Source: Deltaproteobacteria bacterium (GTDB taxonomy: Bacteria > Desulfobacterota > GWC2-55-46 > UBA9637). From it: a DNA stretch of 64,000 nucleotides. Where the stretch lies: the NCBI GenBank assembly GCA_016214995.1, contig JACRML010000027.1, forward strand, positions 1,766 to 65,765, given 5' to 3'. Positions 1-64,000 of the stretch are shown piece by piece (positions within the stretch are counted from its first letter, which is position 1; each line of letters opens with the position of its first letter). The notes under the pieces are model-generated. The model was not told the origin of the DNA, ran no database searches, and saw only the letters and a list, made by a program, of their open reading frames with translations. A program made the translations under genes and the position numbers.

Positions 1-178
1 CTATCTCCTCGGGGCTTGCGCCATCAAGTTTTGTTGTTACGGTAACGGTTGGCAAATCTACCTTTGGAAAGAGGTCAACGCCAAGCTCCCGGTACGAGGC
101 AAGCCCGAGAACCACAAGGCTCATAATAAGCATTGTAGCAAAGACAGGTCTTCTTACGCAGATTTCGTATAATGACAT
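1..178 (-). CDS. RND (AcrB-type) efflux permease, N-terminal fragment running off the window
   Basis: Too short for the ORF track. Minus-strand ATG at 178-176 reads [59 protein letters not shown], the typical RND pump N-terminus (TM1 followed by LFPxVDxPxVxV). Confidence 0.65.
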
Positions 179-183
179 AATTA

Positions 184-262
184 TTAGCGTATAGCGTATA
201 GCGGATAGCGAATAGAAAAACTATACGCTATGCGTCTCTCCTATACGCTATCCGCTATTTCC
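184..262. repeat. Degenerate heptamer-array hairpin (AGCGTAT/AGCGGAT units, then inverse CTATACG/CTATCCG units)
   Basis: agcgtat agcgtat agcggat agcgaat ag ... ctatacgctatgcg ... ctatacgctatccgctatt; period 7, arms roughly inverse-complementary. Confidence 0.7.
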
Positions 263-1298
263 TATCCGGCATTATCTTCACATCAACCGTCATCCCCAAT
301 TTGAAAGGCGTCTTTTCCTTGAGCAGTATCTTCACCTGAATGACCTTCATATCCAGATTCTTGGCAGGATTATTCGGCTTCACCTTTCTCTGCCCGACAT
401 AATCAAAAATCTCCTGAATCTCTCCTTTGAAAACCTTGCCCGGATAGCTGTCTGATGTAACCTCTGCCGGGTCTCCGACCTGTATCCTGCCTATGTCTGT
501 CTCGTCCACTTCTGTGTTTATCCTTGTTCTATCAACATCAGCAACAGCAGCTATCGGTGTTTCAGGGATTGCCGTCTCACCTTCCTCAAGATACTTGCGG
601 ATTACCTTGCCTGAGATTGGAGACTTTATAATTGTCTTTTCCAGAAACCTTTTATAATACTCTACTGTTGCCTCAGCCTGAGACACAGCATCCTTGTAAA
701 TTTTTAATGTCTCCTGTTTCGGCCCTTTTTCCAGAAGCCTTTTCCCTTGTTCCGCTTCTCTGGCTTTTGCCTTTGCAACCTTAAACAAACCCTTCTTTTC
801 ATCAAGAAGCGCCTTTGATATCACGTCCTCTTTGTAAAGCTGTTCATATCTTTCAAGGTTTGTTTTTGCCAACTCCATATCCGCCTCCGCAGCCTCAAGA
901 GCAGCCTCCGCCCTTTTAATCTCCTCTTCCCTTGAGCCAGAGGCAACCTCTTCATACCGCGCCTTTGCAACAGCCAGTTCAGCATCTGCCGCCTTAAACC
1001 TTGCCTGAATATCTTTATTATCCAGCCTTACTATTACCGCGCCTTTTTCTACACGATCCCCTTCATTAACAAAAAACTTGTCAATCCTTGCAATCATATC
1101 AGCACCCACCTCTATCTCCATGCCTGGCATTGCCTCCACCTTTCCTTCAGCGGCCACATACATAGCGGTGGTATGTAATAATGCCTTGTCATCATTCTTG
1201 CCGGCCTTTGTTTCTTGTGTGCCTGATTTTAACAAAAAGAATACGCCTGAAATCAGCAAAGCAATGAAAATTATGGCTGCAAACACCAGCTTTTTCAT
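255..1298 (-). CDS. HlyD/MacA-type periplasmic adaptor (membrane fusion protein)
   Basis: ORF 255..1421. Likely real start is MKKLVFAAIIFIALL (ATG at 1298), giving a signal anchor, long coiled-coil hairpin and beta-barrel region typical of HlyD_D23 adaptors. The 41 upstream codons translate a REP-like palindrome. Confidence 0.85.
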   Translation of the reverse strand: MKKLVFAAIIFIALLISGVFFLLKSGTQETKAGKNDDKALLHTTAMYVAAEGKVEAMPGMEIEVGADMIARIDKFFVNEGDRVEKGAVIVRLDNKDIQARFKAADAELAVAKARYEEVASGSREEEIKRAEAALEAAEADMELAKTNLERYEQLYKEDVISKALLDEKKGLFKVAKAKAREAEQGKRLLEKGPKQETLKIYKDAVSQAEATVEYYKRFLEKTIIKSPISGKVIRKYLEEGETAIPETPIAAVADVDRTRINTEVDETDIGRIQVGDPAEVTSDSYPGKVFKGEIQEIFDYVGQRKVKPNNPAKNLDMKVIQVKILLKEKTPFKLGMTVDVKIMPDRK

Positions 1299-1317
1299 CT
1301 GTCTTTGCTCCGAAAAT

Positions 1318-1410
1318 ACCCCATCCCCACCCCAACCCTCCCCTTGAAGGGGATGGAGTAAAATAGTCTCCTCTCCCTCAGGGAGAGGATTAAGGTGAGG
1401 GTGGGGTAAA
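1318..1410. repeat. REP-like nested palindromic element
   Basis: ccccaccc...tccccttgaagggga...cctctccctcagggagagg...gggtgggg; inner hairpins enclosed by an outer stem. Confidence 0.55.
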
Positions 1411-1437
1411 TTTTCATGCACCTTTGTGAGCCTATGC

Positions 1438-2127
1438 TCATGTGGGTTTCTCCTGACTTATAATTTTTCCGTCCTCCAGATGCACAACCGTATGCGCTAC
1501 ATCTAAAGCATTTGGATCATGACTGACAATAACTACCGCCTTACCTGACTCCACAGCCAGATTTCTCAAAACCCCTAATACATCTTTCCCTGTCCTGGAA
1601 TCAAGGTTTGCCGTAGGTTCATCGGCAAGGATAATCGGCGGCTCACCTGCCAACGCTCTGGCAAAGGCAACCCTCTGTTTCTCGCCTCCGCTCAGATCAC
1701 GCGGATAAAAATCAGCCCTTTCCCCAAGACCTACCTTTTTCAAAAGATTCACGGATTCAGTCTTCAACTCTTTCTTGTCCCACCCCTTGAGCCTTAAAAC
1801 AGCCTCCACATTTTCCGCTGATGTAAGCGATGGGAACAGATTGAATGACTGAAATACAAAACCAAAATACTTTTTCCTGATGTCAGGAAGCGCATCTTCC
1901 GTGAGATTGCCAACCATACGGCCATCCACAACCACATCGCCTTTTGTCGGATGCAGGATGCACCCCATCATGGAAAGAAGCGTTGTCTTGCCTGAACCGG
2001 ACGGCCCCATGATAAGCAGCGCCTCGCCCTTCTTAATGCTGAGTGATACAGAGTCCACAGCCACTACCTTTGCGGCCCCTTCCTGATACACCTTGCTGAC
2101 ATCTAATATTTCAAGTATTGGATTCAT
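1438..2127 (-). CDS. ABC transporter ATP-binding protein (MacB/LolD/DevA-like)
   Basis: Walker A GPSGSGKTTLL, signature LSGGEKQRVAFARAL, Walker B IILADEPTANLD. Confidence 0.95.
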   Translation of the reverse strand: MNPILEILDVSKVYQEGAAKVVAVDSVSLSIKKGEALLIMGPSGSGKTTLLSMMGCILHPTKGDVVVDGRMVGNLTEDALPDIRKKYFGFVFQSFNLFPSLTSAENVEAVLRLKGWDKKELKTESVNLLKKVGLGERADFYPRDLSGGEKQRVAFARALAGEPPIILADEPTANLDSRTGKDVLGVLRNLAVESGKAVVIVSHDPNALDVAHTVVHLEDGKIISQEKPT

Positions 2128-2131
2128 CCGG

Positions 2132-3250
2132 TCACACTCTAAAAACCATAGCAGGGTCTAACTTCCGCACCTTTCTCACAGAAAAATATGCGGATAAAAG
2201 GCATATTAAAAGTATTATAAAAAACAATGAAAGAAATAAACCTGCGCTCAGATATAAAGTTACTCCTGCCTTTTCAACACCGTCTTTTACAAGGAGAATA
2301 AATAGAGCGCCAACCGCATAACCTATGACCGCATTTATGCCGGCCTGGCTGAAGATTATCTTATAAAGGTCTATATTCCTTGCGCCAACAGCCTTTAATG
2401 TGCCGAACTCATGTAGATGCTCCATTGTATTAGCATAAATTGTCTGCCCTACTATAGCCCCGCCGACTGTAAGGCCGAGTATAGCTGTAAGAAAAAAACC
2501 CATACCCATCCCTGTCGTGACAGTCCAATACATAACACTCTTATAAACAAACTCTCTGGTGGTATATACATCATTATCCTTCATAGATGCCTTTAATATC
2601 CTTACGGCATCGCCTATCTTTTCTTTTTCCTTAACCTTTGCAACTATGAATGATGTGTTCCCCGGCGGATAAAAACTCTGCGCATTATTATAGGACATAA
2701 ATATCATCGGGGAAGTGGTGAAGCTCTTTATCCCCTGCGACAGTCCTGCAAGTTTAAACCTGTTCGCGTTTAATTCCCAAATAGTGCCGATTTCTAATCC
2801 GCCAAGCCTTTGCTCAGAGGTCTTGTCAATAATCATATACCTTCCGCCCTTTACATCAAAAGGCTCTCCTGCCAGCATTGACCAGGGCGCGCCAACGGCT
2901 GTGTCTGGGTTATATCCGACTATCTGAACCTGCTCCTGGCCTCCGCCTGCCAATTTTAAAAAACCCCATGTAAGCACAAGCCTCTCTGTCCATGAGATTT
3001 GAGGGAGCGCATTAACCCTGTTTATCCTCTCTTCAGGAAACGGATTTGCAAAATCAAAATTCTGAATATTCCTGGATGCTATCCAGATATCCGCATCAAT
3101 ATGACGGATTATGGCTGTGGCATTTCCCATCATGCCAAGATACATGGAAACCTGAACAATCGTAAGGATGGTGGAAAACGTAATCCCCATCAGGGTTATA
3201 AAAAGCCTCCCCTTTTCATAAAAAAGTGTTTTTATCGCAAGCCAGAACAT
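2132..3250 (-). CDS. ABC transporter permease, FtsX/MacB (DevC-like) family
   Basis: 372 aa: N-terminal TM, large periplasmic domain, C-terminal 3-TM FtsX-like block. Lies 4 nt upstream of the ATPase gene. Confidence 0.85.
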   Translation of the reverse strand: MFWLAIKTLFYEKGRLFITLMGITFSTILTIVQVSMYLGMMGNATAIIRHIDADIWIASRNIQNFDFANPFPEERINRVNALPQISWTERLVLTWGFLKLAGGGQEQVQIVGYNPDTAVGAPWSMLAGEPFDVKGGRYMIIDKTSEQRLGGLEIGTIWELNANRFKLAGLSQGIKSFTTSPMIFMSYNNAQSFYPPGNTSFIVAKVKEKEKIGDAVRILKASMKDNDVYTTREFVYKSVMYWTVTTGMGMGFFLTAILGLTVGGAIVGQTIYANTMEHLHEFGTLKAVGARNIDLYKIIFSQAGINAVIGYAVGALFILLVKDGVEKAGVTLYLSAGLFLSLFFIILLICLLSAYFSVRKVRKLDPAMVFRV

Positions 3251-3312
3251 AAATTTAAAACAATTATGAATTAAGAATTAAATTCCTAATTCGTAATCCC
3301 TAATTTTTAATG

Positions 3313-3430
3313 CTCGTTCCCAAGCTCTGCTTGGGAACGCAATTGCTGTTGAAGCTCCAGCTTCGTAAAAAGATTTTGAAGCAGGAGCTTCCGGGACATC
3401 TACATTCCCAAGCTGGAGCTTGGGAACGAG
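3313..3430. repeat. REP/MITE-like element built from four small palindromes
   Basis: cgttcccaagctctgcttgggaacg (3315-3339), gaagctccagcttc (3351-3364), gaagcaggagcttc (3379-3392), ttcccaagctggagcttgggaa (3406-3427). The first and last are inverse copies. ORF 3278..3466 is its spurious translation. Confidence 0.65.
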
Positions 3431-3437
3431 AAGATAA

Positions 3438-3514
3438 GTAAGGAGTAGGCAGTAAGCAGCAGACAAAACGTTTCATTCTTTTACTGCATACTCCATACTG
3501 CTTACTGCTTACTC
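3438..3514. repeat. Degenerate heptamer-array hairpin (GCAGTAA family)
   Basis: ggagtag gcagtaa gcagcag ... ctgcata ctccata ctgctta ctgctta ctc. The right arm supplies the last codons (ESKQ*) of the adaptor gene. Confidence 0.7.
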
Positions 3515-4641
3515 TCTTTCGTTTCTATTCTTGCTCCGTCAAATAATTGGTCAAGGCCTGTTGTGGCAACCTTCTCGCCAGGCTTAATCCCTTCCATAAT
3601 CTCCACCCATCCTTGCTCACGGATGCCTGTTTTTACAAAACGTTCTGCGGCCGCACCATTCACAATCACATAAACCTTGTTTATACCTGCAAAAGAATAT
3701 ACAGCAGTCTCAGGGACAAAGGGGACGGTTTTTTCTTGCTTTGTTTTTATAACAACCTTGGCAAAAAAGCCTGATTTCAGCATATTGCTGTGATTTGGCA
3801 CCCTGGCCTCAATGGAAAACGTTCTCGTCTTTTCATCAATTGACGGGCTTACACGAATAATCTTGCCGGCAAATACATGATCAGGGAATGCATCTATGCG
3901 GACGGTAATATCCTGTCCAACATCTATCTCCGGGGCAAATGATTCCGGCACAGCGCCCTGAAATTTCAGCGGGTCATTTTTTACTAATATAAAAAGTGGG
4001 CTCTTGTCTTTTAACGTCTCTCCCGCAGATACAAACCTTTTTTTCACATAGCCTGATATGGGTGATATTATCTCCGTATCTGCAAGACGTTTCTTTGAAA
4101 GCTCAAGCTGGGCCTTTGCCAGATTGACCTGCGCCTCTGCCTGTTTTAACTGGGCGTCTGCAACATCATATTGTGTCTGCATTGCATCTCTTTGACTAAT
4201 AGAAATAACACCTTCCGAGAAAAGATTGACATATCTCTTGAGGTTTGCGCCGGCATCCTGCCATACAGCCTTTGCCCTCTCAAGACTACGGATATTTGTC
4301 TCCAGCAGAGCCTCGGATACGGCAAGATTTGTTTTGGCATCCTTCTGGTCTAATCGCAGCAGGAGGCCGCCTTCATCCACCCCGTCGCCAAGGTCAACAA
4401 AAACCTTATCTACTGTGCCGGCTGCCTCGTTGCCAATAGTTACTTCATCCCACGGGGCAAGGGTTCCTGTTGTCTCAATCGTTCTCTGGATAGCCTTGCC
4501 AACCGTTACTGCGGTAGTGACCTTAAATACTTTATCATCTTTTTTTTCACTTTGCTTGACCGCCCTATTTTCATTAGAGCAGGATGAAAGGACGAGCAGG
4601 GCAGCAAATAGACACAGGGTTATCTTTGCAATATTTTTCAT
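3502..4641 (-). CDS. Efflux RND-type periplasmic adaptor lipoprotein
   Basis: Lipobox LVLSSC, then a biotinyl-lipoyl-like domain, coiled-coil hairpin and beta-barrel architecture. Confidence 0.85.
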   Translation of the reverse strand: MKNIAKITLCLFAALLVLSSCSNENRAVKQSEKKDDKVFKVTTAVTVGKAIQRTIETTGTLAPWDEVTIGNEAAGTVDKVFVDLGDGVDEGGLLLRLDQKDAKTNLAVSEALLETNIRSLERAKAVWQDAGANLKRYVNLFSEGVISISQRDAMQTQYDVADAQLKQAEAQVNLAKAQLELSKKRLADTEIISPISGYVKKRFVSAGETLKDKSPLFILVKNDPLKFQGAVPESFAPEIDVGQDITVRIDAFPDHVFAGKIIRVSPSIDEKTRTFSIEARVPNHSNMLKSGFFAKVVIKTKQEKTVPFVPETAVYSFAGINKVYVIVNGAAAERFVKTGIREQGWVEIMEGIKPGEKVATTGLDQLFDGARIETKESKQ

Positions 4642-4697
4642 TGGAATCCTCGTTCAAATAAAAATAAATTTCTAATTCGTTCACTAAAAATTTCCAA

Positions 4698-6041
4698 TTA
4701 CTTCCCCATCTCCTCCAACAGAATCCCCACTCGTTTCTTTAATTCCAGGATTGCAATCTGTAAATCATATTGTGCATTTGTAAGACCTCGCTGGCTTGAG
4801 ACCAGGGTTGCATTTGCATCAATCACATCAACATTTGTTGCAAGGCCATAGCTGAATTGCTTAAAAACCATATTATAATTCTCTTCTGCAAAAGACATCT
4901 GCCTTTTATACGATTCTATAATGGGATTAAATGCCTCAAGGTTATGAAAAGTCTCCCTTACCTCCAGTTCAATGTCCTTTCTCATTCTTACTCTCTTAAA
5001 TTCAGCCTGCCTTTTTTTACTCTTTGCCTCATTCAGTTCAGCCTTTCTTAAACCGCCTTCAAATATAGGAAAGGTAAAGGTAATTCCTGCATACATACTT
5101 TCTGCATTAAAAAGCGTTGATTTTGGATTCTGATCCCTGTTTGAATACACGCCTTCCAGCTTAAGGCTCGGCAGGAAGTTTCCAACAGCATATTTGACCG
5201 CCTCGTCGGCAATGTCTTCGCCTATTTTACTTTGGATATAATCCTGCCTTTTCTCCAGAGAAAGCGATATCAATCTGTCCAGACCGGCATCTGGGATAGG
5301 TTGAATATCAGGCTCGGCAACCTTAAATTGCTCGGACATACCTATAAAGCGCGCCAGCTTATCTTTCGCCACTAAAAGGTCTTTCTTTGCATTGGCAAGT
5401 TCTGTTTCTGCGCCTGCCACCTCTGCTTCTGCTCGCAACAATATAGCCTTTGTAACCTCTCCAACTTGAAATCTTGCGCTGGCCACCCTCCTCTGCTCTA
5501 TTGCCCTTTTTAAGGCAGCCTCCTTTATTTCTACTGTCTTTTCTGATTTCAAAACAGTGTAATATATTTTTGAAACATTGAGCACAATATCTTCTTTCGC
5601 AGCATCAAGGCTGTATTTGCCTGCCTCTGTCTTTTTCCTGGCCTGCCTTAAGAGGCTCCATTCCTTGCCTCCTGAATAGAGAGGCTGGCTGAGTTTTATG
5701 CTAAAAGATGAGCTGTTGTCGGGTTGAATACTAGACGCTCCGGAGGTCTTGCTTTCAGAATATTCTGTATAATTGCTATCTACAGTAACAGTTGGCATCA
5801 CCTGAGAAATTGCCTTGTCAATCCCTACCTCTGCCTGATACAGGTCTTCCTGAGATAATATAACAGACTCATAGTTAGAAACCGCAAGGAGAGAGGCATC
5901 GGTAAGGGTAATGGTCTTTTCTTCGGCATGAACTACAGTGAACAGTGAACAGTACACGGTGAATAGCAATAAAATTTTTTTGAAATCTGAAATTTGCCCC
6001 CGATTGATTCTATCGGGGGTGAAATTTGAAATTTTATTCAT
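4698..6041 (-). CDS. TolC-family outer membrane efflux protein
   Basis: 447 aa with two OEP repeats. Overlaps the TetR stop by 4 nt. The signal-peptide core is encoded by a CAGTGAA heptamer array (5931-5967). Confidence 0.85.
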   Translation of the reverse strand: MNKISNFTPDRINRGQISDFKKILLLFTVYCSLFTVVHAEEKTITLTDASLLAVSNYESVILSQEDLYQAEVGIDKAISQVMPTVTVDSNYTEYSESKTSGASSIQPDNSSSFSIKLSQPLYSGGKEWSLLRQARKKTEAGKYSLDAAKEDIVLNVSKIYYTVLKSEKTVEIKEAALKRAIEQRRVASARFQVGEVTKAILLRAEAEVAGAETELANAKKDLLVAKDKLARFIGMSEQFKVAEPDIQPIPDAGLDRLISLSLEKRQDYIQSKIGEDIADEAVKYAVGNFLPSLKLEGVYSNRDQNPKSTLFNAESMYAGITFTFPIFEGGLRKAELNEAKSKKRQAEFKRVRMRKDIELEVRETFHNLEAFNPIIESYKRQMSFAEENYNMVFKQFSYGLATNVDVIDANATLVSSQRGLTNAQYDLQIAILELKKRVGILLEEMGK

Positions 6042-6652
6042 ACCTGTCTCCTCTCCATACCCTCAAAAAATATATTCACAAATACATCTATCACTTTTTT
6101 TACAGGCATCTTGAAAAATTTTTTCATACCATAAACCTCCTGCATCATGGTGTAGTGAAGAATCATAGCGAGGAACGCCCTCGCCGCCAGATGTGCATTT
6201 ACATTCTTGAATCTCCCATCCTTTGTAAGGTTGTTGATATATTTTGCCAGATAATCCAGTATTTCCAATCCTCGTGTCTTTATAAATATGTCAGAGAGCT
6301 TATGTCCCTCTAATGCACTGAACATAAGCAGCTTCATAAAAGTTGGGTCTTCAAGATGCTTTTGTATAAGGAAGGAGGCTATCTCTCTAAAAACATCCCT
6401 CCCTTCTTTGTTTTCCAGCCTTTTCATTAAGATGGATTGCCCCAGCTTGTCATTGCACTGCATGTCAATTATAGCGGAATAGAGTTTTTCTTTTTTGGCA
6501 AAATGCTTAAAGATAATTGCCTCACTAATCCCGGCATGCTGTGCTATTTCCCTCGTTGTGGTGCCCTTGAAGCCTTTTTGGGAAAAAAGCCTCATGGCAA
6601 CCTTAACAATCTGGGCATATCTTTCTTCTGCTGTCAATCTCTTTTTGGCCAT
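6038..6652 (-). CDS. TetR/AcrR family transcriptional regulator
   Basis: HTH FSQKGFKGTTTREIAQHAGISEAIIFKHF. Start taken at MAKKRLTAEERY (ATG 6652). Confidence 0.9.
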   Translation of the reverse strand: MAKKRLTAEERYAQIVKVAMRLFSQKGFKGTTTREIAQHAGISEAIIFKHFAKKEKLYSAIIDMQCNDKLGQSILMKRLENKEGRDVFREIASFLIQKHLEDPTFMKLLMFSALEGHKLSDIFIKTRGLEILDYLAKYINNLTKDGRFKNVNAHLAARAFLAMILHYTMMQEVYGMKKFFKMPVKKVIDVFVNIFFEGMERRQV

Positions 6653-6872
6653 TTTGCACACACCTTTTACGGCTGAATTCAGGCAATGCATCTGCATTTT
6701 CTGATACGGTCAGCCCCATGAGAAATGCCCTTCATGAAAACCTAAGAAAATAACCAAGAGTGCAATTCCGAAGGGTAGATTTCTGATTGGGTTAGTGAGT
6801 GCTTACTTTATACCAAGATTTAGAGCTTGTCAAGTGTTGACTGCCGCTGATTGCTTTGATACAATCCCTTTC

Positions 6873-7817
6873 ATGGAAACTTTTCTCACTGATACTCCGA
6901 CCAAGATTAGCTCGTTACAGAAAAATCTGGAAAAGATAATCAAAGGAAAACCGCAAATCATCAAGCAGGCAATAACAGCCCTTATTGCAAGAGGGCATCT
7001 GCTTATAGAAGATATACCTGGGGTTGGCAAGACAACCCTGGCCCATGGGCTAGCGAGGTCGATAAACTGCACCTTCCAGAGGATTCAGTTTACCAGCGAT
7101 CTCCTCCCCTCTGATATAATTGGCGTTACCATTTATAATCAGGAAAGACATGGGTTTGAGTTTAAACCAGGCCCTATATTTGCCAACATTATCCTGGCGG
7201 ACGAGATAAACCGCACCACACCAAAAACGCAGAGCTCACTGCTTGAGGCAATGAACGACAGGCAAGTATCTGTCGATAAGATAACCCATCCCCTGCCGGA
7301 GCCTTTTATGGTGATTGCCACACAAAATTCATTGGAATATGTAGGGACATACCCGTTGCCAGAATCCCAGCTGGACAGGTTTATGATGAGGATAAGGATT
7401 GGCTATCCGGAGGCAGCGGCTGAAAAGGAAATACTACTCTCATCTTCCACCGAACTTCAGCCTCAACGTCTTAATCCTGTTTTATCCACAGAGGAAGTAA
7501 TATACCTCCAAACGCTTGTAGATAAAATAAAAGTGGATGACGACCTGGTGGAATATATCCTGACAATTGCAGATGCTACAAGGAAATCCAGCATGTTGCG
7601 ATTGGGCGCAAGCCCCCGCGGAGCCATGATGTTGTATCGCGCTGCCCAGGCATTTGCCCTTGTAGAAGGCAGAGCATACTGCGTCCCTGATGACATAAAG
7701 AGGCTTTCTATATCTGTTTTAAGCCACAGGGTAGTCGCTATGCAAGGCATGGAAGAGGAAACAGATGTTGAAGGAATTATACAAGAAATAGTAGATGGGA
7801 TAGAAGTACCGTTATAG
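6873..7817 (+). CDS. MoxR-family AAA+ ATPase
   Basis: Walker A GVGKTT, Walker B ILADEINR, and the typical MoxR C-terminus. ATG at 6873 (METFLTD) preferred over the upstream GTG. Confidence 0.9.
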   Translation: METFLTDTPTKISSLQKNLEKIIKGKPQIIKQAITALIARGHLLIEDIPGVGKTTLAHGLARSINCTFQRIQFTSDLLPSDIIGVTIYNQERHGFEFKPGPIFANIILADEINRTTPKTQSSLLEAMNDRQVSVDKITHPLPEPFMVIATQNSLEYVGTYPLPESQLDRFMMRIRIGYPEAAAEKEILLSSSTELQPQRLNPVLSTEEVIYLQTLVDKIKVDDDLVEYILTIADATRKSSMLRLGASPRGAMMLYRAAQAFALVEGRAYCVPDDIKRLSISVLSHRVVAMQGMEEETDVEGIIQEIVDGIEVPL

Positions 7818-7886
7818 GCGCGTAGCTGATAGCTGATAGTTGATAGCTGTTAATTTTTTACTGTGAGCTATGAACTATGAGCTATT
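7818..7886. repeat. Degenerate heptamer-array hairpin (TAGCTGA / GAGCTAT units)
   Basis: tagctga tagctga tagttga tagctgt ... gagctat gaactat gagctat. The right arm contains the DUF58 start codon. Confidence 0.7.
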
Positions 7887-8962
7887 TATCCGCACCATTG
7901 CCTTGGCTTACTGCGGCTGCCAACCTGCTGACCAGACAAAAGCAAATCAGCAAAAAGAAAATAGGTTTATTTGTCCTGCCAAGAACGCTCTCATTTACAA
8001 AAGAAGGAAAAAGGTTTATTGCAATCCTTTTTGTCATTGGTATAGCCGCCATCAATACAGGAAATAATCTCCTCTATCTTATTGTAGCAATGATGCTGTC
8101 CATTATAGTTATATCAGGGATACTTTCAGAATCTACATTAAGAGGCGTGGAGGTATGCAGAATATTACCAAGACATATATTCGCAGGAACTCCGGTAATA
8201 GTGAAATGGAACATTTCAAATAAAAAGAGGATTTTCCCGTCATTCTCTCTTGTAATAGACGAAGCCCTTCCCAATAAACTTACAGCAGAATCAGGTTATA
8301 TCCTGAAATTGCCTGCACGCACCACTCTTGCACAAATACGGCCGTATATATTCCATAAAAGAGGGCTGTATAAACTGGAAGGATTTAAAACAAAAACCAG
8401 TTTCCCATTCGGTTTTTTTCTAAAAGGAAGAAGACTGGATATGCCGGAAGATGCGCTGGTATATCCGAATATAAGACCCACGAAGCAAATAGCCGCAGTA
8501 AAATTTTCAAAAAGCGGGGAATTACCTGAAAAGATAAAAGGCTACGGAACACACCTTTACAGCCTCAGGGATTATACGCTTATGGATGATGCAAGAGTTA
8601 TCCATTGGAAGTCAACAGCAAAAACTACAAAATTAATGGCAAAAGAATTTGAACAAGAGGGAAATAAAAAGGTGAAGATTATCTTTTATAATACACTCAC
8701 TGAATCCACATCCCTCCCCGCTAATAAAGAGGAAACCATCAGCGGTTTAAAAGATGAGTTTGAAGAGAAGGTAGAGGAAGCTGCCAGCCTGGCCAATTAT
8801 TTTATAACTTCCGGTTTTGAGGTTGGTTTTAAAAGTCTGACCACAGAATTGCCATGCAGGTCAGGTAAAGAACAGCTTTACAGGATACTAAGAGAGCTTG
8901 CACTAATAGAGCCTGCTGCAGGCAGTAAAAATATGCCTCTGACTGTGGTTGTAAGCAAATAA
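7877..8962 (+). CDS. DUF58 (vWA-like) domain protein
   Basis: Two N-terminal TM segments and a LRDYTLMDDARVIHWKSTAKTTKLMAKEFEQE motif typical of DUF58. Classic partner of MoxR. Confidence 0.8.
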   Translation: MSYLSAPLPWLTAAANLLTRQKQISKKKIGLFVLPRTLSFTKEGKRFIAILFVIGIAAINTGNNLLYLIVAMMLSIIVISGILSESTLRGVEVCRILPRHIFAGTPVIVKWNISNKKRIFPSFSLVIDEALPNKLTAESGYILKLPARTTLAQIRPYIFHKRGLYKLEGFKTKTSFPFGFFLKGRRLDMPEDALVYPNIRPTKQIAAVKFSKSGELPEKIKGYGTHLYSLRDYTLMDDARVIHWKSTAKTTKLMAKEFEQEGNKKVKIIFYNTLTESTSLPANKEETISGLKDEFEEKVEEAASLANYFITSGFEVGFKSLTTELPCRSGKEQLYRILRELALIEPAAGSKNMPLTVVVSK

Positions 8963-8967
8963 TGTCT

Positions 8968-9004
8968 GATTACACAGATTAGGTAGGAGTAAGATTACAC
9001 AGAT
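8968..9004. repeat. Two direct copies of the 12-mer GATTACACAGAT
   Basis: Copies at 8968-8979 and 8993-9004. Confidence 0.8.
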
Positions 9005-9104
9005 TTAAGCATGGTCATCAATCAGTATAACCCAAAAATAGACATTGATTTTTGGGTTATAATCACTCTCTTGATTTGTGTAATCATGCAAGGATTATAC
9101 ATCG

Positions 9105-11174
9105 ATGAGATTTTCTGCATACTTCATTCTAATCTCTTATCTTATGGCAGGCACAGGGCTTGTGGCAGTCAGCCTGACCAATATAATAAGCCCTGTCTTT
9201 CTTATAGCAACGGGTATTCTTATATCCTTAAGTTTTTTCTTAAGCATTCTTGGTAAGCCCATTAATATACAGCGGCTTGTTTGGAACAGCCTTGCAATAA
9301 TTATATTGGCAGCCGGCCTTATAGACTATCTTCTTATATCACTCTCACTTATAGATGCGTCAGTCCGTTTTCTCACCATATTAATGGTTGCCAAACTCTT
9401 TGACCTCAAGACAAACAGGGATTATGCCACATTATATCTGCTGACATTTTTCCAGCTTCTTGCAGCATCTGCATCAACAGTAAATCTTTCATTTTTATTT
9501 GCTCTGGCATTATACATTCTGACGGGCATATGGGCGCTTACAATATTTAATCTTAAAAGAGACTGGGAAGAAAAATCAGTTGCCCATAATGAGATAGCAA
9601 AGAATATTCTCGACCCATATTTTTTCATCGTAACCGCAGGGCTTGCGGCTTTATCCCTTATAATCACCCTCTCCCTATTCTTTGTCATACCAAGGATGGG
9701 CGTAGGATTTTTTCCAAAACAGACCGCTGATACCATAAAAATATCGGGTTTTTCAGAAAAGATAGATATTGGAGACCTTGGACCAATCAAGCTGGACCCT
9801 TCGATAGTTATGCGAGTAGAATTGTCTGGCTATAAAACCCCTGCCACGTCCCGCCTGTATTTCAGGGGAATATCATTTGACACTTACAATGGCGCACAGT
9901 GGCAGCAAACAATAAAAGAGTTGGTAGCATTGCATAAAAACAGCAAAGGCATATGGAATTTAAAATCCGAAATCCAAAATTCAAATTCTGAAATTATTAT
10001 ACAAACAATCCTTCTGGAGCCAATAGAAACAAATGTCATCTTTGCAGCATCCACAGGCATAGGAGTTTCCGGCAATTTTCAGAATATAGCTGCCGACAAG
10101 ATGGGTTCATTTTATCTGCCGGCCCCGTTTTATTCCAGAATTGAATACACTGCATATTCCTTGCTGCCGGCTCACCCTAAACCCATATTGCCGGAACAGA
10201 GTTATTATAAAGAGGTGCCTTTGCAGTATCTTCATATACCATCCGGCCTTGATAGAGTTTCTGTGCTTGTTAAAGGCATCACCTCGGGTAAAAAGACACC
10301 GCTTGATAAGGCAATTTCAATAGAGGAATATCTCAAAAAAAATTACCGCTACACACTAAGCCCAGGCATCCCAGATAGAAGCATTCGGAAACAGGAAGGC
10401 AAAAACCCGGTAGAAGATTTTATTTTTTATACAAAGGCAGGCTACTGCGAACAATATGCAACCACAATGGCAATCATGCTGCGAACCATAGGCATACCTA
10501 GCAGGATTGTGACAGGTTTTCTGCCGGGAGAGTGGAACAAATTTGGGAATTATTTCATCATACGCAACAGAGATGCGCATTCGTGGGTAGAGGCTTACAT
10601 GCCTGGCGCAGGCTGGACTACATTTGATCCAACACCTTCTGCTGACACAGTTGGGGCAATGCCGGCGGCAACGACCGCTATAGGCCTGTATATTGATACG
10701 CTGAAGTGGAAATGGAATAGATATATAGTAAATTATTCTTTCCAAGATCAGATGAATCTGGCAAAGACGGTAGAAGGTAAAGGCCGCTCCATGCTGTCAA
10801 AGTTACGAGGGAGTTTTAATACCAAAACCGTAGCCTCTAAGTGGAAAGATATGCTCCTATTGATAACAGCGGTGGTAATTGCAGCTATTATTCTTATAAC
10901 CATAAGAAGCTTGGTTTTGAGGGCAAAAGGCAAGACAAGATGGCCGAATACCCCGCTGTTTTATAAAGATATGTTAGTGCTTTTGGCAAAAAAGGGTAAG
11001 ACAAAAAAGACGGGTGAAACTGCACTGGAATTTGCTGACTCAGTAGCTATTGAAGGGGTTAAGGCTGCAACAGATATTTATTATAATATAAGATTTGGCG
11101 GGCATAAACCAACAGACGAGGAAAAGGCTCAGATATCGGCTTATTTAATTAGCATACGAAAGACGCTGCCATAG
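9105..11174 (+). CDS. Transglutaminase-like membrane protein (DUF3488 + transglutaminase core)
   Basis: Multi-TM N-terminus and Cys-His-Asp core GYCEQYATTMAIMLR ... RDAHSWVEAY ... WTTFDPTP. Confidence 0.85.
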   Translation: MRFSAYFILISYLMAGTGLVAVSLTNIISPVFLIATGILISLSFFLSILGKPINIQRLVWNSLAIIILAAGLIDYLLISLSLIDASVRFLTILMVAKLFDLKTNRDYATLYLLTFFQLLAASASTVNLSFLFALALYILTGIWALTIFNLKRDWEEKSVAHNEIAKNILDPYFFIVTAGLAALSLIITLSLFFVIPRMGVGFFPKQTADTIKISGFSEKIDIGDLGPIKLDPSIVMRVELSGYKTPATSRLYFRGISFDTYNGAQWQQTIKELVALHKNSKGIWNLKSEIQNSNSEIIIQTILLEPIETNVIFAASTGIGVSGNFQNIAADKMGSFYLPAPFYSRIEYTAYSLLPAHPKPILPEQSYYKEVPLQYLHIPSGLDRVSVLVKGITSGKKTPLDKAISIEEYLKKNYRYTLSPGIPDRSIRKQEGKNPVEDFIFYTKAGYCEQYATTMAIMLRTIGIPSRIVTGFLPGEWNKFGNYFIIRNRDAHSWVEAYMPGAGWTTFDPTPSADTVGAMPAATTAIGLYIDTLKWKWNRYIVNYSFQDQMNLAKTVEGKGRSMLSKLRGSFNTKTVASKWKDMLLLITAVVIAAIILITIRSLVLRAKGKTRWPNTPLFYKDMLVLLAKKGKTKKTGETALEFADSVAIEGVKAATDIYYNIRFGGHKPTDEEKAQISAYLISIRKTLP

Positions 11175-11264
11175 AAGAAATTTAAAGCTCTGGTGGGCTA
11201 CTTCCCGAAAAAGGAGACTATCAATGGACAGAAAGGATAATCTTCTCTATTGTGCAGTTCATTA

Positions 11265-11340
11265 TGGAGGCGGCGAGCGGATTTGAACCGCTGCATCGCA
11301 GTTTTGCAGACTGCTCCCTTAGCCACTTGGGTACGCCGCC
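11265..11340 (-). tRNA. tRNA-Cys (GCA), CCA encoded
   Basis: Minus strand GGCGGCG-TA-CCCAAGTGGCTAAGGGA-G-CAGT-CTGCAAA-ACTG-CGATGC-AGCGGTTCAAATCCGCT-CGCCGCC-TCCA. 7-bp acceptor stem, anticodon loop CU-GCA-AA, T-loop GTTCAAATC. Confidence 0.9.
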
Positions 11341-11482
11341 GTGATATTGTAGTAAACAGTATAATTACCCCACCTGTTATTTGTCAAGGCAAAAAGGATC
11401 TCTGTGCAAAAAAGATCTCTACTTGCATTGCTTAATATTCCAGCAAACCTTCCCTAATCTGCCAAACAAAAACTTGTGATAA

Positions 11483-12388
11483 TCAACCTAATTCCTCTAT
11501 ATATTTTTCTGCCATAAATGCAGCAATGGCGCCGTCTCCGACCGCCGTTGCTACCTGTTTGAGAGACGTTGTTCTGCAATCGCCTGCTGCAAATATACCT
11601 TTTACCGATGTCTGCATATTCTGGTCGGTCTTTATAAAACCCTGCTCATCTTTTTCAACGTCAACAAAATCGCTTGTCGGATTTATGCCGACAAAAACAA
11701 AAACCCCTTCCACATCAAGTTCTCTTACACTGTTATCCTTGAGATTCTGCAACACAACCTTCTCAACCACTGTCTTTCCTTTTATTCCCTTTAAGACATG
11801 GCTTAAGACCATCTCTATATTTGATGTGGAAAGGGCTTTCTCCTGTATTACCTTCTCAGCCCTGAGTTGGTCTCGCCTGTGGGCAAGATAGACCTTGCTT
11901 GCAATCTTGGACAGGTAGACTGCCTCTTTTACAGCAGTATCGCCGCCGCCGACAACCAAAACCTGCTGTCCTTTAAAAAATGGGCCGTCGCAGGTTGCGC
12001 AGTAGGAAACACCCTTGCCTGTAAATTCTTTCTCTCCGGGAACACCCAATCTTTTTGGTTTTGCACCGGTAGCTACAATTACTGCCTTTGTTGTTAAATC
12101 CCCTTCAGAAGTTTTGATAATCTTTTGTTTGCCTTCATCTTGAATATCCGCAACATCTGCCAGTTTTATCTCAAGCCCAAAACCTCTTGCCTGCTGTTCA
12201 AACTTTTCCATAAGGCCGGCACCGCTTATTGATGGAAAACCAGGGTAATTTTCTATAACATCGCTGACAGCAATCTGACCACCCACCACTTCCTTTTCTA
12301 AAAGAAGTGTTTTAAGCCTTGCCCTCTGGGCATAAATGCCTGCGGTAAGTCCTGCAGGACCTCCGCCGATGATGATGAGATCATACAT
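11483..12388 (-). CDS. trxB: Thioredoxin-disulfide reductase
   Basis: MYDLIIIGGGPAGLTAG FAD motif, redox-active CATCDG, NADPH motif VVGGGDTA. Start at ATG 12388. Confidence 0.92.
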   Translation of the reverse strand: MYDLIIIGGGPAGLTAGIYAQRARLKTLLLEKEVVGGQIAVSDVIENYPGFPSISGAGLMEKFEQQARGFGLEIKLADVADIQDEGKQKIIKTSEGDLTTKAVIVATGAKPKRLGVPGEKEFTGKGVSYCATCDGPFFKGQQVLVVGGGDTAVKEAVYLSKIASKVYLAHRRDQLRAEKVIQEKALSTSNIEMVLSHVLKGIKGKTVVEKVVLQNLKDNSVRELDVEGVFVFVGINPTSDFVDVEKDEQGFIKTDQNMQTSVKGIFAAGDCRTTSLKQVATAVGDGAIAAFMAEKYIEELG

Positions 12389-12423
12389 AGTGAACTCCCT
12401 TCTAATACAAATTCCAAATAACA

Positions 12424-12534
12424 AATTTCTAATTTCTAAATCCTAATTTCTAATAAAATGTCAAATGTCAAAAAACATTGGAAATTTAGTCATCGGACAT
12501 TTCATTGGAAATTAGACATTAGGATTTAGGATTT
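12424..12534. repeat. Long degenerate heptamer-array hairpin (CTAATTT/CTAAATC family)
   Basis: ctaattt ctaaatc ctaattt ctaata ... aattagacattaggatttaggattt, with an inner gtcaaatgtcaaaaaacattg palindrome. Confidence 0.7.
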
Positions 12535-12539
12535 TCAAG

Positions 12540-13991
12540 TCATCCTTTCCAAAATATCGGAGTAAATAAAATCAAAAGTGTATATATCTCAAGCCTGCCA
12601 AGAAGCATGCAGAATATAAGAAGCCACTTGCCGATATAAGGGATCTCGCTGAAATTTGAAAGCGGACCGATAACCCCAAGGCCTGGCCCTACGCCGCCCA
12701 TTGTTGTAGCAACTGAGGAAATAGCGCTGACTATATCAAGCCCCAGAAATGTCATTGCCAGAGAAACCACAAAAAAGATAACAATATACAAAAATGTAAA
12801 ACCAATTGCGCCTGTCATAACCTCAGTAGGAACAACCCTGTCGCCAAGCTTTATCGGTATAACGGCATGAGGATGTATAAGGTGGCGAAGCTCTTTATAT
12901 CCTTGTTTAAGCAATAACATAATTCTTAAGCATTTTATAGCCCCCGTTGTTGAGCCTGTTGAACCACCAATGAGCATCAATACAACGAGAATAAGCTGTG
13001 AGAAAGAAGGCCACTTTGCAAAGTCAGTAGATGAAAAACCAGTGCATGTTCCTATGGAAACAACCTGAAATGACGCATATCTGAAAGATGAAATAATATT
13101 ATCATAAAATGAAAAACGGAGATTAACTGTAACAAGGAATATGGCAAGCAGTTGCAAACCAAAATAAAAACGAAATTCGGAATTCCGCCAGTATATCTTT
13201 GGCCCATGTTTCAAGATGTTTGTATGCAATGCAAAATTTGTTGCAGAGAGAAACATAAATATCGTGATAATAAATTCAATGAGCGGGCTGCGATAATATT
13301 CAACGCTTATGTCTTTATTGGAGAATCCGCCTGTTGCAACAGTGCCAAACGCATGTATAACTGCGTCAAAAGGCCCCATGCCTGCCAATATAAAGGCAGT
13401 CATTCCTGTGACGGTAATTCCAATATAAACCAGGCCGAACAGCTTAACAGTTTCAATAAGCCGCGGTGCCAGCTTATCGGAAGAAACCCCCACGCCCGTG
13501 GCCTCTGCCCTGTAAAGCTGCATCCCTCCTATCCCAAGTATCGGCAATATGGCTATAGATAAAAGGATTATTCCCATGCCCCCAATCCAGTGTGTTAAAC
13601 TTCTCCATAAGAGTATGCCATGCGGCAGATTTTCTACAGATGTAAAAACAGAGGCGCCTGTTGTTGTAAAACCTGATATGGACTCAAAATAGGCATCTAC
13701 GAAATTAAGCAGTGTCCCTGAAAAAAGATATGGCAACGCCCCAAATAAACCGGCGCTCATCCATGCAATTGCGGTTATGGCAAAACCCTCTCTGTGCGAA
13801 ACGTCTATCCGCTGTCCTTTAAAGAGCATGAATAAAACACCGCCAATGCCTGAAGTTAATATGGCTGATGACAATAGGGCTATTACCGCCGGCTCTCTAT
13901 ACGCAAGAGATATTGCAGCAGGAACCAGCATGGAAGAGCCAAGAACTATGCCCAATATCCCAAGAAGATACAAAATTACTTTGACTCTCAT
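12540..13991 (-). CDS. trkH: TrkH-family potassium uptake protein
   Basis: 483 aa polytopic protein with repeated selectivity-filter-like GFTTTG/ATGGFS/GSTGSTTGA/TMGGVGPG motifs. Adjacent to trkA. Confidence 0.9.
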   Translation of the reverse strand: MRVKVILYLLGILGIVLGSSMLVPAAISLAYREPAVIALLSSAILTSGIGGVLFMLFKGQRIDVSHREGFAITAIAWMSAGLFGALPYLFSGTLLNFVDAYFESISGFTTTGASVFTSVENLPHGILLWRSLTHWIGGMGIILLSIAILPILGIGGMQLYRAEATGVGVSSDKLAPRLIETVKLFGLVYIGITVTGMTAFILAGMGPFDAVIHAFGTVATGGFSNKDISVEYYRSPLIEFIITIFMFLSATNFALHTNILKHGPKIYWRNSEFRFYFGLQLLAIFLVTVNLRFSFYDNIISSFRYASFQVVSIGTCTGFSSTDFAKWPSFSQLILVVLMLIGGSTGSTTGAIKCLRIMLLLKQGYKELRHLIHPHAVIPIKLGDRVVPTEVMTGAIGFTFLYIVIFFVVSLAMTFLGLDIVSAISSVATTMGGVGPGLGVIGPLSNFSEIPYIGKWLLIFCMLLGRLEIYTLLILFTPIFWKG

Positions 13992-14011
13992 TATCGCTTC
14001 ACCACATTTTC

Positions 14012-14060
14012 AAGGTTAAGTGATTTTCTTTCCTCAACCTCAGCCTTAACCTTAACCTAT
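14012..14060. repeat. Heptamer hairpin, AGGTTAAG/CTTAACC family
   Basis: caaggttaag ... ctcaacctcagccttaaccttaacct. The same family recurs at 18120-18197. Confidence 0.6.
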
Positions 14061-14062
14061 CT

Positions 14063-15430
14063 TTAAAAATACTCCGGTTTTACCATAAGCATCTTTTCAA
14101 TCTTTGGTACCGCCTTCGCAAGGGTAAAAATGATGACCTTATCGCCAGGCTGAATCACTGTTTCTCCTTCAGGTATAACAACATTACTATTTTCTTTAAC
14201 AACCGCGCCTATCAATGCCCCCTGAGGAAGCTTGAGTTCTTTTAATGGCCGGCTGACAATATCCGCTGTCTCCATGGCTACTGTTTCAATTGCCTCAACC
14301 CTTTCCTCCATCAATTGAGTTACCGCCAGTATTTTCCCTCTTCTCACAAATTGCAATATTCCGCTCACAGAGGCAAGCCGCGGAGAAACACCCACATCTA
14401 TCCCTATAGTAGAGACCATGGATAGATATTCGGGCTTATCAATCAACGAAATGCATCTGCTGGCGCCCATTCTCTTAGCCAAAAGAGCGCTCAATATATT
14501 GGCCTCCTCATCGTTAGTAACTGCAATAAAGGTGTCTATATCCATCACATTTTCTTCCATAAGGAGATTCTGGTCTGTGCCGTCTCCTCTGATAACTATC
14601 GTTTTATTCAACTTATCTGCGATAAACTCAGCCCTTTTCTCATTTCTTTCTATAACCTTTACAGAAAAACCTCTTTTCTCAAGCCACTGGGCAAGGTAAA
14701 AACCAATATCACCCCCGCCAACCATCATAACCTTGCTGCCTGCCTTCTCTTTTCTGCCGAGGAGTTTAATGAGGTTAGGTATCTCAGCAGGAACAGTCAC
14801 GGCAAAAACAAGGTCACCTGTCTCAAGAATAGTAGATCCGTTTGGTATTATGGTTTCGCTCCCCCTGTAAATGGCTACTATTATAACCCTGTGATCCGGA
14901 TGCAGATCTTTCAGGTCTTTGAGTTTTTGCCCAACAGCGCCGCATGTTTGTGTAAGTTTTATGCCTACTAATTTGACCTTGCCATCTGCGAATTCAACTA
15001 CATCCAATGCCCCGGATACCTCTATAATCCTCAATATCCTCTCTGCAGCAGCCTTTTCAGGATTTATATTAAAATCCAAATCCAGATAATCCTTTTCAAA
15101 TATCTGGGTGTAGTTGGCATAGTCAGGTTCTCTTATCCTTGCTATCTTTTTTGGAATCTTTGACTGGCTGCCTGCAATAAGACAGGCTATCATATTAACC
15201 TCATCGCTGTCGGTTACAGCAATAACAATATCCGAACGTTCTACCCCGGCCTCCATTAAGACCCTTGGGCTGCTGCCGCTGCCGTGTATAACCTTTACAT
15301 CCAGATTTTCTGCCACTTCTCTAATACGCCTCTCATCCTTTTCTATTATAACTACATCCTGAGCCTCGGAAGAAAGTCTTTTTGCAATGGTATGTCCCAC
15401 TACACCTGCGCCGATTATTATAACCTTCAT
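14063..15430 (-). CDS. trkA: Trk system potassium transporter subunit TrkA
   Basis: Two RCK/NAD-binding repeats (IIGAGVVG and MVGGGDIG). Confidence 0.92.
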   Translation of the reverse strand: MKVIIIGAGVVGHTIAKRLSSEAQDVVIIEKDERRIREVAENLDVKVIHGSGSSPRVLMEAGVERSDIVIAVTDSDEVNMIACLIAGSQSKIPKKIARIREPDYANYTQIFEKDYLDLDFNINPEKAAAERILRIIEVSGALDVVEFADGKVKLVGIKLTQTCGAVGQKLKDLKDLHPDHRVIIVAIYRGSETIIPNGSTILETGDLVFAVTVPAEIPNLIKLLGRKEKAGSKVMMVGGGDIGFYLAQWLEKRGFSVKVIERNEKRAEFIADKLNKTIVIRGDGTDQNLLMEENVMDIDTFIAVTNDEEANILSALLAKRMGASRCISLIDKPEYLSMVSTIGIDVGVSPRLASVSGILQFVRRGKILAVTQLMEERVEAIETVAMETADIVSRPLKELKLPQGALIGAVVKENSNVVIPEGETVIQPGDKVIIFTLAKAVPKIEKMLMVKPEYF

Positions 15431-15587
15431 TCATGCCTCCCATACTAATGTGCAGTCAACGCCATAAATAAGAAACAAATTCTTTTTAAATAAAAATCAA
15501 AACAGTGGAAATTCGATCACTGGGTGTTTTATTAGAAACATGTCCCCGAAGGTCTTCATCGTGGATTAGACATTCGGATTTTCTCTC

Positions 15588-16619
15588 TCAATGTTTGTCT
15601 TTCTGCATAACTATCTTTTTTGCTGCTGCAGACAGGGCGCTTGAAACATTTTTACTTTTCGCAATATGCTGAACATCTTTCTCGTGTAATTGACTTATAA
15701 GCCGCATGGCAACGGCTAAAGGTGTCTTGGGGTTATTAACCATGCCCAATTTTACGGGATATTTTTTTAGCCACTCCTTGTTGTTTGCCACCTGCCTGAG
15801 TATATCGTCTGAAATACTTCTTGAGTTGACTACCTTTACAACCTCGTCTTCAGTAATCCTCGGATTTTTTAATACGGTAGATGAAATAAGCTTATTGGAA
15901 TCCTTCAAAAGTATGTCCCTCGCCTCCTTATTGCCAAGCAGGGCCAGCTTAATCCTTTCCGCAACATTCATACGCTGCACTTTTTTATAAAAACTTTCCT
16001 TCTCTGCCTCCGTCACAGCTTCCTTTTCTGTTTTCAAATCAGCATCAATGGCCGATGCTTCTTTAGCCGTCTCCCTTATGGAGGGGGGTTCTATTTCAGC
16101 AGGCTTAGGTACATCCTCTGGCTTTGGAGCGGGCCTTCCAATTGATACAAGAAAGGCCTCCACCCTGTCAACAACAGATTTGCCAACACAAGGATTGGCT
16201 TTAAGAGCATCCAGCAGGGATGGGTTGCGCATGAGCCTTGTTTCATTTTCTGCTACGATATTTGCCACATTCTCAGGGCCATTGGAGGCCAGGAATGTCA
16301 TTGTCTCATCGTCCGTATTGCGATTCAATGCAACCATCACAAGTATCGCCTCATCTCTCTGATGAATATTTGCAATGGCCTTTGTCACAGCAGGGTTCAA
16401 ATCACCATCCAAAACCGTCAGCAATAAATCGGCAGGAACCCCTTCGAGGCTTTTTTTTGCCGTTTCACTAACATCATGGTCGCTATCGCCTAAAAGCATG
16501 CAAAGAAGCGTAACCATATCCTTTGGTTCCATGGGAAAGGCAGCCTTAGCCGCCATAAGCCTTGTTTCCTTACTGGTTTGAGGGGAGACAAACTTCTCCA
16601 AATTGGCTGGTATTTTCAT
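15588..16619 (-). CDS. Hypothetical protein, alpha-helical repeat (HEAT/ARM-like)
   Basis: ORF 15588..16643. ATG 16619 lies 9 nt downstream of GGAG. No recognisable catalytic motif. Confidence 0.5.
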   Translation of the reverse strand: MKIPANLEKFVSPQTSKETRLMAAKAAFPMEPKDMVTLLCMLLGDSDHDVSETAKKSLEGVPADLLLTVLDGDLNPAVTKAIANIHQRDEAILVMVALNRNTDDETMTFLASNGPENVANIVAENETRLMRNPSLLDALKANPCVGKSVVDRVEAFLVSIGRPAPKPEDVPKPAEIEPPSIRETAKEASAIDADLKTEKEAVTEAEKESFYKKVQRMNVAERIKLALLGNKEARDILLKDSNKLISSTVLKNPRITEDEVVKVVNSRSISDDILRQVANNKEWLKKYPVKLGMVNNPKTPLAVAMRLISQLHEKDVQHIAKSKNVSSALSAAAKKIVMQKDKH

Positions 16620-16642
16620 GGTCGCTTTACTCCATGCAAACA

Positions 16643-16791
16643 AAATCCTAAACGCAGGAAAATCCTAAATCCTAACTTCTAAATCCTAAACAAATTCAAA
16701 ACCCAAAAGTCCAAATGTTCAAAACTGTTTTGAATTTAGAATTTTGGTCATTTGATATTATTTAGGATTTCGGATTTAGAAATTAGAATTT
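16643..16791. repeat. ~150-nt degenerate heptamer-array palindrome (AATCCTA family)
   Basis: aatccta aatccta acttcta aatccta aa ... caaattcaaaac/gttttgaatttag ... tttaggatttcggatttagaaattagaattt. Confidence 0.7.
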
Positions 16792-16817
16792 GTCTTTCCA
16801 TATTATATCCCAACATC

Positions 16818-17315
16818 TCAATCCTTATCCTTTACCGCTTCCTTCTGCCTTCTAATCCTGCCAATAATACCTGGTATTGTCTTTCTGAATAACATGCCAA
16901 GAAATTTATTTATGGGATTAGACCTTTTCGCGAACGGTATTATAGGCTTTTCCACAGCTCCAAGTTTTACCAACTCATTACAGATGATACTGTTTTCAGG
17001 GTCAATCATAAGCCCTTTTTTTAAAACAGCAACAGCCCCTTTTTTATTATCAATCTTAAGATATACCTTGGCAAGGTTTATATAATATTCGGTTTTAGAA
17101 AAGTCTTTCTTTACCGCTTTTGTGCAAAGCTCAATCCCCAACCCTATCTCACCCCATCGCAAGGCGGCGCACATTCCATAATAAGACATATATTTTGCAT
17201 TCTCCTTATCCTCTTTATATGCCTTTTCAAACGCCCTTGTTGCCTTTTCCAAGATACCCTCTTTTAAAAAGTGTAATCCTTGCTTAAATTGCTCCTCTGA
17301 AGATTCTGTTGCCAT
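16818..17315 (-). CDS. Tetratricopeptide-repeat protein
   Basis: 165 aa with a TPR-like helical repeat pattern. Abuts coaX. Confidence 0.6.
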   Translation of the reverse strand: MATESSEEQFKQGLHFLKEGILEKATRAFEKAYKEDKENAKYMSYYGMCAALRWGEIGLGIELCTKAVKKDFSKTEYYINLAKVYLKIDNKKGAVAVLKKGLMIDPENSIICNELVKLGAVEKPIIPFAKRSNPINKFLGMLFRKTIPGIIGRIRRQKEAVKDKD

Positions 17316-18109
17316 TATATATTCCTCTCATAAATAATCTTCAAACCCTCAAGAGTCAAAAATTCATCAACACGTTCAATTGTTCTGCTCTCAGGCGAAA
17401 TGAGTTTGGCAAGCCCGCCGGTAGCCACAACCTTGGCTTTTGAACCAACCTCCATCTTCATCATTTCGACAATACCGTCCACAAGCCCTACATAGCCATA
17501 GAATATACCGGCCTGCATGCTGTCAATGGTATTTTTGCCAACAATCTTTCTGGGCTTTGTTATTTCAACCCGTGGAAGTTTTGCAGCCCTCTGAAACAGA
17601 GCATCCGTTGATATGCCTATGCCGGGCGCAATGGCGCCGCCCATATATTCGCCTTTCTTAGATACATAGTCAAATGTCGTTGCAGTACCGAAATCAACAA
17701 TAATAACTGCATCTTTATAAATCTCGTATGCGGCGACTGCGTTCACAATCCTGTCTGCCCCAACCTCTTTGGGATTATCTGTCATAATGGGCATGCCTGT
17801 CTTGGTGCCAGGACCAACAACAAGAGGTTTAACGCCGAAATATCTTTCTCCCACCTCAAGGAATGTGTCAATCAAAGGCGGAACAACGCAGGATATGATA
17901 GCGCCGCCGATACTATCGGCTTCGATTTTGGTAAAGTTAAAAAGATCCATTATCATAATCCCATACTCATCAGCGGTCCTGCTCTTTTTTGTACCTATAC
18001 GCCAGTGATGGACAAGCCTTTGGCTTTTGTCATGGACAGATTTGTGCCTATCCGTATTATAAATGCCAACAACGATATTTGTATTGCCTATGTCGATAAC
18101 TAAAAGCAT
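17315..18109 (-). CDS. coaX: Type III pantothenate kinase
   Basis: [30 protein letters not shown] motifs. Confidence 0.9.
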
Positions 18110-18119
18110 ATTTAAAACA

Positions 18120-18197
18120 GGCTAAGGCTTAGGCTCAGGTTAAGAAAAAAACAAGCAACACTTTTTTATTTTTTATATTTCTCAACCTTAACCTTTA
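18120..18197. repeat. Heptamer hairpin, GGCTAAG/AGGTTAAG...CTTAACC family
   Basis: ggctaag gcttagg ctcaggt taag ... ctcaaccttaaccttt. The right arm overlaps the stop of V-ATPase D. Confidence 0.6.
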
Positions 18198-18814
18198 TCT
18201 TGCCTCCTCCTCTTGTACCTTTTCAATCTGTATATATCTTCCCTTTCCCTCTCCTCATGAACCCGTTCTATACCCTTCATGCCATACTGTATAGACGGCA
18301 TAATAATCTCCTCAAGGGCATTTATTCTTCTCATATCAGCCTTTATCTCCTCCCCTACCCTCTTTAGCCTTACCTCGCTTGATGCAATTGTAACAATGGC
18401 CTCAAGCACCTTTTCAAAACCCCTTGCAGTCTCAATGACCAGACTGCCCTCTCCTATCGGCGATATATCCCTCGCTTCAATATTTCTTACAAAGGCCTTC
18501 TGTTCTATCTCCGGTATATTTATCCCCCATATATTCTTCACCTTTATATCTATAGATATATCCCTTTTAGAGGCATATGCTGTTGAATAAATTATGTCGC
18601 CAAGAAATGCTTTGGCAAGATGCAGTGAGTATGTTGCATCCCTCATCTGAGAGTTTAACTTTGTCCTTAATTCAAGGCATTCTCCGACACATCTGAAAAA
18701 ATCCTTCATCAGGGCATCTCTCTTGCTTCTCAAGAGCTTGGCCCCGCTCTTTGACACGGAAAGCTGTGTATTTAAAAACAGAAGATTTATCCTTGTGGGC
18801 GAAAATTTTTCCAT
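18188..18814 (-). CDS. atpD: V-type ATP synthase subunit D
   Basis: MEKFSPTRINLL...LLRSKRDAL... typical of the central-stalk D subunit. Start at ATG 18814; upstream codons of the ORF translate a REP. Confidence 0.85.
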   Translation of the reverse strand: MEKFSPTRINLLFLNTQLSVSKSGAKLLRSKRDALMKDFFRCVGECLELRTKLNSQMRDATYSLHLAKAFLGDIIYSTAYASKRDISIDIKVKNIWGINIPEIEQKAFVRNIEARDISPIGEGSLVIETARGFEKVLEAIVTIASSEVRLKRVGEEIKADMRRINALEEIIMPSIQYGMKGIERVHEEREREDIYRLKRYKRRRQDKG

Positions 18815-18849
18815 AGTCAGTTCATGCGAAAATGGCTTTTTTAATACAG

Positions 18850-18906
18850 TGTAGGGGCGGCCCTTGTGGCCGCCCAAAAGCGGGAGAGGACAAGCCCCTC
18901 CCCTAC
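18850..18906. repeat. REP-like palindrome GTAGGGG...CCCCTAC
   Basis: gtaggggcggcccttgtggccgcccaaaagcgggagaggacaagcccctcccctac, with inner stem ggcggcc/ggccgcc. Confidence 0.6.
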
Positions 18907-20282
18907 GGAGAATGGGAATAGTATTTCTCTACAAACTCCTCCTTTATCCTTATAAGCTCTGTTTTTGGCAATGTTGACAAAAGAGTCCAGCCCAGTTTTA
19001 ACGTATCATCTATTGACCTGTCAGCATCACCCTGCCCTACAAACTGCTTTTCAAATTCATCTGCAAATTTCAGATACAGTCTATCCATAGAAGTTAAACC
19101 CTCTTCGCCTATAATTGTGGCAAGCCTTTTCGTATCCCTACCCTTTGCATAAAATGCATACAACTGGTCAGCCACGCCCCTGTGGTCATCTCTGGTCTTG
19201 TCCTTGCCTATGCCAAGATTCATGAGTCTTGAAAGCGATGGAAGCACATCCACTGGCGGATATATACCTTTCCTGAATAGCGCTCTGCTTAAGACAATCT
19301 GGCCTTCGGTTATATAGCCGCTTAAATCTGCTATCGGGTGGGTTATATCATCATCCGGCATTGTTAGTATAGGAATCAGTGTGATAGAACCATCCTTCCC
19401 CTTTATCCTGCCTGCCCGTTCATAAATTGTGGCAAGGTCTGTATACATATAGCCAGGATAACCCCTTCTTCCCGGTATCTCTTCCCTTGCGCTCCCTATC
19501 TCACGCATGGCCTCACAGTAGTTTGTCATATCTGTAAGTATTACCAGAACATGGTGCCCTTTTTCAAATGCAAGATATTCAGCAGCGGTCAAAGCGCTCC
19601 TCGGCGTAAACAGCCTTTCAATGGTCGGGTCTTCCGCCTTGTTTATAAAGGCCACAGTCCGCTCCATTACCCCGCTTTGTTCAAAAACCTTTTTAAAGAA
19701 AAATGCCTCCCTTGATGTAATCCCCATGGCGCCAAATACAATGGAAAACTGCTCGCCACCTGCAACCTTTGCCTGCCGGACTATCTGGGCTGCTATCTCA
19801 TTGGCAGGAAGACCTGCGCCGGAAAATATCGGCAGCTTCTGCCCCCGCACCAAAGTATTCAGACCGTCTATGGTTGATATGCCGGTCTGTATAAAATGAG
19901 CAGGCTTGTCCCGTGCAGTAGGATTTATGGGAAGACCGTTTATGTCCAGCCTTGCTTCGGGTATAATTGGGCAAAAGCCGTCTTCCGGCTCTCCAAGCCC
20001 ATTAAAAAATTTGCCGAGAATATCAATAGATACGCCAATCTTCGCAGTTTCTCCTTTAAGTCTAATCTTTGCCCCTAAAGTATCAACCCCTGATGTGCCT
20101 TCCAGCACCTGCACCACTGCAAGGCCTTCCGTAATCTGGAGTATCTGCCCTTTTCTTATTTCACCATCGGCAAGATGAATCTCCACCATCTCGCCAAGGC
20201 TTCCAGCCGTCACACCCTCAACAAATATGAGCGGTCCGGATATGCTGGTTATGGATTGGTATTCAAAGGTTAACAATCTCAT
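18903..20282 (-). CDS. atpB: V-type ATP synthase subunit B
   Basis: 459 aa, the non-catalytic alpha/beta-fold subunit (…[13 protein letters not shown]…, [15 protein letters not shown]). Confidence 0.95.
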
Positions 20283-20286
20283 GGCT

Positions 20287-21843
20287 TCACCCCTCCGCCA
20301 TCCTCATCTCAAGTATCCTCTCTATATTAAAAACCCTTTCGTCCATCCTCTTTGTGCAGAATGCCTCTAAACCGAGAAACTTCTTTCCCTGATACTCCAG
20401 TTCTCCCATATATTTCGGGATAATTGTCCTCCTTGTTTTTTCATCCTTTGCCTTGAGATACACAATATCTAATTTTCTTTCTTCCTTTATTGCCAGTTCA
20501 ATCAGGCTAATCCTCTGTTCAAGAGGCTGTCTTTGTTTTGCCCGTTTATACTGATACTTTGTTACAAACTCCACAATTCTCCTGTCCATAAATATATGCT
20601 TCTTCATAATCGGCTTTTTCAGAATAATCCCATCAAGGTTAGTGCACCTTGACAGCGCCACATAAAGCTGCCCATGTGAAAATGTACCCCTGCCTATATC
20701 TATAATCATCCTGTCAAATGTCAAACCCTGACTCTTGTGAATGGTAACCGCCCATGCAAATTTGATGGGATACTGCGTGAATCTGCCTGTAATCTCCGAC
20801 GCTACCATATTTTTACTCCTATCATAATTAAATTCATACATCTCCCATGTGTAAGGCGCAACATCCACGCGCTCCCCGTCAGAGAGTTCCACCCATATTA
20901 CATCAGGCTCATTTTTAATCTTTTCAATCTCAACAATCTTTCCTATGCTTCCATTTATCCACCGTCCGGAAGAATCATTATTTAAGAGCATGACCTGCGC
21001 CCCGACCTTAATCGTAATATCCTCTGCTGTAGGCAAATCCTTTGCCTCAAAGTCTCCGTCAACTAAGCCGTGATACTTATATTCCTTTCCTTGAATCTCC
21101 GATAGTTTTTTCTGGTTGATGTTATCCGCAAGTTCATTTGTTGTAGTTAGGCAGATATAGAATTCCCCATTGTCCTCAAAATCCGGAAGGTGTTTTAAGT
21201 TTATAGCCGTGAAATCATCATCCGTTGCTGTATTATTCCTTATTGCATTCAGGATGTTCAGAAACCTTGCATCTTTCTGGCGATAGACCTTCTCAAGTTC
21301 AATAAATTCCATGTCCAGACCATTTGAAAAGACCTTTGAATCAAAAAAATACGGACTTTTGTAATAATCTGCAAAAATAGTCTTCTCACGGTATCGGACA
21401 ACAGGGGGAAGTTGATAGAGGTCTCCTATAAATATCATCTGTATTCCGCCGAAGGGAAGAGACTTCTTTTTGCCGTGGATCCTTAAAAATATATCTATGC
21501 AGTCAAGAATGTCAGCCCGCACCATGGATATCTCATCTACTACAATGGCATCAAGGTTTTTGTAAATAGATTTATCCCTTGGCCTAATCTTCTTTACGGT
21601 ATCAGGGGTTACATCTATCTTAAAGTTGAAGAATGAGTGGATGGTCTGTGCCTTCACATTCACCGCAGCCACGCCTGTCGGCGCGATAACCGCAATGGCC
21701 TTTTTTGTGCTGTCCCTGAAATGCTGAAGAAGGGTTGACTTGCCTGTGCCTGCCCTTCCTGTAACAAAGACATTCCTGTCCGTATCCTCCATGATATGGA
21801 GGGCTTTAAGGAAGTGTTCATTTAAATCAAGTTTAATAGACAT
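20287..21843 (-). CDS. Pif1/RecD-like SF1B DNA helicase with C-terminal WYL-like domain
   Basis: Walker [10 protein letters not shown], Walker B VVDEISMV, motif [14 protein letters not shown]-terminal ~70 aa ([53 protein letters not shown]) fit the WYL-domain pattern. Confidence 0.8.
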
Positions 21844-22001
21844 AAATAGAGGGGCATACAGGAAGCGGCTGCCTGTATCTGTATCTGGATTTGGATTCTA
21901 TGTTTTGCGATGCAACTGTTCTTAAAACCATATTTTTATTTTGCGTCATATTTTAAATCTTAAACCTTCTTGCTTCTCTCCTCGTCCTGTAATCTTTGCA
22001 G

Positions 22002-22044
22002 TAATGCCTGCCCATAGGTTGATAAAATCGCATATAAAGACAAC
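22002..22044. repeat. ~45-bp direct repeat, copy 1 (flanks the AbrB-PIN module)
   Basis: taatgcctgcccataggttgataaaatcgcatataaagacaac versus copy 2 at 22801. Confidence 0.75.
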
Positions 22045-22063
22045 CATCCCATTTTTTCATATC

Positions 22064-22498
22064 TTACTCACTTTTAAATATCCTTAAAAATTCCGAAGCG
22101 CTTACAATCTTGACAGACTTGTACCTGCCCATATCCAGCAAATCCTTGTCTCCTGTGATAATAAAATCCGCTGATGCAGATACAGCACAGCCAATGAATT
22201 TATCATCATCGGCGTCCCTGCATACTCCTTTGATTTTATCCGTAACTTCAATTACTTCAAAGAAAGGCAGAACTTCTTCCTCAATAATCACCTTCATCTC
22301 TTGTGCTGTCAGAGAAAATTTCGGATATTCAAGAACGGCCTTAAACTCGTCAAAAGTATCTCTGGAGAGAATTGGGATAATCTTGCCTTTTTTCCAAAGG
22401 TCTACGACTCTTGCAAGTTCGCCTTTAAACAGCAGAGACGATATAAGAATATTGGTATCAAGGACTATCTTGACTGCCGCTTTTTCTTTCTTGCCCAT
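22064..22498 (-). CDS. PIN-domain toxin (type II TA)
   Basis: IVLDTNILISSL ... CRDADDDKFIGCAVSASADFIITGDKDLL, the PIN acidic residues. Confidence 0.85.
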   Translation of the reverse strand: MGKKEKAAVKIVLDTNILISSLLFKGELARVVDLWKKGKIIPILSRDTFDEFKAVLEYPKFSLTAQEMKVIIEEEVLPFFEVIEVTDKIKGVCRDADDDKFIGCAVSASADFIITGDKDLLDMGRYKSVKIVSASEFLRIFKSE

Positions 22499-22713
22499 TT
22501 GACTGCCTCGTCAACAACACCTTCGGTAACGCCAAGTTTTTCCAGTTTGTCCCTTATGCCTTCAAGAGCCGCATCAGCAGGGGTTATCCTGACCGGCATA
22601 AGAATTATCTTTCTTTCCTTTACCGAAACATCAAAGTATTCGGCATCAGGGAACGACTTGACGACCTCCTTCGGCAGGGTTAGCTGATTTTTGGATGTCT
22701 TCTTTGCAAGCAT
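22465..22713 (-). CDS. AbrB/MazE/SpoVT-family antitoxin
   Basis: KNQLTLPKEVVKSFPDAEYFDV swapped-hairpin motif. Overlaps the PIN gene. Confidence 0.8.
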   Translation of the reverse strand: MLAKKTSKNQLTLPKEVVKSFPDAEYFDVSVKERKIILMPVRITPADAALEGIRDKLEKLGVTEGVVDEAVKWARKKKRQSR

Positions 22714-22800
22714 ATTTCCTTACCTCCTTACTGTAAGGATACATTATTTAGCCCAAATATTGCAATCATAAAATACAGCCAAAAAGATCCGCATGGTTTT

Positions 22801-22846
22801 TAATGTCTGCCCCCATAGGTTGACACAATCGTATATAAAGATAATC
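22801..22846. repeat. ~45-bp direct repeat, copy 2
   Basis: taatgtctgcccccataggttgacacaatcgtatataaagataatc; about 85% identical to copy 1. Confidence 0.75.
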
Positions 22847-22864
22847 GTTCTCAGTTTATCGCCG

Positions 22865-24250
22865 TTATTCTCTTAATATTATTTCCTCAACCCTCTGTTT
22901 AGCTTTATTAATAATTTCAGATGCCTCTGCTTTAAGCCTTTCAGCCTCTGACATTCGCTTTTTGACTTCTTCAGCGATTTTGTTTTGGATTTCAAGAGGA
23001 GGAAGGAGGAGTTGAATGTTTTTCAATGCGTTTTGACTTAAATGTCCCATAATAGCGCCAGTGCTGATTCTGTTAAATAACTGTTTGGTTATATTACTGT
23101 TCAACCAGATAGCAATATAATGAGGATTCACATTTTCTTTCTTTAACACAACTCTAAATATCTCTGAACTGATTATCGTTCTCTTATGCTCATCATCTAC
23201 AACGACTGCAATTCCATAAGTGCCTTTTCTTGTAATTAATAAATCTCCACTATCTAATTCAATGTCTTTTGATATGTTGAATGCCGGAATGAATTTAACA
23301 TCTATTAAATCAAAAGAATTAGGTTTTATGTTTGATACTCTGAGATATGGAATTCCCGTTTCTGTAAATTCTCGGAAATCTAGTCCGTTTATTATTTTGG
23401 TTGATATTGCCTCTAATGAGTAAGTCTCAAAAGGTGCATGTTGTATCGCTTCCATTAATTCTATAAACTTTGGCTGATAATAATAAGCATCCACTCTATT
23501 GTCCCGCATTTCTTCGGAGTCAACAACAAAGCACATCTTATCCTCAACCTCTGGAAGTTTTATGCCTAATTCGTCAAGGACATAGCTGTCAATAGAATCC
23601 AAAAGCCTCTGCACCTCGGCTTCCATTTGTTTCTTCTGAGAGTATGCAGACTGCATGATGTCAACGATTTTATTTTGAATTGAGAGAGGTGGGAGAGGGA
23701 TAAGTAAATTATTTATGACGGTTCTGTCCAGATAATTTACTGCATTATTTGCTATCAACAGTAAATTCATCTGTCTTTTGCTATTTTCAAAACATAAGGC
23801 GTAAACAATATACTTTGCGTTAATTCCTTCTTTGACCTGAAATCTAAATATACTTCCGTTTACGATTGCTCTTAGAGGTTCTTTCTCTACAAAACACACT
23901 GATTTGTTTGACGCAATCGTTGCTCCCTTTACAGCAAGCAATATATCATTCTGTCGTAATCGTGCTCTTTCATTTTTATTGTAAATCTCAGGTACAGGAA
24001 TTGAATTTGTAAAATCTATTTCAAAATCCGGCATCAATTCGGTTGCTCTCACCAAAAGTATCTCACCACCCTCTGAATAACATTCACTCGGTGGCAAAAC
24101 ACCGTAAGAACCACTGCCGATAATTGCCCCCAACTTGACTGAATATTTTGATTTTATCTGGTCGTTCAAAAAAGATTTAAATTGAGGCGTGTAACTGAAG
24201 GGATCGAATCTTTCTTTTATCTTATCTGCGTAAACAACAAAACACTGCAT
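22865..24250 (-). CDS. Restriction-modification specificity subunit (HsdS/BcgI-B-like, two TRDs)
   Basis: 461 aa with two target-recognition domains, each followed by the conserved helix ...PLPPLSIQNKIVDIM... / ...LLPPLEIQNKIAEEV.... Confidence 0.85.
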   Translation of the reverse strand: MQCFVVYADKIKERFDPFSYTPQFKSFLNDQIKSKYSVKLGAIIGSGSYGVLPPSECYSEGGEILLVRATELMPDFEIDFTNSIPVPEIYNKNERARLRQNDILLAVKGATIASNKSVCFVEKEPLRAIVNGSIFRFQVKEGINAKYIVYALCFENSKRQMNLLLIANNAVNYLDRTVINNLLIPLPPLSIQNKIVDIMQSAYSQKKQMEAEVQRLLDSIDSYVLDELGIKLPEVEDKMCFVVDSEEMRDNRVDAYYYQPKFIELMEAIQHAPFETYSLEAISTKIINGLDFREFTETGIPYLRVSNIKPNSFDLIDVKFIPAFNISKDIELDSGDLLITRKGTYGIAVVVDDEHKRTIISSEIFRVVLKKENVNPHYIAIWLNSNITKQLFNRISTGAIMGHLSQNALKNIQLLLPPLEIQNKIAEEVKKRMSEAERLKAEASEIINKAKQRVEEIILRE

Positions 24251-24251
24251 T

Positions 24252-26026
24252 TTATTTACCCTTCAAAAATTTTATATATTCCTCATAAATCCCGTCAAAA
24301 TCATTTGCCGGGTCTTCTCTGCCAGTAGCGTCATAGCCGATATGTTCGGCTATTGCCATGAAAATTGGATACTTTGTTAATTTTTCATTTTCGCCTTTTC
24401 TTCTTAAAAACACAAGTGAAGATTTAACACCTGCGCCATAATGAGTGAAGGCAAACTGCGGCAGAGATACAACAGCCAATATCTGGCATTTCTCCATTAT
24501 GAAATTTCTCACATACTGCAAGGAGGAGTTTGTTAAAATCCCGTCCGGCAGAACTATTCCAATCCTGCCTGTCTTAGGCTTCACAAATTCAATACAACGC
24601 TCGATAAACATTATTTCTGTCTTCTGATTCTTTTTGCCCTTGCCAAGCTCATACTTTTCTAAATAATTTTTCTCTGTTGATTTGACAGTTGCGCCAAACG
24701 GCGGGTTAGTGAGAATAATATCAAAATAATCCTTCTTGAAGCCTTTATGTATATCCGTAATTTCCTTAATATCCCTTAACGAATCTGTGCTGATTACATT
24801 GGTATGTCCATCATCATGAATAATCATATTCATTTTGCAGACCCTTGCAATCTGGTCGTTAATCTCAATGCCATAAAGATTATTCATGGCAAAATTATGC
24901 CAGTGTTCCCATGCTTCTCTATCGTCATAATTTTCTTCTGCAAACTTTTTGACTAAATCCATGGCATTAAGCAGGAAACCACCGCTTCCACAAGCAGGGT
25001 CTAAGATTAAATCAGTTCTTTCAGGATTTAGCATCTTGATGGCAAATTCAACAATTGGACGAGGAGTAAAGAACTGCCCCATCTTGCCTTTAAAAAAGTC
25101 CTGCATAAATCGCTCGAATGCGACCCCTTTAGTATCCAGATCAATCTTGTTTATAGCCAACTCCTGCAGGTGCTCAACTACATTATAGACAATCTTTGCG
25201 TCTAACCGAATGTCCTCTCTGAAAACCTCTGAGTCTTCCTTTTTTGCTTTTTGATAAATAGAATCAACTCTATCGTAAACTTCTTCTGCTGATTCATGAG
25301 TGCCAATTTGGAATTTGTAGGTATCGCCCTTCTTCGTACCCTTTTCGTCTTTCAGTTTGCAGAAAAGAAGTTTTGAAACTTCGTCAAAAGCTGTTGTTGG
25401 CGCAAGTCTGCCGCCCTGCCAGACAGTGTCGTGGGATTTCTCTAAAGCCCTGATGAGTTCTTCTCTTGAAACGACTTTTAAATCTCTTGCTGGATCGCCT
25501 TTAATGAACCTGTATTTCGGGGTTTTCCCATATCGTACAGAAACATCGGAGATTACATTTCTTTCTCTTTCGCTCGGGTTGAAACCCGCTACATCAAAGC
25601 TAGTTTTTGTTGTGCCGGCAATAACGGCAGCGAACTTTGCCCTTAAGCTGTTTGCATTGCCAAAAGCCTGTTCAATAGCCTGTTTAAATTCAGCATCTGT
25701 GATTCCGTCTTTTTTGCACTCAACAACCAGATAGGGCTTCTTAAGTTCGTCGTCTTCATAGATAACTATATCTGCCCTGTCTTCAGGTTTTCTTCGCGGA
25801 ACAATAACCTCGATGTCTATCTTTTGTTGGGATACTCATAATCCAGAACCAGTTCGGCAAAATAAGATGCCCTTACTTTCTCCTCGGGTTTTTTGAAACT
25901 TGTCGTATAGTCTCGGCTGCAGTGATATGTAATCTTGGAGTTATCAGCAGAAAAGGATATACAACCCTTTTCTACTCCACTTTGGATATTTTTCATAAAA
26001 ATTGAATCGTGATTGCTAGTTGTCAT
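24252..26026 (-). pseudogene. PD-(D/E)xK nuclease + gamma-class N6-adenine methyltransferase fusion (BcgI-A/type IIB-like), frameshifted
   Basis: ORF 25817..26026 ends ...YEYPNKR*. The next frame is open from 25835 to 24252 with no ATG/GTG/TTG until 25160, and reads KIDIEVIVPRRKPEDRADIVIYEDDELKKPYLVVECKK (D...ExK), then FTPRPIV, DPACGSGGFL (motif I) and LTNPPFG (motif IV). The frames overlap at a T4/A4 run (25822-25825). Confidence 0.7.
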
Positions 26027-26431
26027 TTTATAACCTCAATCAATATTTATAAATAATATTTTTGCCGCTCACAGCTGTAATTAGGCACAGCAACCATTAC
26101 CATCTATTCCATCTATCACAAATTTATGCTCAATAGAACATACTCTTGTTGATAAAGCAAAGTATCTCCCCGCTTCCGGCCGAGTTGCTGGAGTCTTTCA
26201 ATAACCTTCAAACTTGTCCCCCGTATCAAGTACGGGGCAGGCTCTGCAAGCCTGCCCTCGAATGCTTCTATCGGGGGTATTAAGCAGGGATCAGTGTCTG
26301 TGGCTTCGTTTATTTTTAGCATAACTATTTAAACAACCCCTCGGTATTGATATTACCCGCCATGTTTGACAAAACAATTTATCTCATGATAGATTGTTCT
26401 ATAAATTCTAACCTTTACCAAGGAGATTATT

Positions 26432-26602
26432 ATGAAATTGCATGTAATAATTGAACAGGATGAGGCAGGTTATTATGTTGCTGAAGTTCCTGCGCTTCCC
26501 GGCTGTCTTTCTCAGGGCAAAACTTATGAAGAAGCTGTGTCCAATATCAAAGAGGCTGTTGAAGCATGGCTTGAGGTAATGGAATCTAAACAGCAGTTAT
26601 AA
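26432..26602 (+). CDS. HicB-like (UPF0150) antitoxin-family protein, no HicA partner seen
   Basis: Not in ORF track (56 aa). AGGAG-N8-ATG, MKLHVIIEQDEAGYYVAEVPALPGCLSQGKTYEEAVSNIKEAVEAWLEVMESKQQL, the canonical HicB N-domain signature. Confidence 0.7.
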   Translation: MKLHVIIEQDEAGYYVAEVPALPGCLSQGKTYEEAVSNIKEAVEAWLEVMESKQQL

Positions 26603-26621
26603 CCACGGTCTACCAGTTCTC

Positions 26622-28298
26622 TCATTTTGCCATTCCTCCTAAACCCACATCTATCTCCCCAATCATCTCCCCTGCCCTTTGCTTGAACACGTTGCTCGGT
26701 ATATCCTGCATACGCATAAGTCTTGCTGCAATCGGGCTTGCGAGTATCTTATCCAAATATGTCCCCTCGCCTAATGCCTTTTTAGCCCTACCATAAAACT
26801 CAATTATGCACTTCATCATCCAATATTGTTTTTCCATGGTGCAGAATGCATCTGCATCGTTAAATACGCTCTGTCTTAAAAATACCTCCTTGACAAGCCT
26901 TCCAAGTTCCATGGTAAGCCTGTCTGCATCCCTATCTCGGAGTAAAATAGCATCTTCTGCCACTTCTCTCGTAAACCACTCTTTCAGTGAACTATAATAG
27001 AGGCTGAAACTTTTATTCCAGTCAACTGCCGGAAAGTGTCTCCTGTATGCCAGGTCTGTATCAAGGGCCCACAAAGCGCCCGCCACCCTTAGAGATGCCT
27101 GCGTTACCGGCTCGGAGAAATCTCCACCGGGCGGCGATACTGCGCTTACAATAGTAACAGAGCCTGTTCTTTCAACGTTGCCGAGACACTTTACCTTTCC
27201 CGCCCTTTCATAAAAATTTCCGAGCCGTGTTGCAAGATACGGCGGATAACCCTCTTCGCCCGGCATCTCCTCCATTCTGGATGATATCTCCCTGAGTGCC
27301 TCTGCCCATCTTGAGATAGAGTCTGTCATGAGCGCAACGTTGTATCCCATATCCCTGAAATATTCGGCGATAGTTGCGCCAATAAAGATAGACGCCTCCC
27401 TTGCTGCAACAGGCATATTTGATGTATTTACTATAAGGACGGTTCTTAAACTTAATGGCAGGCCAGTGGATGGATCTAAAAGTTTTGGAAAGTCTGTCAA
27501 GACCTCGGTCATTTCATTCCCACGTTCTCCGCATCCGACATAAACAATAATGCCTGATTTTGCATATCTTGCAAGGGTCTGCTCCACAATGGTCTTGCCT
27601 GTTCCAAATCCGCCCGGCACAATGGCTGCACCGCCCTCTGCCACCGGAAACATGGTGTCAAATATACGTTGACCTGTAAAAAAAGGGGTATCGGGCGACA
27701 ATCTTTGTTTAAACGGCCTGGGTTGTCTAACAGGCCATTCGTGATATAGCGAAATGGTGTTTTTATCTTCAAGGATTACAACAGGTTCATCACCTGCAAT
27801 ATTTCCGCTTTTTATCTCTTTAACAACGCCATTTTTATATGGCGGCACAAGAATTCTATGCTCTATACTTTCATTTTCTTTGACAATGCCAATAACATCT
27901 CCTGCACCAATAGCATCTCCTTTTTTTATTTTAGGAATAAATTCCCATGTTTTATCCAATAATACATCAACGTTAATCCCCCTGCTTATAAAATTGCCTG
28001 CCTTGAGCCTTAATGATTCAAGCGGCCTTTGTATACCGTCAAAAACATTTGATAGAAGGCCGGGGCCGAGCCTTATAGCAAGAGATTTGCCATAGTTTAC
28101 AACCTCCTGCCCGATTGAAAGCCCTGTTGTATCCTCATAAACCTGCAATATGGCCTGCTCCCCTTGAATCTTTATAATCTCGCCGAGAAGACCGTCTTTG
28201 CCGACAAAGGCGGTTGTGTGCATCTTAGCGCCGCTCATGCCTTTAGCGGTAACCGTTGGTCCGGAGATGCCGGAGATTTTTCCTTTGATGGTCTGCAT
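26622..28298 (-). CDS. atpA: V-type ATP synthase catalytic subunit A
   Basis: P-loop GGFGTGKT. 558 aa, with no intein-sized insertion. Confidence 0.95.
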   Translation of the reverse strand: MQTIKGKISGISGPTVTAKGMSGAKMHTTAFVGKDGLLGEIIKIQGEQAILQVYEDTTGLSIGQEVVNYGKSLAIRLGPGLLSNVFDGIQRPLESLRLKAGNFISRGINVDVLLDKTWEFIPKIKKGDAIGAGDVIGIVKENESIEHRILVPPYKNGVVKEIKSGNIAGDEPVVILEDKNTISLYHEWPVRQPRPFKQRLSPDTPFFTGQRIFDTMFPVAEGGAAIVPGGFGTGKTIVEQTLARYAKSGIIVYVGCGERGNEMTEVLTDFPKLLDPSTGLPLSLRTVLIVNTSNMPVAAREASIFIGATIAEYFRDMGYNVALMTDSISRWAEALREISSRMEEMPGEEGYPPYLATRLGNFYERAGKVKCLGNVERTGSVTIVSAVSPPGGDFSEPVTQASLRVAGALWALDTDLAYRRHFPAVDWNKSFSLYYSSLKEWFTREVAEDAILLRDRDADRLTMELGRLVKEVFLRQSVFNDADAFCTMEKQYWMMKCIIEFYGRAKKALGEGTYLDKILASPIAARLMRMQDIPSNVFKQRAGEMIGEIDVGLGGMAK

Positions 28299-28310
28299 AG
28301 CTGTTAGTTA

Positions 28311-28373
28311 AATAGCGAATTAGCGGATTAGCGAATTAGTTTTTCTAATCTCCAATTATCTAATCCCTAATTC
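28311..28373. repeat. Octamer-array hairpin (TAGCGAAT/TAGCGGAT ... CTAATC units)
   Basis: aatagcgaattagcggattagcgaattag tttttc taatctccaattatctaatccctaattc. Confidence 0.7.
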
Positions 28374-28374
28374 T

Positions 28375-28704
28375 CTATCTCTTAATTTTCACCTGATACC
28401 CTATTGCCCTTCTGATAAGCCGTGCGATATACGACTCCATCTCTACCTCGCTATGCCATGATTTTGGTGTATTTATCGGAACAATAACAGGTATGCCTGT
28501 CTTTCTAATCCTCTTTAAAATGCCTTCATCAACCTTTGTCAGCAATTTTTCTTCTATAGCCAGAAGGCCGTAGCCGCCGGTTTTTACGATGTCATTCAGA
28601 ACAGCCGTGATATCCTCACCCTCTTGAACCTCTTTGACCTCAACACCTGCAAGGTTAAAACCAAGAGATGTGTCTGGATATGTGATTACAAGGAGTTTGG
28701 ACAT
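28375..28704 (-). CDS. atpF: V-type ATP synthase subunit F
   Basis: MSKLLVITYPDTSLGFNLAGVEV..., the F-subunit fold pattern. ATG 28704 preferred over the TTG at 28719. Confidence 0.8.
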   Translation of the reverse strand: MSKLLVITYPDTSLGFNLAGVEVKEVQEGEDITAVLNDIVKTGGYGLLAIEEKLLTKVDEGILKRIRKTGIPVIVPINTPKSWHSEVEMESYIARLIRRAIGYQVKIKR

Positions 28705-28710
28705 ATCAAA

Positions 28711-28793
28711 AAGTTGCAAGTTCCAAGTTGCAGGTTTTAAGTTTAAAAAATGTAGTTCAAATCTTGAAACTTGTTACTTGAAACTTGAAACTT
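28711..28793. repeat. Heptamer-array hairpin (AAGTTGC / GAAACTT family)
   Basis: aagttgc aagttcc aagttgc aggtttt aagttta ... cttgaaa cttgtta cttgaaa cttgaaa ctt. The same family occurs at 47801-47843. Confidence 0.75.
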
Positions 28794-29838
28794 ATATTAT
28801 AAACCTTCTCACCTCAATTGCTGGTATGTCAAAAATCTTTGCACGGGCAATAAGCCTTAAATTTTTTACTTCCCTTATCTTTTTATAAACAAAACAGATG
28901 GCAAGGGCTATGCTTAACGGCTCCACCACAGTCAGCCTGCAAACTTTTTGTCTTAGCAGTTCCTCAAGCCGTTCCTCCAGAAAAAAAGCGTTCTCAGGTT
29001 CTGCTGAGCCAACTAACTTTTTCCAGTAGCTGTCTTTTAAGAAATCATAGAGCTCTTTCATAAGCTCGGTTTTATTCCGGCTCTTTGTGAGTCTCAAAAA
29101 ATCATCTTTATCAATTATATCCCCGCCGGCAAGAAAATAACCGCCGGCATCTGCAATGGCAATATCTTCACCAGCCAATTTTAATAATGTGGATATGTTT
29201 ATGCTGTCTACTCTCTGCGCTATAAACTGCTCAATTATTTTTTTATTTATATCGCTTCCAGCCGTGTCATAGATAGCATGGTTAGCAGCAAAGCGATCCA
29301 GGGCAAGTTCAAGAATTATGAGATGCCTTTCGCGCATATACTGCCCCATGACATGCTGCATGGGTCTTGCATATGGGCTTCCCCATGTAGAAAGAAGTTT
29401 TATAACCTCAAACACATCCCTCTGCTGGTTCAATTCCTTTAATGCAGACTCGTTCATCTCGCCGGCTGGTATGAGGACAGATGCGCTCTCATCGGGTGAA
29501 ACCCCATTTACCCTGGCCCTTAATATCGCCTTTAAGTTGTATACCTCCCATATAGAGAATATTGCCCGCAGTAAAACCCTCATCTCATCAGAAGAACAAC
29601 CCCACAATCCCTTGAAGGCCTTGGCAAGATTTCCCTTAAGCCCAGCCTCTATAACTTCTCTCTCATTTTTATACCTTGCAGAGGCTATCTCTATATCCCG
29701 TGCATAGGTGGTTGCTTTTAAATGACTTATGAAACTCTGAATACCATCTGAGGCAATAAGTCCGTCATATGCCTCTTTGGTAAGAAGTTCACCTTTCCAT
29801 GCCCTTATCCGGGCATTGAGATAACTCAAATCCATCAT
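28792..29838 (-). CDS. atpC: V-type ATP synthase subunit C (eukaryotic d-like)
   Basis: 348 aa all-helical protein. Position and size fit the C subunit. Confidence 0.8.
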   Translation of the reverse strand: MMDLSYLNARIRAWKGELLTKEAYDGLIASDGIQSFISHLKATTYARDIEIASARYKNEREVIEAGLKGNLAKAFKGLWGCSSDEMRVLLRAIFSIWEVYNLKAILRARVNGVSPDESASVLIPAGEMNESALKELNQQRDVFEVIKLLSTWGSPYARPMQHVMGQYMRERHLIILELALDRFAANHAIYDTAGSDINKKIIEQFIAQRVDSINISTLLKLAGEDIAIADAGGYFLAGGDIIDKDDFLRLTKSRNKTELMKELYDFLKDSYWKKLVGSAEPENAFFLEERLEELLRQKVCRLTVVEPLSIALAICFVYKKIREVKNLRLIARAKIFDIPAIEVRRFII

Positions 29839-29888
29839 AAAAATAAATTTTAAATTCTAAGAGCTTGTTGAAAAACTCAACAATCTCT

Positions 29889-29971
29889 GATTACACAGAT
29901 AAAAAATCAGATTACACAGATTAAAACTCCTTGAAATATCTGTGTAATCATTTTTTATAATCTGTGTAATC
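29889..29971. repeat. GATTACACAGAT cruciform: two direct + two inverted copies
   Basis: Forward copies at 29889-29900 and 29910-29921; inverted copies (ATCTGTGTAATC) at 29938-29949 and 29960-29971. Confidence 0.85.
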
Positions 29972-30024
29972 AAGGCTGTTGGTGTCTTTTTCAGCAGCCC
30001 TTTTTTCATGTTAACTGTTAGGCA

Positions 30025-30633
30025 TTAGGATTTAGGAATTTCACTAAACAATATCTTGTCAATCGTTGAAACAAGTTCTGCTTTTGCCTTCTCTAATCTT
30101 GAATCCAAGGTGTTTACCATCTTATATTTTTTATCCTTGCTCATAATAACAATCCCTGGCGGCATATTCTCTGTTTGATAAGGAATGAACTCAAAACCAG
30201 AGGCATTGTTTAAATCGGCCAAAATAGCAATATCCTTTTTTGATACAATAACTTCCGCCTTTGTATCTCCCATATATATCTGCCATTTGTCCGCAGCTTC
30301 TTTAAAAAGCCTTTTTAATATATTCGGATAATCTTTATCATGCCGCAGATCTTCAAGCCTGTTGTATGCCATGTCCAAAACCTTGTTTATGGCAAGTTGC
30401 CTCTCCTTCAGTATAAATTCCTTGGCATACAACCTCGCATTGGCTAACATTCCTACCTTTTGCAGCTCTATGGATCTCTTAGCCTTTTCAAACTCTTTTT
30501 GCCTTAATCCATTTGCCTCTTCAGCGGCTGCCTTTAAAATCGCATCCGCCTCTTTCCCAGCCTCTTCAATAATGGCGGCATATTCCCTTCTGGCATCTTG
30601 TTCCAGCGCTTTTAATAATTCTTTTTCGTTCAT
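30025..30633 (-). CDS. atpE: V-type ATP synthase subunit E
   Basis: 202 aa with a long N-terminal charged helix and a globular C-terminus. Operon position fits. Confidence 0.75.
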   Translation of the reverse strand: MNEKELLKALEQDARREYAAIIEEAGKEADAILKAAAEEANGLRQKEFEKAKRSIELQKVGMLANARLYAKEFILKERQLAINKVLDMAYNRLEDLRHDKDYPNILKRLFKEAADKWQIYMGDTKAEVIVSKKDIAILADLNNASGFEFIPYQTENMPPGIVIMSKDKKYKMVNTLDSRLEKAKAELVSTIDKILFSEIPKS

Positions 30634-30642
30634 TATTTTGGG

Positions 30643-30724
30643 GATTACACAGATTTCAAAACATGATTACACAGATTAAAAAACAAATAATCTGTGTAAT
30701 CCGTATTCCATGATCAGCGTAATC
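30643..30724. repeat. GATTACACAGAT cluster: two direct, one inverted, one degenerate inverted copy
   Basis: Forward at 30643-30654 and 30665-30676; inverted at 30690-30701; degenerate agcgtaatc at 30716-30724. Confidence 0.8.
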
Positions 30725-30734
30725 AATCCTTTCT

Positions 30735-30944
30735 TTAAGCTAAGATAAGATAGGCTATTACAAAACCAAGTATTACCATGGTTTCCGGTATTGCCGTCAA
30801 GATAATGACAATGCCGCTCAATTCTGGTTTTTCTGCCAAAGCTCCGGCGCCGGCAGAGCCTATCTTGCTCTGCGCCCATGCAGTTGCAAGCGCCGGAATC
30901 GCTATAGCAAGAGCCGCCGCTAACGCAATAAGACCTTTTTCCAT
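30735..30944 (-). CDS. atpK: V-type ATP synthase proteolipid subunit K (c-ring)
   Basis: Two-TM hairpin with the conserved ion-binding Glu in IPETMVILGF. GGAGG lies 5 nt before ATG 30944. Confidence 0.85.
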   Translation of the reverse strand: MEKGLIALAAALAIAIPALATAWAQSKIGSAGAGALAEKPELSGIVIILTAIPETMVILGFVIAYLILA

Positions 30945-30963
30945 AAACACCTCCATTCAGTTT

Positions 30964-31024
30964 ATTAGAGAATTGGTGGATTAGTTAATTTGTTTTTCTA
31001 ATTCGCTAATCTCTAATTCTCTGA
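30964..31024. repeat. Low-complexity hairpin (GATTAG/CTAATC family)
   Basis: agagaattggtggattagttaatt tgttttt ctaattcgctaatctctaattctct. Confidence 0.65.
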
Positions 31025-31025
31025 T

Positions 31026-32939
31026 TTATTTTCCTGTCTTTCTAAACGGTTCATATCTTCTTCCGCCTGCCTGATAAAATTTGCTGAAAAACTCCACATA
31101 GTGGAGTCTCAGTGATTGAATACCCGGACTAAGTATGCCCAGTAATATGTTTATGACATGTATTATGCCGGCTATGAATATGCCAAGGATAACATTGCCG
31201 GTCAAGCCGCCCAATTTATTCGCCACCAGCGCCAATGCAACAGATGCGGTTCCAATGGCCATGATACGGGCATATGAAAGAATATTGCCGATTGTCTTCA
31301 ATGCCTCCAATGGCCCGATAATCCCTTCAAACAATATAAGTATAATAAAGGCAGCCAGCATAATAACTACACCGGGTGTAATGAGTCCCTTTGGCAGATA
31401 ACCTGCCAGGATGGCCACTATAGTAATCAGGGCAAGCATCAATATCAAAGTAGATGCCTTTGCCATAGCCTCCTTACCCTTGCCCCTGTGGATATAATTA
31501 ACTATTGCAAGCATTAAACCAAGGAGTATATGTCCTATGCCTATTCCAATCGCTAATACCAGAAAAACCTTCATGGCCTTCACTCTGTCAAAGATTATTG
31601 GATGAAGCAGGCCAAACCTTTCCCCCAAATCTCCAAAAAATTCTCCGAAAAATATTCCAAATGCCACTGCAAACAGGCTTGAAATAGTTAAGACAGAGGC
31701 AAGATTGGCAAGATACTCTTTTGCCTTAAATCGCTTTTTGAGATAAAGACTCAACATAAAGAGTATGCCGCCATATCCGATATCGCCGAGTATGAGGCCA
31801 AAAAATGTTGGAAAGAATAATGCAAGATATGGCGTTGGGTCTACAGAACCATACTTAGGCGGTGGCAGGATATTTAAAAAAACCTCAAAGGGCTTTAAAA
31901 GTTTTGGGTTTTTTATATACACAGGTATTAAGTCTATCTCATCCTCCCTTATCTCCATCTCCCGCACCATAACCTTATCACTAAACTTATCCATGATAGC
32001 TATGGAAAGGGCATGGAATTTATCCTTAGGAATCCATCCAACTATAACAAACGTAAACCTTGTATGGGCGCAATATACAAGGGTCTTTAACTCATCAATC
32101 GTGTCACGCAGAAGCCTCATCAACAATTCAAGCTTTTTATACCATTCAAGCGCTAACCCATTTAATTTATTATCAATATTCATTACCAGAACAGGCATTT
32201 CTTCCCTTCTCTTTATCATAACCTTGAGCGCATCAAAGAGCGTCATATCGGTATATCTTTCTGGAAGCTTTATCTCTGCTATGGCCTCGCTGGCGATAAG
32301 CGCCTTCATCTTTGCATCATATTTTTTAGGGTAGGTAATTACAATGCCAATAGTATCTTTATCTATATCTTTTACAAAAAACTGATGCCTCTCTTCTGCA
32401 ATACGGCCTACCTCATTCTCAAGCAAAGGGATAATATCCTCTTTGGCCCTGTCAATGGTAATGCCGATTGTCTCAAAATTATTAAGCCCCTTTAATTTTG
32501 CCACAAGAGGCGCAATGCCCTTTAATATCTTTTCATAACGTCCGATAGATGAAATTTCCTCTGAAAGCCCTGCCTTTTCAGCATGCAGCCCTTTAACCTC
32601 TTTCTCCAATTTATCCACTTCATCCAGAAAGGCATGAGATGTAATATCTGCAAGCAAAACAGGCATATCGCCTGTCATCAAGCCTTCTTCCCTTCCTGCC
32701 CCTGATGCAGGAAGCAGAAGATATATACCCTTCAGCCGTTCAAGTATCTTCTCAAGCCTTTCCTTGAGCAAAGCCTTTTCTCTTTCAATAGGCTGTCTTC
32801 TTAAGTATGAATCTTCAAGCCCAATCCTTGCAGGTATACTCTCTATATGAACAATGCCAAGATTATGGAGCAGCCTTATAACCTCATCCAGAAGCGCCTT
32901 GGAACCAATAAGCTGTACCTTGCTCATTACCTTTATCAT
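31026..32939 (-). CDS. atpI: V-type ATP synthase subunit I (a-subunit, stator/proton channel)
   Basis: 637 aa: soluble coiled N-half and a 7-8 TM C-half with the conserved Arg region (LSYARIMA). Confidence 0.85.
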   Translation of the reverse strand: MIKVMSKVQLIGSKALLDEVIRLLHNLGIVHIESIPARIGLEDSYLRRQPIEREKALLKERLEKILERLKGIYLLLPASGAGREEGLMTGDMPVLLADITSHAFLDEVDKLEKEVKGLHAEKAGLSEEISSIGRYEKILKGIAPLVAKLKGLNNFETIGITIDRAKEDIIPLLENEVGRIAEERHQFFVKDIDKDTIGIVITYPKKYDAKMKALIASEAIAEIKLPERYTDMTLFDALKVMIKRREEMPVLVMNIDNKLNGLALEWYKKLELLMRLLRDTIDELKTLVYCAHTRFTFVIVGWIPKDKFHALSIAIMDKFSDKVMVREMEIREDEIDLIPVYIKNPKLLKPFEVFLNILPPPKYGSVDPTPYLALFFPTFFGLILGDIGYGGILFMLSLYLKKRFKAKEYLANLASVLTISSLFAVAFGIFFGEFFGDLGERFGLLHPIIFDRVKAMKVFLVLAIGIGIGHILLGLMLAIVNYIHRGKGKEAMAKASTLILMLALITIVAILAGYLPKGLITPGVVIMLAAFIILILFEGIIGPLEALKTIGNILSYARIMAIGTASVALALVANKLGGLTGNVILGIFIAGIIHVINILLGILSPGIQSLRLHYVEFFSKFYQAGGRRYEPFRKTGK

Positions 32940-32974
32940 AGGTCGCTATGCTCCATTGCAAACACAGAAATGAG

Positions 32975-33093
32975 GAGAGAGGAAACAGGAAAGAGTTTCT
33001 CTCTTTTCTAATTCCTAATTTCTCTTTCCTGTTTTGCTATAACTTTGCATTTTCCAATTTACAATCTTCAATCTACAATTTTCAATCTACAAT
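32975..33093. repeat. Inverted repeat plus CAATCTA heptamer array
   Basis: aggaaacaggaaagag / ctctttcctgttt, then caatctt caatcta caatttt caatcta caat. The last units encode the C-terminus of the H/G-like protein. Confidence 0.65.
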
Positions 33094-33399
33094 ATGCCGC
33101 ACAACTATCTCAACAGCCTTTTCCTGCCTCTTCTCTACCCTCAGCCTTAATTCTTCAGCCTGTTTTTTTGCCTCTGCCTTTATAATATCAGCTTCTTTTT
33201 CAATCTTCTCCATCTCCTCTTTTTTATGCTCATGCAGCATCCTTTCAACCTGTTTTGACATGGATACCCTCATCTCTTCTGCCCTATGCAGTGCATCCTG
33301 TTTAATCTTCAGCGCCTTTTGCTTGGCCTCATTCAACAGGTTCTCCAGTTCATCTTCTTTTCGCTTCAAAGATTCTATGACGTCTGTTTCATTCATCAT
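33082..33399 (-). CDS. V-type ATPase peripheral-stalk subunit (H/G-like), K/E-rich coiled coil
   Basis: ~105 aa single charged helix immediately upstream of subunit I. Assignment rests on position and composition only. Confidence 0.5.
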
Positions 33400-33583
33400 C
33401 CTTCTCCCCTTGCTCCTCTTTGCTTTCTTGCTCAACCTCTACAGAATATTTTCCATCTGCCCATTTGCCCAGGTCAATAAGACTGCATCTTTCTGAACAG
33501 AATGGCCTGAAAGCATTCTCTTGCCATCCGGTTTCCTTGCCGCATACAGGGCATTTAATCTTTGTATTCATCATTTTGTGCAT
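33389..33583 (-). CDS. yacG: DNA gyrase inhibitor YacG (zinc finger)
   Basis: [33 protein letters not shown], the canonical YacG C4 motif followed by an acidic tail. Confidence 0.8.
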
Positions 33584-34920
33584 CAAAAATCAAGCGGACT
33601 TTTCACCTCTTTGACGGTCTGGCTCTTAATCGTATGAGTATATATCATGGTCGTCCTTACATCGCTGTGTCCCAGCATCTCCTGAATAGTGCGAATATCG
33701 TAATTGGCCTGCAAGAGATGCGTTGCAAAACTGTGGCGAAAGGTGTGTGACGACACCCTCTTCAATATCTTTGTCTTCCTCACAGCCCGCCGTATCGCCT
33801 TATTCACATGGGTTTCATGGAGATGATACCTCCTGTATTTGCCCTCATCGGGGACAAGGGTTAATGTCTTGGCCGGAAAGAACCACTGCCAGATCAACTC
33901 CCTCCCGATATTCTTATACTTCTTTTCAAGAAGTCCGTCAACAAACGCTCCCGCATAACCGGCATCGAGGTCTTTTTTATGCAGTTCCGTCACATCGGAG
34001 AGATGCTTCCTGATATCCGGAATGATAGACCTTGGAAGCGGCACAGTCCTGTCTTTCTTCCCCTTCCCGTCATGCACCGTCAATACCCCTGCATCCAAAT
34101 TAAAATTGTGCAGCCTGAGCTTCATGCACTCAAACAACCGGAGGCCGCAACCGTACAAAAGCCTGACCACAAGGTCATAAGGATAATTGAGGTTGGCTAT
34201 CACAGAATCCACTTCCTCCCGAGACAGCACAACAGGTATATATCTGGTTCGCCTGGCCCTCACATTATCGCTCTGGTCTCCGAAATCGGTCTTTAATACA
34301 TGCCTGTACAAAAACAAGAGTGCGTTAAAAGCCTGGTTTTGGGAAGAAGCTGATACGCGGCATTGCACAGCCAGAAAGCGTATGAACTCCTTTACATCGG
34401 ATGGATTCAAGTCAGAAGGTTTCTTGCTTTTTATAAAGGCTTGAAACTTTCTCACCCATGTAGAATATGATCTCAATGTCTTAGGGGAATAATGCCTTAC
34501 CTTAATCTCCGCAAACAGGTCTGAGTATGCCTTCTGCCAATCATACTCTATGCTCCCCTCCTTTTTAATATTCCTCTCGCCCATCATGAGTGAGGGGACT
34601 GTCCCAGATTTACCGGCGGAGTGACACGGAGCGGTAGAATTGGGACTGTCCCCGGCTTTGCTATCTTCCAGCATCTCATAATAAATAGCCACCGCCCTCG
34701 CCGCCTCCTCCTGCATCACAGTAGATTGATTCTTCTCATGCAATTTGATCATGAAGTGCTTAAGGGATTCCCTGTCAGCATACCTGTGACAGTATTTATG
34801 ACAGAAATCAAGATAGTACCTCAACCACTTCTTGTAGTTATTATGAAGGGAATTTGAAACCGATTTTTTATTCAGCAAGAGACTATATTTAGTAAATAAA
34901 GCAGCAGGGATATTTAGCAT
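33583..34920 (-). CDS. intI: Integron integrase (IntI-type tyrosine recombinase)
   Basis: Catalytic R (GCGLRLFE), [10 protein letters not shown] and MIYTH. IntI-specific extra segment [40 protein letters not shown] and C-terminal [13 protein letters not shown]...SPLD. An alternative start at M112 (34587) gives the usual ~334 aa. Confidence 0.85.
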
Positions 34921-35134
34921 GAATACTTATCCTATTTCTTAATATCACTCAAATTGTGGTGCTAACGGGTTAGAAATTATATTTATGATGATTATATATG
35001 TCAAGAAAAATGTTATTTTTTGCTTGACTATACCCTGTTTCTTGGTTAAATAGAGAAAACTTGTTAAATATATAGTTGGGCGGCAGGTGTGGGCAATCGT
35101 AGTTTGTATTCAATCGACCAATAGAGGAAACGAC

Positions 35135-35503
35135 ATGACGACTAGAGACATCATCCAAAACTACTTTGATAGCCTCAAACAGAAGAGTGGGTGGAAGGCC
35201 TTCTTGGCTGATGAAATGACGTTCACCAGCTTTGTTAGCCCGATTAAGCGGGTCGCGGGTAAAGGTGCGTACCTTGAAGCCACAAAGCGCTTCTTCTCCA
35301 TGATCACCGCAGTGGAGGTAAAAAACCTTATTGTGGATGGAGACAGAGCTTGCGCTTTGACCCGATACGAACTTCAGCCGCCTGGCGGCCCTGTCTTTGA
35401 CAGCCACGTCGCCGAAGTATTCGAGGTACGAGATGGAAAGATCGCGTCTCTTGACATCTACTTTGACAGCACGCCTTTCCCAAAGCCTCCGACTGCCGCC
35501 TAA
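35135..35503 (+). CDS. SnoaL/NTF2-like (ketosteroid-isomerase fold) protein, integron cassette 1
   Basis: GAGGAA-N5-ATG; MTTRDIIQNYFDSLKQK...FEVRDGKIASLDIYFD, typical SnoaL-like termini. The stop overlaps the R'' box of attC1. Visibly GC-richer than its surroundings. Confidence 0.7.
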   Translation: MTTRDIIQNYFDSLKQKSGWKAFLADEMTFTSFVSPIKRVAGKGAYLEATKRFFSMITAVEVKNLIVDGDRACALTRYELQPPGGPVFDSHVAEVFEVRDGKIASLDIYFDSTPFPKPPTAA

Positions 35504-35560
35504 CATGGCGTTCGAGAGGGACGCGCCAAAAGCGGCGCGCCCCTCAACTTTACGTTGGCA
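35498..35560 (+). other. attC-like recombination site 1 (63 nt)
   Basis: GCCTAAC-ATGGC-GTTCGAGAGGGACGCGCC-AAAAGC-GGCGCGCCCCTCAAC-TTTAC-GTTGGCA. R''/L''/L'/R' layout with unpaired bases, like classical 60-nt attC sites. Confidence 0.7.
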
Positions 35561-35575
35561 CTCCGCTTCGCGGAG

Positions 35576-35709
35576 TGCCAACGCCGCGCGTATCAATGTT
35601 CTGCTGGCTGGCCTCCGCTTCGCTACGGCCAACCAGCGGATCGAGCGGACTACAGCTACGGCGAGCTCGCTCGCCTTCGCTTCCGCCGCTCATCCGCGCG
35701 GCGTTATAC
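35576..35709 (+). other. attC-like recombination site 2 (134 nt)
   Basis: TGCCAAC-GCCGCGCG ... CGCGCGGC-GTTATAC, an 11-bp perfect basal stem AACGCCGCGCG/CGCGCGGCGTT. Internal stem CTGGCTGGCC/GGCCAACCAG. Confidence 0.55.
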
Positions 35710-35759
35710 ATTAAAAGACATCGGCAGATAACGATAAATTTCCAGCTCTTATTTATTTC

Positions 35760-35788
35760 TTGCCTATAAAAAATAGATTTTATACAAT
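35760..35788 (+). promoter_or_regulatory. Sigma70-like promoter inside cassette, predicted leaderless methyltransferase mRNA
   Basis: TTGCCT (35760-35765), 17-nt spacer, TACAAT (35783-35788). The ATG at 35795 lies 7 nt after the -10 and has no SD. Confidence 0.5.
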
Positions 35789-35794
35789 AATGCC

Positions 35795-36739
35795 ATGAAA
35801 GCATTAGAGACAATAAACCATCTTTTCAGAAAAGAAGAAATAAGCATCGGCAAAACATATCAAATTCAAGCCGAAAGCTCAGGTTTTAGACTACACTATC
35901 AACACCCGAACGGGAAACTTTATCAAGGAGACAGTATCGCTTGGCTAAATTCATTAGAAGACGAGAGTGTAGATTTAATATTTGCTGATCCCCCGTATAA
36001 CATCAATAAAGCAGAGTGGGATAATTTTGAGAGTCAAGAACATTATATAGAGTGGTCATTAAAATGGATTGAACCATCAGCCCGGATTTTAAAGCCGCAC
36101 GGCTCGTTATACGTCTGTGGATTTTCAGAGATATTGGCTGATCTCAAACATCCAACCTCAAAATATTTTAAATCATGTCGCTGGTTAATATGGCATTATA
36201 AGAACAAAGCAAATCTTGGAAACAACTGGGGACGCTCCCACGAAAGCATTATTCATTTTCGCAAATCTTCAAAAGGTAATCTGAACATAGATGATATTCG
36301 TATTCCTTACGGAGCACATACTTTAAAATATCCATCACACCCACAGGCTATAACCAGTCAGTACGGGAATGGCGAGCATCGAGAACATTGGAGGCCACAC
36401 CCAAGAGGCGCAAAACCCAAAGACGTTATAGACATTCCAACCACTTGCAATGGCATGGGAGAAAAAACACCTCATCCCACGCAAAAACCGGAAGAACTTG
36501 TACGTAAGTTTGTTCTGGCATCCTCCAATAAAGATGATATTGTTCTTGATCCTTTTTCAGGTTCAGGCACTACGCTTGTTGTAGCAGAACAGTTAAACCG
36601 TAACTGGTTAGGATGTGAAATAAACACAGAGTATAACGAATTGGCAATTGAACGGCTTGAATACGTTAGAAAAATGTCGGTAGAAGATTGGATCGAACAT
36701 GACAGAAAAGTTCAAGAGAGACGGGAGTCTATCAGGTGA
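35795..36739 (+). CDS. Type II DNA methyltransferase, beta-class (N6-adenine or N4-cytosine)
   Basis: Motif IV IFADPPYN precedes motif I LDPFSGSGTT (beta permutation). Confidence 0.9.
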   Translation: MKALETINHLFRKEEISIGKTYQIQAESSGFRLHYQHPNGKLYQGDSIAWLNSLEDESVDLIFADPPYNINKAEWDNFESQEHYIEWSLKWIEPSARILKPHGSLYVCGFSEILADLKHPTSKYFKSCRWLIWHYKNKANLGNNWGRSHESIIHFRKSSKGNLNIDDIRIPYGAHTLKYPSHPQAITSQYGNGEHREHWRPHPRGAKPKDVIDIPTTCNGMGEKTPHPTQKPEELVRKFVLASSNKDDIVLDPFSGSGTTLVVAEQLNRNWLGCEINTEYNELAIERLEYVRKMSVEDWIEHDRKVQERRESIR

Positions 36740-37653
36740 CATTATCAAAAATAGTCAAGATTGCATCAAATAAGGAAAAATTCTTAACTCTCAAAGATTA
36801 TATCGGATTTTGCAAGTCTTATTTAGAAGTTATTGCTGATGGACTTCAAGCGGTAATAATATCCCAGAACGAAAACCATTACCGTTTTTATCAGTATAAA
36901 AAGGACGGTCATTTCAACATTACGAGACCAATTAATTCAAATCTGATGTATGAATTTTCTGATGTCTCAACGATTGAAAAAGAGTTTTTGAAAATCCTCC
37001 ACTCGGTTAGAGACATTCCCGCAAATGATAAGCATAACCGCGAATTGATAAGACGAGGCATATACACTGTTCAACAATCAATCGGTGCAGCACTTGACGC
37101 TTTACCTGCTGGTGCATCGAACATAGCCAGAAAAGTTAATGGAGATCTTTTTGAGAGGTTTATCCAACTGTTGATTAAAGAAATAGGGGTCAAATGCAAG
37201 ACGGGGACTGTACAAGTTCCGGTATATCTCAACAATGAACTCCAGTTTCATATGAGTTATCAGCATGACCTTCTTCTATACAATAATGATGACTTGAAGG
37301 TTATAGGGTCAGTAAAAACTTCAAGCAAAGATAGAATTGACAAAATATTTCTAGATAAGTTTCTTTACTGTAAACTAACAAATACTATGCTCCCGCATAT
37401 CGCTATTTTCCTGAATGATGTGCAAAGAAAAAACAGCAAGCGGCAAGATGAATATGGAATTAATGCTACCTTCCTTCCCGGACATTTCAAAGCTTTTACA
37501 GTCAAATTAAACCCGCTTGATGGGGTCTATTATTGTGACATTAGACCGAATATGGAGACAGACGACCTCTTGAAAAAACATATACGAACAATAGACCACT
37601 TTTTTTGTTCCGATATTTGGTCTTTCATAGAGAGTTCAAGGCTTATAATTTAA
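36736..37653 (+). CDS. Putative type II restriction endonuclease (PD-(D/E)xK candidate)
   Basis: GTG start overlaps the methyltransferase stop (GTGA). Candidate catalytic block HDLLLYNNDDLKVIGSVKTSSKDR (D ... SxK ... DR) recalls Cfr10I/NgoMIV-type enzymes. No other family assignable. Confidence 0.6.
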   Translation: MTLSKIVKIASNKEKFLTLKDYIGFCKSYLEVIADGLQAVIISQNENHYRFYQYKKDGHFNITRPINSNLMYEFSDVSTIEKEFLKILHSVRDIPANDKHNRELIRRGIYTVQQSIGAALDALPAGASNIARKVNGDLFERFIQLLIKEIGVKCKTGTVQVPVYLNNELQFHMSYQHDLLLYNNDDLKVIGSVKTSSKDRIDKIFLDKFLYCKLTNTMLPHIAIFLNDVQRKNSKRQDEYGINATFLPGHFKAFTVKLNPLDGVYYCDIRPNMETDDLLKKHIRTIDHFFCSDIWSFIESSRLII

Positions 37654-37658
37654 GAAAT

Positions 37659-37791
37659 GTATAACAAGTCATTGGAGTGAACGAGTGCCACAGGACACTT
37701 TTTCAGTTGAGCAGAGCTTTAAGGTTTCCAAATCGTTTTCATGCTCTTTAACATTTTGCAGTGGCACTCGTCGCTCAATTTTACGTTAAAC
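37659..37791 (+). other. attC-like recombination site 3 (133 nt)
   Basis: GTATAAC-AAGTC-ATTGGAGTGAACGAGTGCCAC ... GTGGCACTCGTCGCTCAAT-TTTAC-GTTAAAC. R' fits GTTRRRY. R'' is the exact complement of the GTTATAC that opens this cassette. Confidence 0.7.
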
Positions 37792-37843
37792 ATAACCTCA
37801 TCCCAACACAACCCCTTGCCGTTCAGGCGCTTTCTGTTGACCT

Positions 37844-38939
37844 TTATTTTCCCCTCAAAAGGAATGCCTCCATAAACTCATCCAATTTTCCATCCAGCAC
37901 AGCATCTACATTTCCTGATTCAAAACCTGTTCTGTGGTCTTTGATTAAACGATACGGCTGCAGCACATAGGAGCGAATCTGACTCCCCCATGTTATCTCT
38001 TTTTTCTCCTTATGGAACTGATCCATTTTCTCTTCCTGTTCTTTGAGCTTTAATTCATAAAGCCTTGACCGCAGTATCTTCATGGCCAATGCCCTGTTTT
38101 TATGCTGACTTCTTTCAGCCTGGCATGCAACTATTATGCCGCTCGGCACATGCGTTATCCTCACGGCGGTTTCCACCTTGTTGACATTCTGACCGCCAGC
38201 TCCGCCTGACCTGAATGTGTCAACCTTTAAATCAGTATCTTTTACGTCCACTTCAATATCATCTTCAATTTCAGGATAGACAAACACAGATGCAAAGGAT
38301 GTGTGTCTCCGCTGGTTGGCATCAAACGGCGATATTCTGACAAGGCGATGCACGCCAACCTCTGCCTTAAGATAGCCATAGGCATACTCACCCTCTATGG
38401 TCAAGGTAACACTCTTTACCCCTGCCTCTTCTCCTGCCTGATAATCAACTACCTCTACCCTGTATCTGTTTTTTTCTGCCCATCTTGTATACATCCGCAG
38501 AAGTATCTCTGCCCAATCCTGGGCCTCCGTGCCGCCGGAACCTGGATGAATTGACAGAATGGCGCTGAGCCTGTCATGTTCTCCGCCGAGCATCCTCTGG
38601 ATATCCAGATGATGCATCCGTTTTTCTGTATCGGATAATTTGTCTTCTGCCTCTTTGGCTGTTCCGGGGCTCTGCTCCGAGACAGCAAGCTCCAAAAGCA
38701 CTGAGGCATCTTCAAGGTCTTTGCCAATGCTGTCAATTGAAGCAATCTCTGACTTTAAAGCCGCCTGTATTTTCAGCAGGTTTTGCGCCTCATGAGCCTT
38801 TTCCCATAGGGCAGGGTCTGCAACTAATTTCTCTAGCTCTCCCAGTCTTTTAGCCTTTGAATCCAAGTCAAAGATAACCTCGTATCTCAATCAATCTGTT
38901 TTGCAGCCCCTTCAGCCTCTCCTGAATCTCGTCAAACAT
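37844..38939 (-). CDS. prfB: Peptide chain release factor 2 (programmed +1 frameshift)
   Basis: ATG 38939 gives [23 protein letters not shown], then in-frame TGA at 38870-38868. The +1 frame continues [10 protein letters not shown]... with SPF and GGQ ([11 protein letters not shown]) motifs. Confidence 0.92.
38867..38873 (-). promoter_or_regulatory. RF2 autoregulatory +1 frameshift site CTT TGA C
   Basis: GAGGT TAT CTT TGA C on the minus strand: SD-like element, slippery CUU, UGA followed by C. Confidence 0.9.
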
Positions 38940-38954
38940 GTTTATTCCCCTCTT

Positions 38955-40598
38955 TTATTTATTTTTTGACCTATTTAAACCTAAAACCCATAACCCATAG
39001 CCTGCAACTATAATCATGCACCCGATTGCAAATATATCACCATATCTTGAATAGAATGTAAATTGGTTTATATCCTTTATTTTGATATATCCCGCCATGG
39101 CTTCTCTTGTAAATATATCGCTTTTCAATATAATTCTCCCGACAGGGTCAATCACCCCGCTTACGCCTGTATTCGCTGCCCTTATTAAGAATACCTTATT
39201 TTCCACAGCCCGAAATACCGCTTGAGAAAAGTGCTGATAGGGCGCCGATGTCCTGCCGAACCATGCATCGTTTGTTATATTTACAAGAAACCCCGCCCCC
39301 TCATTGATAAAACCCCTTGCAAGCTCTGGAAATATTGATTCAAAGCATATCAAGACCCCGAAACTATCGCCGTCCAATTCAAGCGGTTTAAGCCATTTTC
39401 CGGAGCTGAAATCTCCAACTCCTACAACAAGCTTATGTATAAACGGCAGATAATTTTTGAGCGGCACATATTCTCCAAACGGGACAAGATGGATTTTATC
39501 ATATTTCCCAACAAGCTCACCCTTTGGCGATATGAGAAAGGCGCTGTTATAATATTTTACTTCACCGTCAAAGCCTAGCCCGTATGCATCGTTGCCGGTA
39601 AAGAGGTAGGCATTGGCCTCCCTGGGCAAATTAAATACCTCAGGGCCTAACTCTTTATCAGATTGAAGATAGAATGGGATTGCTGTTTCAGGCCAGATAA
39701 TGAGCCTTACCCCTTGTTTTGCCAATGCCATGTTTAAATTTTTATAAATATCCACGGTCTCTTTTTTAAAAGATATATCCCATTTTCTGCCCTGGTCTAT
39801 ATTGCCCTGAGCAATGCCTATTTTTAAGGTTTTCCAATTTTGCGATATCTTGTCTGTCTCATATATTCTGAAAAAACCATAAATCAAAACAATAATTAAA
39901 ATGAAAGAAACAACAAACCCGCTTTTTAAGAAAGGTGAAAGCTGAAAGCTTACAGTTGATAGTTCTTTATCTTCTTTGAGCTTTGAGCTTTTAGCTTGTA
40001 TCGCAAGAAATATAAACATATTTACCATGACTATCAAAAAAGAAACGCCGTATACGCCTGTAATATCCGTTATCTGGATAATGGGAAGGAGTGAAGACTG
40101 GGAATAGCCTAAAAGAACCCATGGGAAGCCTATGGTAATCATGTTAGTCCTTATGTATTCCAGGCCAACCCATAATGACGAGGTAAACAAAACCTTTAAT
40201 AATAAATTTGTTTTTATGGATAATACAATTGAGGTGCCAAATCCAAAGGCAGCGAAGAAAAGGGCAAGATATAATACCAGCAAAAGGAGAACCAAAATAC
40301 TGGTGAAGAACGGAACACCTCCGTAATTAACCATTGAGTTCACCACCCAATAGACTGTGCCAAGAAAAAAGATAATGCCCCACAAAAGACCGAGTAAAAA
40401 CCCTCTTTTGCAAAATTTAGGCAAGGAAATTCCAGCGCCTTTCCTGACCCCCGCCCCCTGACTCCCGACTGCTGTATCACTAAGCGCAAAGAAAAATGGC
40501 ACCATCCCAACCCATGCAAAAAAACCAATATCAATGGGCGGGAATGCTGCAATAAGCATGGCCCCTGAAAGTATGCTCAGAAAAATAGTGCGCGTCAT
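38955..40598 (-). CDS. lnt: Apolipoprotein N-acyltransferase
   Basis: Multi-TM N-half and CN-hydrolase domain with IIWPETA, K and VLICFES catalytic motifs. Confidence 0.9.
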   Translation of the reverse strand: MTRTIFLSILSGAMLIAAFPPIDIGFFAWVGMVPFFFALSDTAVGSQGAGVRKGAGISLPKFCKRGFLLGLLWGIIFFLGTVYWVVNSMVNYGGVPFFTSILVLLLLVLYLALFFAAFGFGTSIVLSIKTNLLLKVLFTSSLWVGLEYIRTNMITIGFPWVLLGYSQSSLLPIIQITDITGVYGVSFLIVMVNMFIFLAIQAKSSKLKEDKELSTVSFQLSPFLKSGFVVSFILIIVLIYGFFRIYETDKISQNWKTLKIGIAQGNIDQGRKWDISFKKETVDIYKNLNMALAKQGVRLIIWPETAIPFYLQSDKELGPEVFNLPREANAYLFTGNDAYGLGFDGEVKYYNSAFLISPKGELVGKYDKIHLVPFGEYVPLKNYLPFIHKLVVGVGDFSSGKWLKPLELDGDSFGVLICFESIFPELARGFINEGAGFLVNITNDAWFGRTSAPYQHFSQAVFRAVENKVFLIRAANTGVSGVIDPVGRIILKSDIFTREAMAGYIKIKDINQFTFYSRYGDIFAIGCMIIVAGYGLWVLGLNRSKNK

Positions 40599-40940
40599 TT
40601 TATATTGTAGAAGCAGGATTTACCTCTATCTTACTCTACATAGGTAACCATTTTATTTCAACCCAAAAAATGCAGTGCAAATCTTTAAATTCGCATTTAC
40701 TAGGTTAACTCATACTATAAAAATTTTTTAAAATTTACGGATTTGGGGATTCAAGCCTTGAAGAAAAAATTTCCTGAAGAAGCAAAAAAGGCAAAACATA
40801 TTGACATACTTCTGACTGTATCTAAAAAAAACTCATGTAGTTAAAGATGGTCGTGACTTAATAACCAATTTGGTTCAGAGAATATCATTATTTATGAAGA
40901 AAAAGGAAGTGGAGAGGAGTTTGCAAAGAGGTGATTCTTG

Positions 40941-43514
40941 TCAGAACTTTATAGAATAAAACCTTAATTTCCGCTTATAATGCAGGCTATTTCTATCTTC
41001 AGAATCAAATCTGAGTGCAGCATCAAAGTAGTCAACTGCTTTGTTAAAATTGCCGGCAGCGTAGTATGCCCTTCCAATTAGGTTATAGCGGCTGGCTAAA
41101 AACTTACGCTCCATTTTTCTGCTTATCATCTCTTTACTGCTGTATTGTTGAGATATCACGAGATAGGGTAAGATTGTTTCTTTATATTTCAAAAGTTCTG
41201 CAATGTTTGGCGAGATGGTATTAACATTCAGGCTTTTGGGACCTGTGAATTCTATAAGAGGCATGTCATCGGTTACAATTGACGCATTCTTTGAATAAGC
41301 CCTTACCATATCCTCGTTCATTAAAAAGGTATTTAGAATCTCCAACGGGTCTTCCATGTCTATTTCTTTCAAAAGGGCCCTTACATTAGGCAGAGCAAGT
41401 CTTTCTTCTATGAGGGCGTAACTTATATTAGTTCTGGTGCTGGAGCCTATCATGAATATATCCGTATTTGCTACCCAGATGGTCGTGTGTGGAAAAACAG
41501 AATTAAATGTTTTTACCAGCATCCGTACATCCTCTATGGAAAGATTATATAAGGGAATCCACTGTGACATGATTCCGCCGTCCTTAAGGTGTGCCTTAGT
41601 CAGCTCATAATATTCCTTTGTATAGAGGTTAACAACGCCTGCCAGAGAGGGATGCATTGGTTCCTCTGTTATGACATCATATTTTTTTGAAGTTACCTCA
41701 AGATAACTTCTCCCATCATCTATAATTATCCTTGATTTTAGGTTATGCAAGACATCCATGTTTTCTTTTGCAAAGTATGGCGCTCCCTTAATCACTGTGC
41801 TGGCAATCTCTACATTATCAACCTGATTTACATCAAACTGACTTAAGGTGCCAAATGTCGTACCTGACCCAAAGCAAATGACTAGAACTTCCTTTGGATT
41901 GGGATGAATTATCATGGGGAGAACACCCTGAAACCTGTTAATCTGCAGGCCCTCATAAAATGCGGCTGTAGCCATGTTTCCATTTACCCATAGCCGCTTA
42001 TTGGACGCTGTAATATCTATTCCCTCTCTCTCCGCAATCATCACAGTAGCGGCGGCACCCTCTTCATAAAAGAGCATGCTTTCGTTGCTTTTCAGGAAGC
42101 TTTTGTGAAGAGACTTCGGCATATTCTGAGGTAGCAACAAAATAAGGGCAACGGTAACTGCAAAACTAACTGACAGGAACATATATTTAAATTTATTCGT
42201 GATAAAGGGGTTAAAAAACATAAACAGAATACCCAGCCCCAGGTTTACATATCCCATAAGAACAATGCTATTCTGCATACCAAAAAACGGAATCAAAACA
42301 AACCCACTTGCAAAAGAACCGAAAATTCCACCGATAGTATTAACTGAATAGATATTCCCTATCTTGCTGCCTATTTTCTCAATCCGCCAACCGTATATCT
42401 TGCACACTAAGGGGAAGGTAGCCCCAAAGAGGAAGGTTGGTAAAAAGAGGGATATGAACGATGTAAAGAAGTTGAGATATACAAATTCGCCCCATATAGG
42501 TGTTGCATCTATTTTATTGTAGAATTCAAATGCTGGCATCTTATCATACAGAATAATTAAACCAATGGAGCTTAAACCTATCAGGGCCTCTACTACAGCA
42601 AGCATACTAATCACCCAGCCTAATCCCCTGAAGCGATCAAGGAATTGTGAAAAGACAAAGCTACCTACTGCTATTCCGGTGAGAAAGGTGGCCAACACTA
42701 TAGCAAAAGCATATATTGTTCCAGTTAGAATAAAACCAAGCACCCTCGTCCATATTACCTCATAGGCAAGACCTGTAAAACCTGACAATGCAAAACCCAA
42801 TATCAGTAAGGTAAAAAAATAGCTAGGCATGCGCTCACTGTCTATAGAAGATGGTTGTCCTTTAGGCATAGAGTCTGTTTGGGTTTTATAGTTTTTGGAG
42901 TATACTTTACTGACGGATATTGCGATGCCACCTATAACAATATTTAATACCCCTGTTGAATAAAGGATGGTTTTCATCCCCATGTTGGGAATCAGGAAAA
43001 AAGCAGTTGCAAGAGCCCCAACCACTGCCCCCATCGTGTTGATAGCATATAGGCCACCAATATTTTTTGCAAAACGGGTTTGAGAGTTGGCAAGTATTTT
43101 ACTTAGTATTGGGAGCGTAGCCCCCATTAGTGTCGTTGGAATGGCAAGAAGCATGGTTGAAAGTATGAATTTCAATATACTCAGGGCATAAAAATCCATC
43201 ATCAGTCGCTGGGCAATCAGCACATAGATAGAATTATTGAAATTAAGCAACAAGGAAAAAAGAAGGGCATATAATCCAATAAGTATTTCTGCCAGACCAT
43301 ACCATTTTAAACCGTCTTCATGATTGTCTATCCATCGCCCCCCTAAATAGCCTCCAAGAGCTAGTCCGCCAAAAAAGCTTGTCAACACAGTGCTGACGGC
43401 CATAGTGGTTACACCAAAGGTAAGGGTCAACAACTTGATCCATAGCATCTGGTATATAAGACCAGCCATACCTGAGCCAAGGAAAAGTAACAATATTATT
43501 ACTCTCATCATCAA
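40941..43514 (-). CDS. Fused polytopic membrane (MFS-like) / spermidine-synthase-like protein with C-terminal TPR
   Basis: ~470 aa of TM helices, then VLVICFGSGTT (SAM-type fold) and DVITEEPMHPSLAGVVNLYTKEYY, then a TPR-like tail. Confidence 0.8.
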   Translation of the reverse strand: MMMRVIILLLFLGSGMAGLIYQMLWIKLLTLTFGVTTMAVSTVLTSFFGGLALGGYLGGRWIDNHEDGLKWYGLAEILIGLYALLFSLLLNFNNSIYVLIAQRLMMDFYALSILKFILSTMLLAIPTTLMGATLPILSKILANSQTRFAKNIGGLYAINTMGAVVGALATAFFLIPNMGMKTILYSTGVLNIVIGGIAISVSKVYSKNYKTQTDSMPKGQPSSIDSERMPSYFFTLLILGFALSGFTGLAYEVIWTRVLGFILTGTIYAFAIVLATFLTGIAVGSFVFSQFLDRFRGLGWVISMLAVVEALIGLSSIGLIILYDKMPAFEFYNKIDATPIWGEFVYLNFFTSFISLFLPTFLFGATFPLVCKIYGWRIEKIGSKIGNIYSVNTIGGIFGSFASGFVLIPFFGMQNSIVLMGYVNLGLGILFMFFNPFITNKFKYMFLSVSFAVTVALILLLPQNMPKSLHKSFLKSNESMLFYEEGAAATVMIAEREGIDITASNKRLWVNGNMATAAFYEGLQINRFQGVLPMIIHPNPKEVLVICFGSGTTFGTLSQFDVNQVDNVEIASTVIKGAPYFAKENMDVLHNLKSRIIIDDGRSYLEVTSKKYDVITEEPMHPSLAGVVNLYTKEYYELTKAHLKDGGIMSQWIPLYNLSIEDVRMLVKTFNSVFPHTTIWVANTDIFMIGSSTRTNISYALIEERLALPNVRALLKEIDMEDPLEILNTFLMNEDMVRAYSKNASIVTDDMPLIEFTGPKSLNVNTISPNIAELLKYKETILPYLVISQQYSSKEMISRKMERKFLASRYNLIGRAYYAAGNFNKAVDYFDAALRFDSEDRNSLHYKRKLRFYSIKF

Positions 43515-43869
43515 TATATCAGTAGTGTAAACTTCGGTACTGTAAACTCCTGTCTGTGAATTCTAAAACGGGTATAATTTTCAGGGATTCGTAAAGGCTT
43601 CAGTGAACTACCGGCAATCAAACTGGCTGGCAATTCACTTCATCGAGGAATTTCTCACACTTTAATTTCTTTTGCTGGCCGAGGTATAAAAAGCTCATTT
43701 GACTCATCAGAACATCTCCTTACTGGTTATAATAATATCAGTTTCTTATGCAAAGTAGCGGTTTTTCAGAGCACCCTAAAAAAGGCTATCAAAAACAAGC
43801 AATAAAGTCATTAAGTAATTTCAAATAATTTCAATGACAATAATTGACAATCTGTCGGGTTCCCAATGC

Positions 43870-43913
43870 TCAAAGTAAACTACTACCGCCTAAAGGCGGT
43901 AGTAGTTTACTTT
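43870..43913 (-). terminator. Perfect 20-bp hairpin at the 3' end of the dgkA-PAP2 gene (no U-tract)
   Basis: CAAAGTAAACTACTACCGCC-TAAA-GGCGGTAGTAGTTTACTTTG. One arm includes the stop codon. Confidence 0.4.
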
Positions 43914-44641
43914 GATACTACAGAAAAGATATAGAAAATAAGAAAGGTTATGCCTGTTCCAAAGAGGGCGCCGAGAAATACCTCTAGATTTGTGTGAATA
44001 CCTGCAACCAAGCGGCTGTGACTTACCATAAGCGCAATAATAAATGTAAGGAGTGTAACAAGAGGATTGAGGGTCAATAAAACCACTGACACCCAGAGAG
44101 AGAAGGCAACAGCAGAATGTCCGCTCGGCATACCGCCGTGAAGCGGGATCCCTTTACCAAAATATGCCTTTGATGCAACAACGGTTATAAGAACAATCAG
44201 TAACGCAACAACGGCAATATGTCCGGTAAAGGCCTTCATAGTTTGCAGACCTACGGCAAAGGGATTAATAAGATATTTTGAAAATATAAGATAACCCATT
44301 ATAAATACACCAATGGATGATAAAAGAACAGCTCCTGCCGAAATATCTTTTGCAACTTTTGCAAGTGGATGAAATTTTTTGCCGCACACAAGGTCTATGG
44401 TTGACTCAATAGCAGTGTTTATCATCTCTGCAAACAATAATATTACAATAGAAACTGAAAAAAGCACAAACTCAATTTCAGGGAGATTCAGGATAAGACT
44501 CAGAAGCAGCACTGCTGCAGCTATAGCAAAGAAATATCTTATATGCCTCTGATGTTTAAGTGCATATATGATGCCTTCTATTGCGCAGTTAAGGCTTTCA
44601 AATATATTTTTCGGCTTTATTAACTCTTTATCTTCTTCCAA
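43907..44641 (-). CDS. Diacylglycerol/undecaprenol kinase (DgkA) fused to PAP2 phosphatase
   Basis: N-half AIEGIIYALKHQRHIR ... EMINTAIESTIDLV (DgkA). C-half PSGHSAV ... SHSRLVAGIHT (PAP2 motifs). Confidence 0.8.
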   Translation of the reverse strand: MEEDKELIKPKNIFESLNCAIEGIIYALKHQRHIRYFFAIAAAVLLLSLILNLPEIEFVLFSVSIVILLFAEMINTAIESTIDLVCGKKFHPLAKVAKDISAGAVLLSSIGVFIMGYLIFSKYLINPFAVGLQTMKAFTGHIAVVALLIVLITVVASKAYFGKGIPLHGGMPSGHSAVAFSLWVSVVLLTLNPLVTLLTFIIALMVSHSRLVAGIHTNLEVFLGALFGTGITFLIFYIFSVVSK

Positions 44642-45132
44642 TTTGTAATCTCCAATTGCGTTGCATTTTGCAATTTGTATTTTGCAATCTTCAGCAGTCT
44701 CTCCTCTTCTTTTCTCATCCTCCTGGCCTCTTTGCTGCTTTTCTCGTGGTCAAAGCCAAGAAGGTGCAAGATGCCGTGAATCAAAAGCCTTGCCAACTCT
44801 TCCTTCAAAGTTACGTCATTTTCTTTAGCCTGGGTTTTTGCAGTTTCCAGAGATATAACAATATCGCCCAAAATGAGTTGGGAGTTCGGAGTTCGGAGTT
44901 CGGAGTTAAAATCCCACATTGGAAACGAAAGCACATCCGTAGGTCTGTCCTTTTTTAAATATCTCTTGTTTAGCCTCTGAATACCATTATTGTCAGTTAA
45001 AAGTATGCTCAGCTCTGCATCACGGCAACCCAAATCTTTTAACACCGTCCTTGCTAAACCACTTATCTTTTTTAGCCCCGCCCTCTCCTTCTGATTGTTT
45101 TGTATCAGGACCTTCACTAATTTCCCCCTCAA
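44620..45132 (-). CDS. ybeY: rRNA maturation RNase YbeY
   Basis: HGILHLLGFDH zinc motif. The start is uncertain because the ORF overlaps the upstream gene by 113 nt. Confidence 0.85.
   Translation of the reverse strand: MRGKLVKVLIQNNQKERAGLKKISGLARTVLKDLGCRDAELSILLTDNNGIQRLNKRYLKKDRPTDVLSFPMWDFNSELRTPNSQLILGDIVISLETAKTQAKENDVTLKEELARLLIHGILHLLGFDHEKSSKEARRMRKEEERLLKIAKYKLQNATQLEITNWKKIKS
44874..44908. repeat. GGAGTTC heptamer tandem array (5 units) inside the ybeY coding sequence
   Basis: tgagttg ggagttc ggagttc ggagttc ggagtta. Encodes the ...FNSELRTPNSQL... loop just before the conserved LGDIVIS. Confidence 0.85.
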
Positions 45133-46735
45133 ATATATAATCTGCCGGCTCCGGATACTCTATCCTTTGATGAAACATCCCGGCAAGCGCCCTGTTGAAG
45201 CTTTTGGCAATGATATTAAGGTCTTTAAGCATCAGTTCGCATTCATCAAGCTGGCCGTCCACAAATATCTTGTTTATAATCTTTTGAACCATATTGTGAA
45301 TCTTTGCGGCAGTTGGGTCAGGAATGGTTTTGGATGCCGCCTCAACCGCATCAGCCAGCATCACTAATCCTGCTTCCTTGGTTCTAGGTTTTGGCCCCGG
45401 ATATCTAAAATCCTTTTCATTTACCTCGGCAATGGTTATACCTTCTTTATTTTTTGCCTTCTGATAGAAATAACTTATCAGTGATGTGCCGTGGTGCTGC
45501 TGAATTATATCTATAATTTCCTCACCAAGCCTGTGATCCTGTGCAAGTTCCACACCTTCAGTTACATGCGATATAAGTATCCTGGCGCTGATATCAGGAG
45601 TAAGGATGTCGTGCCTATTCTCGCCTCTCATATTTTCAATAAAGTATAATGGGTTCTTTACCTTGCCTATATCATGATAGTATGCGCTAACCTTTGCCAG
45701 AAGAGGATTGGCATTGATTGCCTCTGCTGCCGCCTCCACCATGCTTCCGATTATGATTGAATGATGGTATGTGCCAGGGGCGTGAAGGGCAAGCTCTTTT
45801 AAAAGCGGATGATCCATTCTTGCCAGTTCAAGATGTCTTATATTGGTGGTATATCCGAATACCATCTCAAATATAGGTGCAATGCCTGTTACTATCACCG
45901 ATGTTATCTGTCCGCCAATAAACCCAAAAAGGACTGTAAAAATATCCTCTCGTACAGACCATCTGCCATTTATGATTATCAAGCTTACAATGGTGAGGAT
46001 ATTTACGAAGCCCAGTATAATGCCTGCCTTTGTTATTGTAACCCTTTGTGTGGCATGGCGAATACCTTTAGCCGCTATAATCCCTCCAATAAAAAAATAT
46101 GCCGCAAGGTTTAGGCTTCCCTCTAAAAATATACCTGAGATTAAACTTATCACCGCAGCAAAAACCAAGGCTGTTTCTGAATTCAGGAAAAGTCTTATGA
46201 GCATTGGTCCTGCGGCTATTGGCAGAAGATATAGATATACATGAGACGATATAACCGGAAATGTGGTTTCGATAGACTTTGCAACAAATAGAGAAAGTTT
46301 TGCCAGCACAAGAATAGTCACAAGCACAACGCCCATGAGAAGGACATCTTTTGGCGATGAGGCAAATTTTCTTATATTCTTTGCAGAAAATGTATAGGCG
46401 GAGTAAAAGAGGATGATGATGAAAAAGAAAATGCCAATGGTGGAAATAAAAAACCCTTTGCCGTAAGAGGCCTCTTGAGCCACCCTTAATCTTTTAATTA
46501 TATCTTCTGTAACCTTATCCCCTGCCCTTACTATACTCTCACCTTGCTTTATATCCGCACCTTCTATAGTGATATTTTGGTCGGCCGTAACATTTGCAAC
46601 TGCAATATCGCCAACCTTGTATGAATATCCTATGAACGAGATGTTTTTGGAAAATAAGACAGCAGCAATGCCGCCAACTAAAATAGCAATGGCCCACTTT
46701 TGAAATACAAGAGATTTTATAGATGCTCTATGCAT
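45020..46735 (-). CDS. 7TM-HD family phosphohydrolase (PgpH/YqfF-like)
   Basis: 7 TM helices followed by an HD domain (HHSIIIGSM ... YYHDIGK ... QHHGT). Confidence 0.85.
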   Translation of the reverse strand: MHRASIKSLVFQKWAIAILVGGIAAVLFSKNISFIGYSYKVGDIAVANVTADQNITIEGADIKQGESIVRAGDKVTEDIIKRLRVAQEASYGKGFFISTIGIFFFIIILFYSAYTFSAKNIRKFASSPKDVLLMGVVLVTILVLAKLSLFVAKSIETTFPVISSHVYLYLLPIAAGPMLIRLFLNSETALVFAAVISLISGIFLEGSLNLAAYFFIGGIIAAKGIRHATQRVTITKAGIILGFVNILTIVSLIIINGRWSVREDIFTVLFGFIGGQITSVIVTGIAPIFEMVFGYTTNIRHLELARMDHPLLKELALHAPGTYHHSIIIGSMVEAAAEAINANPLLAKVSAYYHDIGKVKNPLYFIENMRGENRHDILTPDISARILISHVTEGVELAQDHRLGEEIIDIIQQHHGTSLISYFYQKAKNKEGITIAEVNEKDFRYPGPKPRTKEAGLVMLADAVEAASKTIPDPTAAKIHNMVQKIINKIFVDGQLDECELMLKDLNIIAKSFNRALAGMFHQRIEYPEPADYIFEGEISEGPDTKQSEGEGGAKKDKWFSKDGVKRFGLP

Positions 46736-46802
46736 AATGCGTTTGTTGCGTTTATAGCGTTATTGCGTTTATAACCCGCTATAACCATCCGCGCTATAAC
46801 GT
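46736..46802. repeat. Low-complexity hairpin (GCGTTTAT / ATAACGC family)
   Basis: gcgtttgttgcgtttatagcgttattgcgtttataacccgctataaccatccgcgctataacg. Confidence 0.65.
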
Positions 46803-47807
46803 TTCAGCTTCGTTCTCTTCTTTCTTCCTTCCCCTCCCCTCATACGCCTTTATTACCTCTTGAACCAATGGATGCCTTACAACATCCTTTTCAGTAAAAT
46901 AGGCAAAGCCTATGCCTTCAACACCTTGCAGTATCTTCTGGACCTCCACCAGACCGGACGGCTTTGCAAACGGCAGGTCTATCTGTGTAACATCTCCTGT
47001 TATAACAGCCTTTGAGCTGAACCCAAGCCGTGTCAAAAACATCTTCATTTGTTCTGATGTGGTATTCTGGGCTTCATCCATTATCACGAAAGAGTCGTTT
47101 AATGTCCTGCCTCGCATGAATGCAAGCGGAGCAACCTCTATAGTGCCTCTCTCTATCAGCTTCTCCGCCCGTTCAAAATCAATCATGTCATGAAGCGCAT
47201 CGTATAGCGGCCTTAGATATGGGTCAACCTTTGCAGCCAGATCTCCTGGCAAAAATCCAAGTTTTTCACCAGCCTCTACTGCAGGTCTGGTAAGTATTAT
47301 CCTCTCTACTTCTCTTTTAGATAATGCAGCAACTGCCATTGCCATAGCGAGATATGTTTTGCCTGTGCCTGCCGGCCCTATGCCAAAGACGATGTCATAT
47401 TTTCGTATGGTGTCTATATATCTTTTCTGCGCAGGACTTTTTGGCGAAATAATCTTTTTCTTGAACGATATATAGACAGTATCAGTGAATATATCCGCAA
47501 GGTGAGTTTCTCTATCTGTCTCAATCGCCCTTATGGCATAATCTATATCAGTTGGATGAAGTCCATAACCCTTTTGTAAAAGGTCTGTCAGTTCATTCAA
47601 AAGCCTCTCCGCTACAGAGACCCTCTGCGCCTCACCGTGGACTACTACCATATTCCCCCTTGTATCAAGCTTTACCCCCAGCTTCTTTTCCAGACGCTTC
47701 AGGTTCTCGCCTGTTTCGCCAAAAAGGGCGGCTGCAATGGCATTATCCTCTATGGTAATATGTTTAAATATTTTTTCTTCTACGTTCAACATATAAAAAA
47801 GTTTCAA
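46794..47807 (-). CDS. phoH: PhoH-family ATPase (YbeZ-like)
   Basis: Walker [14 protein letters not shown] box. The start may be the internal MLNVEEK. Confidence 0.9.
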
Positions 47808-47843
47808 GTTGCAAGTTTCAAGTAAAAAACCTGCATTGCAACT
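47801..47843. repeat. Heptamer hairpin (AAGTTGC family, second locus)
   Basis: gtttcaagttgcaagtttcaagtaaaaaacctgcattgcaact. Confidence 0.65.
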
Positions 47844-47855
47844 ATGGTATCTGGT

Positions 47856-49589
47856 CTACTTAAACTCCAACTCCTTAAACCACGCAATATCAATATCAGG
47901 AAATAGTTCGTCCCTTTTTTGGCACATTTCAAGAAAGTTTTTATCATTTACAGTAAGCTCATCTCCTCCACCTTTTATCCTGGCAATTTCAGCAAGCCTT
48001 TTGAAATCTTCATAATGCCTTACAATCCTTGCCTCTGCATAATCCTTTGCAGAAAAGGTGCTTATAAGAAACTGCCAGTCGGATGCCTCAAGGATAAAAA
48101 GCTCTCTGGCAGCCTGCTTCAAAATATCCTGTAAAAGGCTATCTTCTTTCTTATCACCATATTTCCTGGCAAGTTTAATCATCTCTTTTTCTACCTCATA
48201 TATATGCTTCCAGGTCCACTGATTCGTATCGTTAAGCCATATCCAGTGATAACCGCCCTCTCCCCACGAACCTTCTGGTATGGATATGACTTCTGTCGGC
48301 CTGCTTTTATCAAGATATCCACCAGCAGTTACTAAATCCACGCTTCCGTCAAGATGGATGGCCTTGATTACACTGTAGAGCCACTCAGGACCTTCAAACC
48401 ACCAATGGCCAAATAGTTCAGCATCGTAAGGAGATACCACTATGCCCGGTTCTTTATTAGTTTTGAGATGTTCCATCAGATTTACCTTGATAAGCTCCTT
48501 AAAATGGTCCGCCTGGGCGGAAATCTTTGCATAAACAGCTTCAGGCACATATTTCTCCTTGTCTGCAAGGTCGGCCTTTGCGCTGGTAACCCTCCAATAT
48601 TTCATGCCACCAGGAAATCTCTTCTTATGAAAATCAAGATAGTTCCCATCTCCCGGATAGCCCCACTCGCCGCTCCATACCTGAAGACCTGTCTTTGGGT
48701 CTCTTGTAAAAACCGCCACCGGCATCTTCCCCTCTGATGAAGAACCAACCCAGTATGTCTTATAGGGTGTCTTCTCTGTGGTTTCAGGCAGCGGCTTATA
48801 CTGTTCGGAAAATCTTGACCAGAGATTCTGGAGTGCGTCAAACCTGTCAAGATATACACCTATTGCCTTTCCTCCTTTTAACAGGTGGGCATCTATAAAG
48901 AAGTATTCAATATGATTCTCACTTAAAAATTCTTCCACGCCCTTCCTGTTATAAGGCTCTGTTTTATTTGCCGTATCAACAGGCGGCGACCATTTATATC
49001 CCGGTCTATAGGCGCATTCCGGAAGCCATATACCTCTCGGCTGTTTTCCGAAATGCCTTTTATAGGATGACACAGCCTGTTTTATCTGGGCCTGTATGCT
49101 TATATCTTGCGAAAGGAGCGGAAAATATCCATGTGTTGCGCCGCAGGTGATTATTTCTATATGCCCTTGATTCTGTAAATCTGCAAAGGCCTTTACAATA
49201 TTCTGTTCATATTTTTCAACAAAATCCTTATATATATTTCTGTAAAAATCCTTCCACATTTTGGCAACCTTTGCAAAATCAGGCTGACCAAGTGTCTCAA
49301 ACTCTGTAATGTCTTTTCCGGCTGCCTCCAGCCTCTGTCCAAGATATGTTTTAAATTCTGCTTTGAAAGATTGGCTTGCAAGCATCTCTGTTAGAACAGG
49401 TGTAAGACCTAATGTTATCTTTGGGCTTATCCCCTCTGCAACTAAACGGTTAAAGACATTCAAGAGCGGTATATAGGTCTCTGCTGCCGCCTCATTCAAC
49501 CAATCTGTTCCATGCGGCCATCTCCCATGAGACAGGACATAGGGAAGATGGGAGTGCAAAACAAAGGTGAATGAACCATTTTTTTTCAT
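47856..49589 (-). CDS. GH57-family 1,4-alpha-glucan branching enzyme
   Basis: FVLHSHLPYV N-terminus, WLPECAY, DAELFGHWWFEG motifs typical of GH57 + DUF1957. Confidence 0.85.
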   Translation of the reverse strand: MKKNGSFTFVLHSHLPYVLSHGRWPHGTDWLNEAAAETYIPLLNVFNRLVAEGISPKITLGLTPVLTEMLASQSFKAEFKTYLGQRLEAAGKDITEFETLGQPDFAKVAKMWKDFYRNIYKDFVEKYEQNIVKAFADLQNQGHIEIITCGATHGYFPLLSQDISIQAQIKQAVSSYKRHFGKQPRGIWLPECAYRPGYKWSPPVDTANKTEPYNRKGVEEFLSENHIEYFFIDAHLLKGGKAIGVYLDRFDALQNLWSRFSEQYKPLPETTEKTPYKTYWVGSSSEGKMPVAVFTRDPKTGLQVWSGEWGYPGDGNYLDFHKKRFPGGMKYWRVTSAKADLADKEKYVPEAVYAKISAQADHFKELIKVNLMEHLKTNKEPGIVVSPYDAELFGHWWFEGPEWLYSVIKAIHLDGSVDLVTAGGYLDKSRPTEVISIPEGSWGEGGYHWIWLNDTNQWTWKHIYEVEKEMIKLARKYGDKKEDSLLQDILKQAARELFILEASDWQFLISTFSAKDYAEARIVRHYEDFKRLAEIARIKGGGDELTVNDKNFLEMCQKRDELFPDIDIAWFKELEFK

Positions 49590-49716
49590 AGGCCTCCTCT
49601 GAAAAAATACAAAAATCAGAAATTAGGAATTGGAAAAGTGTTAATAAAAATAGTATCTTCTTATTTATCTTTTTTTAAAAAGCTATCACAAGGTTATATC
49701 TTTTGCAATTTTAATT

Positions 49717-50595
49717 TTAGCCATTTTTTAAAATGTATGCACTCGCAGCAGCCCTATATTTCTTAACAAAGCCAATCGGCCTGTAAGTCATTTTGGCCTG
49801 CCTCATTCCTTCATCACCCAAATCCTGCTCCCTATTTATGAATTTGTATTTATCCGGAAGTATGGCGGCAAAGCTCTGATTAACAAACTGATATAATCCC
49901 TTATAATCACCCACAGCCTTTTCAAAGTGAATCACAAAATTTTTGCCTCCCCTCAATTCTTCACCCAATGTATAAGCTGCTGGTTTCCCATCTACATAGT
50001 AAATACCGCCGCATAACTGCAGTTCTTCTGCCTTTTCCAATGCCTCTTTTGCAGCAACATAATCACCATAATCGTCTTTTCCCTGTCTCCACATATCCAA
50101 AACTGATACAGCATCATTCATGTATTCTTTCAAAAGAGGTTTAGCCTCGTATGAATAGCTGCTGATAAAAGCATTGACCATATTCTTCTTTCTGTGAAAT
50201 TTAGCGCCAGGCAATTTCACTAATTCTTCCCTCAGGTAAAGATAATCAAAGTTATTACGGTCTTCTGCAACAAAATACCCCATCTCAGCAAGCGCAGATG
50301 CATGGCTCACAGAAACACATTTCATAAAAACAAATTCATGGAAGAGTTTATCCAGAAAATCTTTTTCAGGCAAATCAAATGGGATCATAAAAAATGGGCT
50401 TCCCTTATCATTACCGGCAATCAAAAAAAGATTATCCTTTAATTTAGAAATCCTATAATTATGAGTTTCTCTGAAAAGATACAGATTTGCAAAAGTAAAC
50501 TCTGAAATTCCATGTTGCAGGTCTTTTAAAAAAGGATGAATATCTGGCCGCAACTCCATGTGAAAACCAGAAAATTTTGGGTAGTCCGGAATCAT
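49717..50595 (-). CDS. DUF2156 domain protein (lysyl-PG synthase C-terminal-domain-like acyltransferase fold)
   Basis: EFTFANLYLFR motif and size. Confidence 0.65.
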   Translation of the reverse strand: MIPDYPKFSGFHMELRPDIHPFLKDLQHGISEFTFANLYLFRETHNYRISKLKDNLFLIAGNDKGSPFFMIPFDLPEKDFLDKLFHEFVFMKCVSVSHASALAEMGYFVAEDRNNFDYLYLREELVKLPGAKFHRKKNMVNAFISSYSYEAKPLLKEYMNDAVSVLDMWRQGKDDYGDYVAAKEALEKAEELQLCGGIYYVDGKPAAYTLGEELRGGKNFVIHFEKAVGDYKGLYQFVNQSFAAILPDKYKFINREQDLGDEGMRQAKMTYRPIGFVKKYRAAASAYILKNG

Positions 50596-50758
50596 CTATC
50601 CTCTCTATTTCTATCAGGCAAAGTAAAAAGCCCACCTTCCGAAATGGGTTAAGGTTTAAAACAAGGCTGACTTTTTGCAGTATGCTGCTTACGAAAACCG
50701 CAACAACACCGCTATGGGCAACCCAACCGAAGGTTGTGGCATGCTTTTTACAAAACCG

Positions 50759-50980
50759 TCATTTCTTGAGAAGATAAAATATCAGGCTCACTATAAGGCT
50801 TATAATAATAGAGGTAGTAAGCGGGAAATAGAATGTAAAATCTTCTTTTTTTATATATATGTCTCCGGGAAGGCGGCCTAACCATTTGAAACTCCCACCC
50901 AAACTTAAAAACACGCCGATCCCGAATAAAAACAAACCCACTACTATCAAAAATCTTGCCAACCCGGAAAACTCACTCAT
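50759..50980 (-). CDS. DUF2905 small membrane protein
   Basis: LGRLPGDIYIKKEDFTFYFPLTTSIIISL signature. Confidence 0.75.
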   Translation of the reverse strand: MSEFSGLARFLIVVGLFLFGIGVFLSLGGSFKWLGRLPGDIYIKKEDFTFYFPLTTSIIISLIVSLIFYLLKK

Positions 50981-51051
50981 AGGTAGTATTTACAAAAAAA
51001 TGTAACTGCATTTTTTGGCCGTAAAAATCACTGTCTGTTTTTGGGTTTGAG

Positions 51052-53796
51052 TTAAGATTCTCTTTTCCGCTCCGCACCTGTTTTAGCCTCTTCATACCAG
51101 TTATCAAAGTGATGTTTAAACAGAAGTTTTGAAAATTCAGAATCTTTATTGACCATCTCATAGACGGTTTTTGGGGTTGTTGACTCGAAGCCCTTAAATA
51201 TTATTTCCCCCGCTTTACAAAATATCTCTACATGTTTAATCCCTTCTATAACGAATACGCCAAACCACAATTCTAACAATTTAACGTGGAAGAAAAATGC
51301 GCTTTGTATCTCTTTGTCCAGTTCTGATACCGGAACCTCCCGCTTAAAAAACAATCCTTTTCCTTTAGTTTCTCTTATATATTCCTTTAATGCATCTTCA
51401 CTTAACGCTTGCCCTTTATTATATATATCGCCAGTAATGTTTAATATTCTGAGAGAAGAAAGTGGCTCCCCTGAAACAATTCTTCTGAAATCCTTAAAAC
51501 ATTCCTGCGCCAACACTTGCGCCAAATCTTTTGCCTCAGACACGTTCTTATGTACAATGACATTTTCCAGCTTGTCGTCCAGACTCGGAGGCATGAGCAA
51601 GCCATAAGTCTTATCAATGTAAATATCCAACGGATATTTGAGGTTGTGGTTATTCCTTTTCAGTCTTTCTTCTTCAAGCAGTCTTTCCCTCTTTGCCCTT
51701 ACCATAGAACTTCTATCGGTACCTCTGGCAGCCTCATTTATCTTCTCAGCAATAGCAACCTTTACCTCGCCCCAAAAACCGTCCTTCATTACAATAATCT
51801 CGGCCTTGCTGCCAAATGTGATAAAAAGACCTGCCTCCATCTCCTGCCCTATTGCAGCCTCCAGTTCCTCTCTATATGTTTTTTCCAGCCTGTATTCTTT
51901 TTCCTTTACCTCTAACATCTTGGCTTCTAATCCTTTTTCACCGCTCGATATAGCCTTCTCTATTGAAGCCTGCTCCCTGGCAAGCTCCTCTTTCATTGCC
52001 TCAAAGTTTTTATGAATGGTATGAAGAAGCTCCTCCTCTAACACATGAGGCACCCTTTTTTCCAATTGCTCTTTATATCTCTTCATAATAAGCCGAATAT
52101 CTCCTGCCAGGGCAATAAGATTAGAAACTCCGCCGGAAAATACGGCGGCATCGCCTAATAGGTTATTTAATTTTATGTTTCTTTTATCGCTTGTAATATC
52201 CGGAGTTGAAGAGCCGTATCTGCTCGCAACGTTGAGGATGGGCTTGTAAAAATTTGACTCCATGAAGTCAGCCATGGTGATTTCCTTGGCTCTCAGGGTT
52301 TTCCTTGTAAAATCCTTCATATCTACAAAAAGGTGCCCTTCGGCTTCAACCTCCAATTCTCTGAGAATCGGTCTCTCATCTGCAGAAAAAAGATAGAGCC
52401 TCCCCCTCTCGTATTCCATCCGCAATGTCTCGCTGGAAAACTCGCCGCGCCTATCAACCATCAGCCCACGCATAGAACTTACAAATCTTTCTACATCCTC
52501 GTCAAACTTGTATGCAACAAACGCCTCTATTATATCGGTAATAGCCGCACCCTTTTTCCTGCCTATTCTAAACAAATTGCGAAATGAAGTTTTTGTAATT
52601 GAAGCCACGAACTCCTCTATTACATTGATTCTTTCTAATCTAGCCGTATCATTTTGAAACTGTATCTTTACATCATCTAAACCTTGTTTCAGCCTCGTCA
52701 TTACTTTAGAATCAGTGGACAGCATCTGGATAAGTCTATTATCCGCATATAGTTCAGCAAGCATCGCATTAACCCCTATTCCAGGGGTGTCATAATCCAG
52801 AAGATAATCGCTTATCAGCTGTCTTAAATAATTTATATTAGAAAGCTTGAGGAGCTCTTCTGTAAGAGGTGAATCCTTTTTTACCTCATTCTCCATCGCA
52901 GCGATTATGCCTGCGACATCTTTAGCCTTTGCAGCCGTCTTATCATAAACCGGCCTCAATAAAGAAACCACATTATCCCCAAGCCCATATGGGTTTAAAT
53001 CGCTGTTAATAATATTTCCGCCTTGAATAGTCAGAAAACTCATCGGCGTAAACCATTCCTCAAAGCTTTCCAATTTTGCCGAACTATAGGAAGCCGCTAT
53101 CTGTTTCAGTTCAGATGCCACATTTTTTACAGCAGCTTTATAAACAAAATAGAGGGCAAGCCCTATCACCTGATCCAGTCTTTCGTAGTTAAAGCCTTTT
53201 ACCTTAGCGCTTCTTATAATACTGTCTTTCCTCTTTGCTGTGGCATTGACCATAGCCATAATTGCCAAAATAGAGGTCTTTTCCACGCCTTCCAGACGCA
53301 TCTCTTCAAGCACAGCCTTTCTCAATATTCCCCTAACCAGCGTATAATATCTCTTTCCATATCCATCTGCCCCAAGCCAAGTCTTTAATATTCCGCTATC
53401 AAGCATCGGAGTTGTGGTTAGTATTTCACATGCAATACCTTTCTCTGCTGAATCCGGCAAAAAATAATCTGCCCTGTATGTCTTATCTATAAGGATTGTT
53501 TTAATATCAAGAAGGGATGAGAAGCTGTCCTTTACTTCCTGTTCAGAATTTGGTTCAAAACGTCTTTTTAAAAGCAGTATCAATGACAGAATAGATTTTT
53601 CTATTACAGGTTCATCCTCTACCCCAAACAAGTAAGGTATCTTTAAATCTTTTACAGATTCACCCAGTCGGAATCTCATATAGGCAGGTTCTATCAGCCA
53701 TAATTTGCCTGTATTACAGTCAAACCCTTTCCGTAAAATATCATCAAAGAGATTGAGTCTATCTTTTATGAATTTATAATCGGCGTCTGCTGGCAT
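51052..53796 (-). CDS. Large hypothetical protein (914 aa) with a candidate split class-III-cyclase-like palm domain
   Basis: Long uninterrupted ORF. Residues ~485-695 carry HLFVDMKDFT, LLGDAAVFSG, then a ~90-aa coiled-coil insert, then GLFITFGSKAEIIV...GEVKVAIAEKINEAARG. Confidence 0.6.
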   Translation of the reverse strand: MPADADYKFIKDRLNLFDDILRKGFDCNTGKLWLIEPAYMRFRLGESVKDLKIPYLFGVEDEPVIEKSILSLILLLKRRFEPNSEQEVKDSFSSLLDIKTILIDKTYRADYFLPDSAEKGIACEILTTTPMLDSGILKTWLGADGYGKRYYTLVRGILRKAVLEEMRLEGVEKTSILAIMAMVNATAKRKDSIIRSAKVKGFNYERLDQVIGLALYFVYKAAVKNVASELKQIAASYSSAKLESFEEWFTPMSFLTIQGGNIINSDLNPYGLGDNVVSLLRPVYDKTAAKAKDVAGIIAAMENEVKKDSPLTEELLKLSNINYLRQLISDYLLDYDTPGIGVNAMLAELYADNRLIQMLSTDSKVMTRLKQGLDDVKIQFQNDTARLERINVIEEFVASITKTSFRNLFRIGRKKGAAITDIIEAFVAYKFDEDVERFVSSMRGLMVDRRGEFSSETLRMEYERGRLYLFSADERPILRELEVEAEGHLFVDMKDFTRKTLRAKEITMADFMESNFYKPILNVASRYGSSTPDITSDKRNIKLNNLLGDAAVFSGGVSNLIALAGDIRLIMKRYKEQLEKRVPHVLEEELLHTIHKNFEAMKEELAREQASIEKAISSGEKGLEAKMLEVKEKEYRLEKTYREELEAAIGQEMEAGLFITFGSKAEIIVMKDGFWGEVKVAIAEKINEAARGTDRSSMVRAKRERLLEEERLKRNNHNLKYPLDIYIDKTYGLLMPPSLDDKLENVIVHKNVSEAKDLAQVLAQECFKDFRRIVSGEPLSSLRILNITGDIYNKGQALSEDALKEYIRETKGKGLFFKREVPVSELDKEIQSAFFFHVKLLELWFGVFVIEGIKHVEIFCKAGEIIFKGFESTTPKTVYEMVNKDSEFSKLLFKHHFDNWYEEAKTGAERKRES

Positions 53797-53861
53797 AGAA
53801 TTAAGACAGAAATCAGGGATTAGGGGTTGGAGGCTGGTGGTTTTGCCTCGCTTCTCCTCGC

Positions 53862-54551
53862 TTAAATAGTTGCTGAAACAATCCCTTCAAAAATCTTTTT
53901 TCCGTTCTCCCCTCCAAGAATAGATTCGCACACCCTTTCAGGATGCGGCATAGTACCGAAGACATTCCCAGTTTTATTGATGATGGCTGCAATATTATTG
54001 ACGGAGCCGTTCGGGTTGGCATCTTCTGTGATTTTGCCGTCTTTGTCAGAATATCTGAATATTACCTGATTATTATCCTCTAATCTTTTAATAGTATCTT
54101 GATCTGCAAAATAGTTTCCATCCGCATGGGCAATGGGAATGTTAAGCACCTGATTTTTTTGATACGTCTTTGTAAAGGCGGTCCGGTTGTTCTCTATCCT
54201 TATATGAACATTTTTGCAGATAAATTTGAGCGTCTTGTTTCTCATCAAAACACCAGGCAAAAGCCCTGCTTCGGTCAATATCTGAAAACCATTGCATATA
54301 CCGATAACAAGGCCGCCATTTTTTGCAAATGCGGCTACCTCTTGCATAACCGGTGAGAATCTGGCAATGGCGCCGGTCCTTAAATAGTCGCCGTATGAAA
54401 ATCCGCCAGGGATGATAACACAGCCAAATCCCTTGAGACTTGTCTCCTTATGCCAGATGTATTCTGCCTTTTGATCAAAGATATGCTTTACAGCATGGTA
54501 GCAATCATGGTCGCAGTTGGAACCTGGAAATACTATGATGCCGAATTTCAT
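53862..54551 (-). CDS. purQ: Phosphoribosylformylglycinamidine synthase, glutaminase subunit
   Basis: GATase triad context GICNGFQIL and MPHPER. Confidence 0.92.
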
Positions 54552-54787
54552 TCTATCTCCACCTTATAGTCTTCAACAACAGTATTCGCCAAAAGTTTTT
54601 CGCACATCTCTTTAAGCCGTTTATCTGCATCTTTTTGAGATACGCCGTCAATCTCTATTTCTATAAACTTGCCTATGCGCAATCCTTTGACTTCTTTATA
54701 TCCCATAGATTCCAGCGCCCCGCATACAGCCTTTCCCTGCGGGTCAAGAACTCCTTTTTTCAATGTTACATAAACTTTTGCCTTCAT
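54548..54787 (-). CDS. purS: Phosphoribosylformylglycinamidine synthase subunit PurS
   Basis: [21 protein letters not shown]..., 79 aa. ATG 54787; overlaps purQ by 4 nt. Confidence 0.9.
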
Positions 54788-55221
54788 TTGTTTTCTCCCT
54801 GCAACAAAATTTCTTTGACCTTGCGATGTATATCTTCCAGCAGCGGACGGCTTACGCTGATAAATGTCTTGATGGAGTTCCACCGTATATCAAGATAATC
54901 ATGGGCTACGATATTTCTCAAGACCGCCCATGTCTCTATCTTTTTGCCGAAGTCTTCATGGAAATATCTTGCTCCGAAAGCAAACAACACTTCTTTATAT
55001 GTTTGAGGCATGGGAAAGTCTTCACCGGCAAGAAGAAGCTTGGCCATATCAATAGTTGAATTGACAAGATTTTCAATCCACCGCTCAAGATTTCTGCGTT
55101 TGTCTTTGTCGAACTGATAATCGTTCCATGAATACTCCGCAAATTTCCAAAAATCCGCCAATTCACCGGCAAAAAAATCCAGATGTCTTGCAAGCCGCTC
55201 TCTTTCTCTATTCGCCGGCAT
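54784..55221 (-). CDS. hepT: HepT-like (DUF86/HEPN) toxin
   Basis: RNIVAHDY (Rx4HxY) motif. Its stop overlaps the purS start by 4 nt. Confidence 0.85.
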   Translation of the reverse strand: MPANRERERLARHLDFFAGELADFWKFAEYSWNDYQFDKDKRRNLERWIENLVNSTIDMAKLLLAGEDFPMPQTYKEVLFAFGARYFHEDFGKKIETWAVLRNIVAHDYLDIRWNSIKTFISVSRPLLEDIHRKVKEILLQGENK

Positions 55222-55639
55222 GAGTCCTTATCTCCTCTTTCAGCTTCCAATAGCTTATGACAAATTCCCTGAAATCCTCGGCTTCGGCTGTAACCCTCAT
55301 CATAAAATCAACATACAACCCCCTGTCCTTTATCACAAGAGGCGCACCGCTTATAGCGCTCTCGGCAACGCTCGATGCCGCCCTGTTGAGAACCAACAGG
55401 TCAACCTCTTTGCCTAAAAGCCCCTCTATCTCACGCCATAAAACAGTTTCCCCATCATATCTTGCGTCGCTATCTTCCCATTCCAGTCGTGATGTTTTCG
55501 GTTTGAAATAAACCGCTATATCAACATCCGAATCCATCCCGCCTTTACCTTTTGCCCATGAACCGAAGAGAAAGGCCATAACAATATCGTCCCTCTTTTC
55601 AAAATATGGCTGTAAAAGTGTTATCATTTCATTCTTCAT
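55208..55639 (-). CDS. mntA: MntA-like nucleotidyltransferase antitoxin
   Basis: FLFGSWAKG...DSDVDIAV (GSx10DxD) minimal NTase motif. Confidence 0.85.
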   Translation of the reverse strand: MKNEMITLLQPYFEKRDDIVMAFLFGSWAKGKGGMDSDVDIAVYFKPKTSRLEWEDSDARYDGETVLWREIEGLLGKEVDLLVLNRAASSVAESAISGAPLVIKDRGLYVDFMMRVTAEAEDFREFVISYWKLKEEIRTHAGE

Positions 55640-55733
55640 AAACTACCTTCCCTGCCACAATCGTCTTCACAACCCGTCCCTTCATCTTCCATCCGTCAAA
55701 CGGCGTATTCCTGCTCTTTGATTTTAACTTTTT
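55629..55733 (-). pseudogene. Orphan 3'-terminal fragment of a dihydroorotase gene (duplicate of the pyrC end)
   Basis: Reads [34 protein letters not shown], versus [34 protein letters not shown] at the pyrC C-terminus. 31 nt are identical (55634-55664 = 58441-58471). Confidence 0.75.
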
Positions 55734-55737
55734 GGAT

Positions 55738-55799
55738 AATTCTGGGGACACCATACTGAACTGAACTCTCCCTGAATTGAGTAAGGTGTCCCCGGAATT
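55738..55799. repeat. 15-bp imperfect inverted repeat at the islet edge
   Basis: AATTCTGGGGACACC (55738-55752) ... GGTGTCCCCGGAATT (55785-55799), 32-nt loop. Confidence 0.7.
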
Positions 55800-55811
55800 C
55801 CTGAATCTTTA

Positions 55812-55940
55812 TTAATATCCAGCACCATCTACAGCGCAAACTGTGCAACCTTTTGATTCATCATATTTTGAAACATTGGCAGAACTCACAAGAATGTTTA
55901 CCTCTTTGCTTATCTCCTGTTCAGTTTTTTCAACTTCCAT
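55812..55940 (-). CDS. Candidate RiPP precursor peptide (42 aa)
   Basis: Not in ORF track. GGAAAGGAGGTG-N6-ATG, 26 nt downstream of the radical SAM gene: MEVEKTEQEISKEVNILVSSANVSKYDESKGCTVCAVDGAGY, followed by tandem stops. Confidence 0.55.
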   Translation of the reverse strand: MEVEKTEQEISKEVNILVSSANVSKYDESKGCTVCAVDGAGY

Positions 55941-55966
55941 GTATATCACCTCCTTTCCGTTATAGA

Positions 55967-57217
55967 TCAATTACTCACAACCAAGTCATACATCTTTTTA
56001 GTTTCCAAACACTTTAGCTCCAATGTGCTGTCTTTTTTATAAACCTCCTTGTAATAAGGACAAGTATGACATAATGGAAGACAATTGCATTTTTTACATT
56101 CAGCATCTAATGCAAGAGTTTCTTTTCTATATTCATTTAATTTTTGAAATTGATCCTTAAAAGGCACTTCATGTCTATAATCCACATATTTTTCTCTAAA
56201 CATAACACAAAAATGAATTTTAAAATCTAAAGAGATAAAACACTCTGATATTCCGACATTACAAAAATGTTCACCTTTATCTATCAATTCTTTTCTAAAC
56301 TCTTTTTCACTATCAAATATTTTTTTTAGATTTATTATCTTCTTCTCTGAAAAAATAAATTTGTCTAAACATTCTGGCTCAATTTCATGCTCCTTAGGTG
56401 CGCTATTTCCATCTAATGTATGTGCCATCACAGGATTAATATTGTGTTGGCTATTCATTTTATTACAGAAACGTCTCATGGCATTGAGGCTTGAATAATT
56501 TTCCTTTAATAAAACTGTCTGAATTACAAAGTTGAGATTATTTCTTGATAAAGCATCTATGCCATTTAAAAACTTATTATAATTATTTGCACTTCCTGTA
56601 ATTTGAATATATTCTTCTTCGGAAGAACCATACTGACTGACTTTTATCATCTTTGGGGGGTATTTATTGAAAGTGGCAACAACTTTAGGAATAAATGAGC
56701 CATTTGTTACAATGGAGACCACAAAACCTTTTCTTTTTGCATAAGTATAAATATCTATGAAATCTTTTCTTAAAGTGCATTCGCCGCCAGTAAACCAAAG
56801 AAATAAGACACCACTATCACATAAGTTGTCCAAAAGGTTTATTAATGAATCAAATGAAGGCTCTTTTTTCCCTTGCAGCGGTTTAGCATAGCAATGAATG
56901 CAATCAAAATTACATTGACCCGTAAGTTCAATTCCAACTTTCCATGGGTAAATATCATTTGAATTTGGCTTTGATAGATTCCTTTTGTTGGTGAAATTAG
57001 CTTTATCATTTATTTTCAGAAATTCTTCAAAGATTTGTTGAACTATATTATCCGGTATGGAAGCCTTATGGTTAAGTGTGCATTTTATGTCGCTCTCCAA
57101 AATTATCGCATTTTCATTACAGTATGAAATCTGCGGGTCTATCAACCACATTTTCCCCGCAATATTTCTGATTACTATTCTGTCCCAATATGCAATAAAC
57201 TCTTTTGAATATTTCAT
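55967..57217 (-). CDS. Radical SAM / SPASM-domain peptide-modifying enzyme
   Basis: CNFDCIHC (CX3CX2C). C-terminal auxiliary-cluster cysteines CNVGISEC ... CKKCNCLPLCHTC ... C. ~95-aa N-terminal extension. Confidence 0.88.
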   Translation of the reverse strand: MKYSKEFIAYWDRIVIRNIAGKMWLIDPQISYCNENAIILESDIKCTLNHKASIPDNIVQQIFEEFLKINDKANFTNKRNLSKPNSNDIYPWKVGIELTGQCNFDCIHCYAKPLQGKKEPSFDSLINLLDNLCDSGVLFLWFTGGECTLRKDFIDIYTYAKRKGFVVSIVTNGSFIPKVVATFNKYPPKMIKVSQYGSSEEEYIQITGSANNYNKFLNGIDALSRNNLNFVIQTVLLKENYSSLNAMRRFCNKMNSQHNINPVMAHTLDGNSAPKEHEIEPECLDKFIFSEKKIINLKKIFDSEKEFRKELIDKGEHFCNVGISECFISLDFKIHFCVMFREKYVDYRHEVPFKDQFQKLNEYRKETLALDAECKKCNCLPLCHTCPYYKEVYKKDSTLELKCLETKKMYDLVVSN

Positions 57218-57293
57218 ACTTATTGATTTTTCCTGAATGAAAACATATGAATGAAAACATAAAGAAACATAAATAGAAACAAAGGGGACAGAT

Positions 57294-57524
57294 TTATTTA
57301 AGCATTGCTTCGAAATCTTTGGGTCTTATAATTTTTGTATTATGGAATGAATCTAATACAAGAATATCCTCATCTCCTGTAATAAGATAATCGGCTTTCC
57401 CTTCCAATGCCACTCCAAGCAAAAAGTTATCTTTCTTATCCCTGCAAACATCAACCTTTTCACTTGGCAAAACTACTATTGCATAGCTGTCAAGAAGCGA
57501 AAAGAGTTCTTTGATTCTTTTCAT
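57294..57524 (-). pseudogene. PIN-domain toxin remnant (C-terminal half only)
   Basis: VCRDKKDNFLLGVALEGKADYLITGDEDILVL aligns with the C-half of the PIN protein at 22064..22498. The N-terminal ~65 aa, including the first acidic residue, are absent, with a stop 9 codons upstream. Confidence 0.55.
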
Positions 57525-57744
57525 ATCGCCTTTGCCTGACAGATTCTACCTCCCCGGTAATCTCCTCTATTGTTATAGGATATTTTCGGGCAGACTCCCT
57601 GAACTCTTTCAGAAGGCTTTTAAACCTCGCTGCAAATAGCTCTTTTTCCAGCATCGTCAACACCTCTATCTTTTTTGCCAATGGCAAACTCTTAACTGCC
57701 TTTTTAATTTCATTTAAACCTGAATCTGAAATTGTTTTTAGCAT
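57490..57744 (-). CDS. Putative antitoxin-like small protein (partner of the decayed PIN)
   Basis: GAAGGAGG-N7-ATG, 84 aa helical protein. Position and overlap with the PIN remnant are the only evidence. Confidence 0.4.
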   Translation of the reverse strand: MLKTISDSGLNEIKKAVKSLPLAKKIEVLTMLEKELFAARFKSLLKEFRESARKYPITIEEITGEVESVRQRRYEKNQRTLFAS

Positions 57745-57979
57745 AACAACACCTCCTTCAAATCATGGCAGTAATATTCAATATTGCCGTATATACCTTT
57801 TGATTTAATGCTAACAAAATCACCGGAGAGAGTAAAGTTTTTTGATATTGTGATATCCTTTCAAAAATAAATCTGATCCCCTTTATCCTTTAGATTCCTA
57901 TACGGTGCGCCTTTTAGGTCAACTGCCTTTGCCCTATCTTTTGTGAGATTTGCCCTTGGTATCCGTTTTTCCACAAGCC

Positions 57980-58234
57980 CTACTTCAACACCGTCTCCCC
58001 GGAAAAAACCGGGACAGGGATATACCGTGAAGGCTTTTTTTTCTGATACCTTTTAATAAATCTGTCGATTTTTGAAGAGACATCGGCGCTGAAGTATTTT
58101 TCACCGCACTGTTTGCATATATCTGCAGGCAGGTCTTCACAGATTATCAGTTCTTTTTGGATGTGAACCTCCAAATCTATTTTTTTATGCTCCAATTCCC
58201 CGCCGCATAGGTCGCAAAGGTCTTTCTCCTTCAT
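57980..58234 (-). CDS. YgiT-type (MqsA N-terminal-like) zinc-finger protein
   Basis: CDLCGG ... x ... CKQCGEKYF, two CxxC pairs with the typical spacing. ATG 58234. Confidence 0.7.
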   Translation of the reverse strand: MKEKDLCDLCGGELEHKKIDLEVHIQKELIICEDLPADICKQCGEKYFSADVSSKIDRFIKRYQKKKPSRYIPVPVFSGETVLK

Positions 58235-58282
58235 CTTGGCTCCATTGTCCCAATAGAACACCCTATTGATTTATATAGACTC

Positions 58283-58392
58283 GTAGGGTGGGCTGTGCCC
58301 ACCGCAAACATTGTCCTTTGTAATGGTGGGCGCAGCCCACCCTACCATTTTCATCCCCCTTTGTGCCTGCCTGTGCGTTGCACGCAGACAGG
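58283..58392. repeat. REP-like palindromes
   Basis: GTAGGGTGGGCTGTGCCCACC ... GGTGGGCGCAGCCCACCCTAC (58283-58345), and cctgcctgtgcgt tgc acgcagacagg (58366-58392). Confidence 0.65.
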
Positions 58393-58435
58393 AGCCAAAG
58401 GCTCGTGAGGGTTTACTCCGAAATGCTTTGTATTT

Positions 58436-59737
58436 TTATCCTTCATAAACTACCTTCCCTGCCACAATCGTTTTTGAAGCCATTCCCTTCATCCTCCATC
58501 CATTAAACGGAGTGTTTTTGCTTTTGGATTTTAATTTTTTAACATCAACAACCCATTCCATATTCAAATCAACAATTGTTATATCAGCATCTTTACCATT
58601 TGCAAGAGAGCCTTTTGTAGAAAGTCCTAAAATCTTTGCGGGGTTCGCAGAGAGTTTTTCAACAAGGGTGTTTAATGAGACAACCCCTTCGTCAACAAGT
58701 CTCAAAGATAGAGGTAGCGCTGTTTCAAGACCAATTATCCCGTTTGCTGCCTTATCAAACTCAACATCCTTTTCATCAATATTTTGAGGAGCATGGTCTG
58801 TTGCTATCGCATCTATGGTTCCGTCTTTAAGCCCAATCTTTATCGCATCAATATCGGTTTTGGCTCTAAGCGGAGGATTCATCTTGGCATTGGTATTATA
58901 ACCCATAACAGCCTCGTCTGTTAAAGTAAAATGATGCGGCGCAGCCTCTGCTGAAATATTTAATAACCCCCTTTGTTTTGCGTTTCTTACAAGTTCGACG
59001 GCCCCCTTCGTGCTGATATGGGCGATATGCAATCTCCCTCCCGTAAGCTCGGCCAGCGCAATATCCCTCGCAACCATAATATCTTCTTTGGCATTTGGAA
59101 TGCCTCTGAGCCCCAGTTTTGTTGATATAAAACCCTCGTTCATTACGCCGTCCGGCGCAAGCCCGGTATCCTCACAGTGGCTTATAATTAGAAAATTAAA
59201 AAGTTTTGCATATTCCATGGCCAATCTCATAAAGCCGCTGTTCACAATGGGTCTTCCGTCATCTGACAACGCAACGCATCCCGAATCTTTTAACTCCCCT
59301 ATCTCTGCAAGCGTCTCTCCTTTCAATTCTTTGCTTATTGCGCCCACAGGAAATACATTCACAGCGCCTTCTTCCGCAGCTTTTTTAAGTATATACCTTG
59401 CGACAGAGGCATTGTCGTTTACAGGGTTTGTATTTGCCATACATGCAATTGACGTGAATCCTCCGGCTGCGGCTGCCATTGTGCCTGTCTTTATCGTTTC
59501 TTTATATTCGTAGCCAGGCTCCCGCAAGTGCGTGTGCATGTCAATAAATCCTGAACAGACAATTAGGCCGGTTGCATCTATGATATTCCAGCCATCAGAC
59601 TGGGAATCTGGGGCTGGAGTAGAAAGATTCGGTTTTACAGCGGCAATTTTCCCGCCGACTGCATACACATCAAACAGACCGTCGATGCCGCTTGCAGGGT
59701 CAATCACCCTTCCGCCTTTGATCAAGAGCCTATTCAC
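58436..59737 (-). CDS. pyrC: Dihydroorotase
   Basis: [10 protein letters not shown] metal motif and DHAP near the C-terminus. 433 aa. Confidence 0.93.
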
Positions 59738-60656
59738 GAGCCCCTCCCATGAGCAAGTAAAATAAAGCCATCCTCACAGCAACGCCATTCTTCACCTGTT
59801 CAAGTATAAGCGAATACTTCCCGTCTGCAACATCGGATGAAATCTCAATGCCCCTGTTTACCGGCCCGGGATGAAGTATCACAACATTCTTTTTTGCATA
59901 TTCAAGTTTTTTGGAATCAAGACCAAACAACTGTGAATACTCTCTTGCTGTCGGAAACAAGCCTGTCTTCTGCCTTTCCAGTTGAATCCTCAACATCATT
60001 ATAACATCCGCATCCTTTATTGCATCTTCAATCCTATTAAACGCCCTGCATCCGGTTTTCTCAATTTCACAAGGCATCATTGTCGGAGGCCCTGCAATAT
60101 TTACCTCAGCCCCAAGCTTTGCAAAGCCGTATATATTGCTCCTTGCAACCCTTGAATGAAGGATATCGCCGATTATTGCAATCTTTAATCCTTGTATCTT
60201 GCCCAACCTTTGCTTCACGGTTAATAAATCAAGAAGCGCCTGGCTTGGATGCTCATGCGTGCCGTCGCCTGCATTTATAACAGAACATCTAAGAAGCCTT
60301 GATAAGATTTGAGGCGTACCACTTGAAGGATGCCTCAAAACGATGCAGTCGGGGCTCATTGCCTCAAGATTCTTTGCAGTATCCTTTAATGTCTCTCCTT
60401 TTACAGCACTGCTTGACGACGCAGATATATTTATTGCATCAGCGCTCATCCTCTTTGCAGCAATCTCAAAAGACGTTCTTGTCCTTGTGGATGCCTCATA
60501 AAACAGATTTATGATAGTCCTGCCTCTTAGAGTAGGAACCTTTTTTATTTCCCTGTCAGACACCTCTTTGAAAGATTCGGCAGTAGATAAAATAAGTTCT
60601 ATCTCATCCCTGCCAAGATCTTCAATTGTTAATATATCTTTCCTTTTAAGCCTCAT
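59730..60656 (-). CDS. pyrB: Aspartate carbamoyltransferase catalytic subunit
   Basis: STRTR, HPSQ and HPGP motifs. Confidence 0.95.
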
Positions 60657-61188
60657 TCTCTGCCTCTACAACTACCTCATCAACACCATCCGTTTCCTTT
60701 AAATGCACCTTAACTGTTTCCTGTATTGACGTCGGCACATTCTTGCCAACATAATCAGGTCTTATGGGAAGCTCCCTGTGCCCCCTGTCAATCAAGACAG
60801 CAAGATGAATGCTGCTCGGCCTGCCGAAATCCATTATTACATTCATGGCTGCCCTGATTGTCCTTCCGGTGAACAGGACATCATCAACAATAATAACCTT
60901 TTTATTATCAATTGGAACAGGTATATCTGTCTCTTTTAATATCGGCTGGTCGTGCTTCATTCCTATATCATCCCTGTAAAGCGTTGCATCAAGGCTGCCA
61001 ACCGGCAGGTTGATGTTTTCTATACTCTTTAATATATCCCTTAATCTCTTTGCAATATGCACTCCACGCGTTGGAATACCAAGGATGATTATGTCTTCAA
61101 TACCCTTGTTTTTTTCAATAATCTCGTGTGCTATCCTTGTAAATGCCCTTTCTATGCCTTTTGCATCTATGATACTTTTTTTCTTCAC
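60646..61188 (-). CDS. pyrR: Bifunctional pyr operon regulator / uracil phosphoribosyltransferase PyrR
   Basis: PRPP motif [13 protein letters not shown]. 180 aa. Confidence 0.93.
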
Positions 61189-61285
61189 TCAATTTCCCCC
61201 ATTCATTGCCCCATTAAAACCATGACCTTAAACCCCCTAGTCTTTATGATGAAAGAGAGAGTTTTAGATCTGACTGGGTTCATAC

Positions 61286-61327
61286 TAAAAAAATACCTCC
61301 TTGCCTTACTAACTGACAAGGAGGTAT
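61286..61327 (-). terminator. Intrinsic terminator of the pyr leader (attenuator)
   Basis: Minus strand ATACCTCCTTGTCAGTTAGTAAGGCAAGGAGGTAT followed by TTTTTTT. Confidence 0.8.
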
Positions 61328-61360
61328 CACAAAAATTATAATATAAGTTTTCATTTCTAA

Positions 61361-61387
61361 TCCCCTTCTTAACCTCTCCGGGCAAAA
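61361..61387 (-). promoter_or_regulatory. PyrR binding loop
   Basis: Minus strand TTTTGCCCGGAGAGGTTAAGAAGGGGA contains CCGGAGAGGTT, close to the PyrR consensus UCCAGAGAGGCU. Lies 5' of the terminator. Confidence 0.7.
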
Positions 61388-61433
61388 TTAAAAGGGCAGC
61401 CAATCTTACTCCAAAATGGATATTTATCTTTGG

Positions 61434-61811
61434 TTACTGTTTAGCCTTGATTGGTTTAACAGCCTTTATATCAAAAAAAAGCGTTTTGTTGTATTTATAT
61501 AAAAAGTTTATATCAATTTTATAGCTTACTGCAATCTCTATCTCGCTGTCTCTCCTTTCTAAAATAATATCTTTTTCTTCTATTGGAAGCTCAGACAGCT
61601 TAACTTTTTCCATGATATGTTTTATTACATCCTGGTCATGATGCAAGTATGCCATCCCTGCCTCTGCCTCAACCTCAATCTTAAACATGTAATAATTAAA
61701 ATATGGGGGAATAAGTTTTATGCCAAAATAGACTGTAACCACTATTAAAACAAACCAAAGCAATGCACTAATGCTTATATTACCATGCTTATCAGCCAAC
61801 TTAGCGCACAT
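61434..61811 (-). CDS. Hypothetical membrane-anchored protein
   Basis: 125 aa with a single N-terminal TM (ALLWFVLIVVTVYFGIKLI). No motif recognised. Confidence 0.5.
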   Translation of the reverse strand: MCAKLADKHGNISISALLWFVLIVVTVYFGIKLIPPYFNYYMFKIEVEAEAGMAYLHHDQDVIKHIMEKVKLSELPIEEKDIILERRDSEIEIAVSYKIDINFLYKYNKTLFFDIKAVKPIKAKQ

Positions 61812-61975
61812 TGTGCATATTTATACACAGCTATTACATACGAGTCAATATAATTCTATAAAAAATTCAAGAAAACTTTAAATCCCCCGCAAAAAACACA
61901 CTTTTTTAATTCCAAATAACAGCAAGATAATATATCTTGCAATCCGTATAAAAATTGATTAAAAATCAACTAATC

Positions 61976-63154
61976 ATGCCTGACAAGAAAATCTTCGGCT
62001 TTTCAAAGAATGTATTCGTAGCAGGGCTTGTAAGCCTTTTCATGGATATATCTTCTGAAATGATATATCCGCTGCTCCCCATTTTTCTGACCACTGTGCT
62101 CGGCGCAAGCAAGGCAACTGTAGGCATCATAGAAGGGATTGCAGAATCAACAGCAAGCATATTAAAGGTGTTTTCAGGGTGGCTCTCTGACAAAATGGGC
62201 AAACGAAAACTCCTCATGGGCATTGGATACGGCGTGTCAGTCCTTAGCAGGCCAATAATGGCAACCGCAGTAAACTGGGGAGAGGTTCTGACAGCAAGGT
62301 TTGTGGACAGGTTCGGCAAGGGAGTCCGCACGGCGCCGAGAGACGCAATCATTGCAGATTCAGTTGAAAACAATAACCTCGGCAAGGCATTCGGATTCCA
62401 CAGGGCAATGGACACATTAGGCGCTGTCATAGGCCCTGCAATAGCTTTTTTAGTACTCGCACTTTTCTTTAATAACTTTAGGCTTGTATTTTGGCTATCC
62501 GTTATTCCAGGGATAATCTCAGTCCTGTTAATAATATTTTTCATAACAGAGAAAGGACATAAACGGGAGGCTGCAAGCATCCCAAAACTTACAATAAAGG
62601 ACTTTAACGGCAATTTTAGATTTTATATCCTTATAATCTTTATCTTCTCCATCGGAAATTCAAGCGACGCATTCCTTATACTCAGGGCAGAAAATGTAGG
62701 CATATCAAAGGAATTTATCCCGATTATTTATCTCATCTTCAATCTTGTATACTCTTTATCCTCGACTCCTCTTGGTATGCTGGCGGATAAGGTTGGCATG
62801 AAAAGGATGATACTCTTTAGCTTTCTATTCTACGCGGGTATCTATGCTGGCCTTGCCTTTGTTTCCAATCAATATCAGATACTTGGTTTGTTTATTTTGT
62901 ACGGCCTCTTCAAGGGCATGAGCGAAGGCACTCAGAGGGCATATCTCGCAAGCCTTGCGCCGCCTGAAAGAAAGGCAACAGCATTTGGCATCTACCATAT
63001 GGCAGTCGGGTTTGCGCTTTTGCCTGCAAGCATTATAGCAGGCGCATTGTGGGATAAAATCGGGCCGGAGGCAACATTTTTATACGGGACAGTAACAGCC
63101 CTAATGGCTTTTATCCTGTTTGGTATGAGAAAGCGAACAGCACAAATTATGTAG
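61976..63154 (+). CDS. MFS transporter
   Basis: 12-TM pattern and the DRFGKG loop motif. ATG 61976 preferred over the TTG at 61955. Confidence 0.85.
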   Translation: MPDKKIFGFSKNVFVAGLVSLFMDISSEMIYPLLPIFLTTVLGASKATVGIIEGIAESTASILKVFSGWLSDKMGKRKLLMGIGYGVSVLSRPIMATAVNWGEVLTARFVDRFGKGVRTAPRDAIIADSVENNNLGKAFGFHRAMDTLGAVIGPAIAFLVLALFFNNFRLVFWLSVIPGIISVLLIIFFITEKGHKREAASIPKLTIKDFNGNFRFYILIIFIFSIGNSSDAFLILRAENVGISKEFIPIIYLIFNLVYSLSSTPLGMLADKVGMKRMILFSFLFYAGIYAGLAFVSNQYQILGLFILYGLFKGMSEGTQRAYLASLAPPERKATAFGIYHMAVGFALLPASIIAGALWDKIGPEATFLYGTVTALMAFILFGMRKRTAQIM

Positions 63155-63332
63155 TTATATTTGGTATTATAAAAAGAAGAAAATAGTTTATCCAGTGCCA
63201 GGTATTATAATATTACCTATGATTTATCAAACTGACTTCTTACCCTCGTCAAATTCTCCCTTGACTCTCCCCATAAGTTGACCTAAAATTCACAAAAGAT
63301 ACATACAGACATAAAAGAAGGTATAGCAGATA

Positions 63333-63924
63333 ATGAGCTACTTAAATTACATTCTTATCGGAGCACTTCTTATTATTCCAACTTCTTTTGGGGTATTTGG
63401 AATGGCTACTGAGATGGCCATATCAATAGGTGGCATCGTTGGTGATCTTTTTTTTTGCCAATCTTGAAAAGTTTTCCAAGTTCAAAGGTGCTGGTTTTGA
63501 AGCCGAGATGCATAATGCTGTTAGAGAAACTTATGCCGCACTTGAAGAACTCAAAGAACTTGCCCTATCGCTTTCTGCCCCAATTATAGATGAGCTTGCA
63601 GTTTCTGGAAGAATGCTTCAATACATCCCCCTCAAATATAAACTGGAACGGGTTGAGAAAATAGAAAAAACACTTGCAAAACTCGGGGCTCAAAAAGAAG
63701 AAATAGAAGAGATCTGCTACACCTTTTACAGTCGCGTTCATGATGACCATGTAAAGGCTATACTTAGATCCCTCAAAACAGCGAATCAAGATAAACAAGA
63801 TATACTTAAAGAATTGGAAGAAGGAGATGTTTCTGGCTGGAACGCTGAAAAGCTCCATGACTTTATTGAAACAAACAATATGGTTTGCGACGACCAAGTG
63901 ACTAGAGAACCTCACAGATTTTGA
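63333..63924 (+). pseudogene. Hypothetical membrane-anchored protein split by a frameshift in a T9 tract
   Basis: ATG 63333 gives MSYLNYILIGALLIIPTSFGVFGMATEMAISIGGIVGDLFF and stops at 63465-63467. ORF 63430..63924 continues ...ANLEKFSKFKG in the +1 frame. The junction is T9 at 63448-63456. Confidence 0.45.
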
Positions 63925-64000
63925 ATATTTTTCAAAAAATAAGAAGCTACGGCTGGAAGATAAGTGGCAGACCTGATTACGTCGAACCATGCAGTTCACC

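Follow-up and report, generated by a model that had tools for sequence, protein, structure and literature searches.

The best-described relatives of the restriction endonuclease analyzed here belong to the CCGG family, which comprises Cfr10I, Bse634I, NgoMIV, SgrAI, AgeI, BsaWI, PfoI, PspGI, Ecl18kI, EcoRII and Kpn2I. Members of this family recognize a CCGG or CCNGG core and cut ahead of its first C. The active site of this family is a permuted PD...K...D/E arrangement whose last position is Q in Kpn2I and D in AgeI and BsaWI, and the recognition block of PfoI carries K-E at its first two positions (PMC6344858). A glutamate upstream, on the N-terminal helix, is also part of the active site. 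The Kpn2I system is encoded by three separately transcribed genes, including one for a C protein (PMC6237814). With respect to integrons, a passage of PMC9892861 cites earlier reports of restriction-modification (R-M) systems in integron cassettes, and type II R-M is among the systems found to be prevalent in integrons (Darracq et al. 2024, bioRxiv 10.1101/2024.07.02.601686). The same study describes one cassette that has a promoter of its own, reports that toxin-antitoxin cassettes stabilize integron arrays and places 73% of the integron defence systems of its survey in Vibrio.

We analyzed a 64,000-nucleotide stretch of DNA, referred to as the window throughout, for which an earlier note had proposed that a single integron cassette holds both genes of a complete type II R-M system. 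Our results agree with this proposal. The window very probably contains a small chromosomal integron whose third and last cassette is a complete and orthodox type II R-M operon, consisting of a methyltransferase gene (M) and an endonuclease gene (R). Protein families and folds, the linkage of the two genes across homologous loci, purifying selection and the cassette boundaries all point in this direction. The features of the locus are listed in Table 1.

Table 1. Features of the integron and of its R-M cassette (positions are those of the window)
Feature	Position	Strand	Remarks
intI, integron integrase, 445 aa	33583-34920	minus	divergent from the cassettes
Candidate Pint facing intI, TTGACA-17-TATAAT	34976-35004	minus	12 of 12 sigma-70 consensus positions; putative function
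Probable attI crossover G↓TTGGGC	35075-35081	plus	start of cassette 1
Cassette 1	35076-35554	plus	SnoaL_2-like ORF (35087-35503) and short attC (35498-35560)
Mini-cassette	35555-35703	plus	ORF-less, nearly all attC; R'' TGCCAAC (35574-35580), R' GTTATAC (35703-35709; core site upstream of the R-M cassette)
R-M cassette, 2,082 bp	35704-37785	plus	from TT of G↓TTATAC to G of G↓TTAAAC
Promoter-like candidate TTGCCT-17-TACAAT	35760-35788	plus	9 of 12 consensus positions
M, beta-class N6_N4 DNA methyltransferase, 314 aa	35795-36739	plus	Pfam PF01555, E 1.1e-51
GTGA overlap of R start (GTG) and M stop (TGA)	36736-36739	plus	read from the sequence; predicted translational coupling
R, type II restriction endonuclease, PD-(D/E)XK, CCGG-family (Kpn2I-like), 305 aa	36736-37653	plus	GTG start
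R, predicted catalytic residues	E140 37153-37155; D178 37267-37269; K194 37315-37317; D207 37354-37356	plus	conservation and Kpn2I alignment
R, predicted recognition block K198-D199-R200	37327-37335	plus	conservation and Kpn2I alignment
attC of R-M cassette, 134 nt	37658-37791	plus	R'' GTATAAC, R' GTTAAAC

The integrase is clearly assigned to the integron type. It scores 364 bits against NCBIfam TIGR02249 (cut-off 265), with model positions 7-313 of 315 covered, and is also matched by Pfam Phage_integrase and Phage_int_SAM_4. Two stretches of the protein are matched by Pfam, and its N-terminal extension might be a second SAM-like domain, but the signal in a BLAST self-comparison is weak (E 0.18). 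Three cassettes lie behind intI. The first encodes a SnoaL_2 protein (Pfam, E 1.2e-11) and ends in an attC with R'' GCCTAAC and R' GTTGGCA, whose bottom-strand hairpin is more stable than shuffled sequence (z -4.0); the probable attI crossover differs from the complement of this R'' by a one-base mismatch. The second is a mini-cassette devoid of any ORF. It opens with TTGGCA, which complements its own R'' exactly, and its bottom strand folds at -44.1 kcal/mol (z -4.8). The GC-rich segment 35498-35709 is not a single attC but two, one ending the SnoaL cassette and the other in the ORF-less mini-cassette. GC content changes along the array, from 52.6% in cassette 1 and 67.8% in the mini-cassette to 37.4% in the R-M cassette. 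A 220-aa ORF on the minus strand (34970-35632) was rejected as a spurious frame lying over the SnoaL gene and the two GC-rich attCs.

The R-M unit shows four properties of an integron gene cassette: an adjacent IntI, an attC at its 3' end, a G↓TT boundary and varied neighbours among its copies. All cassette coordinates given here follow the usual G↓TT boundary convention, which shifts the limits first given for the unit (35710-37791) by six bases and leaves its length unchanged. The opening bases TTATAC (35704-35709) exactly complement the R'' core at the other end of the cassette. The attC itself displays an R-box pair, an unpaired spacer and an L-stem in folds of both strands, the L''/L' stem having bulged pairs in addition to 11 perfect ones and enclosing a long AT-rich variable loop, and its R'' deviates from RYYYAAC at one position. 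Since the fold gains little stability over shuffled sequence (z -1.7 to -2.2), the attC call rests on architecture and comparison. An Rfam scan of the window returned matches to a tRNA and a PyrR element only and supplied no attC model. Comparison with homologous loci (numbered L001 onwards) showed that the similarity to L005, L006 and L001 starts at 35702-35705, i.e., at the core site, and that these copies are preceded by differing attCs or contexts. The upstream attC of L005 is not that of the window, and L006 represents a different, genuine cassette array. The attC at the 3' end of the R-M cassette is also shared, while L007 keeps this attC as far as position 37776 of the window. Integrase, attC architecture, core complementarity and the copies behind other neighbours thus bear out the view of one attC-bounded unit of ~2.1 kb.

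The same operon was also encountered as a cassette elsewhere. In L010 (Blastocatellia), it lies in an array that counts at least 14 attCs, and the copy spacing there is ~2,066 bp. The window, L005, L006 and L007 form a group of cassette copies under Thermodesulfovibrionia, and further cassette forms fall into Bacteroidota-type clades (L029, L033, L053 and L063). The integrase of L029 reached only 211 bits against TIGR02249, below the cut-off, and is not claimed as an integron integrase. The attCs of the cassettes that hold the operon in other phyla are thus unrelated to that of the window. A strict test that combines boundary and attC was positive for 6 of 77 loci compared with 7 of 770 shuffles. 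A looser attC detector, which accepted every NNNNAAC...GTT pair whose arm duplex reached at least -9 kcal/mol and which had an upstream match, flagged 31 of 86 loci. As it also flagged 73 of 249 shuffles, it was discarded.

These data also bear on whether the operon could be an ordinary genomic island that arrived beside the integron via another route, with its attC-like flanks being coincidental inverted repeats. About 90% of the loci with the operon show no attC, L001 carries it with neither an attC nor an integrase, and the weak folding score of the attC would fit such an origin as well. Coincidence is hard to reconcile, however, with six opening bases that exactly complement the R'' of the same unit, with matches in three independent contigs that break at the core site, with upstream neighbours that are other attCs, with the placement of the operon within the large L010 array and with the excess of strict-test positives over shuffles. 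We consider an island of this kind extremely improbable and treat the unit as a cassette in the following.

In addition to the Pfam match, the methyltransferase fits the PADLOC MTase_II model (E 1.1e-70), and its DPPY motif (residues 65-68, 35987-35998) precedes FSGSGTT (residues 254-260, 36554-36574), an order that marks M as beta-class. The assignment made in the earlier note on the basis of the same two motifs thus stands, with motif positions and Pfam family in agreement. Among solved structures, M.MboIIA ranks first (E 3.1e-39), with CcrM and M.RsrI, likewise m6A enzymes, also among the closest. PF01555 additionally holds m4C enzymes, which score ~2e-19 against M. M probably modifies N6-adenine, as do its nearest relatives among solved and curated proteins, which typically carry DPPY; N4-cytosine is the less likely alternative. 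The protein remains below the equivalog cut-offs of both YhdJ (163 bits vs 292) and CcrM, and specificity can therefore not be transferred from either of them.

In case of the endonuclease, the earlier note could name no family and offered only a resemblance to Cfr10I/NgoMIV-type enzymes. The former holds true for Pfam and NCBIfam, where nothing matches R, whereas the REBASE-derived PADLOC REase_II model PDLC03436 fits R (E 5.1e-104). The latter proved essentially right. By sequence, residues 47-300 of R match Kpn2I (PDB 6ekr, E 1.5e-6; identity ~17%), and an AlphaFold2 model of R (pLDDT 85, pTM 0.88) yielded the same structure as best Foldseek match (E 7.5e-12, TM 0.67), followed by PspGI (E 2e-4) and, below it, Ecl18kI and AgeI. 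Profile and structure prediction thus both returned a nuclease fold for the second ORF. The peptide SVKTSSKDR (residues 192-200, 37309-37335) lies opposite PLKITTRER of Kpn2I, and opposite the predicted catalytic residues E140, D178, K194 and D207 that enzyme has E, D, K and Q, respectively. The four residues of R are invariant among 49 homologues, as are K198 and R200, and D199 is found in at least 90% of them. Taken together, sequence comparison and the predicted model support R as a distant homologue of Kpn2I with a CCGG-type fold and a permuted active site. The R-(D/E)-R motif that follows the catalytic lysine in the CCGG family is absent and K198-D199-R200 stands in its place. With K198 replacing the first arginine, the target of R need not contain CCGG.

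The target site was approached through palindrome avoidance, using ~772 kb pooled from 84 host loci and a maximal-order Markov expectation. No site was singled out within this sample, as mild depletion extended to every palindrome. Generic ones (GGGCCC, CAGCTG and CTCGAG) were avoided most, and the observed/expected ratios of TCCGGA (0.52) and ATGCAT (0.63) were unremarkable, sites related to TCCGGA not being distinctively avoided. Annotation and literature offered little orientation. Almost all of the 120 best R homologues in the databases are named "hypothetical protein", which is explained by the family having neither a Pfam nor an NCBIfam model. A full-text literature search for R peptide motifs returned no paper, and a tblastn search of plasmids with R returned only two Lactiplantibacillus plasmids (44.5% identity), both with the gene annotated as hypothetical.

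Both ORFs, with 314 and 305 codons' worth of protein and the GTGA overlap between them, are present as first described, and the arrangement recurs widely. In 86 of 87 loci, the gene directly preceding R is an M homologue, with the end of M coinciding with the start of R in most of them. L001, L003, L005, L006 and L007 share a GTGA or ATGA overlap. Ratios of dN/dS between 0.05 and 0.12 were obtained for the two genes and indicate, at the level of sequence evolution, that M and R are both under purifying selection.

A decaying or inactive R, next to which M would act as an orphan methyltransferase with an epigenetic or anti-restriction role, is very unlikely in light of these values, since R alone yields 0.06-0.11 against four close relatives. 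Its ORF is intact and of full length and the predicted catalytic residues are all present and invariant. The weak GTG start might be taken as a sign of decay but is common to L003, L005, L006 and L007. There are two further observations that could suggest a dead partner. R has 305 aa compared with 301 aa in its closest relatives, the four extra C-terminal residues resulting from a 1-nt difference ahead of the usual stop codon, and the pair can split, as L082 is the sole locus of the 87 with R but without a detectable M. We retain the reading of a complete R-M system.

Expression of the operon may be driven from within the cassette. A promoter-like site is present in the leader, as had been claimed, and it is kept in L001, L005, L006 and L007. 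Its match to the consensus is moderate, however, and sites of this quality are as frequent in shuffled sequence (9 found in the region vs 6.9 expected), which leaves the claim that the cassette carries its own promoter at the level of a candidate. The -10 element ends 6 nt ahead of the M start codon, and a transcript from this site would therefore be nearly leaderless.

Based on the above, the system would work as follows. Transcription probably starts from a promoter in the 91-nt cassette leader, and read-through from the integron may add to it. M would methylate a short target site and thereby protect host DNA, while R, a predicted Mg2+-dependent PD-(D/E)XK endonuclease of the CCGG (Kpn2I/Cfr10I/NgoMIV) structural family, would cut the same site when unmethylated and so restrict incoming phage or plasmid DNA. 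The weak GTG placed over the M stop codon would couple synthesis of R to that of M and probably keep it at a lower level. The cassette contains no C protein gene. IntI could excise or insert the whole 2.08-kb unit via its attC.

The operon is widespread: with 60% identity as the lower limit, it is found in 459 species genomes that span many phyla. The family of R comprises more than 4,000 protein clusters. The nearest copies of the M-R pair are located in Nitrospirota/Thermodesulfovibrionia MAGs, and the window probably stems from a Thermodesulfovibrionia-like genome of the Nitrospirota as well. In L001, which shares 89% nucleotide identity with the window, the operon is an insertion flanked by a 47-bp target duplication, a signature earlier tied to R-M mobility. 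Such a distribution and the duplication would suit a mobile selfish element, and together with the reported stabilization of arrays by toxin-antitoxin cassettes they raise the question of whether the cassette is primarily an addiction module, whose loss would kill the cell through diluted methylation and which would stabilize itself and its neighbours, with defence being secondary. We regard this as unlikely for the array at hand. An array of only three cassettes, one of them empty, offers little to stabilize, and with the R-M cassette in last position the upstream cassettes could still be lost by excision. Addiction and defence are also compatible with each other and not separated by sequence, and we continue with the orthodox R-M operon as the preferred interpretation.

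The distribution further allows for a more speculative scenario of repeated cassette formation, in which the M-R operon would have acquired, separately in different phyla, an attC matching the type of the local array. Each cassette copy adjoins close relatives without attC in the tree. We consider repeated capture possible, though doubtful. If the captures were independent and did not merely reflect attC loss or replacement, they would constitute a rare natural series on the attachment of attCs to genes and would bear on cassette genesis, an unsolved question. Pairs of nearly identical cassette and non-cassette copies, such as the window and L001, would then represent before-and-after snapshots. 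An operon that recurs with unrelated attCs is in any case suitable material for studying cassette origin.

Compared with known systems, M shares the PF01555 domain and the order of motif IV (DPPY) before motif I (FSGSGTT) with M.MboIIA, M.RsrI, CcrM and YhdJ. Kpn2I (PDB 6EKR; T↓CCGGA) is the best relative of R by both sequence and fold, the two being of similar length (~300 aa), but it belongs to PADLOC/REBASE cluster PDLC03502 whereas R is part of the separate PDLC03436. R shares the permuted E...D...K...D/E arrangement with the CCGG family and resembles AgeI and BsaWI in having D as the last acidic residue of this arrangement. It differs in its conserved K-D-R block, for which the K-E of PfoI provides a precedent within the family. 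Genetic organization differs as well: the three genes and the C protein of the Kpn2I system are replaced in the window by two overlapping co-directional genes without a C protein. The large R family, outside Pfam and NCBIfam and mostly annotated as hypothetical yet Kpn2I-like, thus represents an annotation gap, and the target of R, once determined, would extend the structure-specificity map of the CCGG family.

The toxin-antitoxin cassettes of chromosomal integrons resemble the R-M cassette in having two genes and a potential for addiction acting on the array, and they carry their own promoter, for which the R-M cassette has a candidate. They employ a protein or RNA antitoxin, whereas the R-M cassette would rely on methylation and cleavage and is much larger. 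The defence cassettes surveyed by Darracq et al. (2024) are likewise compact, with at most two genes in one attC-bounded cassette of a chromosomal integron. In contrast to that mostly Vibrio-based survey, the pair described here has its nearest copies in Nitrospirota/Thermodesulfovibrionia and is part of a tiny array. Earlier work has documented R-M systems in integron cassettes, and the cassette in the window is a clear but ordinary further example. As a well-delimited and complete type II R-M cassette far from the Vibrio-dominated data sets, it strengthens the idea that defence genes are moved widely by integrons.

The locus layout was obtained from an ORF listing and direct reading of the window sequence. 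Because it scores 364 bits in a nearly end-to-end match to NCBIfam TIGR02249 (curated cut-off 265), the tyrosine recombinase is identified as an integron integrase (IntI). It carries an N-terminal extension of ca. 130 residues (1-130) outside the TIGR02249-matched region, and Pfam reports PF13495 (SAM-like N-terminal domain) as two stretches in the protein, with weak BLAST self-similarity (E 0.18). A candidate sigma-70 promoter with all 12 of 12 consensus positions (TTGACA-17-TATAAT, 34976-35004, minus strand) is directed at intI; no plus-strand promoter (Pc) of comparable strength was found for the cassettes. A 220-aa minus-strand ORF (34970-35632) that runs antisense across the GC-rich attCs and the SnoaL gene is almost certainly an artefact of high GC content. 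Beyond the cassettes, prfB contains the classical programmed +1 frameshift site (ca. 38885-38960, minus strand), where a short ORF ends TAT CTT TGA C, with DLDSKAKRL continuing in the main frame. The following minus-strand ORF (38955-40598) is presumably a housekeeping lnt-like gene, judging from its translation.

Features of the integron locus (window coordinates)
Feature	Position	Strand	Remarks
Tyrosine recombinase gene	33583-34920	minus	445 aa
SnoaL-like ORF	35087-35503	plus	GC-rich structured stretch directly 3'
SnoaL cassette attC	35498-35560		63 nt; hairpin z -4.0
ORF-less mini-cassette	35555-35703		149 bp; 67.8% GC; between SnoaL and R-M cassettes
R-M cassette	35704-37785	plus	2,082 bp; limits by convention
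Methyltransferase (M)	35795-36739	plus	314-aa ORF; from ORF listing
Endonuclease (R)	36736-37653	plus	305-aa ORF; GTGA overlap with M; 134-nt structured stretch 3'
prfB	37844-38890	minus	housekeeping gene; beyond R-M cassette

The R-M unit is delimited by a 5' core site G|TTATAC (35703-35709) and a 3' core site G|TTAAAC (37785-37791). Circularisation of a cassette requires an R'' box complementary to the cassette start, and the R'' opening this attC (GTATAAC, 37658-37664) is the exact reverse complement of G+TTATAC. When both strands were folded, the R boxes paired, the spacer remained unpaired and the L stem, 11 perfect base pairs with flanking bulged pairs, carried a long AT-rich loop. Since the folding energy was only ca. 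2 SD better than that of shuffled sequences, folding by itself would not be convincing, and the comparison with other contigs is decisive. The 2-kb unit occurs in four independent contigs at 89-95% nucleotide identity, and in three of the four the match begins at the core site (35702-35705). Among the related loci, L005 has a different attC upstream of the unit (...CCCGTTGTAC|ATTAAAAG), L006 has it in another array, made up of small cassettes that share one orientation and each show recognisable R''/R' pairs, and L007 keeps the attC of the R-M cassette as far as window position 37776. The cassette length proposed in the earlier note is retained, with both limits shifted by six bases, and the upstream stretch resembling a single long attC resolves into two sites, those of the SnoaL cassette and of the mini-cassette. 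The latter is almost wholly one 136-nt attC (35574-35709; -44 kcal/mol, z -4.8), and its opening six bases (TTGGCA) are complementary to its own R'' (TGCCAAC). The sharp GC contrast between the units (SnoaL cassette 53%, mini-cassette 68%, R-M cassette 37%; whole window 41%) is as expected of cassettes acquired independently.

Members of the same R-M operon family were also found in cassettes of other loci with quite different attCs. In a Blastocatellia MAG (L010), the operon is flanked by two attCs of ca. 85% identity, which belong to an array with 14 or more sites of this kind; the copy spacing, ca. 2,066 bp, matches the length of the cassette. This contig (1-10897) is a large chromosomal integron array with very similar attCs of ca. 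92 nt and several tandem units of ca. 242 bp; its R-M cassette belongs to this family (74% amino acid identity). L029, L033, L053 and L027/L028 have in common a left boundary at the core GTTATCG or GTTATAG, and their attC is short (58 nt); a Bacteroidales locus (L063) has GTTATAC upstream, GTATAAC downstream and a 104-nt attC. L027 and L028, binned as a Thermoplasmata archaeon and a Neomarinimicrobiota MAG within one study (2017 samples GW3 and SWC), carry R-M genes with the same scores and identities to the query over the matched part, which points to a shared mobile element or a binning error. The 3.8-kb contig L053 (1-3789) has a 51-bp terminal overlap giving a circular assembly path, made up of the R-M cassette and a further segment that is bounded by attCs and contains two ORFs; the contig may represent a cassette circle after excision, a tandem repeat or an artefact of assembly. 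A strict cassette test called for an R'' no more than ca. 110 nt past R, with 5 or more of its 7 positions matching R', for an arm duplex at least as stable as -14 kcal/mol, and for a GTTnnnn on the upstream side that is complementary to this R''; 6 of 77 loci were positive versus 7 of 770 shuffles. In a neighbour-joining tree of M and R, cassette copies appear in at least four places, each next to non-cassette copies, a scatter that would result from either several captures or several losses of the attC. The closest non-cassette relative, L001 from a Nitrospirae MAG without a neighbouring integron, is a 1,969-bp module of 89% nucleotide identity which keeps the left end of the cassette almost to the core site, is devoid of the attC and is bracketed by a 47-bp direct duplication of the nadD start (4913-4959 and 6929-6975).

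M matched Pfam N6_N4_Mtase (E 1.1e-51) and PADLOC MTase_II (E 1.1e-70), and the beta-class order proposed earlier was read directly, with DPPY (residues 65-68) N-terminal of FSGSGTT (residues 254-260). N6-adenine methylation is likely, because the nearest solved structures are the m6A enzymes M.MboIIA (3e-39), CcrM and M.RsrI, m4C enzymes match less well (ca. 2e-19) and the motifs are beta-class.

Pfam and NCBIfam scans of R gave no match, which is why the earlier note could name no family; this still applies to those two databases, while the REBASE-derived PADLOC model REase_II PDLC03436 matches R over its full length (E 5.1e-104). A phmmer comparison with PDB sequences returned one significant relative, 6ekr (E 1.5e-6, residues 47-300), entitled "Type IIP restriction endonuclease Kpn2I". 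From 49 homologues, an AlphaFold2 model of R was built (pLDDT 85, pTM 0.88); the same entry is its top PDB match (E 7.5e-12, TM 0.67), followed by PspGI, BbvCI, Ecl18kI and AgeI. CCGG-family enzymes such as Kpn2I are PD-(D/E)XK nucleases whose active site is permuted to PD...K...D/E and preceded by a glutamate, and whose recognition motif is R-(D/E)R, the last acidic position of the active site being Q in Kpn2I and D in AgeI and BsaWI (PMC6344858). E140, D178, K194 and D207 of R align residue by residue with E, D, K and Q of Kpn2I and are invariant across the 49 homologues, so the suggested lead from SxK...DR to Cfr10I/NgoMIV-type enzymes was correct in substance. The recognition block differs, reading K198-D199-R200 (K198 invariant) in R and R-E-R in Kpn2I; PfoI has a comparable K-E variant (PMC6344858). 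By this one defining motif R is not a strict member of the CCGG family, and its target need not contain CCGG. An attempt to read the target site from palindrome avoidance failed. A 1-nt difference immediately ahead of the stop codon used by its nearest relatives gives R in the window four additional C-terminal residues.

The R family comprises 4,272 protein clusters at E <=1e-3 and was found in 459 species-representative genomes, which span many phyla of bacteria and include some archaeal MAGs; the pair's closest copies are in Nitrospirota/Thermodesulfovibrionia MAGs, an indication of the host lineage that is only indirect, since the pair is mobile. The homologues P0001-P0120 show a very widespread and unusually conserved protein (at least 60% identity across phyla), for which Pfam and NCBIfam have no model and most annotations read "hypothetical protein". 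Of the 87 loci fetched, 86 have an M homologue (62-95% identity) immediately 5' of R. This linkage and the Kpn2I-like fold argue against both an orphan methylase and an R lacking a nuclease fold, the two outcomes the earlier note had regarded as fatal. The GTGA-coupled two-gene unit described there is likewise borne out, as the overlap (36736-36739) is read directly and M end coincides with R start in most of the 87 loci. The overlap is conserved as GTGA or ATGA in L001, L003, L005, L006 and L007. Against four close relatives, dN/dS was 0.05-0.12 for M and 0.06-0.11 for R.

The 91-nt leader of the cassette contains a promoter candidate (TTGCCT-17-TACAAT, 35760-35788) with 9 of 12 consensus positions. 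The region has no excess of matches at this level (9 found versus 6.9 expected); the whole leader is conserved in L001, L005 and L006, and its promoter-like part in L007 too. Any transcription from this candidate would yield an almost leaderless mRNA, because the -10 element ends 6 nt before the M ATG; an obvious Shine-Dalgarno sequence is absent. The weak GTG start of R, coupled to the M stop, may hold down the amount of R and tie it to translation of M. The Kpn2I system consists of three separately transcribed genes including C (PMC6237814), whereas the cassette leaves no space for a C protein gene.

Integron cassettes carrying R-M systems have been reported before (PMC9892861; bioRxiv 10.1101/2024.07.02.601686). 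Darracq et al. reported 783 complete defence systems in cassettes, each with a maximum of two components; restriction systems of types II and IV ranked among the prevalent kinds, and one or more of the cassettes had a promoter of their own (bioRxiv 10.1101/2024.07.02.601686). A standard IntegronFinder and DefenseFinder/PADLOC run would flag the R-M locus of the window.

Follow-up and report, generated by a model that had tools for sequence, protein, structure and literature searches.

The 914-residue protein encoded on the minus strand of the window (the whole 64,000-nucleotide stretch of DNA that was analyzed) is, at a probability that we estimate as roughly 0.65, an active, soluble nucleotidyl cyclase of class III type with several domains, as judged from its motif pattern and a predicted structure. 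Its cyclase domain is best read as having diverged beyond recognition by sequence HMMs. The open reading frame, the elements of the protein and the adjacent downstream gene are as follows.

51052-53796, minus strand: complete open reading frame from ATG to stop, 914 aa plus stop; member of an unannotated family.
52477-53796, minus strand: N-terminal all-helical domain, residues 1-440 (AF2 secondary structure).
52384-52416, minus strand: conserved pre-domain motif EYERGRLYxFS, residues 461-471.
51142-52365, minus strand: cyclase-homology-like region including its insertions, residues ~478-885 (AF2, Foldseek and collinear hhalign).
52306-52335, minus strand: HLFVDMKDFT, residues 488-497, β1 end and α1 start, with D492 as putative first metal-ligand Asp.
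52132-52161, minus strand: LLGDAAVFSG, residues 546-555, β2-β3 hairpin, with D549 as putative second metal-ligand Asp.
51847-52101, minus strand: insertion 1, residues 566-650, Glu/Lys-rich, three long helices extending α3.
51790-51831, minus strand: GLFITFGSKAEIIV, residues 656-669, β4; counterpart of the RIGIHTG strand.
51721-51771, minus strand: GEVKVAIAEKINEAARG, residues 676-692, β5 and α4, with N687 and R691 as putative transition-state pair.
51379-51429, minus strand: DIYNKGQALSEDALKEY, residues 790-806, family-specific motif within the second α/β insertion (about residues 750-840).
51151-51222, minus strand: FCKAGEIIFKGFESTTPKTVYEMV, residues 859-882, C-terminal β-hairpin; K868 is the putative triphosphate-binding Lys.
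50759-50980, minus strand: DUF2905 membrane protein, 73 aa; downstream neighbor, given as context and not as part of the enzyme.

The initial annotation mapped residues to coordinates correctly for the minus strand and described the protein as an orphan, a description that no longer holds, as it has 25 close homologues and its family comprises 278 or more clusters at 50% identity and is present in 233 GTDB species genomes. The N-terminus of the 914-aa protein aligns with those of its homologues, and no transmembrane segment was found in it. Family proteins are ~900 to 1020 aa long, and their hosts are Thermodesulfobacteriota/"Deltaproteobacteria" and Myxococcales MAGs. All members are named hypothetical, none has a match in Pfam, NCBIfam or PADLOC, and no description of the family was found in the literature searched.

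The AF2 model of residues 441 to 914, built with 83 sequences, has a pLDDT of 92.3 and a pTM of 0.87. The palm fold that had been proposed for the cyclase segment is recovered in this model, in which the secondary-structure elements run in the order β1-α1-α2-β2-β3-α3...β4-β5-α4; this is the βααββαβ topology of the cyclase homology domain (CHD), and each motif lies on the expected element. In a Foldseek search of the PDB, ranks 1 to 28 are all class III adenylyl or guanylyl cyclases (probability 0.96 to 1.00, best E-value 2.8e-4), including bPAC, Cya2, OaPAC, mammalian C1/C2, sGC and Ma1120, and Rv1900c is found at ranks 30 and 33. The E-values are modest, and the TM-scores normalized by target reach 0.53 to 0.54. 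No GGDEF or Cas10 entry is present in the top 50, and the full-length model, which is of lower confidence, gave the same families.

Sequence HMMs did not detect this similarity, and profile-profile comparison supported it weakly. PF00211 did not match the full protein at E ≤ 0.01, the domain searched after removal of its coiled coil matched neither Pfam (E ≤ 10) nor the PDB sequences, and Pfam at E ≤ 1 found no cyclase and no GGDEF domain (PF00990) in 49 diverse members. A purpose-built CHD HMM matched 0 of 83 family members at E ≤ 1e-3 and detected no canonical cyclase among the neighbors encoded in 972 ORFs of related loci. The only match of the full protein in Pfam, NCBIfam and PADLOC, T4_Rnl1_C, is below threshold and was judged to be noise; the only phmmer or profile match among PDB sequences, a gasdermin, falls on the coiled coil with an E-value of 0.46 to 1.7. 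With hhalign, only the β1 motif was matched (P = 0.03) by a CHD profile that was narrow and largely mammalian, and output in global mode was meaningless. Broadening the profile with 11 plasmid-borne cyclases of bacteria improved the result, against 17 real CHD sequences, to a P value of about 1e-3 at a probability of about 20%. Here, D492 is aligned to FADIxGFT, and G548-D549 is aligned to KTIGDAYMA.

The four cyclase-like elements that the initial annotation had read from the letters are present between residues 488 and 692 at the positions it gave, and their conservation was evaluated over 83 family members with 22 to 81% identity. D492 is located at the end of a modeled strand (residues 485 to 492) that is followed by a helix (494 to 502), and both putative metal ligands are conserved in the homologues (D492 in 82/83 and D549 in 78/83), as are F490 (76/83) and T497 (74/83). 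G548 (79/83) and D549 are flanked by strands 542 to 547 and 550 to 555, the latter ending with an invariant G555 (83/83). In GLFITFGSKAEIIV, which is modeled as a strand from residue 656 to 663, G656 is conserved in 82 members, G662 in all 83 and E666 in 63. The α4 motif in GEVKVAIAEKINEAARG reads G/A683-E-K-I-N687-E-A-A-R691 and is placed on a helix (684 to 692), with N687 in 75/83, R691 in 77/83 and G692 in 83/83; its register was set by the G-x3-N-x3-R spacing, and the low-confidence hhalign register differs there. The near-invariance of these residues down to 22% identity, together with their placement on the expected CHD elements of the model, argues that the motif pattern is more than chance, and the fold and the conserved Asp residues together support the suggestion of a divergent cyclase or palm enzyme.

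All six key residues are kept in 72 of the 83 members, including the 914-aa protein. Ten members are without a residue that they should carry, and 7 of these lack at least two (e.g., P0053, P0118, P0147, P0151 and P0174); in P0074 the sole missing residue, D492, is an alignment gap. Such coupled loss would be predicted for residues that function jointly. The members that have lost motifs also show that the scaffold persists without them, and they favor the view that the CHD-like fold is a non-catalytic pseudo-cyclase that serves as a scaffold, nucleotide sensor or interaction module. The failure to find HMM-level similarity to active cyclases is in line with such a role, and there is a precedent for a CHD-like fold without adenylyl or guanylyl cyclase activity in AdvA (PMC13060281). 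We nevertheless regard a pseudo-cyclase as improbable, as the D, D, N, R and K residues are kept in 72 of 83 members across deep divergence with coupled losses, and the 914-aa protein has all of them.

Two insertions appear to interrupt the catalytic domain. The K/E-rich insert noticed between the second and third elements was confirmed as an 85-aa segment with 19 Glu and 11 Lys residues, predicted to form three long helices; it is not of constant length and is longer by about 100 residues in the P0024/P0025 clade. The domain is probably also split by a second conserved insertion, of α/β type. This insertion carries the motif DIYNKGQALSEDALKEY, modeled as a β-hairpin plus a helix, in which N793 (82/83), G795 (83/83), A797 (79/83), S799 (77/83) and L803 (80/83) are highly conserved, and the pattern DIYNxGxALSxEAL is family-invariant. 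After this insertion, residues 863 to 880 (AGEIIFKGFES..P..VYE) probably contribute the final β-hairpin of the cyclase domain, in place of the separate uncharacterized C-terminal region assumed previously. This hairpin, FCKAGEIIFKGFESTTPKTVYEMV, resembles the CHD β7-β8 pattern 'g.v.vKGkg..v.vy.l', and G863 and E880 are each found in 83/83, K/R868 in 77/83 and G869 in 77/83; the hhalign matches to it are weak (P = 0.065 and 0.15) and collinear with the main match. An internal duplication of domain 1 in residues 717 to 890 was not supported (hhalign P = 0.23), and the same residues did not match as a second CHD (P = 0.41 against CHD).

In class III cyclases the canonical base-specifying pairs are Lys/Asp(Thr) for ATP and Glu/Cys for GTP; the pair separates adenylyl from guanylyl cyclases and does not define the superfamily. 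Neither pair is found in this family. By motif register, the Lys/Glu position is N545 (67 Asn and 10 Ser among the 83) and the second position is V680 (74 Val and 7 Ile). Since Asn545/Val680 is neither Lys/Asp nor Glu/Cys, the substrate cannot be predicted, and ATP, giving cAMP, is a default guess. These residues at the base-specifying positions, together with an invariant motif in the second insertion that could remodel the pocket, are also compatible with a palm/CHD scaffold that has been kept for other nucleotidyl-transfer chemistry, in which the enzyme might make a pyrimidine or other non-canonical cNMP or an oligonucleotide, linear or cyclic, nucleotidylate a small molecule or act as an NTP pyrophosphohydrolase. 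This chemistry might be tied to the synthesis of the nickel-pincer (Lar) cofactor or to nucleotide biosynthesis rather than to second-messenger signaling. We consider it possible, albeit rather unlikely: the family has the Asn-x3-Arg helix and Lys-Gly hairpin that mark class III cyclases forming cNMPs, and the top structural neighbors are all adenylyl or guanylyl cyclases. A more specific proposal, in which the family is a lineage-wide enzyme of uncultured Thermodesulfobacteriota and Myxococcota whose remodeled pocket yields a product other than cAMP or cGMP, such as a non-canonical nucleotide in cyclic or linear form, or belongs to a metabolic nucleotidyl transferase, and in which the helical domain is a new kind of sensor, is doubtful.

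The genes surrounding the family gene are housekeeping genes that differ by clade (purS/purQ, DUF2905, a GH57 branching enzyme, LarE and peptidase M18), and no partner gene is conserved across clades in the loci compared. As a counterpoint to an active cyclase, no cNMP receptor, phosphodiesterase or other signaling partner is conserved beside the gene. Within the clade to which the window belongs, purS-purQ precede the gene on the same strand, 65 bp away, and at least two close relatives share the DUF2905 gene as its downstream neighbor. Promoter and terminator scans gave no more than shuffled sequence did, the one useful feature being a terminator-like hairpin at 50648-50631, after DUF2905. 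A LarE gene (TIGR00268, 344 bits) lies tail-to-tail beside the family gene in 42 of 80 loci; it is convergent and is thus not cotranscribed with it. In locus L004, a LarB gene (NF033503, 301 bits) is found divergently upstream, and in L086 and L087, which belong to the same distant clade as L004, the LarB position is occupied by a LarB-like gene of 248 aa with an AIRC domain; LarB is absent from L088, and neither LarE nor LarB was matched in the window or in the fetched Myxococcales loci. The recurrent larE/larB adjacency hints at nickel-pincer-nucleotide cofactor metabolism, and both it and the preceding purS-purQ genes would suit an enzyme of other nucleotidyl-transfer chemistry. However, each of the two adjacencies, Lar and pur, occurs in a single clade only and may reflect inherited synteny.

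The cyclases of Pycsar systems are class III-like, and about 1 to 3.5 kb upstream in the window lie a toxin-antitoxin pair (HepT/MntA) and a radical-SAM gene of low GC content; both points would be in keeping with a signal-producing cyclase of Pycsar/CBASS-type anti-phage defense. The defense-type synthase that the initial annotation had offered as an option is, on the present evidence, highly improbable. No PADLOC family was matched, a conserved adjacent effector gene is absent, and the neighbors are housekeeping genes that vary with lineage. The toxin-antitoxin/radical-SAM block is missing from the close relative L001, which indicates an independent insertion. The GC content of the gene is native and matches its surroundings, and the family is inherited along lineages, its distribution following these and not islands.

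The analysis itself shows the open reading frame, its family, the pattern of conservation, and the predicted fold with its structural neighbors; for the class III cyclase reading, which we prefer, we infer residue roles, dimerization, catalysis, product and regulation as follows. If the residues work as their counterparts in class III cyclases do, D492, where β1 ends, and D549, in the β2-β3 hairpin, would coordinate two Mg2+/Mn2+ ions, N687 and R691 of α4 would position the ribose and stabilize the transition state at the α-phosphate, and K868 of the last β-hairpin would bind the triphosphate, so that an NTP would be converted to a 3',5'-cNMP and pyrophosphate. Because all catalytic residues are located in one chain, the enzyme would form a head-to-tail homodimer with active sites at the interface, similar to bacterial class III enzymes. 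The ~440-residue helical N-terminal domain is presumed to be a novel regulatory or sensor module and would most likely control activity in response to a signal. Its conserved residues include F42, G45, P54, R79, W140, K160 and P269 (NPY motif), and G465 and Y468 of the EYERGRLYxFS motif preceding the cyclase region are invariant in an alignment of 23 members (A1). No relative of the N-terminal domain was found in Pfam, NCBIfam or the PDB, its Foldseek matches were of low probability only, and a Foldseek search of the viral library BFVD gave nothing significant and no lead for this domain.

Similar to bacterial class III cyclases (PF00211), such as bPAC (5MBG/5NBY), Cya2 from Synechocystis (2W01), Ma1120 from M. 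avium (4WP8) and Rv1900c from M. tuberculosis (1YBU), the family has a predicted βααββαβ CHD fold with an Asp where β1 ends, a Gly-Asp pair in the β2-β3 hairpin, Asn-x3-Arg in helix α4 and Lys-Gly in the final hairpin, and, as in the homodimeric enzymes among them, a single chain holds every catalytic residue. It differs from them in the helical insertion of 85 to 190 residues between α3 and β4, the second conserved α/β insertion before the last hairpin, the lack of a PF00211 match at the thresholds tried, the Asn/Val base pair and the novel N-terminal domain. About seven residues (V677... up to G683) lie between 'WGE' and 'KINEAAR', whereas the canonical motif is WGDTVNxASR. Mammalian membrane and soluble adenylyl cyclases, which are C1-C2 pseudo-heterodimers (1CJK/1CJT, 7PDE and 4CLS), have the same fold and are among the structural matches. 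Residues 725 to 885 of the 914-aa protein have their own β-α-α-β-β-α-β order, and a C1/C2-like intramolecular arrangement is conceivable, but the Asp pair and the Asn/Arg pair are both in the first half, unlike the division of labor between mammalian C1 and C2. GGDEF diguanylate cyclases and Cas10/mCpol resemble the family in their palm-type core and in the acidic residue of the β2-β3 hairpin; however, the family has LGDAxxFSG in place of GG[DE]EF or GGDD, no PF00990 match, and an Asn-x3-Arg helix that is typical of class III. AdvA of A. baumannii and PA4961 of P. aeruginosa are CHD-like proteins without the canonical catalytic residues or the dimerization arm (PMC13060281). As in the present family, their CHD-like folds are hidden from sequence searches within larger un- or misannotated proteins; in contrast to them, the family retains its catalytic residues, and none of the canonical ones that AdvA lacks is missing from the 914-aa protein.

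The family bears on how such enzymes are counted. Class III cyclases are chiefly responsible for the cAMP and cGMP that bacteria and eukaryotes make, and genome surveys rely on PF00211-type HMMs to count them. Such surveys can miss an entire clade of probable cyclases, here at least 278 clusters in 233 species, which is large enough for a standard chromosomal gene in two phyla. The Asn/Val specificity positions and the two insertions constitute a natural experiment on the limits of CHD remodeling. If inactive, the family would be a second large group of CHD-derived non-enzymes alongside AdvA; if active, it would provide an additional source of second messenger in organisms known from metagenomes alone, together with a new regulatory domain.

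The 914-aa protein is encoded by a single ATG-to-stop ORF at 51052-53796 on the minus strand, as seen in the ORF listing and translation. The initial annotation assigned it an apparent split class III nucleotidyl-cyclase-like palm domain on the basis of four sequence elements. That observation was accurate, since all four elements are present and window coordinates 51712-52344 correspond to residues 485-695 on the minus strand.

Sequence elements read from the protein (minus strand)
Residues 488-497: HLFVDMKDFT
Residues 546-555: LLGDAAVFSG
Residues 656-669: GLFITFGSKAEIIV
Residues 676-692: GEVKVAIAEKINEAARG

Residues 566-650 (85 aa), between the second and third elements, contain 19 Glu and 11 Lys. 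The aligned N-termini of the homologues support the ATG as the probable start. It is not preceded by a Shine-Dalgarno-like purine run, and the upstream stretch (53797-53840, minus strand) reads …cctaatccctgatttctgtcttaattctATG.

The label "orphan" no longer applies to this protein. A word-indexed search retrieved 25 homologues with 28-80% identity, all about 900-1020 aa in length, all unnamed or "hypothetical protein", and none with a precomputed Pfam domain. When 1.84 billion representative proteins were searched exhaustively with a profile, 278 clusters scored E<=1e-3 (164 of them E<=1e-30), and a second profile search again returned hypothetical proteins only. Scanning a single genome for each GTDB species turned up the family in 233 genomes. 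The best 80 of the 233 are all MAGs, labelled Deltaproteobacteria, Thermodesulfobacteriota, Myxococcales or Myxococcaceae, with one Proteobacteria and the others unclassified. Two of the related loci (L069 and L077) come from the same MAG, CAYJRR01, so that at least one genome has two family copies. Pfam, NCBIfam, PADLOC and PDB sequence searches with the 914-aa protein or 49 diverse members gave no match, and literature searches found no description of the family.

The AF2 model of residues 441-914, for which 83 sequences were used, is confident (pLDDT 92.3, pTM 0.87).

Elements predicted in the AF2 model of residues 441-914
First part of the core: β(485-492), α(494-502), α(507-525), β(542-547), β(550-555)
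Long helix running into a three-helix insertion: 557-649
Later part of the core: β(656-663), β(666-672), β(676-682), α(684-692)

In this model, Asp492 lies at the end of β1, Gly548-Asp549 forms the β2-β3 turn, and Asn687 and Arg691 are one helical turn apart; the Asp, Gly-Asp and Asn/Arg of class III cyclases hold matching positions (Sinha & Sprang 2006, as cited in PMC13060281). The proposed palm fold was supported when the model was compared with the PDB using Foldseek: ranks 1-28 are exclusively class III adenylyl/guanylyl cyclases, including bPAC, Cya2, OaPAC, a phytochrome-cyclase fusion, mammalian C1/C2, soluble guanylyl cyclase and Ma1120, while Rv1900c appears lower, at ranks 30 and 33. 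The class III matches have probabilities of 0.96-1.00, a best E of 2.8e-4 and target-normalised TM-scores of up to 0.53-0.54, and no GGDEF or Cas10 domain is among the top 50 matches. The class III cyclase fold can be assigned with high confidence. The full-length model (23 sequences) is moderate (pLDDT 79), with low confidence around residues 665-692; its high-probability PDB matches are class III cyclases, but with E-values >0.05.

These results fit a single cyclase homology domain (CHD) over about residues 478-885 that is interrupted twice. The first insertion (566-650) is helical and variable, and is free to vary in length because one clade has about 100 extra residues while the flanking catalytic motifs are fixed; the extra residues occur in P0024, P0025 and P0030 (columns 695-800 of the 23-sequence alignment). 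The second insertion, at about 750-840, is α/β and bears the invariant family motif DIYNxGxALSxEAL. A second, degenerate CHD at residues 717-890 was considered and had no hhalign support (P=0.23 and 0.41). The N-terminal 440 residues are wholly helical in the full-length model and have conserved residues of their own; no relatives of this domain were detectable, and the protein has no transmembrane segment.

The motifs fall among the invariant columns of the 23-sequence alignment, and the two putative metal-binding Asp residues, Asp492 and Asp549, are conserved in the larger alignment of 83 sequences (identity down to 22%).

Conservation in the 83-sequence alignment
D492: 82/83
G548: 79/83
D549: 78/83
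G555: 83/83
G656: 82/83
G662: 83/83
N687: 75/83
R691: 77/83
G692: 83/83
R695: 82/83
Closing hairpin: G863 83/83, K/R868 77/83, G869 77/83, E880 83/83

The hairpin element, AGEIIFKGFES..P..VYE (residues 863-880), was missed in the initial annotation and resembles the closing hairpin of CHDs, "g.v.vKGkg..v.vy.l". In 72 of the 83 members, Asp492, Gly548, Asp549, Asn687, Arg691 and Lys/Arg868 are all kept. Most exceptions have lost several of these at once (e.g., P0053, P0118, P0147, P0151 and P0174), the pattern that would be expected of residues acting in one catalytic site. A non-catalytic pseudo-cyclase like AdvA (PMC13060281), improbable in our estimation, conflicts with this retained residue set. 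Structural glycines are kept in some members with several catalytic residues gone (the five just named), and such degenerate copies might be paired with intact ones, like C1/C2 heterodimers.

Against a narrow CHD profile, the family-domain profile matched in the β1 motif alone (P=0.03). A broader profile (11 bacterial cyclase domains from plasmid records and six mammalian domains) gave P of about 1e-3 and a probability of about 20% in hhalign, placing Asp492 onto FADIxGFT and Gly548-Asp549 onto KTIGDAYMA; residues 843-886 weakly matched the β7-β8 hairpin, collinear with both. This sequence comparison is supportive, and by itself not significant. The α4 register was taken from the exact G-x3-N-x3-R spacing, from which the low-confidence hhalign register differs.

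By motif register, Asn545 (Asn in 67/83, Ser in 10/83) occupies the Lys/Glu position, three residues ahead of Gly-Asp, and Val680 the Asp/Cys/Thr position, three residues ahead of the helix-capping Gly. Rv1900c has Asn at the first base-specifying position, and near the second, soluble adenylyl cyclase carries a hydrophobic residue; ATP is therefore still a plausible substrate, although specificity is not predictable. The family has the predicted structure and the catalytic residues of the class III superfamily, whereas it matches no curated HMM and lacks the canonical specificity pair, and thus represents a new, unannotated, divergent class III branch rather than an ordinary member.

In the window, purS-purQ lie 65 bp upstream of the family gene and share its strand, and a DUF2905 gene, a terminator-like hairpin, an LPG_synthase_C gene, a GH57 branching enzyme, phoH and a 7TM-HD gene lie downstream. 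The upstream pyrB-pyrC-purS-purQ block is common to close relatives; the DUF2905-LPG_synthase_C-GH57 order is repeated in the closest (L001, L002, L006), not in all. The GC content of the gene (0.40) is like that of its neighbours.

Other features of the window
54548-54883 (minus): purS as listed, GTG start, 100-base overlap with the HepT ORF
54784-55639: HepT/MntA type VII toxin-antitoxin pair, between pyrC and purS
55967-57217: radical-SAM/SPASM-like gene, between pyrC and purS
61288-61399 (minus): PyrR-binding-site RNA (Rfam, 55.5 bits; gathering score 54)
33583-34920: tyrosine integrase, beside the methylase
35795-36739: N6/N4 DNA methylase
36736-37653: 305-aa ORF overlapping the methylase ORF, no Pfam match

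Because the Pfam match to PurS starts no earlier than residue 34, purS probably begins some 100 bases further downstream than listed. The block at 54784-57744, which also holds small ORFs and has a GC content of just 30% at 56000-56999 inside the radical-SAM gene, looks like a recent insertion, since pyrC and purS directly adjoin each other in L001, a close relative. The PyrR site, just upstream of pyrR-pyrB-pyrC (58436-61188), is a pyrimidine attenuator heading the gene row that ends in purS-purQ and the cyclase-like gene. The features at 33583-37653 may form a small mobile restriction-modification island.

ORF clustering of 85 loci revealed no partner conserved across clades, and the Myxococcales loci have nothing recognisable in common around the gene. 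In the clade with 43-54% identity, a convergent ThiI-like-larE pair lies downstream, larE (TIGR00268, 344 bits) being tail-to-tail with the family gene in 42/80 related loci (L003, L010, L012, L013 and 38 more). In the clade of ~1000-aa proteins, three loci have a divergent larB or LarB-like gene upstream and a fourth has none.

Divergent genes upstream of the family gene in this clade
L004:7125-7871: larB (NF033503, 301 bits)
L086:5110-5856 and L087:5124-5870: 248-aa AIRC-domain (LarB-like) gene, same position as in L004

The L004 clade is a distant one. Two different nickel-pincer-cofactor genes flank one gene family, and an old cluster or a functional link may lie behind this arrangement. 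That the same scaffold performs a different nucleotidyl-transfer chemistry, possibly metabolic, is a less likely reading. The defence-type role first suggested was not borne out: a defence-system cyclase is very unlikely because there is neither a PADLOC match nor an effector-like neighbour.

We favour a catalytically active class III-type nucleotidyl cyclase that has diverged strongly (probability about 0.65), in which the novel N-terminal helical domain would regulate the cyclase region. The family amounts to a substantial gap in cyclase censuses and brings with it a new regulatory domain; its chemistry, however, is probably of a familiar kind, and no result on the family overturns current understanding.

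Follow-up and report, generated by a model that had tools for sequence, protein, structure and literature searches.

ICESt1/ICESt3 and CIMEs in fda, and SCC and pseudo-SCC in rlmH/orfX, insert into the 3′ end of a gene and restore that gene, and recombinase-less derivatives are known. Chromosomal hotspots of horizontal transfer reportedly lie between conserved core genes, typically with defence and toxin-antitoxin genes (e.g. Oliveira et al. 2017). A further precedent is homology-facilitated illegitimate recombination (HFIR), which, according to the part of PMC6382021 that cites de Vries & Wackernagel (2002), Prudhomme (2002) and Meier & Wackernagel (2003), has been documented with joints of 3-10-bp microhomology in three transformable species, namely Acinetobacter baylyi, Streptococcus pneumoniae and Pseudomonas stutzeri.

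The locus described here lies behind pyrC in the window, by which we mean the whole 64,000-nt stretch of DNA that was analysed, and belongs to a MAG of 1.98 Mb (82% complete, 99 contigs; G000 in our comparisons). We compared it with 12 related genomes of the order, all of them MAGs and coded in the same way, and surveyed 96 class-level genomes for a second pyrC tail. On balance we lean towards the view that the pyrC 3′ flank is a gene-transfer hotspot, which the islet behind pyrC entered by one homologous crossover inside the gene and an illegitimate join. The features that bear on this reading are as follows.

58436–59737, minus strand: pyrC, dihydroorotase of 433 aa, intact but mosaic (Pfam Amidohydro_1/DHOase)
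58436–58700, minus strand: imported pyrC 3′ tract, ~260 nt (informative sites; sliding-window identities agree)
58436–58540, minus strand: tail copy B, foreign and G011-like, forming the final 35 codons of the pyrC in use (identity comparison)
58441–58471: copy B of the 31-nt identical core (exact; the genome has just one other)
55735/55736: putative illegitimate junction between cargo and displaced native pyrC tail (homology ends at 55735; crossed by contig L163)
55629–55735, minus strand: tail copy A, native and displaced, with the final 35 pyrC codons (a chimeric 41-codon ORF spans 55629–55754)
55634–55664: 31-nt identical core, copy A (holds the mntA ribosome-binding site and ATG)
54784–55639, minus strand: mntA (55208–55639) and hepT (54784–55221), resident type VII toxin-antitoxin pair (NCBIfam MntA_antitoxin, HepT_toxin)

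An earlier note on this DNA had reported that the last 35 codons of pyrC recur near 55629–55733 around a 31-nt identical block, and our searches bear this out. A repeat search of the window returned one direct repeat of 120 nt and 79% identity (55614–55733 and 58421–58540), and the last ~105 nt of pyrC (58436–58540) are found again at 55629–55735 with 82% identity (genome-wide blastn, E = 2e-23). The 31-mer CTTCATAAACTACCTTCCCTGCCACAATCGT is exact at 55634–55664 and 58441–58471, and outside it the copies are ~74% identical, close to the roughly 70% that had been noted. An identical run of 31 nt is unlikely by chance (simulated p = 0.002 at 74% and 0.03 at 82% background identity). A search for CTTCATAAACTACCTTCCCTGCCACAATCGT elsewhere in the 1.98-Mb, 82%-complete assembly, which the earlier note had proposed, yielded only the two known copies with up to 3 mismatches allowed, and no third copy of the pyrC tail occurs elsewhere in the assembled genome.

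Comparison with relatives identifies the DNA between the copies as an insertion downstream of pyrC, as had been claimed. In G001, G005 and G009 a single pyrC tail runs straight into mntA, so that the empty sites expected at this junction do exist, and the mntA start overlaps the pyrC stop in all three just as it overlaps the old pyrC stop here. Tail copy A is 94% identical to the tail of G009, 91% to that of G005 and 86% to that of G001. Taken together with mntA, it matches the closest relative, G001, at 91% identity, in line with 89% in the 5′ part of pyrC. Tail copy B is 96% identical to the tail of G011, which belongs to a different family, versus 77-79% to same-genus tails. The G011 identity runs past the stop codon: tail B and the downstream YgiT/MqsA-type antitoxin gene are 96-100% identical to G011, versus 75% for the rest of its pyrC. 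The working pyrC tail is thus foreign and the stranded copy beside mntA is native, in agreement with the proposal that the incoming DNA supplied a replacement terminus.

These identities also bear on an origin in place, either by in-situ duplication, be it tandem or a long target-site duplication, or through decay of a second pyrC paralogue. Two similar copies in direct orientation would fit such an origin. However, each copy is closer to another genome (96% and 94%) than to its partner (82%), so they were not derived from each other in place. Moreover, the pyrC homology of copy A ends at 55735 in every relative, with no pyrC similarity beyond, so copy A is a 35-codon fragment and not a piece of the longer degraded paralogue that the earlier note had named as an alternative. 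We regard an origin in place as scarcely credible.

The foreign sequence extends beyond the duplicated segment. In segment trees, the 5′ part of pyrC is sister to G001 (support 100/99), the segment from −310 to −106 relative to the stop places G000 inside another family, f2 (99/99), and the working tail is sister to G011 (100/100). Informative sites of genus type and family-f2 type stand at 27:3 before the breakpoint and 2:35 after it (Fisher p = 3e-13). The foreign tract begins at −268 to −257, ~155 nt upstream of the duplicated segment, which sets the homologous crossover at ~58692–58703. Sliding-window identities show that pyrC is visibly mosaic in several genomes of the group. Near-100% identity between G000 and G011 starts at ~−100, almost at the duplication boundary (−105). 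This proximity speaks against HFIR, being also predicted by a preferred exchange point; the onset may instead just mark where the most conserved block begins.

The earlier note had read the identical core with its diverged flanks as the pattern of site-specific integration. On this model the islet would be the remnant of a CIME-like element or decayed genomic island whose attP mimicked the pyrC 3′ end, which gave the gene a new terminus, and whose integrase was lost or acted in trans. Direct repeats with an exact 31-nt core do flank the cargo, and there are empty sites in relatives. The locus also resembles ICESt1/ICESt3, CIMEs and SCC in that the cargo sits right behind a housekeeping gene that is intact, with direct repeats of the gene end, and cargo arrays without their own recombinase occur among CIME/SCC-type elements. 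The tail of G011 is only 76% and 73% identical to the other tails of its own family, versus 83% between those, which fits a tail borne by cargo, and the proximity of the identity onset to the duplication boundary points the same way. In addition, four tyrosine recombinases are encoded in the genome, among them an integron integrase 21 kb away.

Nevertheless, we consider such an element unlikely. All 11 informative sites from −91 to −34 are of foreign type in the working copy, and the displaced copy is native throughout; the exchange was therefore not in the 31-nt core, and foreign sequence reaches 155 nt upstream of the repeat. CTTCATAAACTACCTTCCCTGCCACAATCGT is also present in the single pyrC tails of G009 and G011. 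It ends exactly where mntA and the DUF4258 toxin leader, two unrelated downstream genes, start to differ, past their shared ATGAAG start, so that conservation of a gene end, a ribosome-binding site and a start codon accounts for its identity better than an att core would. Known elements of this type carry exact, short att repeats at fixed positions, and their cognate recombinase is present in related elements, whereas at this locus the repeat measures 105 nt with 82% identity, the exchange lies outside the core and the boundary of a second event, in G004, differs. The islet itself contains no recombinase gene, as the earlier note stated; no integrase-like gene was found in the pyrC neighbourhoods of 11 relatives; and no pyrC-tail-like sequence adjoins any recombinase of this genome, the earlier note having proposed to look for the 31-mer next to integrases. 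G011, at 100% completeness, carries one pyrC tail only, and a second tail exists in just two of the 96 class-level genomes (this one and G004).

The G004 event, in a genome of the same genus, is independent, with the same architecture but another junction and other cargo (MazEF and a radical-SAM fragment). There the displaced native tail, 61 codons long, reads in frame into the truncated N-terminus of a methyltransferase, so that both the repeat length and the junction, which cuts a methyltransferase gene, differ from those found here. This separate assembly also speaks against the concern that our locus is a chimera of two strains or species, for which the shared 31-mer or another conserved stretch of pyrC would have served as the bridge in assembly. 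The genome is an incomplete MAG in many contigs, and the Logan contigs from run SRR12113397 are interrupted at the repeat. The Logan contig L071 stops 30 nt into the copy-A core, as expected for a branch in a k=31 graph. However, the independent contig L163 of run SRR12113397 is 100% identical to window positions 57318–55698, covering the radical-SAM gene, the peptide gene, the REP doublet, the junction and 38 nt of tail A. Since L163 spans the junction between cargo and tail, that junction was not created by the assembly of this MAG, and a truncated tail joined to this cargo really exists. Furthermore, tail A ceases to be pyrC at −105, which a join through shared sequence would not give, and the 31-nt repeat is shorter than normal reads. 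A chimera is therefore very improbable.

These comparisons show the insertion itself, the native or foreign nature of each tail, the breakpoint in pyrC, the separate G004 event and the lack of a recombinase nearby, whereas from them we infer the recombination pathway, the route by which the DNA entered and whether the cargo arrived in a single step. In the order of uncultured Thermodesulfobacteriota to which the genome belongs, the ancestor would have had the arrangement pyrC-mntA-hepT-purS. Incoming DNA from a relative in another family would have carried the last ~260 nt of the donor pyrC, followed by accessory genes. Its first end may have entered by homologous recombination inside pyrC at the mapped crossover, and its second end by an illegitimate join to the resident pyrC, 105 nt before the stop (55735/55736). 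Because the islet would have come with its own copy of the last 260 bases of pyrC, the original gene end was stranded downstream. pyrC would thereby have become mosaic yet stayed intact, and the resident last 35 codons would have become a fragment still bearing the mntA ribosome-binding site and start codon, with ~2.7 kb of cargo between the tail copies.

The overall pattern would be that of HFIR: homologous recombination within a shared gene anchors one foreign end, the other is joined with no extended homology, the element itself need not encode a recombinase, and resident DNA between the joints is replaced. There are also differences. Known HFIR is experimental, whereas the present case is deduced by genome comparison in an uncultured organism; the anchor here is diverged, and joint microhomology is unreadable without a known donor. 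The joint lies upstream of the resident gene end, so that the tail was duplicated instead of resident DNA being lost. Judged from present-day representatives, the homologous anchor is ~20% diverged, which is inefficient for RecA and speaks against HFIR. In looking for the donor arrangement, we found no other genome or contig with the 'MASK' tail, which likewise counts against this reading and against entry in a single step.

Another scheme has the insertion take two or more steps, or a Campbell-type single RecA crossover of a circle carrying a pyrC 3′ fragment and cargo. Such a crossover would naturally leave the cargo flanked by duplicates of the shared segment, with no need for a recombinase; the upstream f2-like tract would then stem from a separate gene conversion or recombination. 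Extra tracts are plausible, as pyrC is mosaic elsewhere in the group, and the islet is composite. However, copy A is native and copy B foreign from end to end, so the crossover would have to coincide exactly with the upstream border of the shared segment, and an extra independent event is needed for the tract from −257 to −106. These requirements make the scheme less parsimonious than one homologous and one illegitimate joint, and we think it rather improbable.

The islet between the tail copies, about 2.7-2.8 kb, holds toxin-antitoxin leftovers and a small peptide-modifying gene pair. Its content, described earlier as a RiPP-like pair, decayed toxin-antitoxin genes, REPs and an inverted repeat at the edge, is refined below.

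58413–58446, minus strand: leader mini-ORF remnant (16 codons) of a DUF4258 toxin/YgiT antitoxin module (Logan match)
58283–58345: REP doublet, inverted pair of GTAGGGTGGGCnnnGCCCACC (21-nt arms, 95% complementary)
57980–58234, minus strand: YgiT/MqsA-type zinc-finger antitoxin gene, orphaned, 84 aa (NCBIfam YgiT_finger, 7e-12)
57886–57979, minus strand: 3′ part of the imported toxin-antitoxin cassette, including orf37 (57861–57974) (homology to contig L152 down to 57886, to G011 down to 57915)
57277–57775, minus strand: decayed VapB (57490–57744) and PIN toxin C-terminal fragment (57294–57524) (NCBIfam VapB15, TIGR00305)
55967–57217, minus strand: radical-SAM enzyme, 416 aa, intact (Pfam Radical_SAM, 2e-20)
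55812–55940, minus strand: gene for a 42-aa peptide, partner of the radical-SAM gene (the pair recurs elsewhere)
55738–55799: REPIN-like hairpin formed by a REP doublet at the edge of the islet (23-nt arms, 87% complementary)

The leader ATG overlaps the last pyrC codons, and its 32-36-nt match sits directly upstream of DUF4258 genes (confirmed by Pfam) in Logan contigs L153-L156. The toxin body is missing both here and in G011. The YgiT-type gene has its ATG at 58234, in an open frame that reaches 58261; region 57915–58236 is 96% identical to G011 at the DNA level, and relatives at 95-98% identity are likewise 84 aa long and located after DUF4258 toxins. A REP doublet (58283–58345) occupies the place expected for the toxin gene and is missing from the equivalent position in G011; its unit, GTAGGGTGGGCnnnGCCCACC, has 34 copies in the genome and belongs to a family present in 12/12 genomes of the order. 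The inverted repeat at the islet edge folds at −29.6 kcal/mol (z = −4.5). It resembles REP/REPIN elements and their RAYT (IS200-like Y1) transposases in being an inverted doublet of a 20-23-nt unit, and in the sister genome G001 a Y1_Tnp (IS200-like) gene lies between inverted copies of the repeat's 20-mer, AATTCTGGGGACACCATACT; the repeat differs in its very low copy number (3 units in the genome).

The TIGR00305 match of the PIN fragment is limited to profile positions 61-115, and the VapB/PIN block has a paralogue in the same genome (C73:1155-1921, 92-96% identical), ~313 nt of which is missing in the islet. The radical-SAM gene is rare, with its nearest relative 68% identical, and has a GC content of 28-33% versus 42-48% in the flanks. 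Its product partially matches SPASM peptide maturases, and its C-terminal Cys cluster looks SPASM/twitch-like. The gene and its 42-aa peptide partner recur as a pair in unrelated contexts, with a conserved peptide C-terminus, SKGCTVC(A/G)VDG(A/K)GY. Given the in-genome VapBC paralogue and the very different GC content of the radical-SAM pair, both of which speak against a single import, the islet is probably not one import. The composite cargo comprises a DUF4258/YgiT module minus its toxin, a decayed VapBC pair, the AT-rich radical-SAM and peptide pair and two REP doublets, parts of which may have arrived or been remodelled in separate steps.

The flank has been busy in relatives as well, where at least six different things lie 3′ of pyrC: MntA(-HepT), DUF4258′-YgiT with IS110, MazEF, ParDE, AbiJ and carA. 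In G002, G006, G007 and G008, pyrC directly adjoins purS. The tail of G009 is 90-91% identical to tails of genus g1 and only 79% to those of its own genus, so the mntA module has also been exchanged along with a pyrC tail. Like chromosomal hotspots, the interval after pyrC thus holds varied toxin-antitoxin or abortive-infection cargo across related genomes, and flanking core-gene sequence is co-transferred, giving mosaic core genes. It differs from them in its very small size (0 to 2.8 kb), in having its cargo built into the pyr-pur transcription unit, and in keeping the scar that one-sided recombination left behind pyrC. The islet is an ordinary scar of horizontal transfer at a busy hotspot, and not a new kind of mobile element.

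In the window, a short second copy of the end of pyrC lies some distance downstream of the intact gene, and the stretch between the two copies (55736-58435, referred to below as the islet) is filled with foreign genes. All genes here are on the minus strand, in the order pyrR, pyrB, pyrC, islet, displaced pyrC tail (copy A), mntA-hepT, purS and purQ. We refer to the tail of the working pyrC gene (58436-58540) as copy B.

Features of the pyrC locus (positions in the window)
58436-59737, minus strand: pyrC
58413-58446, minus strand: remnant of a leader mini-ORF, 34 nt
58283-58345: REP doublet, following the mini-ORF remnant
start ATG at 58234, minus strand: gene for a YgiT/MqsA-type zinc-finger antitoxin, 84 aa
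57277-57775, minus strand: block with a VapB-like gene plus a PIN toxin reduced to its C-terminal third
55967-57217, minus strand: radical-SAM enzyme, 416 aa
55812-55940, minus strand: gene for a 42-aa peptide
55738-55799: hairpin, 62 nt
55629-55735, minus strand: pyrC tail fragment (copy A)

An Rfam scan of 55400-58700 gave only a sub-threshold match to an miRNA family, on the REP doublet, and database searches returned no exact record for the window's YgiT protein, pyrC or a 41-aa chimeric ORF.

The earlier note had claimed that the 3′ end of pyrC is duplicated around an exceptional 31-nt core, and on both points it was right. A repeat search of the window detected a direct repeat of 120 nt (55614-55733 and 58421-58540, 79% identity); over the last 105 nt of pyrC, copies A and B are 82% identical. 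When the islet was compared with the whole assembly using blastn, the pair scored E = 2e-23 and no third copy of the tail was found. The genome-wide search for the 31-mer that the note had suggested located it at 55634-55664 and 58441-58471, which are its sole two sites in the 1.98-Mb, 82%-complete genome, even at three mismatches. In simulations, a run of 31 identities is improbable given the identity elsewhere (p ~0.002-0.03), and the core thus stands out from the rest of the repeat. It spans conserved C-terminal codons, the ribosome-binding site and a start codon, and ends where two unrelated downstream genes diverge, past a common ATGAAG. The mntA start on copy A (ATGAAGAATGA) is in exactly the same register as the leader mini-ORF start on copy B, which explains why the identity ends at this point.

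Two simple explanations of the repeat were rejected: duplication in situ, since copies A and B are each closer to sequences elsewhere than to one another, and a longer pyrC paralogue, since copy A is a fragment of only 35 codons and the homology of the relatives' pyrC genes to it ends abruptly at 55735 in every case. That the arrangement is an artefact is scarcely credible, as two independent Logan contigs from run SRR12113397 agree perfectly with the window. One of them (L163) covers 57318-55698 and takes in the radical-SAM and peptide genes, the REP doublet, the junction and part of copy A. The other (L071) spans 54507-55663 and breaks off after 30 nt of the core, where a graph built with k=31 should branch.

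Of the other genomes of the order, 11 have a pyrC gene, and we compared its surroundings in these by tblastn and blastn. In four of these (G002, G006, G007 and G008), pyrC and purS adjoin directly. In three others (G001, G005 and G009), a pyrC gene with a single tail runs straight into mntA; these are the empty sites that had been predicted, and they support an insertion behind pyrC. Among 96 genomes of the class, two tails are present only in the source genome (G000) and in G004; G011, which is 100% complete, has one.

The two tails have different affinities. Copy A together with mntA is 91% identical to the closest relative, G001, about equal to the 89% of the pyrC 5′ part, and for its tail copy A shares 94% identity with G009 and 91% with G005. 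With tails of the same genus, copy B shares only 77-79% identity, as against 96% with the tail of G011, which belongs to a different family and has a pyrC otherwise ~75% identical to that of G000. This match runs past the stop codon and reappears, at 96%, across the antitoxin gene (57915-58236). The same picture emerges from maximum-likelihood trees of three pyrC segments: the 5′ part places G000 as sister to G001 (support 100/99), the segment from -310 to -106 (counted in nt from the pyrC stop) places it within family f2 (99/99), and in the tail tree copy B is sister to G011 (100/100), with copy A among tails of the genus and of the mntA type. Informative sites switch from the genus type to the family-f2 type between -268 and -257 (window ~58692-58703), with splits of 27:3 before and 2:35 after the breakpoint (Fisher p = 3e-13). 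The donor-type tract in pyrC, with 35/37 informative sites 3′ of the breakpoint of the f2 type, is contiguous with the foreign DNA. By these sequence comparisons, the tail of the working pyrC gene is the foreign one, which supports the earlier proposal that the incoming DNA supplied a replacement terminus.

The further suggestion that an element integrated site-specifically at the identical core is not supported, since the switch between native and foreign sequence lies outside the core. A decayed site-specific element would be in keeping with the empty sites in G001, G005 and G009. The direct repeats at the islet ends share the exact 31-mer, which G009 and G011 have as well, each in its only tail. 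Between -91 and -34, all informative sites of copy B are of the foreign type, whereas copy A is native over its whole length, so the exchange did not occur in the core; the foreign type holds for the working gene at the informative sites from -257 to -34, and foreign sequence in pyrC begins well upstream of the duplicated segment (-268/-257 versus -105). Nor is there a common insertion point, as the displaced tail comprises 35 codons in G000 versus 61 in G004. The islet, as the earlier note had observed, has no recombinase ORF in 55736-58435. All four tyrosine recombinases of G000 are away from the islet, and in tblastn searches they revealed no integrase-like sequence in the pyrC neighbourhoods of the 11 relatives; a serine recombinase is absent from the G000 genome. 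We thus consider a decayed element of this kind unlikely. The tyrosine recombinase nearest to the islet, 21 kb off, is an integron integrase (33583-34920; 445 aa, Phage_int_SAM_4 and Phage_integrase domains), and repeats near it begin with AAC and end with GTT, like attC sites.

The hairpin at the islet edge (-29.6 kcal/mol, z = -4.5, no T-tract) lies 2 nt from the joint between cargo and copy A. Its 23-nt arms are 87% complementary, forming two inverted REP units, and its 20-mer AATTCTGGGGACACCATACT is a low-copy sequence found in 8/12 genomes of the order, with three units in G000 and 0-2 in relatives. In G001, inverted copies flank a 224-aa ORF with a Pfam Y1_Tnp match (3.7e-14). Y1_Tnp is the type of IS200-like or REP-associated tyrosine transposases.

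Positions of AATTCTGGGGACACCATACT units
L162 (contig G001:C306), 1501-1520 and 2236-2255: inverted copies flanking the ORF
window, 55738-55799: edge hairpin
G000:C69:9872-9891: further unit

No cognate REP-associated transposase was found at high identity in G000, where the best match is 47%; this genome has ~10 diverged Y1-transposase paralogues versus three AATTCTGGGGACACCATACT units. An integron cassette was rejected as an explanation, as the hairpin is without R″ (RYYYAAC) and R′ (GTTRRRY) boxes, while G000's own integron repeats have AAC at their start and GTT at their end. The edge hairpin is best read as a REP doublet, and not as an element terminus or attC site. A second REP family, GTAGGGTGGGCnnnGCCCACC, often forms inverted doublets (e.g., window 58283-58345); G000 has 34 units of it, and the count per genome is 3-56 across all 12 genomes of the order, both families included. 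The REP family GTAGGGTGGGC...GCCCACC was dropped as a clock of residence time, being order-wide and uninformative.

The simplest single account, towards which we lean, is homology-facilitated illegitimate recombination, i.e., one-sided homologous recombination combined with an illegitimate join. Donor DNA bearing the terminal 260 nt of its own pyrC, together with cargo, would have been anchored in the resident pyrC by homologous recombination, and its far end would have been joined 105 nt ahead of the resident stop codon, replacing the resident stretch from -260 to -105 and stranding the resident tail. According to PMC6382021, this process is documented in three transformable species, with joints at 3-10-bp microhomologies. 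At the second joint of the islet, pyrC homology stops abruptly at 55735 beside the REP doublet. The boundary of identity to G011 (~-100) nearly coincides with the duplication boundary (-105), which gives a preferred exchange point some plausibility. Multi-step or Campbell-type routes to the same arrangement are, in our estimation, quite improbable. We looked for the donor and for further sequences with the foreign tail. A degenerate protein pattern of the tail had 0 matches in genome_contigs, a 26-mer of the core had 0 in metagenome_contigs, and a search of 5.8 billion proteins with the pyrC C-terminal region found the foreign tail only in G011; the donor was not among the matches.

An independent event was found in G004, which belongs to the same genus. 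The working pyrC there diverges in its 3′ third, and the displaced native tail of 61 codons, nearly identical to G005, still abuts purS. This tail has lost its stop codon and is fused in frame to an N-terminal methyltransferase fragment, the two truncated genes being joined at about AAAGG. The cargo comprises a MazF/antitoxin pair (putative antitoxin, 66 aa) and an N-terminal radical-SAM fragment (154 aa). As the boundary differs from that in G000 and cuts a gene, it fits illegitimate joining and not an integrase.

Second locus, in G004
L035 (contig G004:C21), 8531-10483: duplication locus
L035, 9587-9922: MazF toxin

The genes following pyrC are diverse in the order.

Genes found after pyrC
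purS: ancestral in family f1
carA: family f2 (G010 and contig L164)
MntA, with or without HepT
DUF4258′-YgiT and an IS110-family transposase: G011
MazEF and fragments: G004
ParDE: contig L165
AbiJ: G012

In G011, 1.1 kb separate the pyrC/YgiT junction from the IS110-family (DEDD) transposase gene downstream of it (L037, contig G011:C78, 3625-4674), after which the contig soon ends. The G009 tail is 90-91% identical to tails of genus g1, that of G000, but 79% to those of its own genus, so the mntA module also moved with a piece of pyrC. The full mntA-hepT pair is present in G000 and G009; behind pyrC in G001 (L033 1239-1672) and G005 (L034 2810-3238), mntA has no accompanying hepT match and appears to be an orphan antitoxin. 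These gene contexts flag the pyrC 3′ flank as a local hotspot for toxin-antitoxin and defence cargo. A bolder idea is that the conserved last ~100 nt of pyrC, especially the 31-nt block ending in ATGAAG, could be a portable docking handle borne by small cassettes of this kind, which would swap in and out behind pyrC without a recombinase of their own, via an unrecognised trans-acting site-specific enzyme or a dedicated short-homology pathway. We regard this as very unlikely; if true, it would be a cassette-exchange system that lacks a recombinase and is built into a biosynthetic operon.

In Logan contigs carrying close relatives (95-98% identical) of the window's antitoxin, a DUF4258 toxin gene lies upstream, itself preceded by a conserved mini-ORF of 16 codons (MKDRNTKHFG...). 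In the window and G011, the mini-ORF start (ATGAAGGATAAAAATACAAAGCATTTCGG) overlaps the last pyrC codons (TAT GAA GGA TAA) and the toxin body is absent, by a clean deletion in G011 and with ~175 nt including a REP doublet in its place in the window. The mini-ORF, MKDRNTKHFG(V/A)RYG(V/A)E, precedes and overlaps DUF4258 starts in several contexts (L153-L156; window 58413-58446; L037 2514-2561) and is possibly the leader peptide of a DUF4258/YgiT toxin-antitoxin module. The relatives' native pyrC genes end in TATGA(A/G)GGATA(A/G), a 12-nt match to the 5′ end of the DUF4258 cassette that could have served as microhomology at its first fusion to pyrC. The leader and the carA start of G010 are alike over ~18 nt only, which are absent in L164, making this a possible microhomology only. 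None of the YgiT/MqsA relatives in genome_contigs adjoins pyrC.

The islet is composite. The VapB/PIN block has a 92-96% identical paralogue at G000:C73:1155-1921, ~313 nt of deletion apart, which also looks disrupted. The radical-SAM pair has a GC content of 28-33% versus 42-48% around it. The enzyme and its 42-aa peptide are conserved as a pair in unrelated genomes (window 55812-57217; L064 6001-7405; L068 4629-6010), after a TIR-domain gene or a BPL_N gene, and the peptide's C-terminus, SKGCTVC(A/G)VDG(A/K)GY, is near-invariant. Enzymes of this family are rare: among 5.8 billion proteins, 9 are at least 39% identical. Just upstream of the enzyme's start codon is a 14-nt perfect tandem duplication (TGAATGAAAACATA twice, 57234-57261). 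A loose regex search with the inverted-repeat motif of 57281/57865 yielded mainly noise.

The event is of a known kind, an HGT hotspot with a recombination scar, of which this is a new example. Specialists in genome plasticity are unlikely to be surprised; the value lies mainly in a worked case and in the setting it gives to the radical-SAM/peptide pair of the islet. The locus also shows that short duplicated gene ends in metagenome-assembled genomes are not to be taken automatically for att sites. For uncultured Thermodesulfobacteriota, the locus is a natural case of accessory-gene entry into a compact genome, in which a housekeeping gene provides the homology for anchoring and keeps its function only through the replacement end brought by the incoming DNA, while its displaced native end is left as a datable scar, of which there are two independent examples in one genus.

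Follow-up and report, generated by a model that had tools for sequence, protein, structure and literature searches.

A rare two-gene cassette encoding a radical SAM enzyme and a 42-residue peptide as a probable RiPP-type maturase-precursor pair

The locus under study raises the question of whether a 42-residue open reading frame lying beside a radical SAM enzyme gene is a real gene and, if so, whether its product is what the enzyme modifies. Peptides with such a history, synthesised ribosomally and altered by enzymes afterwards, are known as RiPPs, and a first-pass annotation had proposed a two-gene candidate RiPP locus at this place in the window, by which we mean the whole stretch of 64,000 nucleotides that was analysed. 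Both genes lie on the minus strand, which that annotation had left unstated. The enzyme ORF of 416 residues, taken from the ORF listing, occupies positions 55967-57217 with its TGA stop at 55967-55969, and corresponds to NCBI entry MBI5047998.1, where it is annotated merely as 'radical SAM protein'. The peptide ORF (55812-55940, minus strand) reads MEVEKTEQEISKEVNILVSSANVSKYDESKGCTVCAVDGAGY up to its stop codon; its ATG (55938-55940) follows the enzyme stop after 26 nt and is preceded, at a distance of 6 nt, by the Shine-Dalgarno stretch GGAAAGGAGGTG (55947-55958, minus strand). The small ORF on the same strand, the 26-nt spacing and the near-ideal Shine-Dalgarno sequence are thus all as first described.

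The borders of the pair were also analysed. On the 5′ side, the distance from the stop of the PIN gene to the enzyme start is 76 nt, and this AT-rich gap (57218-57293, minus strand, read directly) is presumed to be the promoter region; it holds two tandem copies of the 14-nt repeat TGAATGAAAACATA (57234-57261), and a consensus scan of it found no sigma-70-like site. Directly 3′ of the peptide stop codon, a stable hairpin lacking a U tract (inverted repeat I1, 55738-55799, minus strand) folds as RNA with −30.2 kcal/mol (z −3.5), and may represent a transcript end or a stabiliser. The terminator scan did not call this hairpin, and promoter and terminator consensus scanning yielded a count of sites not above that of shuffled sequence. 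Neither a protease nor an exporter is encoded within the low-GC island that carries the cassette, and the closest transporter gene, of the MFS type, lies at a distance of 4.7 kb on the opposite strand, past pyrC, pyrB and pyrR, in agreement with the earlier remark that no protease, exporter or immunity gene accompanies the pair.

Conservation of the small ORF beside homologous enzymes is what bears most directly on its reality. A peptide of the same family was found beside every enzyme homologue with sufficient flanking sequence, amounting to 10 distinct cassettes with enzyme identities down to ~34%; the adjoining peptide is seen in loci L001-5, L008-14, L020, L024, L026, L032 and L034. In most cassettes the peptide lies downstream of the enzyme, L006 and L007 having it upstream. 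As enzyme-then-peptide is the usual order in the family, the order at the window locus is no oddity, and the initial view of it as unusual has to be abandoned. In L010, L013 and L034 the start and stop codons of the pair overlap or abut, and in all nine cassettes examined a purine-rich, Shine-Dalgarno-like stretch precedes the peptide start, being weaker in L006 (GAGGT) and L013 (GGAAGGTG). A scan of metagenome contigs from the peptide side gave 10 matches, five of them true peptides and five arising by chance; four of the five true ones adjoin the enzyme, and the fifth (L030) abuts an IS transposase. Downstream of P0010 and P0013, which are distant relatives of the enzyme, the small ORFs are unrelated to the peptide, and the peptide family is therefore specific to the close enzyme clade.

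The peptides themselves are divided into two regions that behave differently in alignment A2. The leader (residues 1-30; 55851-55940, minus strand) varies in sequence and is acidic; it keeps a strand-like motif, I-x-V-x-S-[VA]-x-V, and V18 is invariant. The core comprises residues 31-42, GCTVCAVDGAGY, which together with the stop codon occupy 55812-55850 on the minus strand, and follows a near-invariant C-terminal family motif, C-x-[VI]-C-[GA]-x-[DNQ]-G-x-G-Y-COOH. Residues C32, C35, G39, G41 and Y42 are invariant in the alignment and also in L016 and L034, the position three residues after Cys35 is restricted to D, N or Q, and every peptide found ends in Tyr preceded by Gly. Counted pairwise over the last 12 codons, codon differences are synonymous in 207 cases and non-synonymous in 101, and the core Cys, Gly and Tyr residues are retained despite changed codons; judging from these counts, the core is evidently under purifying selection. 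On the sequence comparisons, the 42-residue ORF is to be taken as a real gene, far beyond chance, because a peptide of the same family adjoins every sufficiently flanked enzyme homologue, its codon differences are biased towards synonymous ones and Shine-Dalgarno-like stretches precede its start. It had been described as unannotated, which agrees with the protein collection as far as the deposited MAG is concerned: the exact peptide is recorded there from a Logan assembly only, and the enzyme as MBI5047998.1. An NCBIfam scan of eight peptides at E≤10 gave no relevant match and no peptide family.

The enzyme has the features of a radical SAM protein. The CX3CX2C motif formed by C102, C106 and C109 within GQCNFDCIHC, read directly at 56891-56914 (minus strand), is the site of the radical-SAM [4Fe-4S] cluster; these cysteines are invariant in alignments of 9 and 44 sequences, as are, in the latter, G144, G145 and E146 of the GGE motif. 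The Pfam radical SAM core model PF04055 matches with 73.8 bits against a cut-off of 29.5, and by these sequence signatures the enzyme is a member of the radical SAM superfamily. Towards the C-terminus, a SPASM-like auxiliary-cluster region (56009-56263, minus strand) contains eight cysteines, all invariant in the 9-member clade: C319 and C326 in CNVGISEC, C337, then C374, C377, C383 and C386 in CKKCNCLPLCHTC, and C403. The classical SPASM motif is C-x2-C-x5-C-x3-C (PMC3023750), and the central spacing in this enzyme, C-x2-C-x5-C-x2-C, is one residue below it. The Pfam SPASM model PF13186 matches neither the whole enzyme (E≤0.01) nor the C-terminal 127 residues alone (E≤10), and is present only in remote relatives such as P0036, P0040 and P0042.

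The AF2 model of the enzyme has a pLDDT of 91, and a Foldseek search returns SuiB, BlsE, SkfB, CteB and anSME as best PDB fold matches. SuiB ranks first (E 5e-12, TM 0.58), and CteB and anSME match at TM 0.55-0.62, these full-length alignments, that of SuiB included, spanning 377-464 columns. Identity to SuiB and SkfB in the Foldseek alignments is just 14-16%; by sequence, the best PDB match is SkfB, a sactipeptide maturase, with E 2.6e-15. The predicted fold of the whole enzyme is thus like that of solved SPASM enzymes, and the label SPASM is based on the eight conserved cysteines and on this fold similarity, the Pfam SPASM model giving no match.

We have then asked whether the enzyme belongs to a described family. 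All of its NCBIfam matches fall ~4-10 times under the curated cut-offs, among them MoaA (84 bits against 325), AhbD (79 against 500), NirJ2 (67 against 500), PqqE (52.5 against 381), BlsE (52 against 400), viperin (60 against 180) and the MftC model TIGR03962 (58 against 265). Models of the sactipeptide and ranthipeptide type do no better, StsB reaching 58 bits against 625 and SkfB 39 against 300, and no other maturase model of this type is among the best 25 NCBIfam matches. In PADLOC the pVip models alone match, with 67-72 bits, over the radical SAM core. Identities as anSME, MoaA, heme-pathway, PqqE, MftC or viperin enzymes were rejected, as the NCBIfam, Pfam and PADLOC matches to them are generic and sub-threshold. 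Nor does the enzyme belong to a non-RiPP family, which had been named as what would speak against a RiPP locus, MoaA, AhbD, NirJ2, PqqE and BlsE all being below cut-off; the other such circumstance, lack of conservation of the small ORF beside homologous enzymes, is contradicted by the 10 cassettes. Literature searches with the core sequence and on radical SAM enzymes in defence found no paper describing this enzyme-peptide family. This very probable peptide-modification family has neither a curated model nor a paper in the literature searched.

The N-terminal extension had been suggested to contain a RiPP recognition element (RRE). According to the enzyme model and a stand-alone model, residues ~1-75 (56993-57217, minus strand) form a domain of one helix, three strands and a second helix, in which F7, R17, I26, D27, P28, S31 and Y32 are invariant among nine sequences. 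An RRE is defined by a three-stranded sheet and three helices, of which the model shows the sheet and two helices. With hhalign, the domain aligns to N-termini of PqqD type in distant relatives at a probability of 86% (E 5e-6), over 26 columns only; Pfam PqqD (PF05402) does not match the isolated N-terminal part even at E≤10. The stand-alone model is mediocre (pLDDT 68), and although its top Foldseek ranks are held by RRE proteins, TbiB1 first and McbB, these hits are non-significant (E 1.6). The domain looks like a truncated leader-binding domain of the RRE type that would retain the first hairpin only. What survives of the original suggestion is one hairpin homologous to PqqD-type domains, with neither a Pfam match nor a significant fold match to a complete element.

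The genomic setting indicates a foreign origin. The cassette lies in a low-GC island of ~2.8 kb (55666-58440) with duplicated pyrC 3′ ends on both sides (55614-55733 and 58421-58540); these copies form direct repeat D1, 79% identical and with a 32-nt perfect core. GC content is 27-33% over the enzyme gene and 40-47% in the flanks, and in eight of the 10 distinct loci the cassette is lower in GC than its surroundings, in the extreme case ~40-42% against 67%. No target-site duplication was found around the insertion in L020, and the idea of an integron cassette was dropped, as no attC-like hairpin lies between cassettes in the gaps read directly and the PIN stop is just 76 nt from the enzyme start. 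The family is very rare: of 5.8 billion protein clusters, 11 are clusters of the peptide, and 185,579 species genomes contain two loci. Viral contigs, searched both with the enzyme profile and with a DNA pattern for the peptide, yielded no match. Together these comparisons show the cassette as a two-gene unit of 1.4-1.5 kb that evidently travels horizontally into variable regions.

With a conserved adjoining peptide, a variable leader and a conserved core, the locus very probably encodes a new, self-contained RiPP-type maturase-precursor pair, as first proposed, and we infer from genomic association that the peptide is the substrate of the enzyme. The two genes would be co-transcribed, with translational coupling in addition in several homologues. 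The leader motif I-x-V-x-S-V-x-V of the 42-residue substrate would dock on the N-terminal β-sheet domain of the enzyme and so place the invariant core in the active site, where the CX3CX2C cluster would cleave S-adenosylmethionine, producing a 5′-deoxyadenosyl radical that abstracts a hydrogen atom from the core; the second electron would be handled by two auxiliary Fe-S clusters held by the eight conserved cysteines. Cassettes of this size, lacking protease, exporter and immunity gene, suggest that the product is intracellular or dependent on host factors, and it is probably not a classical secreted bacteriocin.

What the modification would be is less certain. Our preferred chemistry, to which we give somewhat less than an even chance, is that the invariant cysteines form thioether cross-links within the peptide, either one or two. 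The first of them would join Cys35 to the β or γ carbon of the D, N or Q three positions downstream in a ranthipeptide-like manner, with the G-x-G-Y-COOH tail serving as a second cross-link site or as a recognition element. The core offers two invariant cysteines, and the residue at Cys+3 is of a known acceptor type. In CteB-type thioether synthases an open iron site probably receives the substrate cysteine, and if all eight cysteines of the present enzyme ligate the two auxiliary clusters no such site is left, which slightly disfavours a thioether. Sactipeptides and ranthipeptides are not known to have an obligate Tyr as last residue; its constant terminal position points towards chemistry that would need a free C-terminus, as in MftC. 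In respect to the side chains at Cys+3, it can be noted separately that D, N and Q each carry a functional group next to the candidate target carbon.

Comparison with characterised systems places these features in context. Asp and Asn are documented β-carbon thioether acceptors in freyrasin, NxxcA and QhpD; Glu, the acid corresponding to Gln, accepts at the γ carbon in QhpD (PMC8326336). The SCIFF and ranthipeptide systems (CteB-CteA; freyrasin of Paenibacillus polymyxa) resemble the present pair in consisting of a minimal maturase and a Cys-containing precursor of 40-50 residues with no dedicated exporter, in the layout, here predicted, of a leader-binding domain at the N-terminus followed by a radical SAM barrel and a C-terminal domain with two clusters, and in the position of CteB among the best fold matches; Asp is a known thioether acceptor (PMC8326336), and a D is found at Cys+3 in the window peptide. 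However, SCIFF peptides have six cysteines and are conserved and vertically inherited in Clostridia (PMC8326336), whereas the family described here has two cysteines and an invariant G-x-G-Y-COOH end, is extremely rare and has a GC content foreign to its host; its enzyme reaches no curated maturase model of the sactipeptide or ranthipeptide type among the best 25 NCBIfam matches and has eight conserved auxiliary-cluster cysteines. In NxxcA, from the NxxcB-NxxcA system of Streptococcus orisratti, Asn20 is linked to Cys23 through the β carbon (PMC8326336), and a single small ring of this kind, closed by a Cys with an amide or acid residue at a distance of three positions, is also predicted here, where the C-x-x-[D/N/Q] spacing is invariant. 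The order of donor and acceptor is nevertheless reversed, C-x-x-[D/N/Q] being the mirror image of N-x-x-C, the leader differs with no family relationship detected at the sequence level, and quorum-sensing genes are absent near the cassette.

SkfB-SkfA (sporulation killing factor) and SuiB-SuiA (streptide), whose enzymes are the best sequence and fold matches, are leader-dependent peptide cross-linkers. The genes of both systems belong to larger operons in which export functions are also encoded. SuiB forms a Lys-Trp bond, and neither residue is conserved in the present peptides; SkfB differs in having a single-cluster Twitch domain (PMC10114670).

The main rival to a Cys thioether is modification of the terminal Tyr by the same pair. 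The enzyme would carry out an oxidative decarboxylation of this residue as MftC does on MftA, might then form a new bond, for example to a Cys sulfur or a Gly α carbon, and would yield, rather than a thioether macrocycle, a small molecule active in redox reactions or signalling. We consider this possible, though on balance rather unlikely. The Tyr that ends every peptide, directly after Gly, speaks for it, and the tail C-G-V-D-G-A-G-Y is reminiscent of MftA, which has an invariant Cys-Gly-Val-Tyr end and belongs to a system that also lacks transporter, immunity gene and cleavage signal (PMC3023750). MftC is described by titles cited in PMC10114670 as a SPASM enzyme decarboxylating the MftA C-terminus; its model is among the matches of our enzyme and aligns over the full length with several distant relatives, and the eight auxiliary-cluster cysteines are as in enzymes with fully ligated clusters; that model match, however, amounts to a fraction of its cut-off. 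The family ends in Gly-Tyr and MftA in Val-Tyr, so that the second MftC step, a cross-link from the Val β carbon, is impossible in its known form. Moreover, the putative recognition domain is fused and truncated here and a separate MftB protein there, mftB, mftD, mftE, mftF and the partner dehydrogenases are absent near the loci inspected, and for a two-gene cassette moving among distant hosts, a cofactor lacking user enzymes of its own is a poor fit.

Thioether and mycofactocin-like chemistry are both compatible with a different proposal, concerning the role of the product: that the cassette serves by itself as a module for defence against phages or for addiction, with the modified peptide as effector or signal. 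We regard it as unlikely; the neighbourhoods of independent cassettes speak for it. In L034 the neighbours are Gabija GajA and GajB (GajB with 656 bits), in L001-4 a TIR-domain protein lies directly upstream and a Phd/YefM antitoxin downstream, in L009 there are a Schlafen/AlbA_2 protein and an AbiU/AIPR protein, in L013 an HD-domain protein weakly matching the PADLOC dGTPase model, and in L016 an integrase fragment; the window itself carries, by NCBIfam, a PIN/VapB pair, an MqsA-like ORF and a HepT/MntA pair. The small size, rarity, patchy distribution, foreign GC and missing exporter fit as well. Against this, the argument is one of guilt by association over about eight informative loci with no statistics, different loci have no neighbour in common, L010 and L020 are surrounded by housekeeping genes, the PADLOC similarity to viperins is generic and confined to the radical SAM core, viral contigs gave no match, and variable regions of this sort are where horizontally acquired genes in general tend to insert. 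The TIR protein was ruled out as a conserved third component of the cassette, as the upstream gene of L005 bears no relation to the TIR gene of L001. More speculative still, with quite a low probability, is the reading of the cassette as an immunity or addiction module of a new, minimal and horizontally mobile kind, whose effector would be an intracellular radical-SAM-modified peptide, perhaps made by new chemistry at the free C-terminal Tyr; this could be, for example, a radical decarboxylation that needs the free terminal Tyr and is coupled to a Cys cross-link.

The core pentapeptide CTVCG is also a rubredoxin-type metal knuckle, which we take to be identical to the first knuckle of Clostridium pasteurianum rubredoxin, and its literature matches are limited to work on rubredoxin and Fe-S-binding peptides, so the cysteines could be ligands and not cross-link donors. 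That the small protein is in fact a half-rubredoxin partner, which would bind iron or give ligands or electrons to an enzyme acting on another molecule, is very improbable: translational coupling would indeed yield roughly equimolar expression, but one knuckle provides just two ligands, the first 30 residues are free in sequence and length and the last 11 with the terminal Tyr conserved, which is a leader-core pattern, no other candidate substrate gene is conserved near the loci inspected, and the fold neighbours of the same architecture are peptide-modifying enzymes.

Pairs of radical SAM enzymes and peptides have repeatedly led to new chemistry, examples being thioethers, cross-links of the C-C type and, among cofactors, PQQ and mycofactocin. 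The core of the present family is sharply defined by two Cys, two Gly and a Tyr that is always the final residue, and its two genes, together ~1.4 kb, are small enough for direct co-expression testing. Its occurrence as a mobile foreign pair, often close to Gabija, TIR, Abi or toxin-antitoxin genes, raises the question of whether some modified peptides serve phage defence or selfish modules rather than acting as secreted antibiotics.

The radical SAM enzyme and the peptide are encoded on the minus strand of the window, the former by an ORF of 416 residues (55967-57217) containing GQCNFDCIHC (C102, C106, C109), CNVGISEC and CKKCNCLPLCHTC, and the latter by an ORF of 42 codons (ATG at 55938-55940, end at 55812) which reads MEVEKTEQEISKEVNILVSSANVSKYDESKGCTVCAVDGAGY. 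The enzyme TGA stop is separated from the peptide ATG by 26 nt, with GGAAAGGAGGTG 6 nt ahead of this start, and the sequence reading agrees with the first-pass annotation, which had described a CX3CX2C enzyme followed after 26 nt by a 42-aa ORF with a Shine-Dalgarno sequence ahead of it. The enzyme is NCBI MBI5047998.1, with the entry title 'MAG: radical SAM protein [Deltaproteobacteria bacterium]'; the only recorded source of the exact peptide in the protein collection is a Logan assembly, which fits with the peptide being unannotated in the MAG. Within the 76-nt gap 5' of the radical SAM gene we note an exact 14-nt tandem repeat (57234-57261, TGAATGAAAACATA twice), a candidate operator or promoter element.

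Among 5.8 billion protein clusters, a word-indexed search with the enzyme yielded only nine full-length relatives (38-100% identity), and a same-family ORF of 41-50 aa adjoins each of those having enough flanking DNA. The small ORF is thus a real gene, its retention beside homologous enzymes being what the first-pass annotation had set as a test. The peptide lies downstream of the enzyme in loci L001-4 and L005 (28 nt), L008, L009, L010-12 and L013/14, and upstream of it in L006/7 (65 nt), the L015 contig ending just past the peptide start. In P0066, a representative from a contig of 60% GC with ~34% identity to another, P0008, a peptide (...ACEICGPDGGGY) again comes after the enzyme. A Shine-Dalgarno-like stretch precedes the peptide start in all nine cassettes examined, being weaker in L006 and L013. 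The leaders, that is the residues before the core, are variable and acidic and share a strand-like I-x-V-x-S-V-x-V motif, and at their C-terminus the peptides hardly vary (C-x-[VI]-C-[GA]-x-[DNQ]-G-x-G-Y-stop), with C32, C35, G39, G41 and Y42 invariant and Tyr as the final residue in all. Pairwise comparison of the last 12 codons gives 207 synonymous vs 101 non-synonymous differences.

The same link is seen from the peptide side. Its profile identifies 11 clusters in the whole protein collection, and those placeable on contigs either adjoin the enzyme or sit on a contig cut inside it. When JGI metagenome contigs were scanned with a degenerate DNA pattern of the core, 10 matches resulted, half of them true peptides and half obvious chance, and the enzyme is adjacent to four of the five true ones. 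The fifth, L030 (495-987), is the sole copy without a neighbouring enzyme: at the place expected for the enzyme, the peptide is abutted by an opposite-strand IS transposase (DDE_Tnp_1), which suggests that this cassette was broken up by IS insertion.

Concerning the enzyme family, Pfam returns the radical SAM core as sole match, and the 42 NCBIfam matches are all sub-threshold and confer no membership, as seen for MoaA (84 bits against a cut-off of 325), AhbD (79 against 500), MftC (58 against 265), StsB (58 against 625), PqqE (52.5 against 381) and viperin (60 against 180). The enzyme belongs to none of the curated maturase families tested, and it does not match the Pfam SPASM and PqqD models either; as the MoaA, AhbD, PqqE and viperin models all fall below cut-off, placement in a non-RiPP family, which would have spoken against the first reading, was not obtained with NCBIfam. 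With 44 relatives as input, AlphaFold2 gave a confident model (pLDDT 91, pTM 0.91), which has SuiB, BlsE, SkfB, CteB and anSME as best PDB matches, its alignments with SPASM peptide maturases spanning the full length; SkfB is also the top solved relative by sequence. Eight C-terminal cysteines are invariant across the clade (C319, C326, C337, C374, C377, C383, C386 and C403), which is the count that two auxiliary clusters require for complete ligation. Centrally, the cysteines are spaced C-x2-C-x5-C-x2-C, one residue shorter than the classical C-x2-C-x5-C-x3-C (PMC3023750), and the Pfam SPASM model remains unmatched even by the isolated C-terminus; the proposed SPASM-type assignment is based on the conserved cysteines and on the similarity in fold.

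The N-terminal domain of roughly 75 residues is composed of helix, three strands and helix; the first-pass annotation had noted an N-terminal extension of ~95 aa, the usual place of RiPP recognition elements (RREs). The domain has no PqqD Pfam match and, when folded alone, its top Foldseek matches are the RRE proteins TbiB1, McbB and ThcOx, which are not significant. More distant full-length relatives emerged when 1.84 billion representatives were searched exhaustively with a profile, and the N-terminus of one of them, P0081, exceeds the PqqD threshold. A profile of PqqD-type N-termini matches the domain with 86% probability (E 5e-6), covering only the first hairpin and DPxxSY. An RRE is only partly supported, by the hairpin alignment and not by Pfam or Foldseek; the domain may be a cut-down RRE derivative.

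Enzyme and peptide are co-inherited, co-oriented and often translationally coupled; the former combines a radical SAM cluster motif and eight auxiliary cysteines with a fold resembling peptide-modifying SPASM enzymes, and the latter has a leader-core architecture. In the mechanism that we propose, the leader would dock on the N-terminal sheet of the enzyme, a 5'-deoxyadenosyl radical would take hydrogen from the core, and the auxiliary clusters would complete the oxidation. As to the bond formed, we tentatively favour a cysteine thioether, because the core has two invariant cysteines and a semi-variable polar position (D, N or Q only) at Cys35 +3, glutamine having glutamate as its acid counterpart. 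Acceptance at the beta carbon is documented for Asp and Asn (freyrasin, QhpD, NxxcA), and at the gamma carbon for Glu in QhpD (PMC8326336); the i,i+3 spacing of Cys35/[D/N/Q] recurs in NxxcA in reverse order (PMC8326336). The main rival, which appears rather unlikely, is a reaction at the obligatory C-terminal Tyr such as MftC carries out on MftA (PMC10114670): the invariant C-G-V-Y end of MftA resembles the peptide end and the mycofactocin system is also devoid of a transporter (PMC3023750), but here Gly replaces the MftA Val and none of the other mft genes is present. A minor rival takes CTVCG as a rubredoxin-type metal knuckle, in which case the peptide would be a partner rather than the substrate; the leader-core conservation pattern speaks against this.

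The cassette is rare. The exhaustive search returned 1467 proteins at E<=1e-30, with some six cluster representatives above 280 bits including the N-terminal domain; among the best 150 of the 1467, most are ~350-370 aa long, their alignments starting only near residue 75, and in two members of this wider group that were examined unrelated small ORFs come after the enzyme. Small Cys-containing ORFs (L021, 4782-5048; L023, 2107-2310; e.g. ...SRCSNSCCFYRDGATW) follow distant radical SAM relatives (~30% identical, without the N-terminal domain), and may represent further undescribed maturase-peptide pairs. Only two loci were found in 185,579 species-representative genomes, in an Actinomycetota MAG and in Desulfovibrionales GWA2_65_9, and the viral contigs scanned gave no matches. 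In 8 of 10 distinct loci, GC is lower in the cassette than in its surroundings. Enzyme and peptide of the Desulfovibrionales genome, situated between housekeeping genes, coincide exactly with a 40-42% GC stretch inside 67-70% GC DNA, and in the window GC is 27-33% over the enzyme vs 40-47% around it. Around the L020 insertion no target-site duplication was found.

In the window, the cassette sits within a 2.8-kb low-GC island that has a copy of the pyrC 3' end on either side (55614-55733 and 58421-58540, 79% identity), each copy comprising ~105 nt from the end of pyrC and a further 15 nt past the stop, with a perfect 32-nt core (55634-55665 and 58441-58472). The island has no integrase and resembles what a site-specific insertion into the pyrC 3' end would leave behind. 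It also carries, all on the minus strand, a VapB15-like antitoxin ORF (57490-57744) overlapping a PIN ORF of 76 aa (57294-57524), and an orphan YgiT/MqsA-type zinc-finger ORF of 93 aa (57980-58261), which has neither the HTH half of an MqsA antitoxin nor an MqsR-like toxin at its side. The match of the PIN ORF to the PIN toxin model is confined to the C-terminal half of the model (positions 61-115), so that this toxin is truncated and probably inactive. Past the island, directly after the orphan pyrC end, comes a minus-strand HepT/MntA type VII toxin-antitoxin pair (54784-55639), the MntA start overlapping the end of the pyrC fragment. Between pyrC and the island there is a near-perfect palindrome occurring once in the window (58283-58345, GTAGGGTGGGCTGTGCCCACC ... 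GGTGGGCGCAGCCCACCCTAC; 21-nt arms, 95% complementary, 21-nt loop). Elsewhere, a minus-strand 914-aa ORF adjoining purQ (51052-53796) has no Pfam (E<=1e-5) or PADLOC match.

No neighbour gene is common to different loci, which indicates that the functional unit is the two genes; in keeping with the first-pass annotation, neither protease nor exporter adjoins the pair at any locus examined. Among the neighbours, defence or toxin-antitoxin genes are frequent: besides the modules in the window, Gabija in L034 (1-2040; complete GajB and the end of GajA), a TIR-domain protein (directly upstream in L001, 3765-4835) with a Phd/YefM antitoxin in L001-4, Schlafen/AlbA_2 and AbiU/AIPR proteins flanking the cassette in L009 (193-2334 and 4185-5936), and an HD-domain protein weakly matching the PADLOC dGTPase model in L013; L016 has an integrase fragment. 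In this small sample a defence/toxin-antitoxin neighbourhood is suggestive, and foreign genes of any kind tend to land in such regions.

In its way of working the cassette would be comparable to the minimal maturase-precursor pairs of the SCIFF type, but it differs in core motif, terminal Tyr, rarity, foreign GC and defence-island neighbourhood. In the literature searched, neither the core sequence in such a context nor a link of such a pair to defence islands is described. Radical SAM-peptide pairs that await characterisation are numerous, and the cassette is therefore no surprise to RiPP specialists; it nevertheless offers them a clean, testable lead, to which its mobility and defence-island setting, along with the need for a terminal Tyr, add further interest.
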